In this document: positions 1 through 64,000 of the stretch, one piece after another
Layout of the letters: each line of letters starts with the position of its first letter
How positions within the stretch are numbered: position 1 is the stretch's first letter
Origin: Octopus vulgaris
Taxonomy: Eukaryota
DNA length: 64,000 bases
NCBI GenBank assembly: GCA_951406725.2
Contig: OX597820.1
Coordinates: forward strand, 128,216,001-128,280,000
Direction of reading: 5' to 3'
Made by a program: the position numbers and the translations under genes
The notes under the pieces: model-generated
The model's input: the letters and a program-made list of their open reading frames with translations, nothing else
Databases searched by the model: none
Told to the model about the DNA's origin: nothing

Positions 1-15
1 GTGTTTTTATTTTTC

Positions 16-260
16 CTAAAGAAAAAACGACTGACCAATCATTTAAATTCCTTTAGAGAGAGGAAAAAATAAATGATACAAGCCTAAGTAAACTAATTTG
101 GTCAATTAAAAACAAAAACAATAGCTGTACTATCGATTGAGAGCAAATTATTACTGCTAAGCCTTATCGAGCAGGGGGAATAGATGCGACCCTTGCGGAG
201 AGGAACTATACCAAATATTTACATCAAAGCACGCATAAATTGATACAAGACATGAACAAG
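16..260 (+). pseudogene. Penelope-like GIY-YIG endonuclease C-terminal relic (frameshifts and stop)
   Basis: Manual translation across frameshifts: KKRLTNHLNSFRERK..NDTSLSKLIWSIK..TID*EQIITAKPYRAGG..RCDPCGEELYQIF. Same motif series as the PLE GIY-YIG at 29660-30090. Confidence 0.65.
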
Positions 261-837
261 CCCTTAGATGTTTACACGAACACGGTTGGACCTTTAAGGA
301 ATATAAAAATAATTCTAGATAGCCAACACCCTAGCAACAAGTGGGATTGATATAACAACTAGAACAGCATAACCTAAACATAAAAAATATTCAACAACCA
401 TCATAAAAAAATATCCTACACAATGTACAACACAAATAATGCGCAGCCCAACCAAAAGATATATATATAAGCAAACAACAACCCTTCAATACAAGCACTA
501 CACTCGAAATCAAAAATAACACACACAACCATTAAAAAAAACAAAGAGCCTCACTAAAGCAACAATTTCAACCTTAACCTATGTTAAGACTAAGCCCTAA
601 CTCGGACAGCGACTAGGCTGAAGTTGAGGTCAACAGTATATATCTATAAATAAAAACACACCCACCTCTCACAGAACACTAATTAGCAAAACTTTACGGC
701 CATAATTTCACTTTGAGGATGACCAAGTGGACGGATCTTCATCAAGCTGCACCGACAATACTACAAGGTTTCATTTGTAACAGTGAATAGTCGCTGCAGC
801 GGAAACACGTATAGCTTTTTATTATTAATATAAATGA

Positions 838-1222
838 CTAGCAGTATCGCCCGGCGTTGCTCAGGTTTGTAAGGGAAATAACTATAAAGCATTTTTAGAG
901 AGTTATAGCCAAAAAATAGCAAAAAAAATGGAAAAAAATTATGGTAAATTTTTTTTGAGAGTAAAAAAAGGTGGAGTTGCGTCCCCTAGACAGTTTGCGG
1001 TTTGTGTTTCTGATTCTCGACCCCATGTCGAATTTATCGATTTTTTTCAGAACTGGTGGAACTTTTCAAAATTGTCGCTGCGTTAGTTTTGAATTATGAC
1101 ATTGGGCTATGTGTGTGTCAAGTTTCATCAGAATCGGTTGAAAGCCGTGGTTAGGGTGAGGGTACAAGCAAACAGACACACAGAAACACGCACAGACAAA
1201 CTGCCGTTTATATATAGAGAGA
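838..1222 (-). mobile_element. Non-autonomous Helitron, family A, copy 1
   Basis: Minus strand starts TCTCTCTATATATAAACGG and ends ...GCAACGCCGGGCGATACTGCTAG, between A and T. Near-identical to 25850-26229; 5' ~250 bp shared with 43648-44599. Confidence 0.85.
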
Positions 1223-1433
1223 TAATTAATATTAATAAGCACTCCAAACAAATTTTACTGTCCAGCGAAGGGAACACGGAATTACTTATCGGGAGAATTC
1301 ACGGAGTGGCTAACAACTAAAGGTAGTCAAGGATGTTTAGATACTGATAGTTGTGGTTAGCCGTTAACCGGAACTTAGCTGAGAGCTAATACGATATCCG
1401 CCCGGATAATACATCCTTCCAAACTCATCACGT

Positions 1434-1467
<34 letters not shown>

Positions 1468-2410
1468 CGCGCCACAAACAGCATTAGATTAAAAAAATAA
1501 CTATGTATATATTGCAAATATTTTTGCAGAACAGCATTAGCTGTAATATTTTATTTAATAATGACTTGAGTGCTACAAAATACACTATTCGCTATGATTA
1601 TGATTGTCGAATCGTCAGAAACGGTGTTTTGACCTCATTTTGCTTCTTGAATATCAAATACCACTAGACTGAGTTAAGCCGAAAAATGCTTGTTACTATA
1701 TAGAAATCGGTAGCTATACATTCACTCAGAATGTCAATGTTCGTCACTAGAGAACCTAAACAAGTTGGAAACACCGTGTTTGAGGATTCACCGACGATAT
1801 TCTGAGCGAGTGCTGTGCTTCAATTTCCTTTTATTAAATTAGTCAGAAATAAGAAGATGAAATATCCATGATGTTTTCAGAACTTCACAAGCTGCTGGTA
1901 TTGGCATGGTTGGGTTAATGATCAGCTGTTCGTCAATGTTTGCAAAGAAAAGCATGGGTGATGAATGTACTGCAGAAGTGGACTTCAGAAGTGCCCTATC
2001 GAGCACAAAATAACTGGGCTGAGTATTCAGTATTTTTCAAAATTCAAACAGTGAAAAATGAGGGCAAGATGAGGATGATAGTGACGGTCGTGTCCTGGAT
2101 AAAGGATATATGCAGCTGGTTAGTTTTAATATTACCTACAATATCATACACACATACTCGCTTGCAAATAAACAAACTCATACACATGACAACAAAGTGG
2201 ACTTGAGGCAATATAGAATATAGCGACCAACCAAGGAAGACTACATTGTCCAGAAATGCCCGCAAAGGATTTAAACGTAAACCATCAGTATGTTGATAGC
2301 TTCATACAGCCTTTTTCTACACTCGATATTTCAACACTCCTTCAAATGAAAGCTTTAGCTGCTTCCGTCCCAACTGCGTGCTGCAATTATCTCGCTTTGC
2401 TATTGGCTAA

Positions 2411-2490
2411 TACACACACACACACACATACACACACACTCACACACACACACACACACACATACATACATACATACATACATACATACA

Positions 2491-2562
<72 letters not shown>
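2411..2562. repeat. Compound microsatellite (CA)n(TACA)n(TA)n
   Basis: Visible directly; representative of dozens of similar tracts in the window. Confidence 0.95.
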
Positions 2563-2565
<3 letters not shown>

Positions 2566-2917
2566 CGCTGAATGAAAGAAACGAGAAAGGCCAAAACAAA
2601 ACATCAAGTGAAGTGAACAACAGCGAACACAAAATCTCTGCTGAATTCAGACGTAAAAGCAATGTAAGTTTGTTTATCGACTTCCAACATTCCATTTAGT
2701 ATCTATTTTTAATTTACATTACCTGGATTACTATTAAACTGTATGTATATTTGGGTTTTGTAATCTTGCATTACCATTTCAGATTGCTGTGGGAGATTTG
2801 ATAGCAGGGAATTAGTGTTTCCAACTAAAATTTAGTTTAGAAGAGAAGGTATAACACGGAATTTCACTTTTGTATTATTGAGTTGTTTTAAGATATTTTT
2901 TCTAGAGTTTTGTTCAT

Positions 2918-2924
2918 GTATATT

Positions 2925-3019
<95 letters not shown>

Positions 3020-3283
3020 TATGTATATTTATATAGATAGATAAATAGATATAGATATATATATATGAAACTATTTTTATATATACATGCAAATGTATAA
3101 ATGTATGTGTGTGTGTGTAAATATGTATGTATGTATTCGTTTATTACATAAGCTTACTTGCTTAAATGTCATACACATACACGCTTTTACACAAATACAT
3201 ACACACGCACATATATATATACATATATATATGCATTTGCATACATATATATATATATGTATATGCGTACATACATACCTATA

Positions 3284-3321
<38 letters not shown>

Positions 3322-3417
3322 TGCATATATATATATATATACATCTATATATATGTACATACATACAAAGATAAGTGCGTATACAAATGCAAATACATGC
3401 ACATACACACACACATG

Positions 3418-3455
<38 letters not shown>

Positions 3456-3716
3456 TGCACAAGCATATATATGTTTGGATGTGTATGTATACACATGTAC
3501 TTATCCATATATTTACTTTTACATCTAAGTACCTACATGTGTCTTTGTTTGTTTGTTTGTGTATGTATGTAAATTCTGTATATAATACATTTTTGGCCTT
3601 CTCAAAACATCTACACTCTGGAGGCTATAATTCGAATTTCTTTTGGAATACAGTTGGAAAATATAACTATACACAGAATCAATTAGTTCGCCCATTCCAC
3701 GAAAATGGTGTTTCAA

Positions 3717-3759
<43 letters not shown>

Positions 3760-3887
3760 TATGCGTGGATGCATACATAAATATATGGATAGTTATATAT
3801 GTATACATACTGGCGGTGCCCCCGCATAGCCGCAACTCAAGGCTAAAACATATAAAAGAATAAAAGAACACACATACAAACACACAT

Positions 3888-3926
<39 letters not shown>

Positions 3927-4039
3927 TATGTACATACTCATATATATGTGTGTATGTGTCATAAACTCAAAAGCGTGCGTATACATTCCTCACAAACAGA
4001 TAGGCATATACTCATACGCACACATTTACATATACGTAC

Positions 4040-4094
<55 letters not shown>

Positions 4095-4170
4095 TGTGTG
4101 TTTTGTCTGTGTGTGCGCGTATATATATGTGTGTGCGTGTGTGTGTGCATATATTTAAGTATATGTATAT
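2918..4170. repeat. Degenerate TA/TG/TAGA low-complexity microsatellite block
   Basis: Visible directly; source of the spurious YIYI/HTHT ORFs. Confidence 0.9.
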
Positions 4171-4559
4171 AAGTGCGCAAAACTAAGTCATTGTATAAAG
4201 CGTTTCGGTAATCTACAGCAAGTATAACGTTTTTTTCCCCTCGCTTTTTTCTATCTTTTTCTTTTCTTTTTGTTGTTGCTAAAGTATGAATTCAGCTTAT
4301 TTTATTCTGACCTTATATACTTTACCTAGATATTTTAATAGAATACCAAGACATTGTAACACATTTTGTCAAAGTATAACAGAACAGACAACAGTTCTGG
4401 AACATTTTATTAGCGTAATGAAATGTATCAAATCTAAACATACATGATATACATTGTAACAGACAACAGAGATGAAATCATTTTATTCGCAAAATGGTAC
4501 TGAAGCCTAAATTCTTTTAGACTAGTTTGATGCAAATAGCGCTTTTTAGTCTCCATCCT

Positions 4560-5210
4560 TTGGCGTGGCTCTCTGGTGAATAGTTTGCTTTGCAACAACG
4601 TGGTTAACGTTCTAGTTCTATTGCGTATCACTTCGGGCAAGTGTCTTCTACTCCTGACCCGGGCCAATCAATGCCTTGCCAGTAAATTTGGAAGACGGAA
4701 GCTGTGAGAAGCTTGTCGCTTAAGTAGGGTGGGGCCGGTGACTTTGTTTCTGTTTCCCTCTCCACACCACTAGACAATTGGGGCTGGTTTGTTATGTCTT
4801 CATGGCAGGTTGGCAAAGGACATTGACAGAATAACAACCATAATAATAATTAATGCGCCCTTTTAAAGCCTAGCCAGGCTCATGGGCCCGGTTTTCCGGT
4901 TTCAATGGCGTATGTGTTCCCCAGCTGGACGCCAGTCCATCGCAGCGTTACTCATTTTTGCCAGTTGAGTGGACTAGAGCAACGTGAAATGAAGTGTTTT
5001 GCCCAAGAACGCAACGCGTCACCCGGGCCAGGAATTGAAACCACAATCTTACGATCATGATGCTGACACCCTAACCACTAAGCCACGCGCCTCCACAATA
5101 ACAACCATGCATAACAAACAAAAAATTTTTCGTATCAATTTGTTCGACTAACCCTATGAAGTGGTGCTCCAACATAGGCGCAATACAATGATTGAAACAA
5201 GTAAAAAGAC
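4560..5210 (+). mobile_element. Degenerate tRNA-derived SINE (family S1) split by a younger SINE
   Basis: Contains GGGCAAGTGTCTTCTACT...GACGGAAGCTG and the tail TTTGTTCGACTAA...GGTGCTCCAACA...GAAACAAGTAAAA, as in the S1 copy at 25410-25829. Confidence 0.6.
4842..5096 (-). mobile_element. tRNA-derived SINE (family S3) with 12-bp TSD
   Basis: Minus head GGCGCGTGGCTTAGTGGTTAGGG (A box) and GGTTTCAATTCC (B box); (ATT)n tail; TSD AATAACAACCAT at 4830-4841 and 5097-5108. Confidence 0.8.
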
Positions 5211-5489
5211 ACATATTTCACCAATCTGAGCTTGAATGGTATTTTGAATTACATAGTACTTTATGCTTAACACACTTCTTAATTCATTACCTTGTCTAAT
5301 ATATGTGCTCAACAAATCTCCCATTTCCACAGGAGTTGTGGCTCAGAGGTCTCCAACCTCAGTCCGTGGATTATTTGGTACCAAGGAATAATCTTTTTAA
5401 TTTTATTTCTATTTTATTGAGTATCGTGATCGGCAGGCTCTTTTTGTAGCAAATATGTAATGAGGTCAGCAGTTTCGGGTAAGAGGAGT

Positions 5490-5659
5490 AAAACGATTAC
5501 ACGTACCTCAGTGCTCAACTAGTTCTTATTTCATCGACCCTGAAAGGATGAAAGGCAAAGTCGTCCTCAACGGAATTTGAACTCTGAGCGTAAAGACGGA
5601 TGAAATACCGCTAAGCATTTTGCTCAGCGTACGACTGATTCTGTCTGCGCGCCACCTGA

Positions 5660-5660
<1 letters not shown>
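5490..5660 (-). mobile_element. SINE family S2 copy
   Basis: Reverse complement matches the GAGTTCAAATTCCG...GACTTTGCCTTTCATCCTTTC consensus seen at 43025-43255. Confidence 0.75.
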
Positions 5661-5705
<45 letters not shown>

Positions 5706-5879
5706 TAGCTTTAAAGACCCGTCGTTGCCGGGTCATAGTGCTAGTGCATGTATATATGTGTATATATATGTGTACATATTACATGTGCATCTATATATAT
5801 ACATCTACACATAAAATACAAAATACAAAGTTATATCTTGATATCGCTAGTGATAACAATACTCAAAATATATAACAGA

Positions 5880-6150
5880 CTGGAATTGTTAGCCCGTAGC
5901 TTGTAATTTCGATCAATTGTATCTTGTCCTCCCTCTTGTATAGAAGTGTGGCTACAATCCAGCCTACCTCTACTTCTGGGGGGGGAAGTCCATTTAAAAA
6001 TTTTTTCCGAGACGTCCTACGTCCCAGATATAAAGGTAAAAATAAAATAAAGTACTCCCTTGCACGCTCCGTTGACTCGAACCTTGCTTCTATTGTGGCG
6101 AATTTACCGCCTCTGATTAGATAACTTTCATAGTCGCACCAAGACACTTT
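5880..6150 (-). pseudogene. Older Tx1-family ORF1 fragment
   Basis: RGGKFATIEARFES..LFLPLYLGRRTSR..NGLPPPEVEVGWIVATLL..EDKIQLI aligns with ORF1 RGKKYGTVEVRFTS..LLPLYKGKRTSK..NNIPPEADAEVLVAAVM..EEKINIL. Confidence 0.75.
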
Positions 6151-6418
6151 CCGAAGGTGCTTTCCTCCAGGTTGTTTTATTATTACCCACAAGGGGCGAA
6201 CATAGATGGGACAATACAATCTGATGATGGGGTCAGACACACGAATGGGTTTTTACAATAAATCGAATTTAAAAATTTTCATGAATTACAATAAATGGAC
6301 AGAAATCGAATGATGGGACAGACCGGAAGACATTACGGGTGGAGTGGGTGCGGGTTTAGCTCGGACCCCACGAGCCCCGCCTCCCCACTGATACTTTTGG
6401 TTGCGCTTGGTATTACAT

Positions 6419-9400
6419 TTATGTTGTATCTTTCACTCGCAACTTTCGTGCTACATCCTTCCATCGTTCTTCATACACTCTCCTAGTCAGGCATATTCTC
6501 TCCAGCCCTATCTTCCTTTTCAGGTGAAAGATGAAATAATTCATCAAACCAGGGCCGGAGATGAACTTGCCTGACTGTAAACCTTTCATTCTCGTCTTCC
6601 ATATCACCTCTTTCGCAATTGCTACTACGACGAGAAAACGAAACTTACCTTCATTCACGAGGAAATCCGGTGGGTCAATTTTTGTAATCGACTCAGTCGA
6701 CAGCTGTACTCTTCGTGTACCTGACAACAGCTGTTCGGCATAAACCCACACCTCAGACACGTCCGGACAATGAACAATAGCGTGCGGGACGGTTTCCCTA
6801 TCCCGCCCGCATCTTGGACATATCGGACTGTCTTGGCCACCGTGCCTTGCGAGTTTATCCCGAACAGGTAGAGCTCCTCTGTAGCATTGCCATGCCAGAG
6901 ACTTCTGGAAGTTGTCCAGTGTCCTCGGCTTGAACGTACGTCGGAACAGACTGGCCAGCTGATTATCGTCGAGACCTAGGGTTTCCCCCAAGGTATCTTC
7001 ACATTCCGCCTCTACCAACCCTCTATAGAAGAATGTGGTGGAACCCCCACCGCAGGCGTTGCCCGAGCGACGGAATAGCAGGAGAGCCTTGCGACACTCC
7101 GTGTACCAAGTACCAAGTTTCGATCTACGATTCAGCCAGGTTTCCCATCCACCGAAACTAGTGAACTTGGGAAACATCAGTTTTGCTAGCGAAGACCACA
7201 CCCGTTCACCATCCAGGTAGAGCCACAGATGTCTTAACCTCAGCGCATGTCTGCGCATCATCAGCCAAGGCATCCCTAGCCCACCCTTTAACGGTTGTTG
7301 ACAGCAAGTAGAGCGTTTCACAAGTGGTTTCCCGCCCTTCCACAAGAAGTAGAAGAGCTGTCTTTCCAACTTGATCAACCACGAATCAGGGCAAGGAACG
7401 ACGGAAAGGCGGTAGGTGATAACCGATGCGATAAACACATTGGCCACCTCCGCCCTCCCTTTCAGGGATAGCCACCGCCAAGACCAGGTCTTGGCTACTG
7501 CAGCCACCTTGCTCGTTACCTCGCCCCAATTCTTCTCTATTTGGAGGTCTGGACCGAACCAGACCCCTAGCAGTTTAATCGGACCCTCCGTCCAACGTCC
7601 CACGACGCTGTCAGGAGGCATCGACTTGCCTCTCCAGGTGCCGAGTTGCAAGCCGACTGACTTTTCGCGATTAACTTTTGCTCCTGTCACCGTCTCGTAA
7701 ACCTCTATGGCCTTGCCTACTTTACATAGGTGATCCATTTCGGTTACGATGATGGTGATGTCATCCGCGTACGCTGACACTGATTTTCCATTACCTGGCT
7801 GTCTCGGGATGCCGCTCAGTTTTCGCAGTAATGGCTCAAGAGCCATCACGTACAAAAGCGGGGAGAGCGGACACCCTTGACGAACCGAGCGTTTGATTTT
7901 GAACGGCTTCGACAAGAAGCCGTTCACCCGAACTACCGAGTCGATGTTATCGTAAATTTGGATAATCCACCTGAGGAAGCCAAGGCTCAGCCCGAACTGT
8001 GCCAGGGCAGATACCAGGTAACGATGGTCGACCCTATCAAAAACTTTAGATTGGTCTAAATGGACCAGTGCCCCACCCTTGCCAGAATCACTATTAAACC
8101 CCTCTATAGTGTACCGCATTAGATGGAGATTATCCTGAATGGATCTGCCCGGAACGGCACATGTCTGTGCCTCTCCGATCAGACCATCCGCGACACGCGC
8201 CAATCTTTTCGATAACACTTTGGCCAAAATCTTCAACTCTGTGTTTAGCAGAGTGATGGGCCTGAAATTATCAATGCACTCCCCCTTGCTCGGGTCCTTT
8301 CTGACGAGAGTCACTACTCCCCGGCGCACAGATCTGGGTATAAGCCCGTTCTGCTGCCAGTTCGCATAGACCTCCGCCAGTAGGTGCCCGAACAAGTCTG
8401 GCATACTCTTATATAACTCATAGGGTAGACCATCCAAACCCGGCGCCTTGCCCGCGCCGCAGTCCGCCATTGCCTCAACCACCTCCTCAGGCGTGATTGG
8501 CCCTTCACAGCCCTCCGCATCTCGCCCCGATAAGCGCGGCAGCCCGTCGAGTAGGTCCGTAAAGGCCCTCCTCCTATCCAGTCCGCCGCACTCACCGAAA
8601 AGCTGAGCGAAGTGCTCCTGAAAGGCCTCACACATCTCCTCGGGTTCGTTTATCAACTCACCTTGTTGGTTCGTCAAAGATCGAATCGTGGCATCGTTAC
8701 CATGCTGAGCTTCCACCACTCGGGCCCATCTCACGGCGTTGATTCCTTCACATCCCATATGGCGGATTCTAGCCCTGACAATGCAGCCCATGTGTTTGGC
8801 CTCGAGGTGCTGGTTTAACACCAGTCTCTTGGACGCCACCTGAGCCGCAGAGCCAGTTTTCATGGCTTCCTCTAATTCCTTAACTAGAGTAGTTTCCCTT
8901 CTAGCCTCTCTAGCCACTACTCCTATGCTATATCTAATAGACTCAAACTTGATGGCTCGTTTGAGGGCGTACCACCATTTGTTATTAATGATGGTACCAG
9001 ATAGTGCCCTCTGAATTATATTCCTAATCCGGTCTTTGTACTCCTTAATCGCCAAAAGGGACGTATTAAGTTTCCAGTAACCGGATCCTCTATTTTTAAC
9101 CTTATCTATGTCAAGCTTACAAGTGACCATTTTATGATCACTGTAGCTGATCGGGTAAAACTGTGGACACTTAGCTATTTTACTGTCTACTTTTCTAATT
9201 AGTATTCTATCTAAATATGACCTGGAAGATCCGTCGCTGTTTGACCATGTCCACAATGGAGCGTTCGGAAATTCCAGCCTATAAGGATCTGCTAGCTCAA
9301 AGCGGCTTAGCAGTTCCATGAAGCCACTGTTGCCTTTTCTATCTGGACACGAGCCAACATAATCTACATCCGCTTTGCAAATTGTGTTAAAGTCTCCTAG

Positions 9401-9814
9401 CACCACTAATGAATGCGAAGTACCAAGAAAGTTTTCTAGTTCACGAAAATAATCACTTTGCCCTGTATGGTTGGGTGCGTAAATTGCAACCAGTCTGATA
9501 ACTTTACCATTACTGAACGTCAAATCCATGACGACCAGCCTACCTTCTGGATCTGCAAAAATTAACTTTTTCTCAGAAACCCGGTTTCTTTTTAATAGGA
9601 CCAACACCCCACTCCCGCCTGTAGGACTGCCAGGAGAGAAAAAACTCTCGTAGCCGTCAAACAGCGGGAGTAGACCTCTTGGCCTCTCTAACCGGGTTTC
9701 TGTAGCAACAATAACATCTAAATTACGCGACCTGATATCATGCAGGAAGCGACCTTGCTTCCAGCCTGCTCCCAGGCCGCGCACATTCAAACAACCAACA
9801 TAAATGTAATCCAT
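6419..9814 (-). CDS. ORF2: APE endonuclease + reverse transcriptase + C-terminal Cys/His zinc motif (Tx1/L1 clade), 1131 aa, intact
   Basis: Motifs CLNVRGL, GDFN, YLDRIL, SDH, WKLNTSLL, KAPGLDG, RPITLLN, RQGCPLSP, YADD, GGLG, CPRC..ETVPHAIVHC. Confidence 0.97.
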   Translation of the reverse strand: MDYIYVGCLNVRGLGAGWKQGRFLHDIRSRNLDVIVATETRLERPRGLLPLFDGYESFFSPGSPTGGSGVLVLLKRNRVSEKKLIFADPEGRLVVMDLTFSNGKVIRLVAIYAPNHTGQSDYFRELENFLGTSHSLVVLGDFNTICKADVDYVGSCPDRKGNSGFMELLSRFELADPYRLEFPNAPLWTWSNSDGSSRSYLDRILIRKVDSKIAKCPQFYPISYSDHKMVTCKLDIDKVKNRGSGYWKLNTSLLAIKEYKDRIRNIIQRALSGTIINNKWWYALKRAIKFESIRYSIGVVAREARRETTLVKELEEAMKTGSAAQVASKRLVLNQHLEAKHMGCIVRARIRHMGCEGINAVRWARVVEAQHGNDATIRSLTNQQGELINEPEEMCEAFQEHFAQLFGECGGLDRRRAFTDLLDGLPRLSGRDAEGCEGPITPEEVVEAMADCGAGKAPGLDGLPYELYKSMPDLFGHLLAEVYANWQQNGLIPRSVRRGVVTLVRKDPSKGECIDNFRPITLLNTELKILAKVLSKRLARVADGLIGEAQTCAVPGRSIQDNLHLMRYTIEGFNSDSGKGGALVHLDQSKVFDRVDHRYLVSALAQFGLSLGFLRWIIQIYDNIDSVVRVNGFLSKPFKIKRSVRQGCPLSPLLYVMALEPLLRKLSGIPRQPGNGKSVSAYADDITIIVTEMDHLCKVGKAIEVYETVTGAKVNREKSVGLQLGTWRGKSMPPDSVVGRWTEGPIKLLGVWFGPDLQIEKNWGEVTSKVAAVAKTWSWRWLSLKGRAEVANVFIASVITYRLSVVPCPDSWLIKLERQLFYFLWKGGKPLVKRSTCCQQPLKGGLGMPWLMMRRHALRLRHLWLYLDGERVWSSLAKLMFPKFTSFGGWETWLNRRSKLGTWYTECRKALLLFRRSGNACGGGSTTFFYRGLVEAECEDTLGETLGLDDNQLASLFRRTFKPRTLDNFQKSLAWQCYRGALPVRDKLARHGGQDSPICPRCGRDRETVPHAIVHCPDVSEVWVYAEQLLSGTRRVQLSTESITKIDPPDFLVNEGKFRFLVVVAIAKEVIWKTRMKGLQSGKFISGPGLMNYFIFHLKRKIGLERICLTRRVYEERWKDVARKLRVKDTT

Positions 9815-9828
9815 TACTTACCTTTATA

Positions 9829-11142
9829 TCAGTGGTTCGGTTTTTCTTCTTCTTCCTTCTCTTTTTCTGGGCCTCGTGGGGGAGTCTGACGCAGGCCCTC
9901 GAATATATATGGAGATGTTATATCCCTTCTGAGCGGGCCTACGTTATGGAAAAATTCGGACTTTATCCGTCCGTAATCCTTCCGGCCTATTCTGTACAAA
10001 ACATAGTCGTTTTTCCTCCCTATTTTTTCTACTTTGGCCATCGCTGCCAACACATTTCCGAGTCTATTGTTCGTGGCCTTAACGGCCATAAATGAGTTCA
10101 ATGACTCCCTTTTTTTTTTTTGGTTTACTTTGGGAGGGGTGGTTTCAGTTTTTCTTTTTTTTCTAGTGATTTTTGACCACCCCTCCTCCTTTTTCGTTTC
10201 CTCGCTCTTTTTTTCCCCCTCCTCCGTTGGTTCCGCTGCCTCTGTCACCTCCACACCTTCAGTCGTCCCTCCTGGGCCGACCAGCGCTGTTTCTGATGAC
10301 ACGGCTTCTTCTTTTCCACTTGGCTGAGCTGCTTCCTGCGGTTTGGGTTGGGGCTGGCATTCTGCCCTTACATGCCCTTTCTTACCGCAGCCGAAGCACC
10401 TCGGCTTTCTGCCCTCTACGAAGACTGTGACTCTTTCATCTTCGCTTATCCTTAGAGTCTCTGGGATCTCTTCCAGGGTTTGTACTTCTGCTTGTATGGC
10501 TATTATTATCTTTAGCCCTTTCCAGAATTCTTCTTCTTCTACGGTGGCCTGGAGGATGTTTATTTTTTCCTCCAGGCCTACCATAACTGCTGCCACCAGG
10601 ACTTCGGCATCCGCTTCTGGCGGAATGTTGTTCATTGTGATCTTGGAAGTTCTCTTGCCTTTATACAGGGGTAGGAGAACAATATCCTCCGCTTTTATGG
10701 GTTCCATGGATAGCTTCTTCGCTACCTCCTCTGACGTGAATCTCACCTCCACTGTGCCGTATTTCTTCCCTCGATTGATATATGTAATTTTATCCATTAT
10801 CGGCTTTAAGCAGTTTTCGATCTTTTTCTCCTCTATTTTTTGTATTGCTCTGCTTGTTATACTGAATGTCTTATAGATTATTCTCCTATTCGAAATTTCC
10901 TCCTGTATTTGGGCGTTTGAAGCCACGGTTACTTCCGTGCCCTCTTTTGACACACAGTCCGCATGTTTTCCCAGGTTGTCCACGTTAATTTTTTTAATTT
11001 TCTTCCCAGCTACTTCCGAAAATTTTCTCGCTGGTGCTGGAATATCTTTTTCCTTTGGCGACCCCGCCTCTTTTTTCTTTGGCGACACCGCCGGTGATCC
11101 TGCATCACTTGTCACAGGAGAATACGAGATGGGGGATTCCAT
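9829..11142 (-). CDS. ORF1: gag-like nucleic-acid-binding protein with CCHC zinc knuckle, 437 aa
   Basis: CFGCGKKGHVRAEC; lies directly upstream of ORF2; homologous to 32836-34068. Confidence 0.92.
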   Translation of the reverse strand: MESPISYSPVTSDAGSPAVSPKKKEAGSPKEKDIPAPARKFSEVAGKKIKKINVDNLGKHADCVSKEGTEVTVASNAQIQEEISNRRIIYKTFSITSRAIQKIEEKKIENCLKPIMDKITYINRGKKYGTVEVRFTSEEVAKKLSMEPIKAEDIVLLPLYKGKRTSKITMNNIPPEADAEVLVAAVMVGLEEKINILQATVEEEEFWKGLKIIIAIQAEVQTLEEIPETLRISEDERVTVFVEGRKPRCFGCGKKGHVRAECQPQPKPQEAAQPSGKEEAVSSETALVGPGGTTEGVEVTEAAEPTEEGEKKSEETKKEEGWSKITRKKRKTETTPPKVNQKKKRESLNSFMAVKATNNRLGNVLAAMAKVEKIGRKNDYVLYRIGRKDYGRIKSEFFHNVGPLRRDITSPYIFEGLRQTPPRGPEKEKEEEEKPNH

Positions 11143-11391
11143 CTCCGATAACTGGCTTTAACAAGCCCTTGGCACAACCAAGATAATGATAGTTTTTTCC
11201 CCCACTTAGGGGGGAAACACCAACACGAAGCCCTCGCACGAAGGCCGACTTCAATCGTTGTACAACAACACAGAAAGACAGCTAGACACACAGTAGATCA
11301 CAATGGAGAAAATATACACAATATAATAACTTACTATACACGCAAAAAATTGATTTCGGACAGGGGCTCAAATCTTCATTTTTTTCTCTAC

Positions 11392-12559
11392 CCATAGGGG
11401 CGACACAGAAGTGGACACCAAAAGACATGGGGACATAAAACATTTATAATTAAACTTTATGGAAAATGAATTGTTAAACGAAAAAATGAGAAAATGAAAG
11501 TGATACCAACGGCCCCATCCGTCAGCATCACTTACCTGTCCTTTGTTTTTCATCGTCCCTTGAATGTTCTTTGCCAATACGAATAAATTCCATATCCATT
11601 CTTACTCCGAAATACTCATCCATATTTTCCACGAATTCATCGCTCATTCTTATATCTTTCACCTCCCAATTCTCCCTTTCACACCTCACCATAAACTCAC
11701 CTATGTTCTTCTTTTCAATCACAGCATACCTAGTCTCACCCACTTCATACCATTTATACTCTTCCATTAGACTTTTAACTTCTTTCTGTTCAGTCATAGT
11801 ACAAATGTACGGCCTGATATCGACTTCAATCTCTTGTCTGTGTGTGTATTCTTTTTTTTTTCTTTTGTTTTCTTGTTGGGGGGGAGCGGGTGGGTTCAAT
11901 GTCTGCATGGATAGGGTGGGACTCAGAGGGTGTGGGTGGTTTTGGGGTAGATTGGTGTTCCATAGTATTTTCTTTTTTTCCACGCATTCTTCTCTTCCTC
12001 TTATTTCCAGCTTCCTTCCATTTCTGTGTATTCTCTTCCTCTGTTTCCTTCTCCTCTGGTTTCTGCTTCTCTCTCTCTGGTTCGGAATCCATTTCTTTCC
12101 TGGGTGTCGGTGATAGTTCCACCTCACCGCTTTCCTTTTTCATGTATTTCTGGTAACTTGGCAACTTGGCCATGTCTACCCCTTTCTCTTCCGCCTTCTT
12201 GGTTACACCGGCATAGGTATAACCCAGCTTCTCTTCCAAATTCCTTGCTGCCATTTCTAGCTCTTTCTCAGACGTAGGCAGGTCTGATATAGACTCGAAA
12301 ATTCCAGCCTTTTCTTCCATCAGCTTCATTGTAATTGCCTGTTCCAGTTCCTCATCTGTCGTGGACAAGTCTGTTAGCGACTCATAGTCCACTTCCCTCC
12401 GTCTGACAGACCGAAAACGGCCGCCAAAACAGAAAAAGTGCAACGCGCTGAACGAGCGAAACGCGAAACCGCGTCAACGCCGTTCAGAACTTCCACAACA
12501 ACAACAACCCTTTTTGTTCTTTTTTACCGAATTTTCAGCAGCCGAAAAAAACACAACCC
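11392..12559 (-). mobile_element. ORF1-only non-autonomous Tx1 relative (internally deleted ORF1)
   Basis: 5' UTR clearly homologous to 34076-34232. ORF pieces 11826-12443 and 11528-12127 (KLPSYQKYMKKESGEVEL) lack the central knuckle region. 3' tail GTCGCCCCTATGGGTA; possible TSD TTTTTCTCTAC at ~11380 and ~12560. Confidence 0.8.
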
Positions 12560-13254
12560 TTTTTCTCTACATTGTATACTTTATAGACAATAGTCTTTTC
12601 TTTAATTTAATTTTTTATTATCTATCTGGACTATTCCATTTCTGCACGCTAATTTTATTTTTAATTTATTCCCATTCATGTGAAACCACTTATTCAAGTT
12701 CAAGTCATTGATGCAATTTTATACCAATTGCTATTTTTACTTTTTTATGTTACGATTATATTATACTTTAGTTTGATTTTAATTATTACTTACTACATAT
12801 AATTCAATTGTTATTATTATTTTTATTGTTAAAGTGAAAGTATCTGACATAAAATAGAGAAATGTTTTTGTTTCACTTTTAACACGTAATACTGAAATAG
12901 TGGAGAAGATATGATATTATTATGGGCTCGCTCTAGGCAAGAAGTTGAACATTTTTTTTGCCCATGAAACTACATGGACCCTAAGTAAGGCATGTGTAAA
13001 ATTTGAATGAAATTGGTTGTGTAGTTCTCAAGTTTTAGGGAAATACACAGACAGACAGACAGACACACATTCTCAGTTTTATATATATAATAAAGATATA
13101 TATTAAGCACTATGTTGGGTTTTGTTAAGCGCGTGACCCTCCGATCAGTGGAAGAAAATTGCCTTGCATGAAACCAGTGGTACTAAAAAGGTCAGAGCTG
13201 CTGCTGCAGATGATCAGAATGTCACGTCATTATCCTAGGGGATGTCTTCCAGTA

Positions 13255-14151
13255 CAGGGTGGAGCAGAGAAGACGGACATTCTGAAATACTCACAAAATC
13301 ATTTATTTTAGCTGCAAACAAATTGTATTGACAATAATGTGTTCGTATTGAAATAGCATTTGTCAAAGTCAAATGCGGCGTCCGTTTTCGTTGATGTATT
13401 TCTGAAGGCGTTCTTGGAAGTTGGCCTCCACTCTCTCCTGCATCGCACTGTTGATTTGGGCGACATTGCTCTCTCGGATTATCAAGAGCCCAATAACGAC
13501 AATTCTGTTGATTCACCATGCCATAGAGATGAAAATGAGCTTCATCACTCATTAAGAAAATGAGGTTGTCATTTGCCTCAAAAATTGCTTCCATCTGACG
13601 GGCGAAGTTAAGCCGCTGTGCATAGTCCCATGGTTTCAACTGTTACCCAATGACCAATTTGTACGGGTGGAAATGCAGGTCTGCATGCAAAATACTCCTT
13701 ACCGTTCGATTACCGATACCAACTTCAGTGGAATGCCTCTGAGCAGAGCGATTCGGATTCCGTATCAAAGCTTGTCTGACGCGTTCCACATTTTCGGGCA
13801 CGGTACCGTTCGCGGTGCCCCCACCGGTCTCCTATTCATTGGTGTACCTCGTAAATAAAGCGCATTCCCCCAACGTAAGAGTGTGTTATGGGTGAAAACA
13901 GTCGAATTTTGGTGAATGTTGAAGTGACGCCAAAACTCACGCCGAACTGCTGTGACAGACTCGTTATTCTTCACGTAACTATCGTAGGCAAACACGCGAT
14001 GCTCTATCGTCCACAGCGCCATCACTTCACCTGAAAAGAAAAAAAATACTAAGAGACCACTGACCGAATGGTACCTGTCGGACATGTGTCCCTCCCACTG
14101 GGGCTGAGTAACAGCCATTTCAAAAACGTCCGTCCTCTCTGCCCCACTCTG
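13255..14151 (-). mobile_element. Defective mariner-type (Tc1/mariner superfamily) DNA transposon
   Basis: Imperfect TIRs CAGGGTGGAGCAGAGAAGACGGAC / GTCCGTCCTCTCTGCCCCACTCTG; TA on the left; fragments WTIEHRVFAYDSY..SVTAVRREF and LMSDEAHFHL..N.QNCRYW. Confidence 0.85.
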
Positions 14152-14899
14152 AACAAGTAAAGCCTTCTGGTACACATAAACATTCAATAAGAGAGGAAAC
14201 TATTTTAACATATCTTTTGTCATGACCAGCCAAAAAATTTGTCCTGAGTAGTCTTCATGACAGCTAAAATATTACGAGTGTTTCTATATTTTTATTCACA
14301 CTCAGTAAAAGAAACCCAAAATGTGGTAACACATTGAAATTTGTTACCAAATATTTTTTGCATTTTGATTCTTAATGTTTGAACATTAAGTTTGACATTT
14401 TACTGAGCACTAAAAAATATTCACGGTCATTTCACACGTCACATTAAACATACTCGGTAATCTATGGGAATCAGGGTAAGTTTGGTACATTTGATTATTT
14501 TATGTTTTATCTTGAAGTTTTGGGATATTTTAGTATACCTAAATGTTCCGTAAATTACTGTAGCTCCATACAGGTGTCTGCATTACATATTTACATACCT
14601 ACATATCTAATATACATATATTATTCATGTAGATATACACACATAGAAGCACGCATTTACACCACGCACAAGCACACACGCATTTGTATATAATGTTATA
14701 CATATGTGTGTGTGTGTATTTATATGTGTGTCTGTATAACTGTCTGTCTGTATGTATGTATATATGTATATTAAATGATGCAGGTATGAAAACTTGCATT
14801 CATGTCTTTACGTTTCACTGAATCTAAGTTTTCATGTATGTATCATTTAATTAATATAGTCCACTATTCCGACGGCCTACCTCATTTGTGGTCACACAA

Positions 14900-15008
<109 letters not shown>

Positions 15009-15014
15009 CGCTAA

Positions 15015-15072
<58 letters not shown>

Positions 15073-15591
15073 TTAGCTATATTAACAACAGCACCGCAGT
15101 GTCTGTGGTCACGTCACCATACGAAGTTAATGTATCCAGCTGTAAATGTGTACGGTGTGAAAACGCTGTTTTCGTAATCAAATGAGCGTCAACGCTTCTG
15201 TACCAATATCCTTTAATCAATAATATTAAAACAATAATAGGAAATGTCTGTCGGCTTTCATCATACCTACGGCTGCATATATATGTGTGTATATGAATGT
15301 AGATATATGTGTGTGTGTGAGTGTATGTATGTGTGTGTAGCTACATATAATTATGCATACATATATATATATATATATATATACACCTACACACACATAT
15401 ATGCATACACATTCGCATTGTGTGTGTATGTGTGTGTGTATACGTATGATTGCTAATTTAAGGATATTATTTTAAATTAAGCTTAATATATACAGAACAT
15501 TTACGAATGCAGAGACTCCATACTAAAAATAGAATCAAATTTATTAGAAAATGTATCAGGATGAAACTTAAACTCCAAGTCAAAACGAATT

Positions 15592-15646
<55 letters not shown>

Positions 15647-15679
15647 CACCCACAGATACATCTATATATAATAACAAAA

Positions 15680-17040
15680 AGGGAGGATTTTCGATTATTT
15701 CCACGTGGTGAGTTGTGGTGCAAAAAGTATGTTTAAAAGAAAATAAGGAAAATGCACACACTTCACATAGTTTTAATATATTTTTTTATATATTTTGTAC
15801 TATGTTTGTCGACCGGTTTCGCTTTCGCTAATAAGGACTTTAGTCCATGTTGTGTGTGGAGAAATTTGTGAATGAATGATTCAATAAGTAGAAAAATCTA
15901 AGGGGAGGTAATTGACGATCGTTATTATTGGAAACAAGGGAGGTAATTGCTTGTCTATCGGGGAGGGGATAAATAAATATATATACACAAAAACTTAAAA
16001 GATAGAGTAGTGAGATTAAATATGTATATTGGTGGGTATGTGATCAAAATATATACTGAAACCAAAGTTCGTTATGCGTTCATATTTAGACGTGTTTTGT
16101 ACTTTTCGATGAAAAACATTTTTTTATTTAAACGTTCTTGTATAGAAATTGCTTTTTGCACTGGTAGAGGGGAAAACTGTGAAGTTTGGTTGGATATTAG
16201 CTGCACATGTCTCTGTGTGTTCACTCAAAGGAATCAGTCTGTATTGCGGGATCCGGATCTGTCCCTTATGTAGTGTGCTTCTCCGTTTCAGTGTCATACT
16301 TGTCTGTCCTATATAGTTATTTCCACAACCTGAGCAAGTTATAACATAAATTAGATTCTCGGAAACACAACTAAAGCTGGTTTTAATTGTGAACCTCTCT
16401 CCTTGTTTGAGTAGGAATTCTGAACCTTCCAGTAGGTTGGGGCATGTTCCACAGTTTGGGCGTCCACATTTTTTAACCGTTGGTTTCGTGATTGATGTAT
16501 AAAGCTTCGCATTTGTTGGGAGTCTTTTCAGCGATTTGTGTTGCTTTTTACATTTGATGAATTTGTGTTTCCAGAATGCTTTTCATTTTTGGATCTCTAG
16601 TGAGCATAGGTAGATTTTATACAATAGTGTTGTATGCCTCGTTGTTTCTAGGCTTGTGAGCTGATATATACAGTAGTGTTTTGAGATGAGGTGTAATGTT
16701 ACGTTTTGTTGCCTCTAGTGTTTTAATGTCTAATTTCTTAGCACGCTTAATTCCATCGTCTATGAGTGAAGCTGGATATCGTCTTTCACTTAATATTGTT
16801 CTGAAGTCTTGAAGACAAAGGTCCCGAGTATTTCTATCAGACACTAGTGTGAAAATCCTTTTTGCTAAATTAGAGGGGATATTTCTTTTTATGTGTTTCG
16901 GGTGGCATGAGCTAAACAGGAGGTATTGCTTTGAGTTCGATGGTTTATGATAAATGTCAGTTATAATTTGGTTGTTGACTTTTTTATCATAATATCCAAG
17001 ACAGCGAGCTATTCTTTGCCTATATTCCATTGTAAATTGA
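15680..17040 (-). mobile_element. 5'-truncated Penelope-like element (RT thumb + GIY-YIG relic + 3' repeat)
   Basis: TDIYHKPSNSKQYLLFSSCHPKHIKRNIP; CGRPNCGTCPNLLEGSEF; YIGQT. Homologous to 39270-40260. Confidence 0.88.
15808..15838 (-). ncRNA. Degenerate minimal type I hammerhead ribozyme
   Basis: GUC-CUUAUUA-GC(GAAA)GC-GAAA-CCGG-UC-GAC. Two core substitutions, so probably inactive. Confidence 0.55.
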
Positions 17041-18189
17041 ATAGTGTACTAACCTATGATCGTCGAAACTATACAAGCACGTCTGATTACTGTACTATCC
17101 GAGCCTGAAACTTAGAGTAGCGCACATTTAAATCATGCTGACTAAATCAACGCCAGTGTATGCCTGGTATTTTATTTTGTCGAATTTGTAAAGATGAGCA
17201 GCAATATCTAGATTTGAAGTCAAAATATAAAATGAAGTAACTAAACACGCGAAGGCATTTCGTCCAGCGTCCTGTCATTTCTGTCAATGTACCACCTGTT
17301 TTTTATGAATAATTGGATAATGTACAGAGAAGTATTCAATCTATCTTTCTCCCCGTTCGCCGTCTCTGTATTAGTCTGTATGATATCGTAAGAAAAAAAG
17401 AGTATGAGTGAAGGTATTTACATGTGTTTTATGTGGGAACATGTATGTATGTCTTATGACTATAAAATGACGGGTGCATATAGATCACTGTAAATATTAC
17501 ATCTCGCAAATTCGTAACCTAACTCCACCCACTAAAGCCCATAACAGCCAATTTTTATTGATTTTTCTCCCATTTCATATTCACCTTCGGCTGATTTCAG
17601 GCATGTCCCTACTGTGTTCTTGTGATATTCTATTGTTTTGAAATAGTGTTTCATCTGATGATTAAGGTTTTTTGAAGTGGTATAACGTTCTCATTCTTCT
17701 ATTAAAAAATGCGTAAGAAACATCTGTAATGGACTGACATTTATCCATCGTCTGTCATTATTTACTTGCTTGTAATAGGGATTCATGACAATCGAATTCA
17801 TAGGGAATTCATGACACGTCCGACATCCTGGAGTACACCAAACAACGTATGAACAACACAACGTGTACTCTGGAGCAGCCCCTACGCGCTTAATACTCGT
17901 CGGGATGGTTTTCTCTGTGTGCACAACCTGAATATCCTACTGGATATTTAATTGACCAAAGGTGGTGAAAACAGGTTTATCCAACCCTACCTGGTGCATA
18001 TTCTTTTAAGTACCTGATTCTATCACGAATCCTTATCATTATTATTATATATATGCACACACACATACACACACACACACACACACATCTACATCTATAT
18101 CTATCTATGTATCTATATTTACCTGGTAATATATATACGGATTGCTTGAGGCTCACTTTGTTCCTACACCTCGATTCTTAGATTTTACA

Positions 18190-18249
<60 letters not shown>

Positions 18250-18252
<3 letters not shown>

Positions 18253-18913
18253 ATGCAATACGAGAGTATTGCTTTCCAGTAAAGAATTGCCCGTGAGGGA
18301 AAATTATACATAAAAGCAAATAAATGGCACAACGAAGTACCGATATTTACTGGAAAATAGCGAACGTAATAAATACGATGCTAATGTATAGCTTCACTGC
18401 GTATGTACTAGCAAAAATGCGTGTATGCAACAAACTTGAAAAAAATTGTCTTACCTCCAGGAAGAACATCTGAAAGATGAAATACCTAGAAAGGGATAAT
18501 ATGGTACCGGTTTCAGATTTTTCAAGATATGTCTGCCCACATATACTTGATTTATCTTCATCAGCCAACATATACCTCGACAACATTTCAAATGTTGCCA
18601 CATCTATGCCAATACACTCGACTGAACGCCAAAACATTGACAGAACGAGAACAGTGAAGAAGTTTCAATAAAAATAGTAACGCAATACGAGAGTATTGCT
18701 TTCCAGTAAAGAATAGCCCGTGAGGGAAAATTATACATAAAAGCAAATAAATGGCACAACGAAGTACCGATATTTACTGGAAAATAGCGAACGTAATAAA
18801 TACGACGCTAATGTATAGTACATACGCAGTGAAGCTATACATTAGCGTCGTATTTATTTCGTTCGCTATTTTCCAGTAAATATCGATACTTCGTTGTGCC
18901 ATTTATTTGCTTT

Positions 18914-18915
<2 letters not shown>
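18250..18915 (-). mobile_element. HHR-containing mini-element: 427-bp monomer + partial tandem copy + inverted terminal copy, inside (TA)n
   Basis: Direct repeat starts at 18250 and 18677; 18818-18913 is the reverse complement of ~18312-18408; (TA)n on both sides. Confidence 0.8.
18502..18567 (-). ncRNA. Type I hammerhead ribozyme with extended stem II
   Basis: UGG-CUGAUGA-AGAU[..UCAAG-UAUAUGU-GGGCAG-ACAUAU-CUUGA..]AUCU-GAAA-CCGG-UA|CCA. Confidence 0.85.
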
Positions 18916-18977
<62 letters not shown>

Positions 18978-19607
18978 CTCATGTGTGTGTGTACGTGTGT
19001 CTGAATATATATATTAATATATGCATGTATATATGTATGTATTTTATATGCAAACATATACATATATGCATGTATTAATATATGCAGAGAGATATAGGCA
19101 CACGAATATTCTATGGACGATATTTATACATCTCTTGCTGGTGTTGCATACATATACAAATGCATACTGACACGTACTTCTGTATACGTACATGCGCATA
19201 CATTCATGCATATCTACATTTACACATAAACATACGTATATATACATGTATACATACATCTATTAGCATATACGCGCACACAGAGATATATACTTACAAG
19301 CTTCCAAATATACATTTATACATACATATCTCTCTATATATATAACCCATACTTATATATTCGTATATACCTGGGGCCACCGTGCTTCAAGTTCGACCAG
19401 GCATCTGCACATACATGCACTTGCTTTCGTAATAACTGGCCGTTATCCATGAGTGTAAATCTCCCCATTTACGCCAGCGATGTTTATCCAAGTATATTAC
19501 CACCGACTTGAGACGATACAATTTGGCACGGCTATTGTCGCAGTACATTCATACACATATGCGCACGCACGCTCGTACATACGATCATACATACATCTAT
19601 ATCTATA

Positions 19608-19651
<44 letters not shown>

Positions 19652-19654
<3 letters not shown>

Positions 19655-21060
19655 TTGAGGCCAAAATGTTCAGAACGGCATTGTTTTCGGCAGAAAAGTA
19701 GGTATAAGTTTTTATTAAAGTTGTTTTATATTCTATAATTTTCAGACAATAAATACAATATCAATTGTTGTCTGAGAGTTTGGTGTAATTTGAGAGGATA
19801 ATACAAAAGTTATGGATGATTTAGTGATTTACTGCAAAACCCATAGCGGCCAAAATGATCAGAACGGTTGAAAAAATAACAAAATAATCAAAAATGACAG
19901 AGAATACTGGAATTATTTAATATTTAGTGTGAAGCCCTTTAGCTTCAATCACACTCTGACGTCTTCGACTGCATGAGGAAATTAAATTTTCAATTTCTTG
20001 CTGGGTGATCTTATTCCATTCTTTCTGATGGGCATTCCATAATTGCTCAGTTGTTTTAGGAGAATATTCCACACATTTTCAATAGGATTGAGATCTGCGC
20101 TTTGAGCTGGTCAATCCATAACAATAACCTTTTCAGCCTTGAGGAAGTTCATGACCACCTTAGCCTTGTGACATGGGGCATTGTCCTGCATGAATATGGG
20201 TTGTCGCTTAGTTGAATTTCTCAGCACAGGCAAGACATGATCTTTTACAAGTTGTTTATAAACTCCTGCATTTAACTTTCCATGTAATCGCACCAAAGGG
20301 CCCACACCATCTCCAGATATCATTCCCCAAACCATGACACTACCTCCACCGAATTTAACACTAGTCTTAAGGCATTTAGGCAACAATTTTTCACCTACTT
20401 TTCTACGAACGTAACTTTTCTCATCTGATCCAAATAGCCTAAACTTAGATTCATCTCTGAAATGCACCGTTTGCCATTTTTCTTGAGACCACAACACATG
20501 TTCGGTTGCAAAAGTAAGACGACACTTTTTATTCTTGGAGCTGATCAGCGGCTTCACTGCAGGTGCTCTTGCTTGTAGGTCATGTTCAACTAAAGGACGA
20601 GACACAGTTTTTCGAGATAAAGTTTTCTTTAGTACAATGCTCATTTTCCGAGAAACAGCAGCAGCAGTTTTAAATCTGTCCTTTTTAACCAACTTTACCA
20701 TAGCACGATCTTCTCTCTTGGTCGTTTTTCTTGGCCTACCTGTAAACTTTCTTGCTTCACACGAACCACAATCATCGTAGACCTTAAGAATACCGTGTAC
20801 AACACTTCTTGACTTGTTAACAATCTTTGCAATAGAACCCAATACTTAAATTATCCTTCCTTCGAAGCTTAATAATCTGCTGACGAATTGGTAACGGAGT
20901 AAGTGGCATTATATTAACAAAGTACACTGCAAATATTCTTACTAATGTTTAGTAAACGAACCATCACATAAACAAATTCAAAACATTAGAGTCCGCCGGT
21001 TAAATATACTAAAACACGGAGTAAAAGTAACCGTTCTGATCATTTTGGCCGCCATGGGAT
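19652..21060 (-). mobile_element. Tc1-like transposon (IR/DR-type ends), defective
   Basis: TA-CAGTTGAGGCCAAAATGTTCAGAACGG outer repeat, inner repeat at ~19840, inverted repeat at ~21030-21057. The right outer end is missing. Confidence 0.88.
19920..20910 (-). pseudogene. Tc1 DD34E transposase, frameshifted, with stop
   Basis: GRPRKTT, HFRDESKF, VKFGGGSVMVWG, FMQDNAPCHKAK, *PAQSADLNPIE (ORF 20111-20842). Confidence 0.92.
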
Positions 21061-21246
21061 TGCTAGTCCGACGCACGGTTGCTCATTCATATAGGTATAT
21101 TTATACATACATACATACATACATAAATTTATATATATTTCTTTATATACATACATACACACACATATACGTATGTATGAATGTAAGCGCATGTGCGTAC
21201 ATCTGTTATTACATACAGACATGTCTGTATGCTTGTATGTATATGC

Positions 21247-21305
<59 letters not shown>

Positions 21306-21761
21306 TGTATATATGCATATATATAAATATATATGCACGCGTGTGCATGCGTGTCGGCGCACGCGTGTCCGATTTCTGTCCGATTCCGATGTTTAATGAA
21401 TATTGGTCCATCTCTGATGTAAATCTTAGATTTTAATTAAACTTTTTTTCAATAATTGATCCTTAACGAAACACAGAAACTGCTGAAACAATATCAGTAT
21501 CGACAACAATAACAACAAACAACAACCACAACAACAACAATAATAAAAACAATTATAGTATAAATATAAATCAACAAAAATAAATTCCTGCATATTTAGT
21601 GCACTGACAAGTATTGATGACCTAAATTACATGAAAATTAATTACATTTATTGATGGGGTTTTGTTTTCTACGAGAGACTTTCTCTTTTTTAATTCTGAA
21701 GTTTTGATATGTATTATTATAGACAGAGTGTCTCCATTTCGTTTCTTCGGTTTACTCTATC

Positions 21762-21763
21762 TT

Positions 21764-21818
<55 letters not shown>

Positions 21819-21992
21819 TTTTCCCTCTCTTTCCCCATACATATATACTTACATAAACATATATACACTCGTGTCTGTATATATATATATGTATGTGTGT
21901 ATGTACGTATGCATGTATGTATGTATGTATGTATGTATGTATGTATGTATGTATGTATGTATGTATGTATGTATGTATGTATGTATGTATGT
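21762..21992. repeat. (CT)n and (TATG)n microsatellites
   Basis: Visible directly. Confidence 0.95.
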
Positions 21993-22974
21993 AGTAATGT
22001 ATACAGAGAGGGAGAGAGAGAGAAAGAAACGGACAATGTGTACATATGCTCATATATATGTATATTGCTTGCTACATAAATATACGGTGAGGGTGGGCGT
22101 GTATATGTATAAGCGAAGGTATGTGCTTATAACAGTGTCTTTGGCTATTTGTCTATGCGTGTGTGATTATGTTGGTTAACTGTAAACTAGTTCGTTTAAG
22201 AAGGGAAAACGCATTTCAGAAAACTTAGTTAACCTTCCCATTCAAACGAAGGGACAATTTCGTAAAGACGGCAATAGCTTCCTCTGCCTCACCTCCAGTA
22301 TAAGATATAAGAATCTGTCAAGATACTTGCATTTTCTCAGTATAAATTTTGGTGACGCATACCACCACCATTTTTATTCCTTACTCGATATGTTTTTATT
22401 GTTTTAAGAATAATCAAGATATAGCAGCAAATAAGACCAAAAGGTAAAACTTATGAATTATCGCCGCGTTTTTGACCTGCAGCAACCATGCTCAACATTA
22501 GCTCAGATTTTAGTTGGAGTTTCTTCTTGTTATCCTCTTGAAACCCTGAACATTAAAACAGTGTACCACTGGCGTCAGTCAGTGGAAATCCTTTGAAATA
22601 CATTGTGTTTTACGTAGTTTTGTGTTTTTTTCTTGTAATTGACTTTCATTGACGTTTTCTTGAACCAGAAGAGAGTAATGGAGAAAGAGAGAAAGAAGTG
22701 AGAGAGAAAGAAAGCTTGAGAAATAAATAAACGTATAAAGAAAAAGGGAATACTTTATTCTCTTTTTTTTTTTCTTTTTTATTTTAATGGAAAAATGTCA
22801 AAGATTGACTTCGAAGAAAAATAAAAGAGTATTCATCACCAACTCCAGCACCACAAGAAAAAAACGTTATCCGTTAAAAGGATTGCATAAAAGAGTTTTG
22901 GACAAGAAGCGATATCTACGAAAAGATGCTTGTTACTTTGTAGAAACTTTCAACTCAGCATTACATTCTGACTA

Positions 22975-23280
22975 AAGAAAAGGGAGGAGGAGAGGAGGAG
23001 AGGAGAGGAGGAGGGGAGGAGGGGAGGAGGGTGAGAGGGGAAGGGGGAAGGAGGGAGAGGAGGAGGGAAGGGAAGATGACGAGGGGGGAGGGGGAGTAAG
23101 GTTGGGGATGAGAGGAAGAGGTGGATTATGGAGAGGGGAGGGGAAGAGGGGAGGAATGGGATGAGATGGTGGATGATGAGGAAGAGGCGGAGGATAGGAA
23201 GGAGGAAGACGTGGAAGAGGGTAGAGAATAGGGAGGAGGAAGATAGAGAAATGGAGGAGGAGGAGGAAGAGGAGGAGTGC
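22975..23280 (+). repeat. Polypurine GGA/GAGG-rich tract
   Basis: About 300 bp of almost only G and A on the plus strand. Confidence 0.9.
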
Positions 23281-23499
23281 AGAATAGACAATTTATTCTT
23301 GGAGGAAATGATAAAATGTTTTATGTAAAAAGATTTAGAAATAGAAACGTCTTGAATTGCATTTGGAAGTAGAAAAATAGTAAAATAAACAGAACGAAAT
23401 ATAATAAGCATAAATGGAGAGAAGGATTGGACTAATGGCAAAATGATAGAAATACACAATTGATTAAGATACCATAACTATGGTGGCCACGGAACTTTT

Positions 23500-23520
23500 A
23501 TAGTAGTAGCAGTAGTAGTG

Positions 23521-23594
<74 letters not shown>

Positions 23595-23628
23595 GGTGGT
23601 AATAGTACTAGTAGTAGTAATAGTAGTA
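23500..23628. repeat. (GTA)n/(GTG)n trinucleotide repeat
   Basis: Visible directly. Confidence 0.95.
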
Positions 23629-24727
23629 AAAGGCCAAACGGCATTGGGTGTTATACCATCCATAAAACGTTGGAATGGCAATAAAATAAAATTTGTGAGA
23701 AAAAAAGCAGCATTTATGATATAGTTTTGCATTTGGAAGTTGTACTTTTCTGGCAGGTGATATAATCTGAGTTTCTATGTTGAAACTGGAACATAAAGCA
23801 CACATAAAGCCTTATATTTATTTTTGATATATTTGATAAAACTATTAAATGTTGTAATGCGAGAAACTATCAAAATATTTCGTCACACATCTATAACCTG
23901 CTTGGTAACATTATTTTCACAGCAATATTTATTTTTGATGTAGTGGATATAGTAAGATTCACTGGCGAGGTTGTAGGAGTTACGACGAAATGTTTTAACA
24001 CTTAAAAGCCGTAGTGGATCATTTATCGATCACGGCAGAGAACATTCAGTTGTATAGTCGTAAAAAATTAACGTGTAGGTGGCTGAGTGTGTTACACAGA
24101 CAAGCGTAATCTTAATGCCATTTACCTTAGCGACATCAGTATGACGTAATGTAACAAGGTTTGACTTTTGAATTATACGTATATTTTAGATTGGTACTTT
24201 ATTTAGCATCCCCAGGCGGATCAAAGGCAAAGTTGATATCGGTGTGATTTGAAATCAGAGCGCAAAGAACCGTAACGAATATTATAAAACATTCTTTTCG
24301 CCGCTCTAACGATTCTGTCAAATTAATTGTATTTAATACTAATGAAGGTAACTGTTGGTTACACGAGAAAATTTAGAAAGTCTAACTTCGGTCTTTGTGG
24401 CAGATCAGAGTCTGCTGAAATTGTAGAGACCGACTTAGGTGGTTCTCTTGTGTACCAGTCTTGCTTTGATGCTGTTTTCCATCAGTTTGGCCATTTTTCA
24501 TCGGTCAACCTTAGCCTCTCCTTTGCCTCTTTAAGCCATTATCTAAATCCAGTCTCCAGCGGGGGCGTTGGCCAACAATGTCTTCCCACCATCCGACGTT
24601 CATCATCCTTGAAACTAAAAAGTTGTTTTTGTGTCCTATTATTCCAAGCATAAACCACAACTCTCTCTCTCTTTGTATCTCTCTCTTTCACCCTCTCTCT
24701 CTCTGTCTCTCTCTCTCTCTGTCTCTC

Positions 24728-24787
<60 letters not shown>

Positions 24788-25134
24788 GTGAATATTCTGT
24801 AGTATCAGCGTCAAAAGTGTTTTGGCATAAGCGAACTTTAGGTTAGTTAAAATATGTATATGATATATTTCAACTTCTAAAGGCATATTTACTGCTGTTA
24901 GTGTAGATAAAAATGTCCCTTTTATCGTAAAAGGTGTAAAAGCACCATATCTGCCCAGTGTTGTCCTCTATCGGAAGCAGCGTTTCAAGCTCTTTGGGCT
25001 TTACCAATTGGAAATACCAAAGAGGGCTGACTCTGGCCTGATTTAAAGCCGTGGCTTTAACTAAAGAACAGTCAGCAACATTGACTAGCTTGCGCTATTA
25101 GACAACCATGACGGTTTAGCAGATAGATATTTTT

Positions 25135-25330
25135 TGTATTCTTTTACTTGTTTGAGTCAGTTGACTGCGACCAGGCTGGAGCACCGCCTTTAGTCAAACA
25201 AATCGATTCCAGGACTTATTCTTTGTTAGCCTAGTACTTATTCTATCGTCTTTTTTGCCGAACCACTAAGTTACGGGGACGTAAACACACCAGCATCGGT
25301 TGTCAAGCGATGTTGGGGGAACAAACACAT
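25135..25330 (-). mobile_element. SINE S1 3' half
   Basis: Duplicates 25415-25610. Confidence 0.8.
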
Positions 25331-25351
25331 ATACATAAACACACACACACA

Positions 25352-25409
<58 letters not shown>

Positions 25410-25410
<1 letters not shown>

Positions 25411-25829
25411 TTTTATTCTTTTATTCTTTTACTTGTTTCAGTCATTTGACTGCGGCTATGCTGGAGCACCGCCTTTAGTCGAGCAAATCGACCCCGAGAC
25501 TTATTCTTTGTAAGCCCAGTACTTATTCTATCGGTCTCTTTTTGCCGAACCGCTAAGTGACGGGGACGTAAACACACCAGCATCGGTTATCAAGCAATGC
25601 TAAGGGGGATAAACACAGACACACAAACACACACACATACACACACACACATATATATATATATACGACAGGCTTCTTTCAGTTTCCGTCTACCAAATCC
25701 ACTCACAAGGCATTGGTCGGCCAGGGGCTATAGCAGAAGACACTTAACCAAGATGCCATGCAGTGGGACTGAACCCGGAACCATGTGGTTGATTAGCAAG
25801 CTACTTACCACTCAGCCACTCCTGCGCCT
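25410..25829 (-). mobile_element. Full tRNA-derived SINE S1 with internal (TG/TA)n
   Basis: Minus head GGCGCAGGAGTGGCTGAGTGGTAAG..GGTTCAGTCCCA; tail GAAACAAGTAAAAGAATAAAAGAAT. Other copies at 26232-26414, 27255-27610, 29100-29290, 36690-36850, 49925-50090 and 52130-52530. Confidence 0.85.
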
Positions 25830-25849
25830 TATATATATATATATATATA

Positions 25850-26229
25850 CTAGCAGTATCGCCCGGCGTTGCTCAGGTTTGTAAGGGAAATAACTATAAA
25901 GCATTTTTAGAGAGTTAGAGCCAAAAAATAGCAAAAAAATGGGGAAAAAATGATGGTAAATTTTTTTTTGAGAGTTAAAAAAGGTCGAGTTGCGTCCCCT
26001 AGACAGTCTGTGGTTTGTGTTTCTGATTCTCGACCCCATGTCGAATTTATCGATTTTTTTCAGAACTGGGGGAACTTTTCAAAATTTTCGCTGCGTTAGT
26101 TTTGAATTATGACATTGGGCTATGTGTGTGTCAAGTTTCATCAGAATCGGTTGAAAGCCGTGGTCAGGGTGGGGGTACAAGCAAACAGACACACAGAAAC
26201 ACGCACAGACAAACTGCCGTTTATATAGA
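25850..26229 (-). mobile_element. Non-autonomous Helitron, family A, copy 2
   Basis: Near-identical to 838-1222; TC...CTAG termini in a TA context. Confidence 0.85.
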
Positions 26230-26429
26230 TATATATATATATATATATATACAACGGGCTTCTTTCAGTTTCCGTCTACCAAATCCACTCACAAGGCTTT
26301 AGCCGGCACGAGACTATAGTAGAAGACACTTGCCCAGTGTGCCATGCAGTGGGACTGAACCCGGAACCATGTGGTTGGTAAGTAAGCTACTTACCACACA
26401 GCCACTCCTGCGCCGTATTTATGTATATA

Positions 26430-26470
<41 letters not shown>

Positions 26471-26475
<5 letters not shown>

Positions 26476-27099
26476 ATAGAAGCCATCTTATCATGGCTAA
26501 GCACATTGGGGAGGGGGTGTTACTGTAGCTTTATCACCCCAAGAGATCTTCGTCTCAAGCTAGCTTTAGACACAATATCTGTGTCCTTGGAGTATTTGCA
26601 AAGGGAGGCCATCCCTTCCTCGCAAGCCTGAGTGATACGCTCGAATTAGTTTCGGGATTGTTGTCCCTCGTCAACGGGCGGTAACCACCAGGTAGCGATG
26701 AAAGAGAAGGCTCCTTTGCAAATAGATATAAGTTTTTCTAATGGCGTCTGCCACTGATGTCAAAAAACGAACAGTAAGCATAATTAAATCTCAGAATGAG
26801 ATTGAAACAGTAATCGCGATGAAAGAGGAGGCTCCTTTGCAAATAGATATAAGACAACAACCCCGAAACTAGTTCGAGCGTATCACTCAGGCTTGCGAGG
26901 AAGGGATGGCCTCCCTTTGCAAATACTCCAAGGACACAGATATTGTGTCTAAAGCCAGCTTGAGACGAAGATCTCTTGGGGCGATAAAGCTACAGTAACA
27001 CCCCCTCCCCAATGTGGTTAGCCATGATAAGATGGCTTCTATACTTTACATTATCAAGCGATTACTGTTTCAATCTCATTCTGAGATTTAGTTATGCTA
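26471..27099 (-). mobile_element. HHR-containing fold-back mini-element (~357-nt inferred monomer) inside (TA)n
   Basis: 26471-26665 is inverted at ~26852-27046; a ~38-bp internal direct repeat at ~26695 and ~26816; (TA)n flanks. Confidence 0.78.
26638..26680 (-). ncRNA. Type I hammerhead ribozyme variant (U3)
   Basis: CGCCCG-UUGACGA-GGGA(CAACAA)UCCC-GAAA-CUAA-UU|CGAGCG. The inverted copy shows a palindromic stem III, GAAA-CUAG-UU. Confidence 0.65.
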
Positions 27100-27190
27100 T
27101 ATATATATATATATACATGTATACATATACATGTATACATGTATGCATAAATACACATATATGCATGCATATTTATATATATATATATGT

Positions 27191-27246
<56 letters not shown>

Positions 27247-27612
27247 ATTATGTTTTACTTACTTCAGTAAAAGGGTTTTAGTCGAACAACTGACCCCAAG
27301 GACTTCTTCTGATGGTGTAATTTGTCGAACCGCTAAGTTACGAAAACGTATACACGGCAGCACCAGTTGTCAAGAGGTGGTAGGGACCAAAGAGACACAA
27401 AGATACACACACACACATAAATATATATATAGATATATACATATATATACATACAACTGGCTTCTTTCAGTTTCCTTCTGCCAAATTCACTCACACGGTT
27501 TTGATCGAGCTGAGGTTATAGTAAAAGACACATGCCCAAGGTGTCATGCAGTGAGACTGATCCCGGATGCATGTGGTTGAGAAGCAACGTTCTCATCACA
27601 CAGCCATACCAC

Positions 27613-27643
<31 letters not shown>

Positions 27644-28527
27644 TGTATGTATGTATGTATGTATGTATGTATGTATGTATGTATGTATGTATATATGAAT
27701 GTATATATGTATATACATGCTTTTGTGTTTCAAATGACTGGCAAGACTCACTCAACTCAACACGTTACTAATAATAATTATCTGTAATATAGATAGAATT
27801 CCATAAATTTGGTGTGAAAATTAATGTCCTTAATTTCAAAATTTAACTGGTATTTTATTTCATTTACCCCAGAAATATGGAGGTAAAAGTCAGCTGATGT
27901 TGGTTGGATATGAACTGAGATGCAAATGAACAAATTATAACCGAGTTTGCTTTTGCTTTAAGGATTTTTTTTTATCTTTGAGTTTAATCCGACGCTTTAT
28001 TGCAATGACGCACAATATTTTGTTGTTTTCTCTTTTTTTTTTGTTCTTGTTATTATAGCCCACGGTATTTTTTATATCGTCCAAACCGACCCAATGTTGC
28101 GATGTTAACTGAACAGAACCAAAAATCAATTTTCAAACGCAAATTTAATTTAAACTATAATTAAAGAAAGGAATTATCCATATCTGAAGGGTAAAAATAT
28201 AAAATTGAGTAGTAGTAGTAGTAGTTTCAAATTTTGGCACAGGGCCAGCAAGTTTTAAGAGAATGGTCACGGCTGGAAATGCTATAGGTGGGCTGGATAA
28301 AGACAGACATCTTAGGGCAGCCAAAGAAGTAGCGACAACTTTATAATAATTCTCGATTTGTAACAAATTCCTTCTCTGCCTTTGGCAATTATTTTTCTAT
28401 TTTAGCTTTGAGTTGATAAATTCGGAAGTCACCGAGTAGTTTCATTACTCCAATAACCAGTGTGTTCCTTCCTATAGTTTTATTTTTAGCATTAAACTTA
28501 GTTTTAAACACTTGTCTGAGCTGTTTC

Positions 28528-28528
28528 T

Positions 28529-28594
<66 letters not shown>

Positions 28595-28696
28595 GTAGTT
28601 GTGGTGGTGGTGGTGGTGGTGGCGGCGGCAGTGGTAGCAGAACTACTGCTACTACTACTACTACTACTAGTAGTAGTAGTAGTAGTAGTAGTAGTC
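28528..28696. repeat. (TAG)n-(GGT)n-(CTA)n-(TAG)n trinucleotide repeat
   Basis: Visible directly. Confidence 0.95.
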
Positions 28697-29659
28697 TTCT
28701 AATTATCATTTTTATCCTTCATTTCTGCATGTTGTACCCTATTATTTTTTATCAATCACTGATGCTCCTGTGGGTGGTTATGTTTTAATTCCCAGTCTCT
28801 AAATCTAATGTAATTTATTCTGCTTTAATTAGTCTGCTCCTTCTTAGTGTATTATTGGCACACTTATCTTAATTCCACATTGATTTTTCTATACATACAT
28901 AACGTTAAATTGTTCTACATGTAAACACATTTAAATGATTCATACACGGCTGAATGTTTATATTTTGCCAAATATAGTTTGACTGAGAAAATGGATTTAA
29001 ATCTAAACGAAAAGGTAGTCAAAATAAGAAATCTCTGTGGACGAGAATAAGGTAGTTGTTTTTTTTTAATTCTCTCTTTAACATTTTTTACTTTGCAATT
29101 TTTACCTGTTTTAGTCGTTGGACTGCGACCATGCTGGGGCTTGAGCCGAACAAATCGTCCCGGGTACTTACTTTTTAAACCCGGTACTTATTCTATCCGT
29201 CTCTTTTTCTCGAACAGCTAGTTTACGGAGACATAAACAATCCAATACCAGTTGTCAAGCGGTGATGTGGGACAAACACAAACACGTATCACATAGCTCA
29301 CATAGCCACATAAGTGAGTGTGGGTGGGTGGGGTATATATATGTATATATATATATATATATATTTATATAAACTTGGGTAGAAGTAATGTGCCTCACTA
29401 TTACTTGAGATTTAATAATTTTAATATTGTGAGCGTGAGTATCCCGTGCGGAGGTAATAATTGTGTTATTTCTGTAGCGACGAATAGCAATTTGGTTGAT
29501 GATATTGGTACTTGTAGTAGTAGTTCTAACGATTTGAATAATATTAATAATGTTAAATATAGACCACCGTTGAATATAGGAATAAGTATTGAGAATGATG
29601 TTAACATTATCAATAATAATATTGATGCCGAGAATCGTAATAAGGTTAAACTTTTTCAA

Positions 29660-30090
29660 TCAAATAGCAGCTGCAATTGCAGAATTAAAGACAACGGTGT
29701 GTTCAATAATGATTTCTTGAAAAAAGAGGTGGTTTACCAATGTATTATGAATACACAACATGATAGTAGAGTATATATTGGTGCTACTAAAAATAGTATG
29801 AAACAGAGGCTTAACTATCATAGATACACTTTTAGGAATCAAAATAGGATTAATTCTACAGGGTTAAGTACATATATTTGGGAGCTTTAGGAGAATAATA
29901 TAGATTTTAATTTACATTGGAAAATACTTACTTCTGCACCAGCGTATAATAATAGTACTAGAAAATGCTCTTTTTGCATCGATGAAATTTTCTTTATTAT
30001 CAAAGTTAATCTACCTATTATTAATAATCTTACGGAGCGTAATGTGTCTTGCCTTCATAGGCTAGCGTATACTTTCTCTAGATTTAAATA
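29660..30090 (+). pseudogene. Penelope-like GIY-YIG endonuclease with one stop
   Basis: CNCR..LKKEVVYQC..VYIGAT..KQRLNYHRYTF..STGLSTYIWEL*ENNIDFNLHWKIL..YNNSTRKCSFC. No RT upstream. Confidence 0.85.
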
Positions 30091-30254
30091 GCACTTAGTT
30101 TTAAATCAGTAATTTTAAATGACCTAAATAGCTGTTATAGACTTATCATTGTTTTTATCTAGGAATACTAATTCTGCCATTTATCTTGAGGCATTCTAAT
30201 TTATATTTCTATGTATAAGTGTTTTGTTTTGTTTTTGAATATATCTGTATATTT

Positions 30255-30293
<39 letters not shown>

Positions 30294-32256
30294 ATCCACA
30301 TCGAATTTTCTATTGGTCTCCCACGTATACGTACACCATATCATATGCATTTAGTTTGGGACTTCGGGGTATTGATCTGTACTTAGTTTGGATCTATATT
30401 AAACACATGGTGTTCACCTTTAGATGCGTACGTGTGTATATATACATATGGGGGTATATTTGTTTGTTTAGTTTTAACTAAGTATGTGGTCAATCTCGAC
30501 ATTGGTTTTGATCTAACTTTTTTTTGCGAGGATATAAATTATATAACCTTTGATCAATAATAAATTACCTATTATGTTTAGGGGTACATAGATATAATAA
30601 TGAATAACCTCGGATTCATTAAATAACAACCTTATATTAGTTTTAGTAAATGGATGTTTAAATGTTTGGATAGGGTTTAATACGGAATTACAATATGAGT
30701 AGTAACGTGTTTGAGTAACATTAAAACGGTATATCGATCTCTATAACTTCAACTATAATAAACTCAAACTAGTAGATAATGATACATGGTCAGATACAGA
30801 ATATATTGTTTTTGTTACGGTATTTTATACAACTTAACTTTTACAACGAGCTTAAATGGAGAGATCAAGCTGAAAGTTTGGATTCGCATTACTGTAACGG
30901 TTTATTTACTCGGTGAATTTCGATTTCTGTATCTTCCGTAAATCACTTCCTTTTTCTATACCTTAAATGTTGTCAAATGTGTTTGTTTAGTTTCTATTTC
31001 CTTAGAAAGCTTTGTCTGAATATTTTCCAACCTTTGCCAAATATTAATCCTAACGTTTTCTACCCTTTTAGGCCATTTTTTTATACATTAGGAATTACCC
31101 TTTCAGGCCTTTTTCTACGTATTAAGAATTAGCATAGTTTTCACTTTAATGGTTTATTTTTTTAGTTATTAGTATGTATGTGTATGTGTATATATATACA
31201 TATATGTGTAAGTGGGTGTTTTTAGGTATGTGTATATGTGTATATATGTATGTATATTGATATATACGTATTTATGTATGTAAGTGTGTATTTATGTGCT
31301 TATGTTTATCCATGTGTATGTGTGTATGTGCGCATATCTGTATGTATGTACGTATATGTATTTTAACCAACCAACCGTAACTAAGACTATGAAATTCAAA
31401 TGTGCCAACCACTTGAATTGAGCTTTAGATTGTAAATAATCTATCAGCCCGTTAAGACCTATCACTCACCTATTGATATGCGAACTGTATGTATGTACAT
31501 GCATATGTGCATGTATTTGGTACCTGTGTGTATATATATGTATGTAGATTTAGACTAAAGTTTCGATTTTCGCTGTATAATATATGAATATTGTGACATT
31601 GTATATTGTTTTGCATTATTTTATTATATTGAATTAATTAATTTACTGGCGTGTTACACTGTATTATATTATGCTGTATTTTATGTGGTATTTTCCATCC
31701 ACTAAGTATTGTGAATAGCAGAATGCACATATTCCTTTATTGGTATTATTAATAATAATAATAATATTAATAATAATAATAGTTTTTAGTAATGTAATAC
31801 AATGAACTTTGGACTTTGTATATGTACACTTTGATGTGGATATATATATATATGTATATTCCAGTATATAGATCTGATTAACTGTAACCTTATGGGTATG
31901 TATATTATTATGTATATACTTATATATATATGTATATGTAGGGGTATATACACTTATATGTATATGTATATATGTATATATGCAAATTCTTGTATATGTG
32001 TACCTTCTTTAATATTCAAAATGGAGGAATATATTTCTTTCAATCATCAACTACCAGATAATACCAATTCATATAATTTATTAACTAATTATTTAGATTA
32101 AATAGGAACATCCAAATACAACAGAATAATACAGAATAAAACAATATACATCAATAAGTAAGATAATACCATAAGAATAATACATATATATATGATATAT
32201 ATATATACACGCGCAAACACACATACACGCGCACGCGCACACGCACACACACACAT

Positions 32257-32307
<51 letters not shown>

Positions 32308-32428
32308 ATAGAGGGCATTATTACATATAAATGCCTCACACTAAGAGGGACAAAGTCATTACTACCAAAATTATACTAATCATACCTAAATGCAGTTTTT
32401 CAAAGCAAGACATTTAAAAAATGAATTT

Positions 32429-32486
32429 AGTTCTGTATCACCGTGATTTCACATTCAACTTACGTCTTATGATCCTCAGCAGAACT
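32429..32486 (-). ncRNA. Type I hammerhead ribozyme
   Basis: AGUUCUG-CUGAGGA-UCAU(..AC-GUAA-GU..)AUGU-GAAA-UCAC-G-GUGA-UA|CAGAACU; 7-bp stem I; U.U mismatch at the base of stem II. Confidence 0.8.
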
Positions 32487-32550
32487 GATTCTGAACACAT
32501 CATAAATAAACTACCAACCTTACGTAGCGAAGACGAACAGACAACTGCCC

Positions 32551-34244
32551 TATTTCTTTATTACCCACTAGGGGCCACGAAGAGGGAACATTACAAAACA
32601 TGGGGGACATAAAACAATGCGATTAAAATTATGATTAAATGAATGTTAAAATGAAAAAATGATAACATGAAAGCGATGCTAACGGCCCCTCCGCCAGCAT
32701 CACTTACCTTTCCGTTTCCTATCGCGATTCCAAAGTTTTTCACCTCACCTTTCATTTCTCTCTCATATCTCTCTATCATATCATCCTTCATATATACTGA
32801 TAAACAATTTATTCTTAGTTCATTGCACTTGCTCATCAAAGAGCCCATGAGTTCAAAATCGAATACCGCATAGCTTCCGTCCTCATACTCCTGCCATACA
32901 TCGTCTTCAAAAAGCCTTCTTGCGTTCTCAGTATCTCCCTTCCCCACAACACATAAAAAGTAGCACTGGGGCTTTTGTATGTTCTGTGTGTCTGTTTTCG
33001 TTTTTCTTGTAGGCGGGGAGTGGGTGGGATTGCTGTTTGCGGGGGCAGGATGGGTCTCCAAGGGTGTGGGTGGTATTGGGGTGGGTTGGGGCTTCGCACA
33101 GTTTTCCTTTTCTTTCCTTTTCTCTTCTTTCTGCCCTCCTCACACTCTTTTTGCATCTCCTCCTCCTCTGTCATTTCCCTTTCCGTCTGCTTCTCTTTAA
33201 TTTCTTCTTCTTTTGGGGCCTCCTCTTTTGGAGTTTCCTCAACGATTTCCTTTTCTCTTGGTGGGGGAGGGCAGAAGGCTCTTATGTGGCCCCTCAGGCC
33301 ACACTTGTAACAACGTGGAGCTCTGCCCTCCACCCACACTCTCATAATCACGTCTCCCAATTTAATGCTCTCCGCCAGGTTCACCAGTACCTCGCTCTCC
33401 GCCTGCACGTTCAGCTCCACTATTACGCCTCTCCAGCCCTCGGTCTTGACCGAGGCATGGAGAATATCTACTTTCTCCTCGTGGCCGCTGATCACAGCCG
33501 CCACAATCCACTCAGCCTCCACGTTTGGTGGCACTCCCTCCACCCTTACTCGTGTGATCCTTCTATTCAAGTACATAGGTAAAAGTGTTACCCTTTCTGA
33601 CTTCACCGCCTTCACCGCCATCCTCCTCGCTGCAGTCTCACTTTTAAAATGCACCACTACAGTACCGTACTTCGATCCTCGAGTCAGAAAAATGATTTCC
33701 TCCTCCGATCTTCTCAGGGCCTCCTCTATCCATTCCATGTTTACGATCTCTATTTTCTTTCTTTCGTTCACGAACACCCTGTAAATTATGGTCCTCTTAT
33801 TGTACCATTCCTTTCTCTTTGGTGGTGGTTCCAGTTCCACCTCGCCGCTGTCCTTCCTCATATACCTCTGGAAACCTGGCAATTTTTCTAGGTTTATTTC
33901 TTTTTCCTGTTCCGTCTTCTTTTTTGCAACTCCTGCGTACGTTTTCCTGTTTTTTGTCTCCACATTATTTACATCACCGATTTGCTCGTCTTCAGAGTTC
34001 GATGTCTCCGACAAGCTCTCAAATATCCATTCTTCCTCCGACTCCTCCACTAGGGAGTGGTCATCCATCTCCTCCCGCCTGACAGGCCAAAACGGCCGTC
34101 AAAACAGAAAAAGTGTTACGCGCAGAACCAGTGGAACGCGAAACCGCTTTAACGCCGTTCAAAATTTCCACAACAACAACAATTCTTTTTTATCTTTTTT
34201 TACCGAATTTTACGAGCGTAAAAAAACACGACCGAACTCAAACT
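32551..34244 (-). mobile_element. Full-length ORF1-only non-autonomous retroposon (HAL1-like Tx1 relative) with 19-bp TSD
   Basis: TSD GACGAACAGACAACTGCCC at 32532-32550 and 34245-34263; the empty site is present in the adjacent monomer; 3' tail GGCCCCTAGTGGGTAATAAAGAAATA; no ORF2. Confidence 0.92.
32700..34068 (-). CDS. ORF1 with CCHC knuckle and extra C-terminal domain, one frameshift (ORFs 32836-34068 and 32591-33061)
   Basis: RGSKYGTVVVHF, LLPMYLNRR, VEGRAPRCYKCGLRGHIRAFC. The C-terminal frame resembles 11528-11830. Confidence 0.8.
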
Positions 34245-34621
34245 GACGAACAGACAACTGCCCACTCCGGCCAAGCACATGGAATGTTTATAAATCATAT
34301 ATCCGGTAAATGGCGGGCTTTTTACGAACTGCATGTCGGGTAATGAAAAGTATTTCGGAATAAGTTTAACAATTAAGGATAACCTCTTAATAAGGGATCT
34401 TAACAAGAAATTATCGGGTAGTTAGCGTGAAAACCTCATAAAAGAAAAGAATTCGAAAATAATTTTTTCTTTTGAACAAATTAATTATATCTATATTGTA
34501 TAGAGGGCATTATTACATATAAATGCCTCACACTAAGAGGGACAAAGTCATTACTACCAAAATTATACTAATCATACCTAAATGCAGTTTTTCCAAAGCA
34601 AGACATTTAAAAAATGAATTT

Positions 34622-34679
34622 AGTTCTGTATCACCGTGATTTCACATTCAACTTACGTCTTATGATCCTCTGCAGAACT
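34622..34679 (-). ncRNA. Hammerhead copy with core mutation CAGAGGA
   Basis: Identical to 32429-32486 except U4 to A. Confidence 0.65.
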
Positions 34680-35029
34680 GATTCTGAACACATCATAAAT
34701 AAACTACCAACCTTACGTAGCGAAGACGAACAGACAACTGCCCACTCCGGCCAAGCACATGGAATGTTTATAAATCATATATCCGGTAAATGGCGGGCTT
34801 TTTACGAACTGCATGTCGGGTAATGAAAAGTATTTCGGAATAAGTTTAACAATTAAGGATAACCTCTTAATAAGGGATCTTAACAAGAAATTATCGGGTA
34901 GTTAGCGTGAAAACCTCATAAAAGAAAAGAATTCGAAAATAATTTTTTTCTTTTATGAGGTTTTCACGCTAACTACCCGATAATTTCTTGTTAAGATCCC
35001 TTATTAAGAGGTTATCCTTAATTGTTAAA

Positions 35030-35084
<55 letters not shown>

Positions 35085-35087
<3 letters not shown>

Positions 35088-35771
35088 ATATTAAAAATGA
35101 ATTCAATCTTGTTTGCTTGCTCTCAATGTTACAGCCAAACTGGTGCATGATGGGAAAATACTTTGAACGTAAAGCGTCCCTGAAATGTGAATACAAACGG
35201 AATAAAACAAGTTTCACATCAATCGGACCAGTGGTTATTGAGATATTCGGGGTTTGGGGAGTATAAATACCCAAAACGGTACATAATACTCCGAAAATAA
35301 CTTAACTCTGAAGGGGAAGAACCTCTAAACTTTCCATTAGACACATTATGATGGGCAAAATATTTTAAAATGAAAATTATTTTTAAAATACTCTAAATAT
35401 TTCGTAAAAGACCCGTTCGTAACCTCGGTTTGAAACAGTTTTTTTTCCTAAGTTTCTTTGGAGTGCATTCAACGTATCTCATCTCCAAAGATCTGACTGC
35501 TATTTCTAGCATGCCCTGCTATCTCATAACAGCTATTTGCGATGAAGGACTCAAAATACGTGTTACGTGGTAGCAGGGCGTGCAAGAAATAGCAGCCAAA
35601 TCTTTTCTTTTCTGTGGAAAGGAGCCGTTTACGCCTGATTTCGATGTCACATTCGTTGAAAGCATTCGAAATAACCTGAAAAAGACAAAAAGAAACCCTC
35701 GAAACAAAACTCCGTTGCTGAGAAACTCAGACTTTCCCAGTGCCCCAATGGGTCACTGGTAGTCTAGTCTA

Positions 35772-35772
<1 letters not shown>
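35085..35772 (+). mobile_element. Non-autonomous Helitron, family C
   Basis: 3' hairpin CCAGTGCCCC-AAT-GGGTCACTGG followed by CTAG(TCTAG)T; 5' TATATTAAAAATGAATTC..TGTTTGCTTG (5' boundary uncertain). Confidence 0.6.
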
Positions 35773-35814
<42 letters not shown>

Positions 35815-35824
<10 letters not shown>

Positions 35825-36261
35825 TTAGAGACAAAACCACTATTTTGCAAAACAAACAAGGAAAGACTTAATCAATACATAAAATTTTAATAAAAAGTCA
35901 AAAAAACCGCCACTACAATTGTTTCTTGTCCTAATCGACAATCTTCAGGTGGACTTCCAATTTTCAATATATTTGTGTGTGTGTGTGTGTGTTTATACAT
36001 ATATGTATGTGTGTGTGTGTATGAAACTGACTTGAAAATTGGAAGTCCACCTGAAGATTGTCGATTAGGACAAGAAACAATTGTAGTGGCGGTTTTTTTG
36101 ACTTTTTATTAAAATTTTATGTATTGATTAAGTCTTTCCTTGTTTGTTTTGCAAAATAGTGGTTTTGTCTCTAATAATATTATATAATATTTTACTATAA
36201 AATTGGATTTAATCCTAAATCTGATTTTTTCCCTGTAAATTTGGATTTATTCCCTAATATT

Positions 36262-36270
<9 letters not shown>
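35815..36270. mobile_element. Fold-back HHR mini-element inside (TA)n
   Basis: 35817-35966 is inverted at ~36032-36183 with a (TG)n spacer; each arm holds one HHR. Confidence 0.82.
36047..36089 (+). ncRNA. Canonical minimal type I hammerhead ribozyme (mirror copy 35910-35952 on minus)
   Basis: CCAC-CUGAAGA-UUGUC(GAUUAG)GACAA-GAAA-CAAUUG-UA|GUGG. Confidence 0.92.
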
Positions 36271-36309
<39 letters not shown>

Positions 36310-36619
36310 TAAAGGCCGTCTTCGGTCATGAATGACCATAGGATTGCATCTAGAACATTTCCTTCCAAGGCACAAGTCCGCGCAAGATTGTTTATGGAAG
36401 ACCAGCAGTCGTCCATGCATACCAATCTTCCTTCTCCACGCCAGTGGCACCAGTGACGTCGCAACTCATTTCTACAGCTGTGTTAACTGAAGCAACGTGA
36501 AATAAAGAGTCTTGCTCAAGAACGCAACACACATCCTAGTCCGGTAATCAAATTCACTATCTCAGGAATGTGAGCTCATACACACACACATACATATATG
36601 TATAAACACACACACACAC

Positions 36620-36676
<57 letters not shown>

Positions 36677-37143
36677 TACACACACACAACGATGGTCTTC
36701 TTTCAGTTCCCATTTACCAAATCTACTCACAAGGATTTGGTCACCCTGGGGTTATCGTAGAAAACGTTTGCCCAAAGTGTCACGCTGTGGGACTGAACCC
36801 GGAATCATGTGGCTAGGAAGCAAACTTTTACCACATAGCCACGCTTCAGCCTATAGCTACGTCTGCACACTGTTATTTATGCTTTTCATTCTGATCATGG
36901 CAGTGGTTGCAGCTGCCTTCTTTATGACATTGTCTCTTATATCTAAGCGTGTGCTATCCTGCTAAAGGCGTTTTAGGAATCAGTCAATGCCATGCATAGA
37001 ATTTTGTTTCTCTTTTTGCAGTTTTCAATAACTTACATCGGTTTTCCAATAACTCTTCTGTACATACCAAACATAATTTCCGACACCTTTCTCCTTGTCT
37101 GATAAGGCATTATTGTTTTTATGAGCAGACAGCTTATTGTTGA

Positions 37144-37198
<55 letters not shown>

Positions 37199-37349
37199 GA
37201 CTTTACAAAGCATTGGTAAATAGGTTTGAGTTATCTGTCTGTAGTTTCGATCGGGGAATTAATTTTGTTTTGTCGGCTAATAAGTAGTCGGTAGTCGGTG
37301 TTGATTCGGGTTTCTTGACTGATTCCTTGGATGTTGCTGCCGTATCCAT

Positions 37350-37396
<47 letters not shown>

Positions 37397-37929
37397 CCCT
37401 TCCTTAAGAAAATTACAATAAATAAAAAAGAAAAACCTAACAACCCACGAACAACCCCCAACTATCCTCCATACACTAAAAACAGAAATCACCCACAACC
37501 AACCTTTACAAACCACGCTAGACTTAACAGGGAACTAGCTGACAGAGGACGCGTCTATGAAAGAAATTACACCAAAAACAGAACAAACCAACAACATCCT
37601 AATACCAGACCCAACCACCATACAGCACAATACGACACTAGGATAAGAAATACACCACACACAAATCACTACTACCCCATGAACCAAAACTACTGGTCCC
37701 CACTAAACACAAGACAAACGCAAAGAAACACTATGTCAAGCAACATCCCACATACAAGAAGTTCGAAACAAAAATATTTCCCATACAGAAATTTTACACA
37801 CACCACAAGCATTAACAACCATAGATTCCCACACACACACAACGATCGGAGGCAACAATACCACCACTCCCCCGACCAAATACCACACAACCTCACAGAC
37901 AACTCATACAAACAAAATTACACCCAACA

Positions 37930-40260
37930 TTTTTTAGCCAGGGACCAGGGACACCAGGACACAGGCTGGAACCTAGTAATAAGGAAAAACCGAAGATAAT
38001 CAATCTTTCAACCAAACCTCTTTCTAACATAAAAATTGACATCCTCGCAAAAGGGCTCAAATTTACACCAACTCCACGCAGAGCAAACCTAAATGAACTC
38101 AAGGATAATATAACAGAATTTTGCAGAAAATTAAGACTAGCAGAAGCATCAAACAGTTTCAATACTGAAGATGAATCACTAGTCAAGAACAAAAGTGAAC
38201 ACATCCCACACAGAGGAAGAAATAAAGATCTTGACGAATTCTGTAACCACATTGAGAACTTCCCCTACCATACTATACATAAACAGAAAGCTAACCCAAA
38301 TTTTAACACTACACAATGGAAAGAACTGATAGAACTCCAAAATGATGAAGATATAACCATTAAGGAAGCGGACAAGGGAAATGCAGTTGTAATAATGGAT
38401 ACATCATACTACAGAAATCTTGTAATTTCCTTGCTTGATGAAGACCTACATTATGAAAAAATTACCAGCTACACCCCACAAAAAATAATGAAAACTCTAT
38501 CTTCACTAATTAAAACCCATGAAAAGGAACTGACAACCAAAGAGATTGATTTCCTAACAAACTTTAAATGCAAACCTAGCCTTTTCTATGGTCTGCCAAA
38601 AATTCATAAAAGTCAAATTATAAATGAAACCATTAAAAAATCACCAAAGACATACATACACACACCTAATCCGGGGGACCTAAAACTACGACCCATTGTA
38701 GCTGGCCCAACCTGTGAAACACACAGACTAAGTCTACTTATGGACATCCTCCTGAAACCCTTCCTTAAACATATCGATAGCCATATCAGAGATGACTTAG
38801 ATATGTTAAACCACCTTCCAAAAAAAACCAAGGAAGAAACAATCCTGGTTTCATTTGATGTAGTCAACTTGTATACCAGTATACCTCATAATTATGGACT
38901 GGAGGCAATACAGTTCTGGTTAGACCAATTTCCGGAAGAAATACCAAAAAGGATCAGTAAGGAATTCATTACTAAATCAATTGAATTCATCCTACACAAT
39001 AACCACTTCATGTTTGACAATACATTTTACCGTCAAAAATCCGGAATTGCTATGGGTACAAGGGCAGCACCAGTCATTGCGAACTTAACAATGGGATACA
39101 TGGAAATAATCATTTACCAGGAATCTCTATCAATCTTTGGAAACTCCCTCTCTCAATACATAAAAGAGAATTGGAAACGATTCCTAGACGATTGTTTCAT
39201 TCTCTGGAATGAAAACATAGATAAACTCCTAAAATTTAAAAACCTATTGAACAGCATAAACCCAAATATACAGTTCACAATGGAATACAACCAAAAGGAG
39301 CTCCCGTTCTTGGATATACTAATTAAAAAAATTAACCTTAAAATAGAAACAGACATTTTTTACAAAGCCACAGACGCCAAACAATACCTTCTTTTTAATT
39401 CATGCCACCCAAGACACACTAAAACAAACATCCCCTTCAACCTTGCAAGAAGGATATGCACAATAGTGTCAGAACAAAATACCAGGAACTTTAGACTGCA
39501 AGAACTCAAAAACACCCTAATTGATAGACATTACCCAGCTCAACTCATAGAGGATGGGATCAGACGTGCAACAGAAATCAACATAGAAACTTTAAGAAAA
39601 GTTCAACACAACAACACACCTTCCCCGAAAATACTACCTTACATATCTACATACAACCCCAGAAACAAAGAAGCCTTCACCATCATCACCCAGAATTTAC
39701 CAATACTTCATAAAAACCCAAAATTAAAGGAAATTCTAAACATACACCAAATCATTAAAAGCTACAAACAGCCTAAATCACTTAAAAAGATTCTCACAAA
39801 GGCAAAATTGTCTTCTAAAATTACGGATGCAAAAGTAAAAAAATGTGGTAGATCGAACTGTGCAACATGTCCTAACCTATTGGAAGGATCAGAATTCTTC
39901 TTTAAAGAGGGACAGAAATTCAAGATCAAATCTAACTTTACTTGAGCCTCTGAAAACATAATTTATGTTATTAAATGCTCGGGCTGCCACCAATACTACG
40001 TGGGTTCAACGGGACTATCACTCAGGCGTAGATGCACACTGCATCGACAACAGATTGCATTCCCAGAATATAGAATGATACCTTTTAGTGAGCACATTGA
40101 GAAATGCGCAAAGCAAATACTGCCACAATTTTTAATCTTCCCATTTTACCAATGTGCTTTCGGATCATCAACACAAATGAGACTGAACAAGGAAACATTC
40201 TTCATTGAAAAGTACAAACCCAGACTCAACCATCCGAAAATACTGACACAGAGAAATTAA
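37930..40260 (+). pseudogene. PLE RT + GIY-YIG polyprotein; one in-frame stop at 39943-39945
   Basis: IINLS, KGLKFTP, IKEADKGNAVVIMD, FYGLPKIHK, LRPIVA, SFDVVNLYTSIP, GIAMGT, RFLDDCF, LPFLDI, then FT*ASENIIYVIKC..YYVGST..R..H. Confidence 0.93.
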
Positions 40261-40404
40261 CAAGGAAAAAGGAAAAAAAAAAAAAAAATTTTTAAGCGAT
40301 TATCTCCCTTACACCGGAAGAAATCACTCACTACCTCCCCTTATTTAGAAATCTCCTGTTAATAAACACAACGATAACTCCATGCAATATAAACATAACG
40401 TCAC

Positions 40405-40444
40405 AAGAAATTTGAAAAGCTACACGCGAAACCGGTAATTTCTT
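40405..40444 (+). ncRNA. Minimal type I hammerhead with compensatory U3-A8 core
   Basis: AAGAAAU-UUGAAAA-GC(UACAC)GC-GAAA-CCGG-UA|AUUUCUU. Confidence 0.75.
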
Positions 40445-40628
40445 TAAAAATTTTAAAATTATGTCATTTTAAGGAAAGGAAAAAAATTTTTCCAATATTC
40501 TCCAGACATTTTGACACAAATATATATATTTTTTAACATTTAAGCCTTCTGTCGTTTTTTCACACTTTACTATTTTCTTATATATTCACCCACGTGCTTT
40601 ACCAAACAAACTTTCTTATCTATATACA

Positions 40629-40694
<66 letters not shown>

Positions 40695-40705
40695 TGCATA
40701 CATAC

Positions 40706-40768
<63 letters not shown>

Positions 40769-40814
40769 TAGATACATGCATATGTGTGTGTATATATATA
40801 TAATACATACACAC

Positions 40815-40974
40815 ATTTTTTCTCTCTCCGTTTATTTTCCTCTTCGTCTTTTCAGTCGAAGAGCGTGGGCTCGAAACATCAAAGACTTTTCCATTCTTCT
40901 CGAGCGATAAACTAATACACCTGCTTGTTCTCCCTTCACCTGTCTTAATCTTTTGTTTTCCGTATATTTTGAAC

Positions 40975-40978
<4 letters not shown>
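40815..40978 (+). mobile_element. Short PLE-repeat-like fragment with HHR-like fold between (TA)n tracts
   Basis: GUCUUU..UCGAAGAGC(GUGG)GCUC-GAAA-CA-UC-AAAGAC at 40846-40886; non-canonical core. Confidence 0.45.
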
Positions 40979-41061
<83 letters not shown>

Positions 41062-41090
41062 GTGTGTGTGTGAGTGTGTATGTATGTATA

Positions 41091-41123
<33 letters not shown>

Positions 41124-41414
41124 ATGTTCCAATGTCTTTCCAGATTTTTCAAAACATTCTAAATGAAATATTGAATTTAGATAATTAAATGAAATAATAG
41201 TACCCGCACATTAGCATAAATGATGTAAGTATTGTATTGTGCAAGATACGAGTCTATGCAAAGTACCAGTAGAGGAGTCTGGCAGATACAGGAATTTTAA
41301 GTTTCTGCTTGTAGTTTATCGTGGATTATAACATGTTCAGGGCTATCAGAATTTGGTTTTGTATTTATATGCGTATATGTATATATGTACGTATACGTAA
41401 GCATATACATGTAT

Positions 41415-41970
41415 ACGAGGGGTACCCAAAAAGGAACCGGAAACGTTCTCTGCAGAGCAAACCAGTAGTAGTTCATATTTCCACCGCTAGAAGCCACTTG
41501 ATGCAACCCTCAGGCATCAGTCTGCTGACCGGCGTCGTCGAGTTAAGTTGTACTGCCACGCGGTGCGTCTTTATTTTGCTGTGCTTCTCCCCTGTTCGTC
41601 GATTTTTGAGGTGGCTGAAACGAAGGAATAGCGTGCTTCCATGAAATTCTGTTTTCTACTGGAGAAAACAGCAGCCAAAATATGTCATGCTTCAAACACC
41701 TTACAAGGACGCTGCCATGAGAAAAACACAAGTTTACGAGTGATTTTCACGCTTTAGGAATGGTCACTTGTTGTTTGAAGATCAATCTTGTTCAGGGTGA
41801 CCGTCGAAATCTGAAACGAATGAAAACATCACGAAAATTCATGAACTGATCTTGGAGGACCAAACAATTGACGAACTTGTTTATATGACTAGTGTGTCGT
41901 GGAGCTTCTGCCAACGAATTTTGAGCGAGGAATTGCGAATGAAGAATTGCAGTAAAATTTGTAACTCGCT
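41415..41970 (+). mobile_element. Mariner 5' fragment (HTH region)
   Basis: TA-CGAGGGGTACCCAAAAAG end; MKFCFLLEKTA..MLQTPYKDAAMRKTQVYE*FSRFRNG..ED..SG*PS. Confidence 0.8.
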
Positions 41971-42796
41971 TGTGTGTGTATGCGTGGAGGCAGGTGTTAT
42001 ATTTACATGGTTGTTTCCATGACATCTTAAATTGTCATAATAAACGTTTGAGGTCGTGTTACTCTTTTGCTTGTTTGTTTAGATTTGTTTTATTTTCTGT
42101 CCCCTCTATCTACTTCTATTTCGTTCTGGTTAATTATCCTTTTCATGTCTAATTGTTTAATACGATATGCTCTTTTCATTATATTATGAAAGATTTTATA
42201 TATATATTATTCAGTAAACACAATATATGTTTTTATGTATTACTATTAGTTTCATGTGCTGAGAACATGCCAAACATTGCTTTATAACACGTCTGGTGCC
42301 CCAACACAATCAACAGACACGGCCCGCACAGCATACAAGATGGATTACTTTATTCGTTGATCTTACCATCACAGTACAGTTTACTAATATAGAGTCAAAA
42401 ATATCTCCCAATTCGGAAGTAATGCATATTAACCGCTACTTTGATTCACCCTGTATGTATACATATCTATGCATGTGTTTACATATATATATATATATAT
42501 ATATACATAGTGTGTGTGTACGTGTGTTTTGTTTGTAGTATTACTTTCATCAGTTTATAGCGCCTTAACTTTTTATGTGTAGTTGTTTGTTCCCTATATT
42601 TTCGGTGTAGTCAATGTACGAGTTTTGTTATTTTATTTCTGAGATCTATTATTTAATAAATCTCAAAAGTGTGGCTGGGTAACATGTGCGATGCTTTCGC
42701 CAATTGTTTTGGAGGCATATATTGTTTCAAGGAGACACTGATGCCCTCTCCATTTTCCTACCTTTTAACCCAGTAGATTACCCGCGATATGGCAGG

Positions 42797-42837
<41 letters not shown>

Positions 42838-43024
42838 TTGCAACGACAAGATTTGTACTTATTTTCAGCTGATTCTACTGAGGTAACATGAAATACAGGC
42901 ATTGATCAAGGAGACAACGCGCCAGCTCGTTCAGGAGTTGAACCCACAGTAGAGTGATCATAAATGGAACACTCTAACCAATGCAGCGCAAGCTTTCACA
43001 AATTAATATTATATTATCACATAA

Positions 43025-43252
43025 AGTGGCGACCTGACAGAATCGTTAGTACGCCGGGCAAAATGCTTAGTGGTATTTCGTCCGCTGATATGTTCTGAGT
43101 TCAAATTCCGCCGAGGTCGACTTTGCCTTTCATCCTTTCGGGGTCGATTAAATAAGTACTAGTTACGCACTGGGGTCGATATAATTGATTTAATCCGTTT
43201 GTCCTTGTTTGTCCTCTCTGTGTTTAACCCCTCGTGGGTAGTAAAGATATAG
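43025..43252 (+). mobile_element. SINE S2 with Tx1-type 3' tail
   Basis: tRNA-like head GGCGACCTGACAGAATCGTTAG..GAGTTCAAATTCC; tail TTGTTTGTCCTCTCTGTGTTTAACCCCTCGTGGGTAGTAAAGATAT. Confidence 0.8.
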
Positions 43253-43640
43253 GTATTTCGTCCATCTTTATTTTTTGGGTTCAAACGCCGCTGGAGTCGA
43301 CTTTGCCTTTCATCTCCTTTTGGGGTCGATAAAATAAGTACTAGTTGAGCACTGGGGTCGATGTAATGGACATAGCCCATCTTCCAAAATGGCTGGCCTT
43401 GTGCCAAAATTAGAAACCAATATTATCACATAAAGTGGCGAGCTGGCAGAATCGTTAGTATGCCGGACAAAATGCTAAGCGGTATTTCGTCCGTCTTTAC
43501 GTTCTGGGTTCAAATGCCGCAGGGGTCGACTTTGTTTTTCATCCCCTTTCAGTGTCGACAAAATAAGTACCAGCTGAGAATTGGAGTCGATGTAATCGAC
43601 TTAATCAACTTGCTGGCCTTGTACCAAAATTTGAAATCAA
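43253..43640 (+). mobile_element. Two further tandem SINE S2 copies with a different tail (GGCCTTGTGCCAAAATT.GAAA)
   Basis: Repeat the S2 body. More copies at 44610-44810, 45920-46075(-), 60928-61110 and 62150-62570(-). Confidence 0.75.
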
Positions 43641-43647
43641 AATTATA

Positions 43648-44599
43648 TCTCTCTATATATAAACGGCTGTTTGTCTGTCTGTGTGTCTGTCAGGTTGTAC
43701 CCTCACCCTGACCACGGCTTTCAACCGATTCTGATAAAACTTGACACGCACATAGCCCAATGTCATAATTCAAAACTAACTTAGCGAAAATTTTGAAAAG
43801 TTCCCCCAGTTCTGAAAAAGATCGATAAATTCGACATGGGGTCGAAAATCAGAAACACAAACCACAGACTGTCTAGGGGACGCAACTCGACCTTTTTAAC
43901 TCTGAACTCCATCAATATCCAGCTACTTGAAGCTATTCCTGGTGATGTCCACGTCTACAAATCTATTGATAGGACAGCAGACCCCACCGAGCTTGCCGAT
44001 TATCCTGTTGAATTCCTGAATTCACTTGAACCGCCAGGCCTGCCGCCACACAGCCTGAAGTTAAAAGTCGGTGCGCCCATTATGCTTATCAGGAATTTGG
44101 TTCCACCTGAACAGTACAACGGCACACGTCTGGTTGTGAAACATTTGGCACCACATTTAATAACGGCCACAATACTTACCGGTTGTGAGAAGGGAGAGGA
44201 CGTCATCATTCCACGCATGCACATTCAACCGTCGGGCGCTGACCTACCAATCCACTTCAGGCGTTCTCTGTTTCCTGTTAAACTCTGCTTCGCAATGTCC
44301 ATCAATAAATCCCAAGGCCAAACGCTACAAGTCGCTGGGTTACATTTGGGCGAACAGTGCTTCGCCCACGGTCAACTCTATGTGGGCTGTTCACGCGTTG
44401 GGAGGCGCAATGATGTTTTCATGTTTTCGCCCAAAGGGACAGGTAGGAACATCGTATACACAGAAGTATTCGAGTGAAGAGAAGACATTGCAACCTACAC
44501 ATGCGCCTTCCTTCCCTAGAGGGAAAGGACTAGATTGGGATTAGTCGTTGCCTACTAGGGGCTCTTACATACCCGGGAAACGCCGGGCTATGCTGCTAG
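43648..44599 (+). mobile_element. Helitron family A deletion derivative retaining the helicase C-terminus
   Basis: A|TCTCTCTATATATAAACGG...CCCGG-GAAACG-CCGGG..CTAG|T; 5' part shared with 838-1222. Confidence 0.92.
43900..44477 (+). pseudogene. Pif1-like (RepHel) helicase C-terminal fragment
   Basis: YPVEFLNSLEPPGLPPHSLKLKVGAPIMLIRNL..NGTRL..FPVKLCFAMSINKSQGQTL..CFAHGQLYVGCSRV..NIVYTEV. Confidence 0.93.
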
Positions 44600-45048
44600 T
44601 TATAACTAAAGGGCGGTGAGCTGGCAGAGATGTTAGCATGCTGCGTAAAATGGCAGCATTTCGTCCGTCTCTATGTTTTGAGTTCAAATTCCGCCGAAGT
44701 CGACTTTGCATTTCATCTTTTCAGGGTCAATAAAATAAGTACTGGAGACAATGTAAACGGCTTACCCACTTCCCCGAAATTGCTGGTTTTGTGCCAAAAT
44801 TTGAAACCAATTTTTTATATTATCATTATTATTACCATGTTAAAGATATGCATAGGAGGTGGCAAGATAACAGAATTGTTAGCGCGCCAGGTAAAAGTCT
44901 CTTTCAATTCTGAACTCAAATTCTACCTTTTGGGGCCGATAAGGTTGAACCCTGGGGTTCGGTGTCATCGACTTAACTCCATCCCCCAAAATTGATGACC
45001 TTGTTTTAAAATTTTAACTCATTGTTTGTTTAATGTGGCAGGAGAGAA

Positions 45049-45088
<40 letters not shown>

Positions 45089-45682
45089 TTTTTGCTGCTG
45101 AAGTTGAAAGCGCTATAATATTGCTACTAATTTTCACCTGTTTTCTTCGTCGTCGTTCTCGTGACCGTCAACATCTTCAACATAATTGGTAGACGGATTA
45201 CTGGTGATAGTGGTGGCGAAGTGCGGAGGTTTACTTGCGACTGGAACATCGTTGTCGCTGTCATAGATTATTAAAATGAGAGACAAATTTTACATTTTCC
45301 CTCGATATCTTGTTGTTTCACTGAAGGTGGTGATGATGGGGGGGGGGGGGTAGGGTGCGGGAGTTTTTAACATTATTTCTTTGTCCTGTTATTTTCTTTT
45401 TCTTTTTTTTTTTGTCCCTTGATGTCTTTCCCGCTTGATTATGAAACAAACAAATGTTCAAAATGAAAACTAAAACACTAAAACGTTAGCGACTAGTGGA
45501 CTACATTACTGGCCAATTCTGCGACAAGACAAATGAAATGAATGAAAATAATAAACAGCTTCAATGAATAAAGTCGACAACAAATATGACAAGTACACCG
45601 AACGGTAAAAGTTCGAAGCTAACCGTTAAACAACAAGAACAACAACAATGATTTCTTTTATATAATAATAATAACAATTATG

Positions 45683-45790
45683 TTTTCTGTATTAATCACT
45701 AAGGGTTCGCAAAAAGCCCTGGGGGCGGTACAGGACAACACAAAGTGGGGTTACATAAAAGGCGTGTAAAAAGTGAAAAATAAAACAGTA
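45683..45790 (-). mobile_element. Diverged isolated Tx1-family 3' tail
   Basis: Minus TTTTATGTAACCCCACTTTGTGTTGTCC...GAACCCTTAGTGATTAATACAGAAAA resembles the shared tail. Confidence 0.45.
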
Positions 45791-46649
45791 ACAATATAAG
45801 ATTAGAACTCAGATGATACGCTGCTAAGCATTTTGCCCGACATGCACACGATTCTGCCAGCTTAGTAGCTTAAAAGAAATAATGATAATAATAATTATTA
45901 TTATCATTATCACGGCTCAAGGCTAGCAATTTCTGGGGAGAGATATAATCGATTACACGTTCTACTGGTACTTATTTTATCGACTCCGAAATGATGACAA
46001 GCAAATCCAACATCAGCGGAATTTGAACTCAGAACGTAAAGACGGACAAAATGCCGCTAAGCATTTTGTGCGGTATGAGAAGGATTATATATTAAATATT
46101 AAATATCATATATAACACATTTTGTCTTTGTGGTGTATTTTCCGATATATTACACATTGTATCAGGATGTCCTGCGCTAAATCGTATGAAATATATTTCA
46201 AGAGATAATATTATATCAGTGCTACTCCACATACGCCTGACCACCCAATTCAGCTTCTTTAATAAAAAGTTCTGAGATATTCATATTAATCTCCATCTAG
46301 CTTAGACAAACGACAATGCAAAAATACTATGGAACTTTGGCATACAGACAGACCACTAAATAGCACATAATAGGCCTGTCATTTTTCCATGACGAAATAT
46401 GACAGCAGTCTATTAATAATGTTCACAGCAATACAAAGATGACTGTAATGTATTGAAGTGGGTTGAAAAGAAAAGGAATTACATCGACTGAGCAGCTGAA
46501 TGAAAAGTATTATGGCAGTTAATAAATGTGACCACCGTCCCATTTGTAATTGATAGAACTAGAATAATACCCAGCGGTTTATGCAAGAATATTGGCATAC
46601 TTCAAGAGACAGAGATACTCTGTAGAAAATAGCCATGCCATGATGTATA

Positions 46650-47292
46650 AATATTACTGGAACATTTTCACTCAGTAATAATAATACTAGGGTATGTAAT
46701 TATTGCTGGTACATTTTCACGTGTTAATAACATTACTAGGGCCAGTAGTCATTCCTGGAACATTATTAGGTGGTATAACAGGACTAGGATCTATAATCAT
46801 TTCTGGAACTTCTTCACTCAGTAAGAGAAACACTGGGAACTCTAAATATTGTTGGAATAATATAGTAATGATATAGACTTTGGCTTAAATCTGACATGAA
46901 CTCTAGGAGTTGGTGGCCTGGAGCTTGATCCGGTTCCTACGGCGCATAGGTGACTAAGATTACAACATTTTCCACTGAACGGATCGTTAGTCTGTTGCAG
47001 GATAACTTCCCAGCTTTTACTAGAACCCATCTACAGCTGAGTGGACTGGAGCAACGCGAAAAGAAGTCTTTTGCTCAAGAACACAACGCACCATCTGATC
47101 TTACGATCGTGAGTGCTGCCCTCTAACGGCTGGGCCATGTGCTTTCAACATAAACATTTTGCGATCTGTAAATATTACTGGTGTATTTTCACACAGTGAT
47201 AGCAAGACTGAGGTCTGCAAATATTGTTGCAGCATTTTCACACTAATAACAATACAAGAATATGAAAATATAGATGGTGCATTTTTACACAA
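46650..47292 (+). repeat. Degenerate ~49-bp tandem array, interrupted by a SINE (~46900-47145)
   Basis: ATT.CTGG.ACATTTTCAC recurs every 47-49 bp. Confidence 0.6.
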
Positions 47293-47351
47293 TAATGATC
47301 ATAATAATCCTTTCTACTAAAGACAGAAGGCCTGAAATTTGGTGGGAGGCG

Positions 47352-47419
47352 ATTTCGATGACCGCCTACATGGTAAACAAAACGATCGTTTTGTTTACCA
47401 TGTAGGCGGTCATCGAAAT
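47352..47419. repeat. Perfect 68-bp palindrome with no spacer
   Basis: ATTTCGATGACCGCCTACATGGTAAACAAAACGA followed by its exact reverse complement. Confidence 0.95.
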
Positions 47420-47454
47420 TTTTGTTTGTCTTGTTGTCGAGAGAGGGTCCCTTT

Positions 47455-47536
47455 CTTTCCTGATGAGAAGATTGCATCTTACACCCTTTATTCCTTTGGA
47501 ATGAAACCATGTTGTCTTCGAAACATATGTCGAGAG
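47455..47536 (+). ncRNA. Canonical type I hammerhead ribozyme with long loop II
   Basis: CUUUC-CUGAUGA-GAAGA[43 nt]UCUUC-GAAA-CAUAUG-UC|GAGAG. Confidence 0.88.
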
Positions 47537-47684
47537 TAAAGGAATTTTGTTAACATCTTCGTTCGACGCCATTCTTTCATCTATTTATATATATATATAA
47601 TAACAAAATAATAAATAAAACATATGCATATATACATACATATATGTACGTACCTACATCTATATGTATATATACATGCATATA

Positions 47685-48170
47685 TGGGTACAAGACACCA
47701 AAAAAACGTCGAACACAATGAGAAACGAAAACATAAACACAAAACCAAGGAAATGGACATTTTTCTTAAACAACGAAAACATAGAGTACAAGACATACAA
47801 CACAAGGAACATTCCCCTTCTTCAGCCGCCTCTGTTTTATCTACTCCGCGTTTCGAAGGTAAAGGCGAGACACGAATTTATTGAAACAATCCTTCCCGCA
47901 AAAGCAAATTAAATAAAATTTGAGATTTTTTTGCGGAGGGGTGAAAATGGTAACAAAAACAGGACAGTAAAAACAATACAAAATATAAACAGTAAAAGAC
48001 AGGACAAAGAGAATAACATTAACACGAACATTAAGGGTTGTTAAGCCAGAACGAATGAAAAAATATTTTGAACGCTTTGAGAACGGCGAGAGAGACAGTG
48101 AAAGCCGTCTAATCCTATCAGGTGGTGCTATTAAGTTAGACATGGCCTGGACCAATCTCTGGTCGAAACA
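47685..48170 (-). mobile_element. Probable PLE terminal-repeat fragment; partial inverted copy at 48862-48912
   Basis: 48862-48912 is the reverse complement of ~48012-48065; embedded in TA-rich tracts. Confidence 0.45.
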
Positions 48171-48598
48171 TATCTAAGTTTTATCTAAGTTTTATGCATA
48201 TCGATGATATATATATATATAACATCGATAATACATACCTATATAATACATATTGATAATATTGGGGTTGGTCCACTGCTGAGGACCAAAACAGAATTCT
48301 AGTGATGGATAATATATTGATAGAAAGATTACATATATAATCACGTTGCTCATGTATTTGATTGATCGATGGATCGATGATGAATCTCTGTTGTTTTTCT
48401 AATTTATCATCATCATCATCGTCATCGTCGTCCTCATCATCAGTTTTATCACTATTTTGCTACCCTGGTTTTTACTTTCTTTATGTTATATATATAAAGG
48501 TTATGGAGAGGGTCTTGTGTGGAATATAATCTGTGCTTAGCAATCCTATTTTTTAAAAGTATTATATATATGATGTATATATAAAATAAATACATACA

Positions 48599-48663
<65 letters not shown>

Positions 48664-48821
48664 GTATACATATATATATATATTGATATATGTAGATAGA
48701 TATAGATATATTTATATATTTACATATATATCTGTGTGTGTCATTGGATGGAGAATGTTGTAGGGGTTGATCTCATCAATAACGGAACAGTAAATTACAT
48801 AAATAAATATAAATAAACAGA

Positions 48822-48867
<46 letters not shown>

Positions 48868-48911
48868 TTCATTCGTTCTGGCTTAACAACCCTCAATGTT
48901 CGTGTTACTGT

Positions 48912-48945
<34 letters not shown>

Positions 48946-49015
48946 ATTATTCATATTATATATATATTATATATATATATATACATATTTATATTATATA
49001 TATACATTTATAGAT

Positions 49016-49131
<116 letters not shown>

Positions 49132-49168
49132 ATCTATAAATGTATATATATAATATAAATATGTATAT

Positions 49169-49202
<34 letters not shown>

Positions 49203-50086
49203 ATATGAATAATATATATATATAATATAAATATGTATATATTTATATAATATAAATATGTGTATATATATATATGTACCTGTATATATTCACACACACA
49301 CGCTCACGCACACATGTATATATGCATTCTTTATATCGTTATTTAATTATTGAGTATATATCGTTAAAATGCATTAAAAAAACTAGGATTTTATTGCTCT
49401 GCCGTTGCTATAACCGTTCACCCCCACCAGCACCAGTCGCCTTACAGCAAAACTATTTCATGATTCTTCTGTACAACCATACAACCAAATATATTTGTAT
49501 GCGTTTGCACGTTTAGGCCTATGTGTGTCTCTGCGCGTGTGTGTATGCGTGTACTTGGGGAGTATAACTTGTTGTTCATACTGTACGTATGTGCATTTAA
49601 TTGTATAATCTTTCCCTATAACCTGTTCGTTTATGTTCATTTCATTATAATGCCAGCATTTTACGGATATTGTGTTCTGCAACTGACAATGCTGTGCATG
49701 TCTGGTGTAGCTGGGGCTATACTGGGATATTGTCATAGATATCAAAATTGTCTCAAAACCAGCAAAACTGCTCTCCTTTGTTATTAGTCCATAGACACAA
49801 ACTTTTATTGGAAACTATTTCTTGCTGCGTATTATTTCGATATTCCCAAAGCTTTATGCTTAGAAAATGTTCACAGTTCATTGTGAAGAAATTCTTCTAA
49901 CTTTAACATAAAATATCTGTATACTTGCAGGTATGGGTGTGTGGTTAAACAAGCTAGCTTCCCAGCTATGTAGTCTCGGGTTCAGTTCCACCACGCGGCA
50001 TCCTGGGCAAGTACCTTCTACTAAACCCCCGGGCCGACTGATCATTTTGTAAGAATTCGGTAGACGGAAAATGTGTAGAAGCCTGT

Positions 50087-50139
<53 letters not shown>

Positions 50140-50143
<4 letters not shown>

Positions 50144-51765
50144 GTATAAAGATATATAATGTCTATATCATTCGAAAGAGAAAAAATAATTCTACATAAA
50201 GTGTAAAAAGTAAAATAATTTTACTTTTTACACTTTATGTAGAATTATTTTTCTCTTTCGAATGATATAGACATTATATATCTTTATACAATTCGAATAA
50301 TTTTAATGCACAATTAATTCAAATGATTAGAAATTGTCGACAAAATAAGTTTAAGACCGTACTAAGATTATACAAATTAATAAACCAAATGGGTGGTCAT
50401 ATGGCTGATCGTACTGCACTGTTTTGTTTAATAATCGAGTAGTGTTACACATTAATTCGCTATGGGAAAGCGCCGTAGTATCAGCCCAGTTACTAGATCA
50501 AAGATTGTGTTGCTTCGTCAGAGAGATGTGCCCTTCAGGAACATTAGCTAGCAATTAGGATGCAGCAAAACGGCTTGTGTTCAAGCATGGAAGTTTTACC
50601 AAGCCACTGGCCAATATAAAGATCGGCAAAGAACGTGCGCGCCGAGAAAAACAACAGCACAGATGGATCGGCGAATTCATAGGCTCTCTGAAGGTAAACG
50701 AATACTAACAGCAGTGGACATTTGCAGTGGACATCTGATGAGATTGACATCAGCTTGACACCTCAAACTGTCAAAAACCGCTTAAAAGAATTTCGACTGT
50801 TTGCCGGATCGCTCGAAAGAAACCGATGATTTCTGAGACGAACCGGCGGAAGCAGACTAAGTTTACTAAAAGACATATTGAATGAACGGCCGAAGACTGG
50901 TAAAGAATTCTTTGGAGCGACGAATCCCGCTTCTGCATCTTTGGAACAGACGGAAAGTCTTATGCTAGACGTAGTCCAACTGAAGAATTCCATCCTAAGT
51001 GTGTCAAGAAAACGGCGCAAGCTGGGGTGGGAGTAATGGTGTGGGCCCTGTTCAGCAGTTTAGGTGTTGGTCCAGTTGTTAAGTTAGATGGCAGACTTAA
51101 CAGTGTAGGCTATCTGCAATTAGCAAATGAAAATATATTTAAATAATCAGATGCCACCGGGATCTATTTTCCAGCAGGGCAATTGCCCCGTTCATAAGGC
51201 TAAGGAAAGTTTGCAATATTTTGAGTGCAATAATATGATGGTTATAGAATGGCCTCCGCAGAGCCCGGATTTGAATCCAATAGAAAATTTATGAAATTAT
51301 GTTTCTAAAAGAGTTCATGCTAAAAACAAACCAACAAATTTTTCCCAATTATATGAATTTAGTGAAGAAATATGGCAGAACATTCCAAGCAATTTTTGTG
51401 CTCATTTGTCGAGCTCCATGTCTCGCCGTTGTAAGGCCGTAATTGAAAATAATGACTATGGAACTAGATACTAATAATAAATTTTTGTTCATTAATCATT
51501 TGTGCCGTAAATTTTTCAATTTACATAAAATATTGTTGGTACGGTCTTAAACTTATTTTGCTGACAATTTTGAATTATTTGAATTAATTGCGCATTAAAA
51601 TTATTCGAATTGTAGAAAGATATATAACGCCTATATCATTCGAAAGAGAAAAAAATTCTACATAAATTGTAACAAGTAAAACAATTTTATTCCGTTTTGT
51701 TAAAAAAATTAATTAATGAAGGAATAGAACTGTCATCATCGGTCTGAAAGTTATTTTGGCCAGTG
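50140..51765 (+). mobile_element. Degenerate Tc1-like transposon with long TIRs; left end replaced by a fold-back
   Basis: Transposase relic 50462-51473 (ILWSDESRFC, VMVW, WPPQSPDLNPIENL, SMSRRCKAVI); 50218-50365 is inverted at 51535-51690; right end CAGTG-TA. Confidence 0.88.
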
Positions 51766-51825
<60 letters not shown>

Positions 51826-52031
51826 TGTGAGTGTGTGTGTGTGTTTGTGTGTGTATGTATATATGTGTGTATGTGTATATGTATATATATGTATATATAT
51901 ATGTGTGTGTGTATGTATATATATGTATATATATATATATATATGTATGTATATATATATATATATGTATATATATGTATATATATGTATATATTTGTTA
52001 TATATATATATATATATATACATACATGCGT

Positions 52032-52110
<79 letters not shown>

Positions 52111-52549
52111 TATATATATATATATATATTATTTTACTTGTTTCAGACATTTGACTGCATCCATGCTGGAGCACTGCCTTGAAGGGTTTTTAATCAAATA
52201 AATCGACCCAAGGACCTATTTTTTAAAGTCTAGTACTTATTCTATCGGTCACTTGTGCCGAACCGCTAAGTTACAAAGACATAAGCACACCAACACCGGT
52301 TGTCAAGTGGTGATGGGTAGACAAACACAGATACAAAGACACACACATATATATATACATATATATAAATACGACGAGATTCTATCATTTCTGTCTACCA
52401 AATCCTCTCAGAGGGCTTTGGATGGCTCGAGGTTACACCAGAAAACACTAGTCCAAGGCACCACGCAGTGGGACTGAACCCGGAACCATGTTGTTGGGAA
52501 GCCAGCTTCATAGCACACAGCCACGCATGCACCGTATATATATATATAT

Positions 52550-54000
52550 AGCCACGGCATGCTTAGTCATCCACTCAGCGGCTGCTGAGAGCAGATGGTC
52601 CATCTGACGAGCAGAACACGAATACGTCCCTTCCACAGAAAGTAGAAGTGCAAGCGCTCCACTTTGATAAGCAGCAAAGACGCGCAATGGACGATGGCCA
52701 GGTGGTAGTAAATGACGGAAGTAATGTACACATCTGCCACCTCCGCCCGACCCTTTAGGAGCAGCCTCTTCTCTGTCCCATTTCTGAATGAGATTGGCCA
52801 CAAACCTCGTCATCTCCCCACCTCAGTTCTTGACCACTTGAAGGTCTGGACCAAACCAGCCTCCAAGCAATTTAACCGGTCCTTCTGTCCAGCGCCCCAC
52901 AACGCTATCGAGTAGCATGCACCTGTCACCACAGATGCCGAGCTGCAGGCCCACCGACTTCTCCAGGTTAGTCTTTGTTCCTCTCACCCCTCACAATTCC
53001 GATAAATGACCATTTACTTTGACCACCGAACAGATGTCGCTGCAGACTGCCGCGATCCAGCCTCTAAAATCGTGTCCGAAACCGACCACCGCGAGGAAAG
53101 TCTCCAATTATTGATGGTCGACCCTGTCAAAAGTTTTTGATTAATCCAAATTGATCAGGGCCCCACCAATCCCAGGTTCCTTGCCAACCGTTTCTGGGAT
53201 GTAACGAGTGAGGTGGTTATCATGGATAGATCTGTTTGGAACAGCGCATGTCTATGGATAGTTTCTGGAAACTATCCATAGGCCCCGGCCCGAAAGTCCT
53301 CCGCGAAAGACCAGATAAATGATCTCTCTCAACGCTCTGAGATTCTCCTAAGATGTCATCGCTCTTGCTCATTGCTATTCCCCTATAGAACTCCAATGTG
53401 GAACTTTCACCGACCACATTGCCTGACTGGTTGAGGGCTGTGAGCACTAGCCGGCATTCCAGATCCTACGCGCTCATCCTCAGCCAGTTTATCGACAAAC
53501 GCCAACCTCTTTGCTAACACCTTGGCCAAAATCTTATAATCTGCGATTAGCAGAATTACGGGCCTAAAATAATCTCGTCCCCCTTGGTCGATTCCTTTTT
53601 TAGCAGCACGACCACACCACGGCTCACAGGACTAGAATTCTCCCGTTTTGTTGCCAGATGCAGTAGACATCCGCCAAGAGTTCATCGAACATGTCGAGCC
53701 CGTCCTAGTCCGTCAAAGACCGAACGAATTGTAGCTTTGTTTCCACGTTGCACCTCTCCTCTTCCACCTGGACCATCCAACGGCTTTCATCCCCTCGTGA
53801 TTTAATGCACGCGCCCTAGCTCTGACAACACAACCTTCGTATCTGGTACTGAAGAATTTATTAAGAGGTAATCTCACCGCCAGCACATCAATCGCTATGC
53901 CTCTATTAAGTGCTTTTCTAGTTTCCTATTCCTCTAACGTTAATTCTTTACGAAACCCTAACACCTTTACTCTAATGTTCTTTTTCAGTGCTATCCACCA
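52550..54000 (-). pseudogene. Degraded, rearranged Tx1 ORF2 related to 6419-9814
   Basis: LKGRAEVADVYITSVIYYHL, RLHFYFLWKG, LINLD*SKTFDRVDH, RPVILLIADYKILAKVLAKRL, RRTFGPGPMDSFQK. Confidence 0.85.
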
Positions 54001-54699
54001 TCAATTGAACCAAAGCTACTGAAAGAAAATGCGATTTAGGTAAAAGTTAAATCATTCGATTAGATACTGGCACCGAAATGAGGGAACTGGTCTAGAAAGA
54101 ATCTTAAAAATTCTTTAGAATAGCTGAAACTGATAAAATACAACAGAGATGTAGGAATAAATTAGAAAAGCGTATCACAGAATAGTTAGACTTATATTAA
54201 AGGCCGAGCTCAATACTAGACATAAAATTGTGTGTGTGCAGACAATCTATCTTGATTATAAATTACTGCTGCAACATGGTTACATGGAAGTGTAATAAAT
54301 TGAACAGCCAAGACAGAAAAACATGGAAATACTGGTGACGTTCGGAGGTCATTATCCCAAGACCGACACAAATAAAATACACCCAACACATAACAGAAAG
54401 CAAACAGTATCTGATACAAATAGAAAACTACTACGAAGGTTAAATAGTAGCTTTAGAAAATTACTTGGAAGCAAGCTAGTGAAAACATAATTAGTGTACT
54501 AAGGAAATATGAAGTATATCAAATGTTTTTACCAAAAAAGCCATATCCCCATTGTTCTTCAGATTTTCCTTCTCCACTCGGACAGCCATGTAAACTAAAC
54601 TTTACAAAGAGATTTACACGTCTTCGTGAAGAGTATCCAGCTTCTTGTTTGCTTTTTGATACTCCGTGTTTCATGATCAGTTCCTTATTAGTTTCCTAT

Positions 54700-55500
54700 C
54701 CTTCTCCGGTTTCTGTTTTTGCGTCATTGCTGCAAGACAACAGTGTAGCGCTGCTTCTTGTTGCTTGAAGCAGGTCTTTGGTTTCTCAGTCACCGCTAGT
54801 CTTTAGTTCTGGTGGCACAGAAGATAAGTATTTTTATTTGTTTCCATTATGAACAATAGCAAAGCTGCAACCGTAAATCAACGGTAGCAGCAACTTCACC
54901 TCTTCCTTTGTTGGTTGTTACCCTTCCCTTCCCTCTTCTGGTCTGAAGCCCTTCAAGTAACCTTTACTTCTGCAGCTGTAGAAGCAAGGTTTCTGCTTTA
55001 CACCAACAGTATGATCGGCTGCTTCACCACTCCATTAAAGGATTGGCAAGATGGGATAGTCATGTCTTATTAGGACTCGATGATAATACAGCCGCAATCC
55101 GACTATATGCTCTTGCTTCTTACCTCTGCTCTCCATCACTTCCGACAACTTCCACACACTAGCAGCATTTTTGATGTCACAATAAACGACCTTACTGTTT
55201 TTTTAAAACGTATTTATGTCACCTCCCTCCGCGCCCTTACCTACATAAAACTTTCGAGTAAGGAGCTACTGTCGTTTGTAACACAACTTGTCCACTCTTC
55301 GTTGATTTTGTTGAGTTGATTCGCGTAGAGTCACTCATGTTAACCCTTACCATTTACAAATTTTATAATGGTGTTGTTTTTGGTGTAATCATTAATCTTC
55401 ATACTCTTTTCTACATTCAGATTGATGCTTTCCACACAGTCTTCATTCACACTTACAAGTGTGAGTGTGAATGCTTAAGCTTGACTCTGCATATGTTTGA
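54700..55500 (-). pseudogene. Highly degraded Tx1-family ORF1
   Basis: Knuckle remnant QKPCFYSCRSKGYLK near 54950-55000; upstream of the ORF2 relic on the same strand. Confidence 0.45.
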
Positions 55501-55984
55501 TATTTTCATCGAATACATTTTTTTGTTTTTCGATTCTGTGATCTGTGCTATTTTACTGTCTATTTTAGATGTTGATGACGAGCCCGGTGTCAGCGATTGT
55601 AATTATGAGGCATTTGAAGCAGCTGATGTCAGGTAAACAAACATCTATATGTGGGTATCTGTGTGTGTGTGTGTTCGTACACACATGTATGTATATAAGG
55701 ATATGTATATGCATATTTGTGCGTGTGTTGTGCGTGTGATTATAATCTTGATCTTTGTAATTATGACAGGGATGTCATGAACTATGTAATTATAATTATA
55801 CGAACTAATAACTTCATATTACGAAAACGAAGGATAAAATATGAAATATCTAAAGGAACTTAGGAAATGAGTAACGCTAATGATATTTAACCATTTGCCT
55901 ATGGAAATTATTTGTCCTAAATGTCCATGCTTGTTTTTAGACTTTAGTTAGCCCTAGTTTCGTCTTTTCTTTCTTTATGTGCCC

Positions 55985-56290
55985 TGTCCAGAATGTAGGA
56001 CATAGGCAATCTAGTCCTGCTACAATTCTCTGCTCCCTGTTTTCTGTAACATTTCCACTCCCTGATGTTTAATACCTCTTTCTTCCAACCAGTTCGCCAA
56101 GCTTGACATCCACATCATTTTTCCCCTTCCTCTCCTTCTTTTCCTTTCAATCTTTCCGGTTATCGCTACATTTTCCAGGCCCTGCTTCCTCATCCGATGA
56201 CCAAGAAATTTTTGCTGCTTGGCCCTCATCTCACAAAGCAGTTCCCTATTTACCGCAGCCTAGTTCATCCTTTCTTCATTAGACATAATA
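55985..56290 (-). pseudogene. RTE-clade LINE 3' fragment
   Basis: QQKFLGHRMRKQGLENVAITGKIERKRRRGRGKMMWMSSL is a typical RTE ORF2 C-terminus. Confidence 0.8.
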
Positions 56291-56624
56291 TCCAAGCTTC
56301 TCTCAATAGTTTCATGCTTTATGAATAATACAAAACTTTCCTTTCTTAAGTCCATTTTACTCATAGATGCCAGGGAAACATATCTATATATCTTGTGTAT
56401 CATATGTGATGCACAGGACAAGCAATGGATGTTCACATGTCTCACAGTGAATAAAAATAAAAGACATTTATGTAAATGAGTAGAGTCAAAATTATCTATG
56501 GGAAATTTTAAAAGCTTTCTTGTTGACGAGTTGTGGATAAAAATACAAGACTTTTCTGGAAATGAATATCGACAAAAATATTTACAGAAACTTACGAAAT
56601 CAGCATCGATAAAAATGGTGTCTG

Positions 56625-57221
56625 GTCAATTCGTCGACAGTAATTTGTCGTCGTTTAATTTTGTTCCCAGTCAATTCGTCGACAGTAATTTGTCGTCGTT
56701 TAATTTTGTTCCCAGTCAATTCGTCGACAGTAATTTGTCGTCGTTTAATTTTGTTCCCAGTCAATTCGTCGACAGTAATTTGTCGTCGTTTAATTTTGTT
56801 CCCAGTCAATTCGTCGACAGTAATTTGTCGTCGTTTAATTTTGTTCCCAGTCAATTCGTCGACAGTAATTTGTCGTCGTTTAATTTTGTTCCCAGTCAAT
56901 TCGTCGACAGTAATTTGTCGTCGTTTAATTTTGTTCCCAGTCAATTCGTCGACAGTAATTTGTCGTCGTTTAATTTTGTTCCCAGTCAATTCGTCGACAG
57001 TAATTTGTCGTCGTTTAATTTTGTTCCCAGTCAATTCGTCGACAGTAATTTGTCGTCGTTTAATTTTGTTCCCAGTCAATTCGTCGACAGTAATTTGTCG
57101 TCGTTTAATTTTGTTCCCAGTCAATTCGTCGACAGTAATTTGTCGTCGTTTAATTTTGTTCCCAGTCAATTCGTCGACAGTAATTTGTCGTAGTTTAATT
57201 TTGTTCCCAGTCAATTCGTCG
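56625..57221 (+). repeat. 45-bp tandem repeat, ~13 near-identical copies
   Basis: Unit GTCAATTCGTCGACAGTAATTTGTCGTCGTTTAATTTTGTTCCCA (3 x 15-bp subunits); one substitution in the last unit. Confidence 0.97.
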
Positions 57222-57609
57222 CTGTATTACATATTAATTTTTTCATAAAATCTAAGATTGTAAGCAATTGCTTTTAGAAAAAATAATTCTTTGGTTTGGA
57301 TCATATTTTTCCGTGACAATTCTTATACTCAGGTTCATATCTCTGTACTTTTTCTTTTGGCTTGGTTCTTCTCCTTGCATAAACTTCTGCAACTTGGTAC
57401 TGGCAAAGCTTTCCTCACATTTAATCCCATCAATAAGTTTCCAAATATTTGGATGACTAATATTCACTGTATTTTTCAGTGCGTTGTAGTAGGCTTCTAA
57501 ACTATTTGTAGTACGAGCAATCCCCGTCATACATCGATCCCAAACATTCCATATGAGTAATGGAAATGGAGGTTCAAGCTGTTGCCTCCTCTGTCCTCTT
57601 CCTCTAGAT

Positions 57610-57712
57610 CAGTGGTTCCCATCCTTTTCACAGTGGATCCCAACAGCGGTTCCCAACCCTTTTGTTTAAACGAATTTTCCCTCGGACCCCTTTTAATATA
57701 CTTATCCTTATG

Positions 57713-57752
<40 letters not shown>

Positions 57753-57831
57753 TTTGAATTTAGTTCACGGACCCCCAATACTACCTTTGAGAACCACCAG
57801 GGGTCTGCAGACTCCAGGTTAGGGAGCACTG
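57610..57831. mobile_element. hAT-type MITE inserted in the MULE transposase
   Basis: Ends CAGTGGTTCCC / GGGAGCACTG; degenerate 8-bp TSD CTCTAGAT / CTGTAGGT. Confidence 0.7.
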
Positions 57832-60734
57832 CTGTAGGTGGTCCTATATGATTATTTTCAAAATAGGATACAATTGACTGTGGAATATCATCATCATCTA
57901 CAAGTTGTTCTTATCCATCTACAACATCATCAACCGGCAGGAAGGCAAGGGCAACAAAACACCGCATTTTTAGACTAAAACTGTCATCTTCGTGATATCA
58001 GTATTTTAGTCCTCCTTGTACAACATGCTTGTACGCATTTAGTCCTAAATGAAACAAGCAGCATGCAAAATTCGTCCCAGGAAACGATTCCAGATATCCG
58101 TTATGAGCTGCTTTTTCGAAATCAATAATTATATTATCAGATCCTTCATTCTGCAGTAATTCATTTATTTTGGCAAAATGTCTTCTATATGTGTATTGAC
58201 TTTTGTCAGAGAGCAATGCGGACAATCGTGGGGCATTAACATTATCAATTTGTATGTGGAGTGTATATAACTGAAAAAAATATACAAGAGCAGCACTTAA
58301 ATGTTCCATTTGCCGGCCAGTTCTTGTGCTGTTTTAACTGTCGAAGTGCTTCGTCACTTACAAGTATTACTATTCGCTTTGCATCTTCTCTCTCGCTGTC
58401 ATACTGTCAAAACGTTTTATCATTGTCAAGGTAGCAGTATTCACTTGGAATGGAAAGCCCAACATTTGTAAGGGGTGGCAGGATAGATGGAATCAGCTTG
58501 CCTCCAACATCAAATATTGCTTTGAAGTAGTGCGAATGGAGGTATTTGCAACAATGTACAGTCGTTTAAATTCTGAATTTCACGAGAGATAATTGAGCGA
58601 GGGGCATCACGAGATGAAATAGACTTTACTTTAATATTAAAAAAAACTATTATCCTTGCATTCACCTCTGCAGTAGTTCAAGCAAGATTAAAGATCCCAA
58701 TCTTCTTAATCTCTTTAAAATTTTCATCTGTTTGTAGTCAGCCTTGTACACCCGATTTCGCACCTCTAATATATCTTCAATCCATCTGCATTCTGGTTAT
58801 TTTTTGTGTTTATATAATTTTCTTGATCGACCACTTTGATTATTTTCTTTCTCTAAAGTTATGATCTTGCTGGTAATCATGTTGATGGCGAGGCGTATTG
58901 AATAAATTTAATTCGAATTACTTGAAAATATTTGCTCGTAAACTGTTCAGCGCAGATACTTAAGAAAGAGGCGGGGAGGGGTTAAAGAAAGGAAAAATAT
59001 ATCTAAAAGTTTCCAACAACAATTTTAATTCTAAAGGGATTGTTCTAAACTTTCCCTCGAAAATCCCATTTAAGAGTATTTTGGGACGAATTGGCCAGCG
59101 CCGAATTGACCTGGAGATGAATTGATCAACGACGAATTGACCGGGGACAAATTAACCGACGACGAAATAACTGGGGAAGAATTGTCCTCGCACCGATAAA
59201 AATAACTTGAACAATCGATACAGTACTTCTGGTGATCATTTATTACCTATAATACAAATGTAATTTCAAGTATAACCTATTTTCATATTACTGACAAAAG
59301 TTTATTCAATGATGTCTTCGTTTTAAATGTTGTTATTGCTCAAAAATAGATGCACACAGCAAAAACAAACTGAACACCACATCTCATCCAGACCTTGCAA
59401 ACAAGCAGTTGTCAACAGCGTTGCTGTGAAGAACAAGCAGCGACACTCGCTGCGTCAGCCACTCCACAGCAATAGGTCATTTTCCTTCGGACGTACGCCT
59501 TCATTTCAATTTGATAGAGAAGAGCAGTAGTCCAGTGACCAAGGACACAAGAACTACAACAGTAAACGGATAGAAAAATAATCTTCTGCTTTAAAGGCCG
59601 ACCATTTAGTCCACTTTCTCTCCTTTGCGCTACGCACAAGGTAATTTCCTGGGTTTATGACCGAAGCCAGAAGATTAACCGTGAAGAACGCACCTCAGCT
59701 CGAGGTGTTCCTCACAAAGATCTTATCCTATCAAATACATTCTAACGAGTCAAAGTTTTTTTTTTTACCTCTGTTCAGATACTAATTGTCGTTGTAGTCA
59801 AAAGCCAACAAGCTTCCATTTTTTTAGGAGTAAAATATAACAATGTGAATAAACTCCGAACAACCGATTCTCGGTCTCAGTTACTTCACTTCACGTAGGT
59901 TTTTACTAACAAATGATATCAGGAAGGCATTAACATCACAACTATGTTCCTCTTGAGTCATTAAAGTAAGTCATTTGTTTATAAATATGTCTAATCAGAA
60001 AATGTCAAGCAATTTCCATATAAAGAAACGAGAAGACAGGGAGGAGTAAAACGTTGAACTAAATACATTATAGAGATTAGCATACCTTCCCTCCCATATT
60101 GCCTATATTCAAATTCTACTGGGATTAACTTTGCATTTTATCTCATTAGGGTCGATAAAAAAACGCGCCAATAATATACTGGAGACAAATTAATGGATGG
60201 TAGCCATTCTCTTGTAAACATTGGCTGTATGCCGAGTATAAAAAACGGTAAATTAGTTATCGTATTGAGGAATAACTAGATTTTTATCATTTATTATTAT
60301 GCATGAGTCAGCTAGATATGAACAGGCAGTCTATAAACATGAGTGGGTGAAAGAGTGAGTATTCGTGCGTGGGTGATATGGTTAAAAAAAAAAAGAAGAG
60401 GGAAAAGAATAAAGCAAACCTGTTTACGTTTTTTTTTTTTTTTGAATTGACATCAGCGTAAGAAAATATCATTATGTTTTGTAGCTTTAGTTTGTGGGTT
60501 TGAGTGGTTTTGTGAATGTGTGTGTGTGTGCGTTCGTTTATGGAACGTATATATTAACATTCTGGGGCCTTCGTGCACTTTGGCACGCCAAGCAAGAATG
60601 AAAGCACTTAATATAATAACATAAATTCAATTATATATACGTATATATATATGTGTGTGTGTGTGTGTATGTATCTGTATGTATGTATTTAAACATAATT
60701 ATGCATGCGCACATGTGTGGTTATTTGTATGCAC

Positions 60735-60809
<75 letters not shown>

Positions 60810-61189
60810 CTTATGTATATATTACTTGCTTCTTTAAATCCTCAATTTCAATAAAATCGGTGTGACATACTTTACTTCAGCTTTCTTGATCGAAGCATTT
60901 TATATTATTATTATTATTATTAATACGATGAGCTGGCAGAATCGTTAGCACACCGGGCAAAATGCGTAGCGGTATTTCATTTGTCTTTACATTCTGAGTT
61001 CAAATTCATTCCGCTGAGGTCAACTTTGCCTTTCATCCTTTCGGGGTCGATATAATCTACTAGTCCCCTCCCCCAAAATTTTAGGCTTTGTGCCTTTAGT
61101 AGAAAGGATTATTATTATCTTCATCCTCATCATTATTATTATTATTATCCAGTAGTCATGTTTTCACTGCGTTCTTTTATCACTCTGCC

Positions 61190-62050
61190 GAACGTGTCTT
61201 GAGTATGTGCTGTGGTTTGTTTTCGTTTCGTTATTTTTACTGCATAAGATGTGTGCATTGCCTCGCTGTGCTGTTTTCTGTATGGTATATACATTGGTAA
61301 GTCTTGGGGGCTTCGGTATTTGTCAGCATGTTTTCATTTTTATCATTCCCAAAGCTACTATTATTATGGGGATTGTTTCTGCTTCAGGCCTCACCGTTCG
61401 GGTTACTTCAATCTCTTTATATTTCGATAGTTTTTTTTTTGTTTTGCTTTGTTTTTTACTATTTTAGGGGTTTTTTTCTGTGTGTGTGTCTCTCTCTTGA
61501 TAACAATGTCTGGTCGATTACCGTTGATCTCTCTATCAGTGTGTATTAGCATATCACAGAGTATAATTACTTTGTCATTTATTTTCTAAGACCTTTTCTG
61601 GTATATAACTATGCCATTTCTCTTCTGTTAGCATTCCATAGTATTAGCACGGGGATATATTTTTCTTGACCAAACCTGGGAAACCAGAGTCAATATGATT
61701 TATTGTTCCTTCCTCATATTCTGAAGTTAAATATTCAACTTCGCTATGAGCTTTTTAGTGGCTTCTAGTAAGGACGCTATGATCCTGTGCTGCAATTAAG
61801 AGAATTTCAATTTCTTCTCATCTAGTGCTGAGATTTTCCATTGACTTTTCATTCTATTCGGCTTATTCCAGTATTTGCCATGTAAGGGGTTTTCTTCCTA
61901 TCATTTCATCGTGGTGTTCTGTAGTTCCAGTTTTAGCTTTAGATTTTAGTTGCTTTATAGTTCTTTTATTCTCTTCCTTTCCTTCACACCTATCAATTAT
62001 TCTGGTCTTTCCATTGTATTTTTCGGCTTCCTTGAAGACAAAATCAGAGA
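61190..62050 (-). pseudogene. R4/Dong-like (restriction-like endonuclease) non-LTR retrotransposon 3' relic
   Basis: Minus-strand fragments KPLHGKY, LIAAQDHSVLTR, TINHIDSG, IHTDREINGNRPDIVIK, KYKEIEV, IPIIIVALG, TAHIL. Confidence 0.75.
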
Positions 62051-62616
62051 TTAAATATATGTTTATTAATCGTAGCGCTACGACCGTCTAAATGTTTATG
62101 CAACATTTTTTTTCTGCGTCAAATCTAAGATTAATTTTATAATGGTTTCTAATTTAGACACAAATCGGAAAATTTATTGGGAGGCGATTAGTCGATACCA
62201 TATACGCCAGTACTTTACAGGTATTTTATTTTATCAACCTCTGACCTTCGCGAAGTTTGAACTCGGAAGGTAAAGAGCCGGAAGAAATACTTTGCAGTAT
62301 TTCTTCCGGCACTTATGATTCTATCAACTCGCCACCTCACGTTAATTTAATAATCCTTTCTACTTTTGACACAAGGCCCGAACTTTTTAGGAGAAAGGTG
62401 CTAGTCGATTATATTGATCCCAGTACTTGATCTATACTTTATTTTATCAATCCCGGAAAAGTGAAAGGCAAAGTTGACCTCAGCGGTTATTGAACTCAGG
62501 TCGTAAAGAACCAGAAGAAATGACGATAAGAATTGTGTCCAGCGTGCTAAAGATTCTGCCAAATCGTTACCTTTTTATTAATTTAATAACAGGGATCCTA
62601 AAGACCTAAAGACTCG

Positions 62617-62650
<34 letters not shown>

Positions 62651-64000
62651 AGAGAGAGAGAGAGAGAGAGAGATGTTATTTTGTTACGCTTATTTCTCCA
62701 ATATAACCTGTACAAATTATAGCCAGTAGTGATTTTTGCAACAGCGTTTCAATTACGAGACGACAAATGTAAACAAACAATGAAATCTAAGATGAAAAAT
62801 GGATAATGGACATATATGTCATATTTCGTGGGGGGTAGGTTTCCTCTTCATCAGCACCCATTTAACCATTAATTAATTTCGGACAGACTACTTAAAAAGT
62901 CACCATTCATAGAGGTGTAAAGATATTGGATATACCAATTTACATATTAAACGCATTCCTGGAAGCTGCTACGTAAATACTAATGATTTTTAGGTATGTG
63001 GTATTTCGGTATGCAATCATAATGTATTATAAAGTATATTAAATAATTACCACATTCTACTGCGTTAACAGTGCGTTTTACATTATTTTGTTAAGGTCAT
63101 TACTTCCGATATTCTATAGATGTATTTAAAGGAACTCTACTCTGATCCTTCCTATATCAAAACTTACACCGTCTCTGAAAGTAGGCGATGAACAAACTAG
63201 CCCGTTATATAAAAGTTATGTAATGTGCAGTGAAGTTGCCTCATCTTGCCCTCTGCACTCCACAATGCGTCGCTGCAACCGCCATCCCCTCTGTTGAACA
63301 ATGAAACTTTCTTCCAACGAGTCCGCCGAGTCAATCTTCAAATGCAAGCCCTAATATACCACGTAACCCATACCTGAGAGATGCTACTAATAGGTGCCAC
63401 TACTTTGGGTCAGAGTAGACCTCGGAACAATAGTGGTCAAGAGGTAATTCTACATACCTCGAATCCCTGAAACTCCCGAATCAGTTTAAAGTCATACTCA
63501 GGATAAAGCGGACAGATATTGTGATGACGACGATAGAAGAGAAAGGTGAGTAGGATAGATACAGGTCAGTACTGAACTAGTGATTATTGCGTGTTGACTG
63601 AGATCTCTCCTTTTTAGATAAAGAACGTTTTATTTTTCTGTAATCTAAAACTTGGAGTAAGAAGATAACGTGTACATGAGCATGTGAATAAAAGTAGGGG
63701 ATTGTGTGGGGGAGTGTGCAAATAATTGGTACTCTGTCAGCTTTGTGAATAAATCATTGTTATGTATAAAGTAATTGTTCAGGAATACAGTATATTTCAG
63801 ACATTGTTTTACAAACCAACCTTTGCAAGGCAAGGTCATTACATATATATATATATATTGTTTGGGGAAGGTTAGAGAAAGGGTTGTCATTTTATTAATT
63901 TAACAATGAAATATTATTTTGTGGTCGAAGTTGTAATAATAGTACTTTCATTTAAAAGTGACACACATATATGACAAAATACTTATAAAATATTAAGTAC

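Follow-up and report, generated by a model that had tools for sequence, protein, structure and literature searches.

Does a LINE that carries a perfect 5' splice site at the end of its first open reading frame make use of it? The question is raised by a 64,000-nucleotide stretch of Octopus vulgaris DNA (contig OX597820.1, positions 128,216,001 to 128,280,000; hereafter the window), in which the donor-like motif AG|GTAAGT stands on the minus strand at or near the end of ORF1 in three elements, at 9816-9824, 11530-11538 and 32702-32710, as an initial annotation of the window had correctly recorded. The U2-type 5' splice-site consensus is MAG|GTRAGT, and all three sites (in elements A, B and C, respectively) match it at 9 of 9 positions. 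LINEs need far more ORF1 protein (ORF1p) than ORF2 protein (ORF2p), and the ratio is generally thought to be set by translation of one two-ORF RNA; a splice donor placed between the two genes would offer another way of setting it.

Three elements, two lineages

Element A is full-length and, like the other features described here, lies on the minus strand. Its ORF1 (9829..11142) encodes 437 aa with one CCHC knuckle and its ORF2 (6419..9814) encodes 1131 aa comprising an APE endonuclease, a reverse transcriptase and a C-terminal zinc finger (Pfam PF03372, PF00078 and PF13966); the 3' UTR (6175..6418) contains AATAAA at 6176-6181. The 14-nt spacer separating ORF1 from ORF2 holds the donor, D1 (9816..9824; AAG|GTAAGT, with its GT at 9821-9820). 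Among solved structures human L1 ORF2p is nearest to ORF2 of A (E 4e-65; R2 follows at E 1e-25), and this resemblance, together with the order APE, reverse transcriptase, zinc finger, places A by sequence in the L1/Tx1 group of LINEs. (These elements are presumably of the Tx1 clade; our tree carries no named Tx1 reference.) ORF1 of A shares 62% identity with a protein of Octopus sinensis (P0001), one of the two proteins that a search for ORF1 homologues returned; the same search with ORF1 of C found none.

Four of 22 listed runs, among which there is no run on record as RNA, were examined as contigs: X1, X5 and X7, which are putatively RNA (a status that is guessed), and X18, which is likely DNA. 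An additional base at 9840 is found in contigs of three of the four (it accounts for the whole depth in X1 and X5 and for 346 of 1105 in X18, and is missing from X7), and with that base ORF1 of A ends L-I-stop, two bases ahead of the donor. The same L-I-stop C-terminus is found in P0001. The TGA stop at 9829 is thus likely to be particular to the window copy, ORF1 of other copies of A ending a few bases nearer the donor.

Element B (11379..12560) is an internally deleted, ORF1-only element directly upstream of A. Its donor, CAG|GTAAGT (11530..11538), overlaps the stop of the last ORF1 frame. The B family is present in all four runs; A and B together sit in an older repeat, and the empty form of that site is found in contigs of 4/4 runs. 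Element C (32551..34244) is a complete 1.7-kb ORF1-only retrotransposed element with an A-rich end and a 19-bp target-site duplication (32532..32550, the other copy at 34245-34263) that falls in a tandem repeat unit; that unit itself gave no more than a chance match (E 2.3). ORF1 of C is in two frames (32836-34068 and 32591-33118) and no ORF2 match was found in the element, which is accordingly an ORF1-only, non-autonomous LINE of the HAL1-like kind, consisting of ORF1 and a 3' end that moved as a unit. Its donor, AAG|GTAAGT (32702..32710), is in phase 0 of the C-terminal ORF1 frame, which reads across the motif as K|V-S and continues for another 38 codons, stopping at 32591-32593. The annotation's description of the motif as terminating ORF1 thus fails for C.

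B and C share 77% identity over 170 nt spanning the motif and 83% at the 5' end. They are therefore not independent but one lineage, so that the window holds two lineages rather than the three separate cases originally counted, even though the motif is in all three elements. ORF1 of C is 35% identical to ORF1 of A, and on that comparison A is not the autonomous parent of B and C; these likely arose by deletion from members of a related family and retained the donor. The annotation's view that B and C did not simply arise as retrocopies of spliced RNA stands, since they retain the GT and the bases downstream of it, on what would be the intron side.

The window contains a fourth match, which had been overlooked, at 6643..6651 (minus strand) inside ORF2 of A, where it encodes E-G-K. 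Relatives have E-G-R or E-K-R at this place, and no stable hairpin forms there. It was considered as a second functional donor and dropped, the motif not being conserved in relatives; judged by these sequences it is likely to be a chance occurrence, and it is not counted as part of the feature. With it, MAGGTAAGT occurs four times in the window (0.96 expected), and 3/100 shuffles also reach at least four. In contrast, the probability of finding the motif in a chosen 30-nt stretch is 0.0003-0.0005 by Markov models trained on A, B and C. What is unusual, then, is the position of the motif and not its count.

Conservation of the donor in relatives

A search with the ORF2 alignment returned 137 loci. 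The nearest relatives with available DNA are the M family, which forms tandem arrays in contigs of one assembly (G001). Those contigs are filed in a bacterial metagenome-assembled genome; their flanks are AT-rich with TA microsatellites, for which reason they are taken to be, as is likely, animal host DNA. Identity between the M family and A is 39% in ORF2 and about 26% in ORF1, and the spacers of A and M have no alignable sequence in common apart from an identical 8-mer. That 8-mer belongs to the donor: TAA(A)G|GTAAGT stands right behind the ORF1 stop at 65/65 M ORF2 starts. (The 65 are what is left of 70 matches to the ORF2 start in G001 when three copies of a sister family, L116, and two extra fragments of one broken copy are set aside; 64 were counted by pattern, with a control pattern scoring 1, and the 65th was read directly.) Five variants of the M spacer occur, and the first changes are at +7 and +8, directly behind position +6 of the donor. 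Invariance within M is not by itself significant (P about 0.4, given that 14% of 86 fourfold sites are variable). Conservation across so deep a divergence points instead to use of the site by the element, in so far as sequence comparison can indicate it, and the proposal that this is a conserved donor-shaped signal is borne out by the M copies.

The signal is lineage-specific. In a quick tree of 79 reverse transcriptase rows, A, M and L116 group together as one clade with SH-aLRT 100, yet D1 is absent ahead of ORF2 in 3/3 copies of L116. Among 154 ORF1-ORF2 junctions surveyed, which fall into 51 clusters, a donor matching at 9 of 9 positions lies no more than 60 nt ahead of the ORF2 start in A, in M and in a single one of the 48 outside clusters (in 2/5 of its copies), against a background of 4/3439 windows. 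D1 is on these sequences not general to Tx1-type elements. The argument from conservation rests on only two to three independent lineages. Scans of viral contigs found no member of the clade and two distant loci.

These limits give some room to the explanation that a purine-rich spacer was simply inherited, its likeness to a donor being due to shared ancestry and chance. Perfect donors do occur at other places in these elements, the M copies are young, B and C count once, and L116 lacks D1. On the other hand, a non-coding 8-mer has stayed identical where ORF1 has diverged to 26% and ORF2 to 39% identity, the background frequency is low, and a second donor is found at the other ORF end (see below). 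We regard functionless inheritance as improbable.

A coding explanation was likewise tried and rejected. Although Gly-Lys-stop is a possible reading of each of the three window sites, the other copies of A stop before the motif, the C frame reads K-V-S, and ORF1 of M stops ahead of the motif. Indeed, the donor lies 1 nt past the ORF1 stop in M, 2 or 7 nt past it in A, in phase 1 in B and in phase 0 in C, and this shifting of phase between lineages implies a constraint on nucleotides rather than on amino acids. D1 is a real, conserved and lineage-specific signal which, all readings that give it a function in splicing or in U1 binding being taken together, is probably a working site.

Predicted hairpins, second donors and candidate acceptors

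In A the donor is predicted to lie in the stem of a hairpin (9788..9839) whose loop contains the ORF2 AUG. None of 200 shuffles was as stable (z -4.3); the value depends on the window chosen, ranging from z -2.4 to -4.5 and falling to -1.3 on an 81-nt window. Predicted 15-bp hairpins are found at the corresponding places in B (11498..11533; z -4.5), where the 5' arm begins in the donor, from +3 onward, and in C (32671..32705; z -4.6), whose hairpin is homologous to that of B. All 15 pairs are kept between B and C with four one-sided changes, a comparison that beats no shuffle test; a segment from the 3' UTR of A that was set beside them proved not to be homologous. D1 and the ORF2 start of M also fold together in 4/4 representatives, weakly (z 0.0 to -2.2). 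Nothing scored at the Rfam gathering threshold in the window, at 7 array loci or at 5 flank loci, and the window has no tRNA genes.

This arrangement could be read as a stop-start element for translation of ORF2, composed of GGT AAG, a stop overlapping the AUG (TRATG) and a hairpin, with the likeness to a splice donor incidental. In the window copy of A, and in B, M and L116, a stop overlaps an ATG, D1 shares a predicted hairpin with the ORF2 AUG in A and in the four M representatives, and stop-restart with downstream structure is known from SART1 (PMC5972666). The reading is nevertheless rather unlikely. The donor survives in B and C, both of which are without ORF2, L116 has the stop-start arrangement without the motif, and the M hairpins are weak. 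Moreover, a translational signal leaves unexplained the second donor, the exchange of GTAAGT for GTGAGT in it and the acceptors that accompany it.

The second donor, D2, is found in 62 M copies, either at the ORF2 stop or 17 nt behind it, and reads GTAAGT or GTGAGT, which are both compatible with U1; no special fold was predicted at these second donors. L116 has CAG|GTAAGT 43 nt behind its ORF2 stop. No donor stands behind the ORF2 stop of A, and in 59 outside contexts (a few of them shortened by contig ends) there is no GTAAGT and no 8- or 9-of-9 donor within 90 nt after the ORF2 stop. In 61 M copies a pyrimidine tract and TAG follow 236-263 nt downstream, making a candidate strong acceptor at about 240 nt into the 3' UTR. 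This acceptor is inside a predicted stem that shows no compensatory changes, and the structure could therefore add to its conservation or explain it. L116 has an unrelated, all-pyrimidine tract and TAG about 140 nt behind its donor. Acceptor strength varies by lineage: strong in M and L116, weak in A, and with no clear acceptor common to B and C. The candidate in the 3' UTR of A (6221..6245) has its AG at 6222-6221, the first AG following a 139-nt AG-free stretch, and a pyrimidine tract of only 0.65. The 3.6-kb intron predicted between D1 and this acceptor would span all of ORF2.

From the sequence, position and conservation of D1 we infer, tentatively and with a little less than even confidence, that it serves to splice ORF2 out of some transcripts. 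U1 would recognise D1 at the end of ORF1, and D1 would be joined to the 3' UTR acceptor, removing ORF2 and giving an ORF1-only mRNA from which extra ORF1p could be made; the balance of ORF1p to ORF2p would be shifted accordingly. RNA left unspliced would supply ORF2p and the template for retrotransposition, and the hairpin over the donor may limit splicing to a part of the transcripts. Under the 50-nt rule a junction so close to the stop (1-7 nt behind it) would not trigger nonsense-mediated decay. A more elaborate version, which we hold to be conceivable though doubtful, is that the clade has built-in alternative splicing, with a donor at each ORF end and one shared 3' UTR acceptor. Such an element would make three RNAs, namely two spliced messengers, one for ORF1 alone and one for both ORFs, and the unspliced template; among LINEs it would parallel the use of subgenomic RNAs by retroviruses and copia.

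Unspliced contigs, the search for spliced copies, and known systems

Contigs of the putative RNA runs X1, X5 and X7 cross 9821 unspliced, and a contig of X5 also crosses 11535. No joint at the 9821 or 11535 donors is among the 15 joints listed of 203, and no loose end at either donor is among the 24 listed of 1428 (element C lies outside the stretch examined). A spliced form would go unseen in that listing of joints if it were less abundant than the unspliced one. Of the checks put forward with the switch, the one for junctions has so far returned unspliced contigs at the site.

Nor is there a spliced genomic copy of the D1 or the D2 junction in the G001 arrays; the single match to a junction, with one mismatch, is on a contig (C1) of at least 2.4 Mb, and the controls score 1 and 1. 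RNA that codes for ORF2 is preferentially copied by its own protein, in cis. RNA lacking ORF2 would not be copied in this way, and the absence of spliced D1 copies is to be expected, as splicing out of ORF2 would have it. The absence of spliced D2 copies, on the other hand, counts against frequent splicing at D2, unless the intron holds what the reverse transcriptase needs.

The same two results are what one would see if U1 snRNP bound without splicing, restraining cleavage and polyadenylation or keeping RNA in the nucleus, and so favouring full-length or tandem read-through RNA. The disposition of the sites suits that role in part. In B, in C and at D2 of M the donor is in the last exon, 150-700 nt ahead of AATAAA, in A an ATTAAA follows D1 at 226 nt, and the elements occur head to tail. 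The same role of U1 is known from the copia-type element EVD (PMC5580714). However, no AATAAA or ATTAAA occurs for 3.9 kb after D1 in 5/5 representatives of M subfamilies, which leaves U1 without a canonical target near D1 there; strong acceptors lie downstream of D2 in M and of the donor in L116, and the hairpins of A, B and C would hinder pairing with U1. Control of the 3' end by U1 is accordingly ranked second, as unlikely though not remotely so, and splicing out of ORF2 is ranked first as the best fit. (Both had been put forward in the initial annotation as forms of a conserved switch, of which the conservation is supported.)

Its third suggestion, donation of an exon to host genes, has no support. 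In the general form of this idea ORF1 is a cassette exon whose donor is joined to a 5' UTR acceptor in the next tandem copy, in the same copy (giving circular RNA) or in a host gene. The tandem arrays would provide the setting, and acceptor-like sites are found in the 5' UTRs of B and of three relatives (L085, L093 and L116), but at the same threshold there is none in those of A, C and L140. One go-back joint is listed, from 12551 to 11462, and it is at neither a donor nor an acceptor; no host exon was found in the ORFs of the window. We consider use of ORF1 as a cassette very improbable.

For splicing out of ORF2 the closest precedent is the GAG mRNA of Ty1/copia elements (EVD and Drosophila copia; PMC5580714), in which a conserved U1-type donor past the structural gene yields a short mRNA while the genome stays unspliced. 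Drosophila copia removes an intron of about 3 kb, comparable in size with the one of 3.6 kb predicted for A, and keeps the normal 3' end; U1 also restrains early termination in copia-type elements (PMC5580714). Those are LTR elements with one ORF in which splicing has been shown, whereas the octopus element is a two-ORF LINE with its donor at or after the ORF1 stop, for which splicing is a prediction, and a second donor follows ORF2 in its relatives. Assignment of the feature to the class of Ty1/copia splice-regulated elements, which have LTRs and a GAG-POL organisation, was accordingly rejected; it may work alike all the same.

The prevailing view of splice sites in LINEs is that they harm the element (PMC5860796). 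Human L1, also of the L1 group, has functional donors and acceptors, but the events that generate SpIREs there are described as lying in the 5' UTR or joining 5' UTR and ORF1, as inhibiting retrotransposition and as giving dead ends (PMC5860796), while here the donor is at the end of ORF1. B and C, with ORF1 and a 3' end but no ORF2, and C with a target-site duplication of its own, resemble HAL1, HeT-A and Ag-Sponge (PMC5786205); they keep a donor and hairpin at the ORF1 end, for which no mention was found in the accessible part of that paper. With Tx1-clade LINEs (PMC4494074) these elements share an APE, reverse transcriptase and zinc-finger ORF2, a knuckle-bearing ORF1, insertion in repeats and occurrence in arrays, although the insertion sites of A and B, of C and of the relatives are too few for a target consensus. 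The donor, in contrast, is absent from most of the L1/Tx1-type families sampled, a comparison that includes no named Tx1 element. SART1, with its UAAUG, similarly has a stop overlapping the ORF2 start and structure nearby but differs in that no splice site is described as part of it, and reinitiation is described for both SART1 and L1 (PMC5972666). TART introns are on antisense transcripts (PMC1636488). In the literature searched, which excluded most subscription papers and Repbase entries as well as supplements, no description of a conserved donor at the ORF1 end of a LINE was found.

If D1 does work as proposed, a lineage of LINEs has, like the copia elements, put the spliceosome or the U1 of its host to use in its own expression. 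The exact junctions are named above and can be sought in existing long-read RNA data from cephalopods. Recent activity of L1-Tx1 elements is reported for Octopus vulgaris, with 13 families and 421 insertions (PMC13282606), and strong donors in active families of this kind could disturb host transcripts.

LINE arrays and more distant relatives

In G001, a bacterial metagenome-assembled genome, no fewer than 16 contigs (C3-C15 and C17-C19; loci L083-L147; the contig numbers are distinct from element C of the window) consist of DNA of animal type that carries LINE arrays, probably host contamination of the assembly. The LINEs of these contigs are mostly intact and arranged head-to-tail at a spacing of 6.4-6.85 kb, an arrangement that constitutes an unusual self-targeting array. 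N-terminal parts of ORF1 vary from one array to another.

In distantly related L1/Tx1-type elements (L009, L062, L074, L075, L077, L131 and L136) the expected ORF2 start lacks an ATG; in two of these, L075 and L077, a motif matching the 5' splice-site consensus at 8 of 9 positions lies 19 nt upstream of that start. Among the nearest relatives of the full-length element A for which there is DNA sequence (the M family), the predicted 3' UTR intron contains an 11-bp inverted repeat around ~53 nt (L093:9562-9632 and homologues). This repeat is invariant among these homologues, and is a candidate RT-recognition element.

Elements A, B and C in their surroundings

Elements A and B are hosted by an older, decayed ORF1-like repeat (5880-6174 and 12561-12700), whose empty form is present at very high depth in all four sequencing runs compared with this part of the window. 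A decayed and rearranged ORF2 fragment akin to A (52555-54006, minus strand) lacks an ORF1 junction.

The last 38 residues of the ORF1 frame of element C, an ORF1-only relative of A, form a mostly hydrophobic tail (32591-32707, minus strand). It is encoded by the T-rich 3' region of the element, and a similar peptide occurs in B, the other ORF1-only relative, but in a different frame; the tail may be a chance outcome of base composition.

Tandem units and other repeats

Two minus-strand tandem units of ~480 bp lie around element C: one at 34609-34823, the other interrupted by the element (32416-32550 and 34245-34343). Each has an upstream element and a TATA-like box, then ~150 nt with a T run at the end, a layout that we take to resemble a Pol III type-3 small RNA gene. 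An Rfam search of the units gave no match and their folding is unremarkable (z 0.15). Two long inverted repeats adjoin them, at 35808-36190 and 34840-35034 (86% and 95%).

Other mobile or repeat-derived pieces of the window were recognized by ORF inspection, the domain scan covering the RT among them. These are an RT at 37331-39945, presumably Penelope-like; what we take to be fragments of a PIF1-like helicase (43836-44477) and a Tc1-like transposase (20111-20701); and a tandem array of a 42-bp unit (56498-57193).
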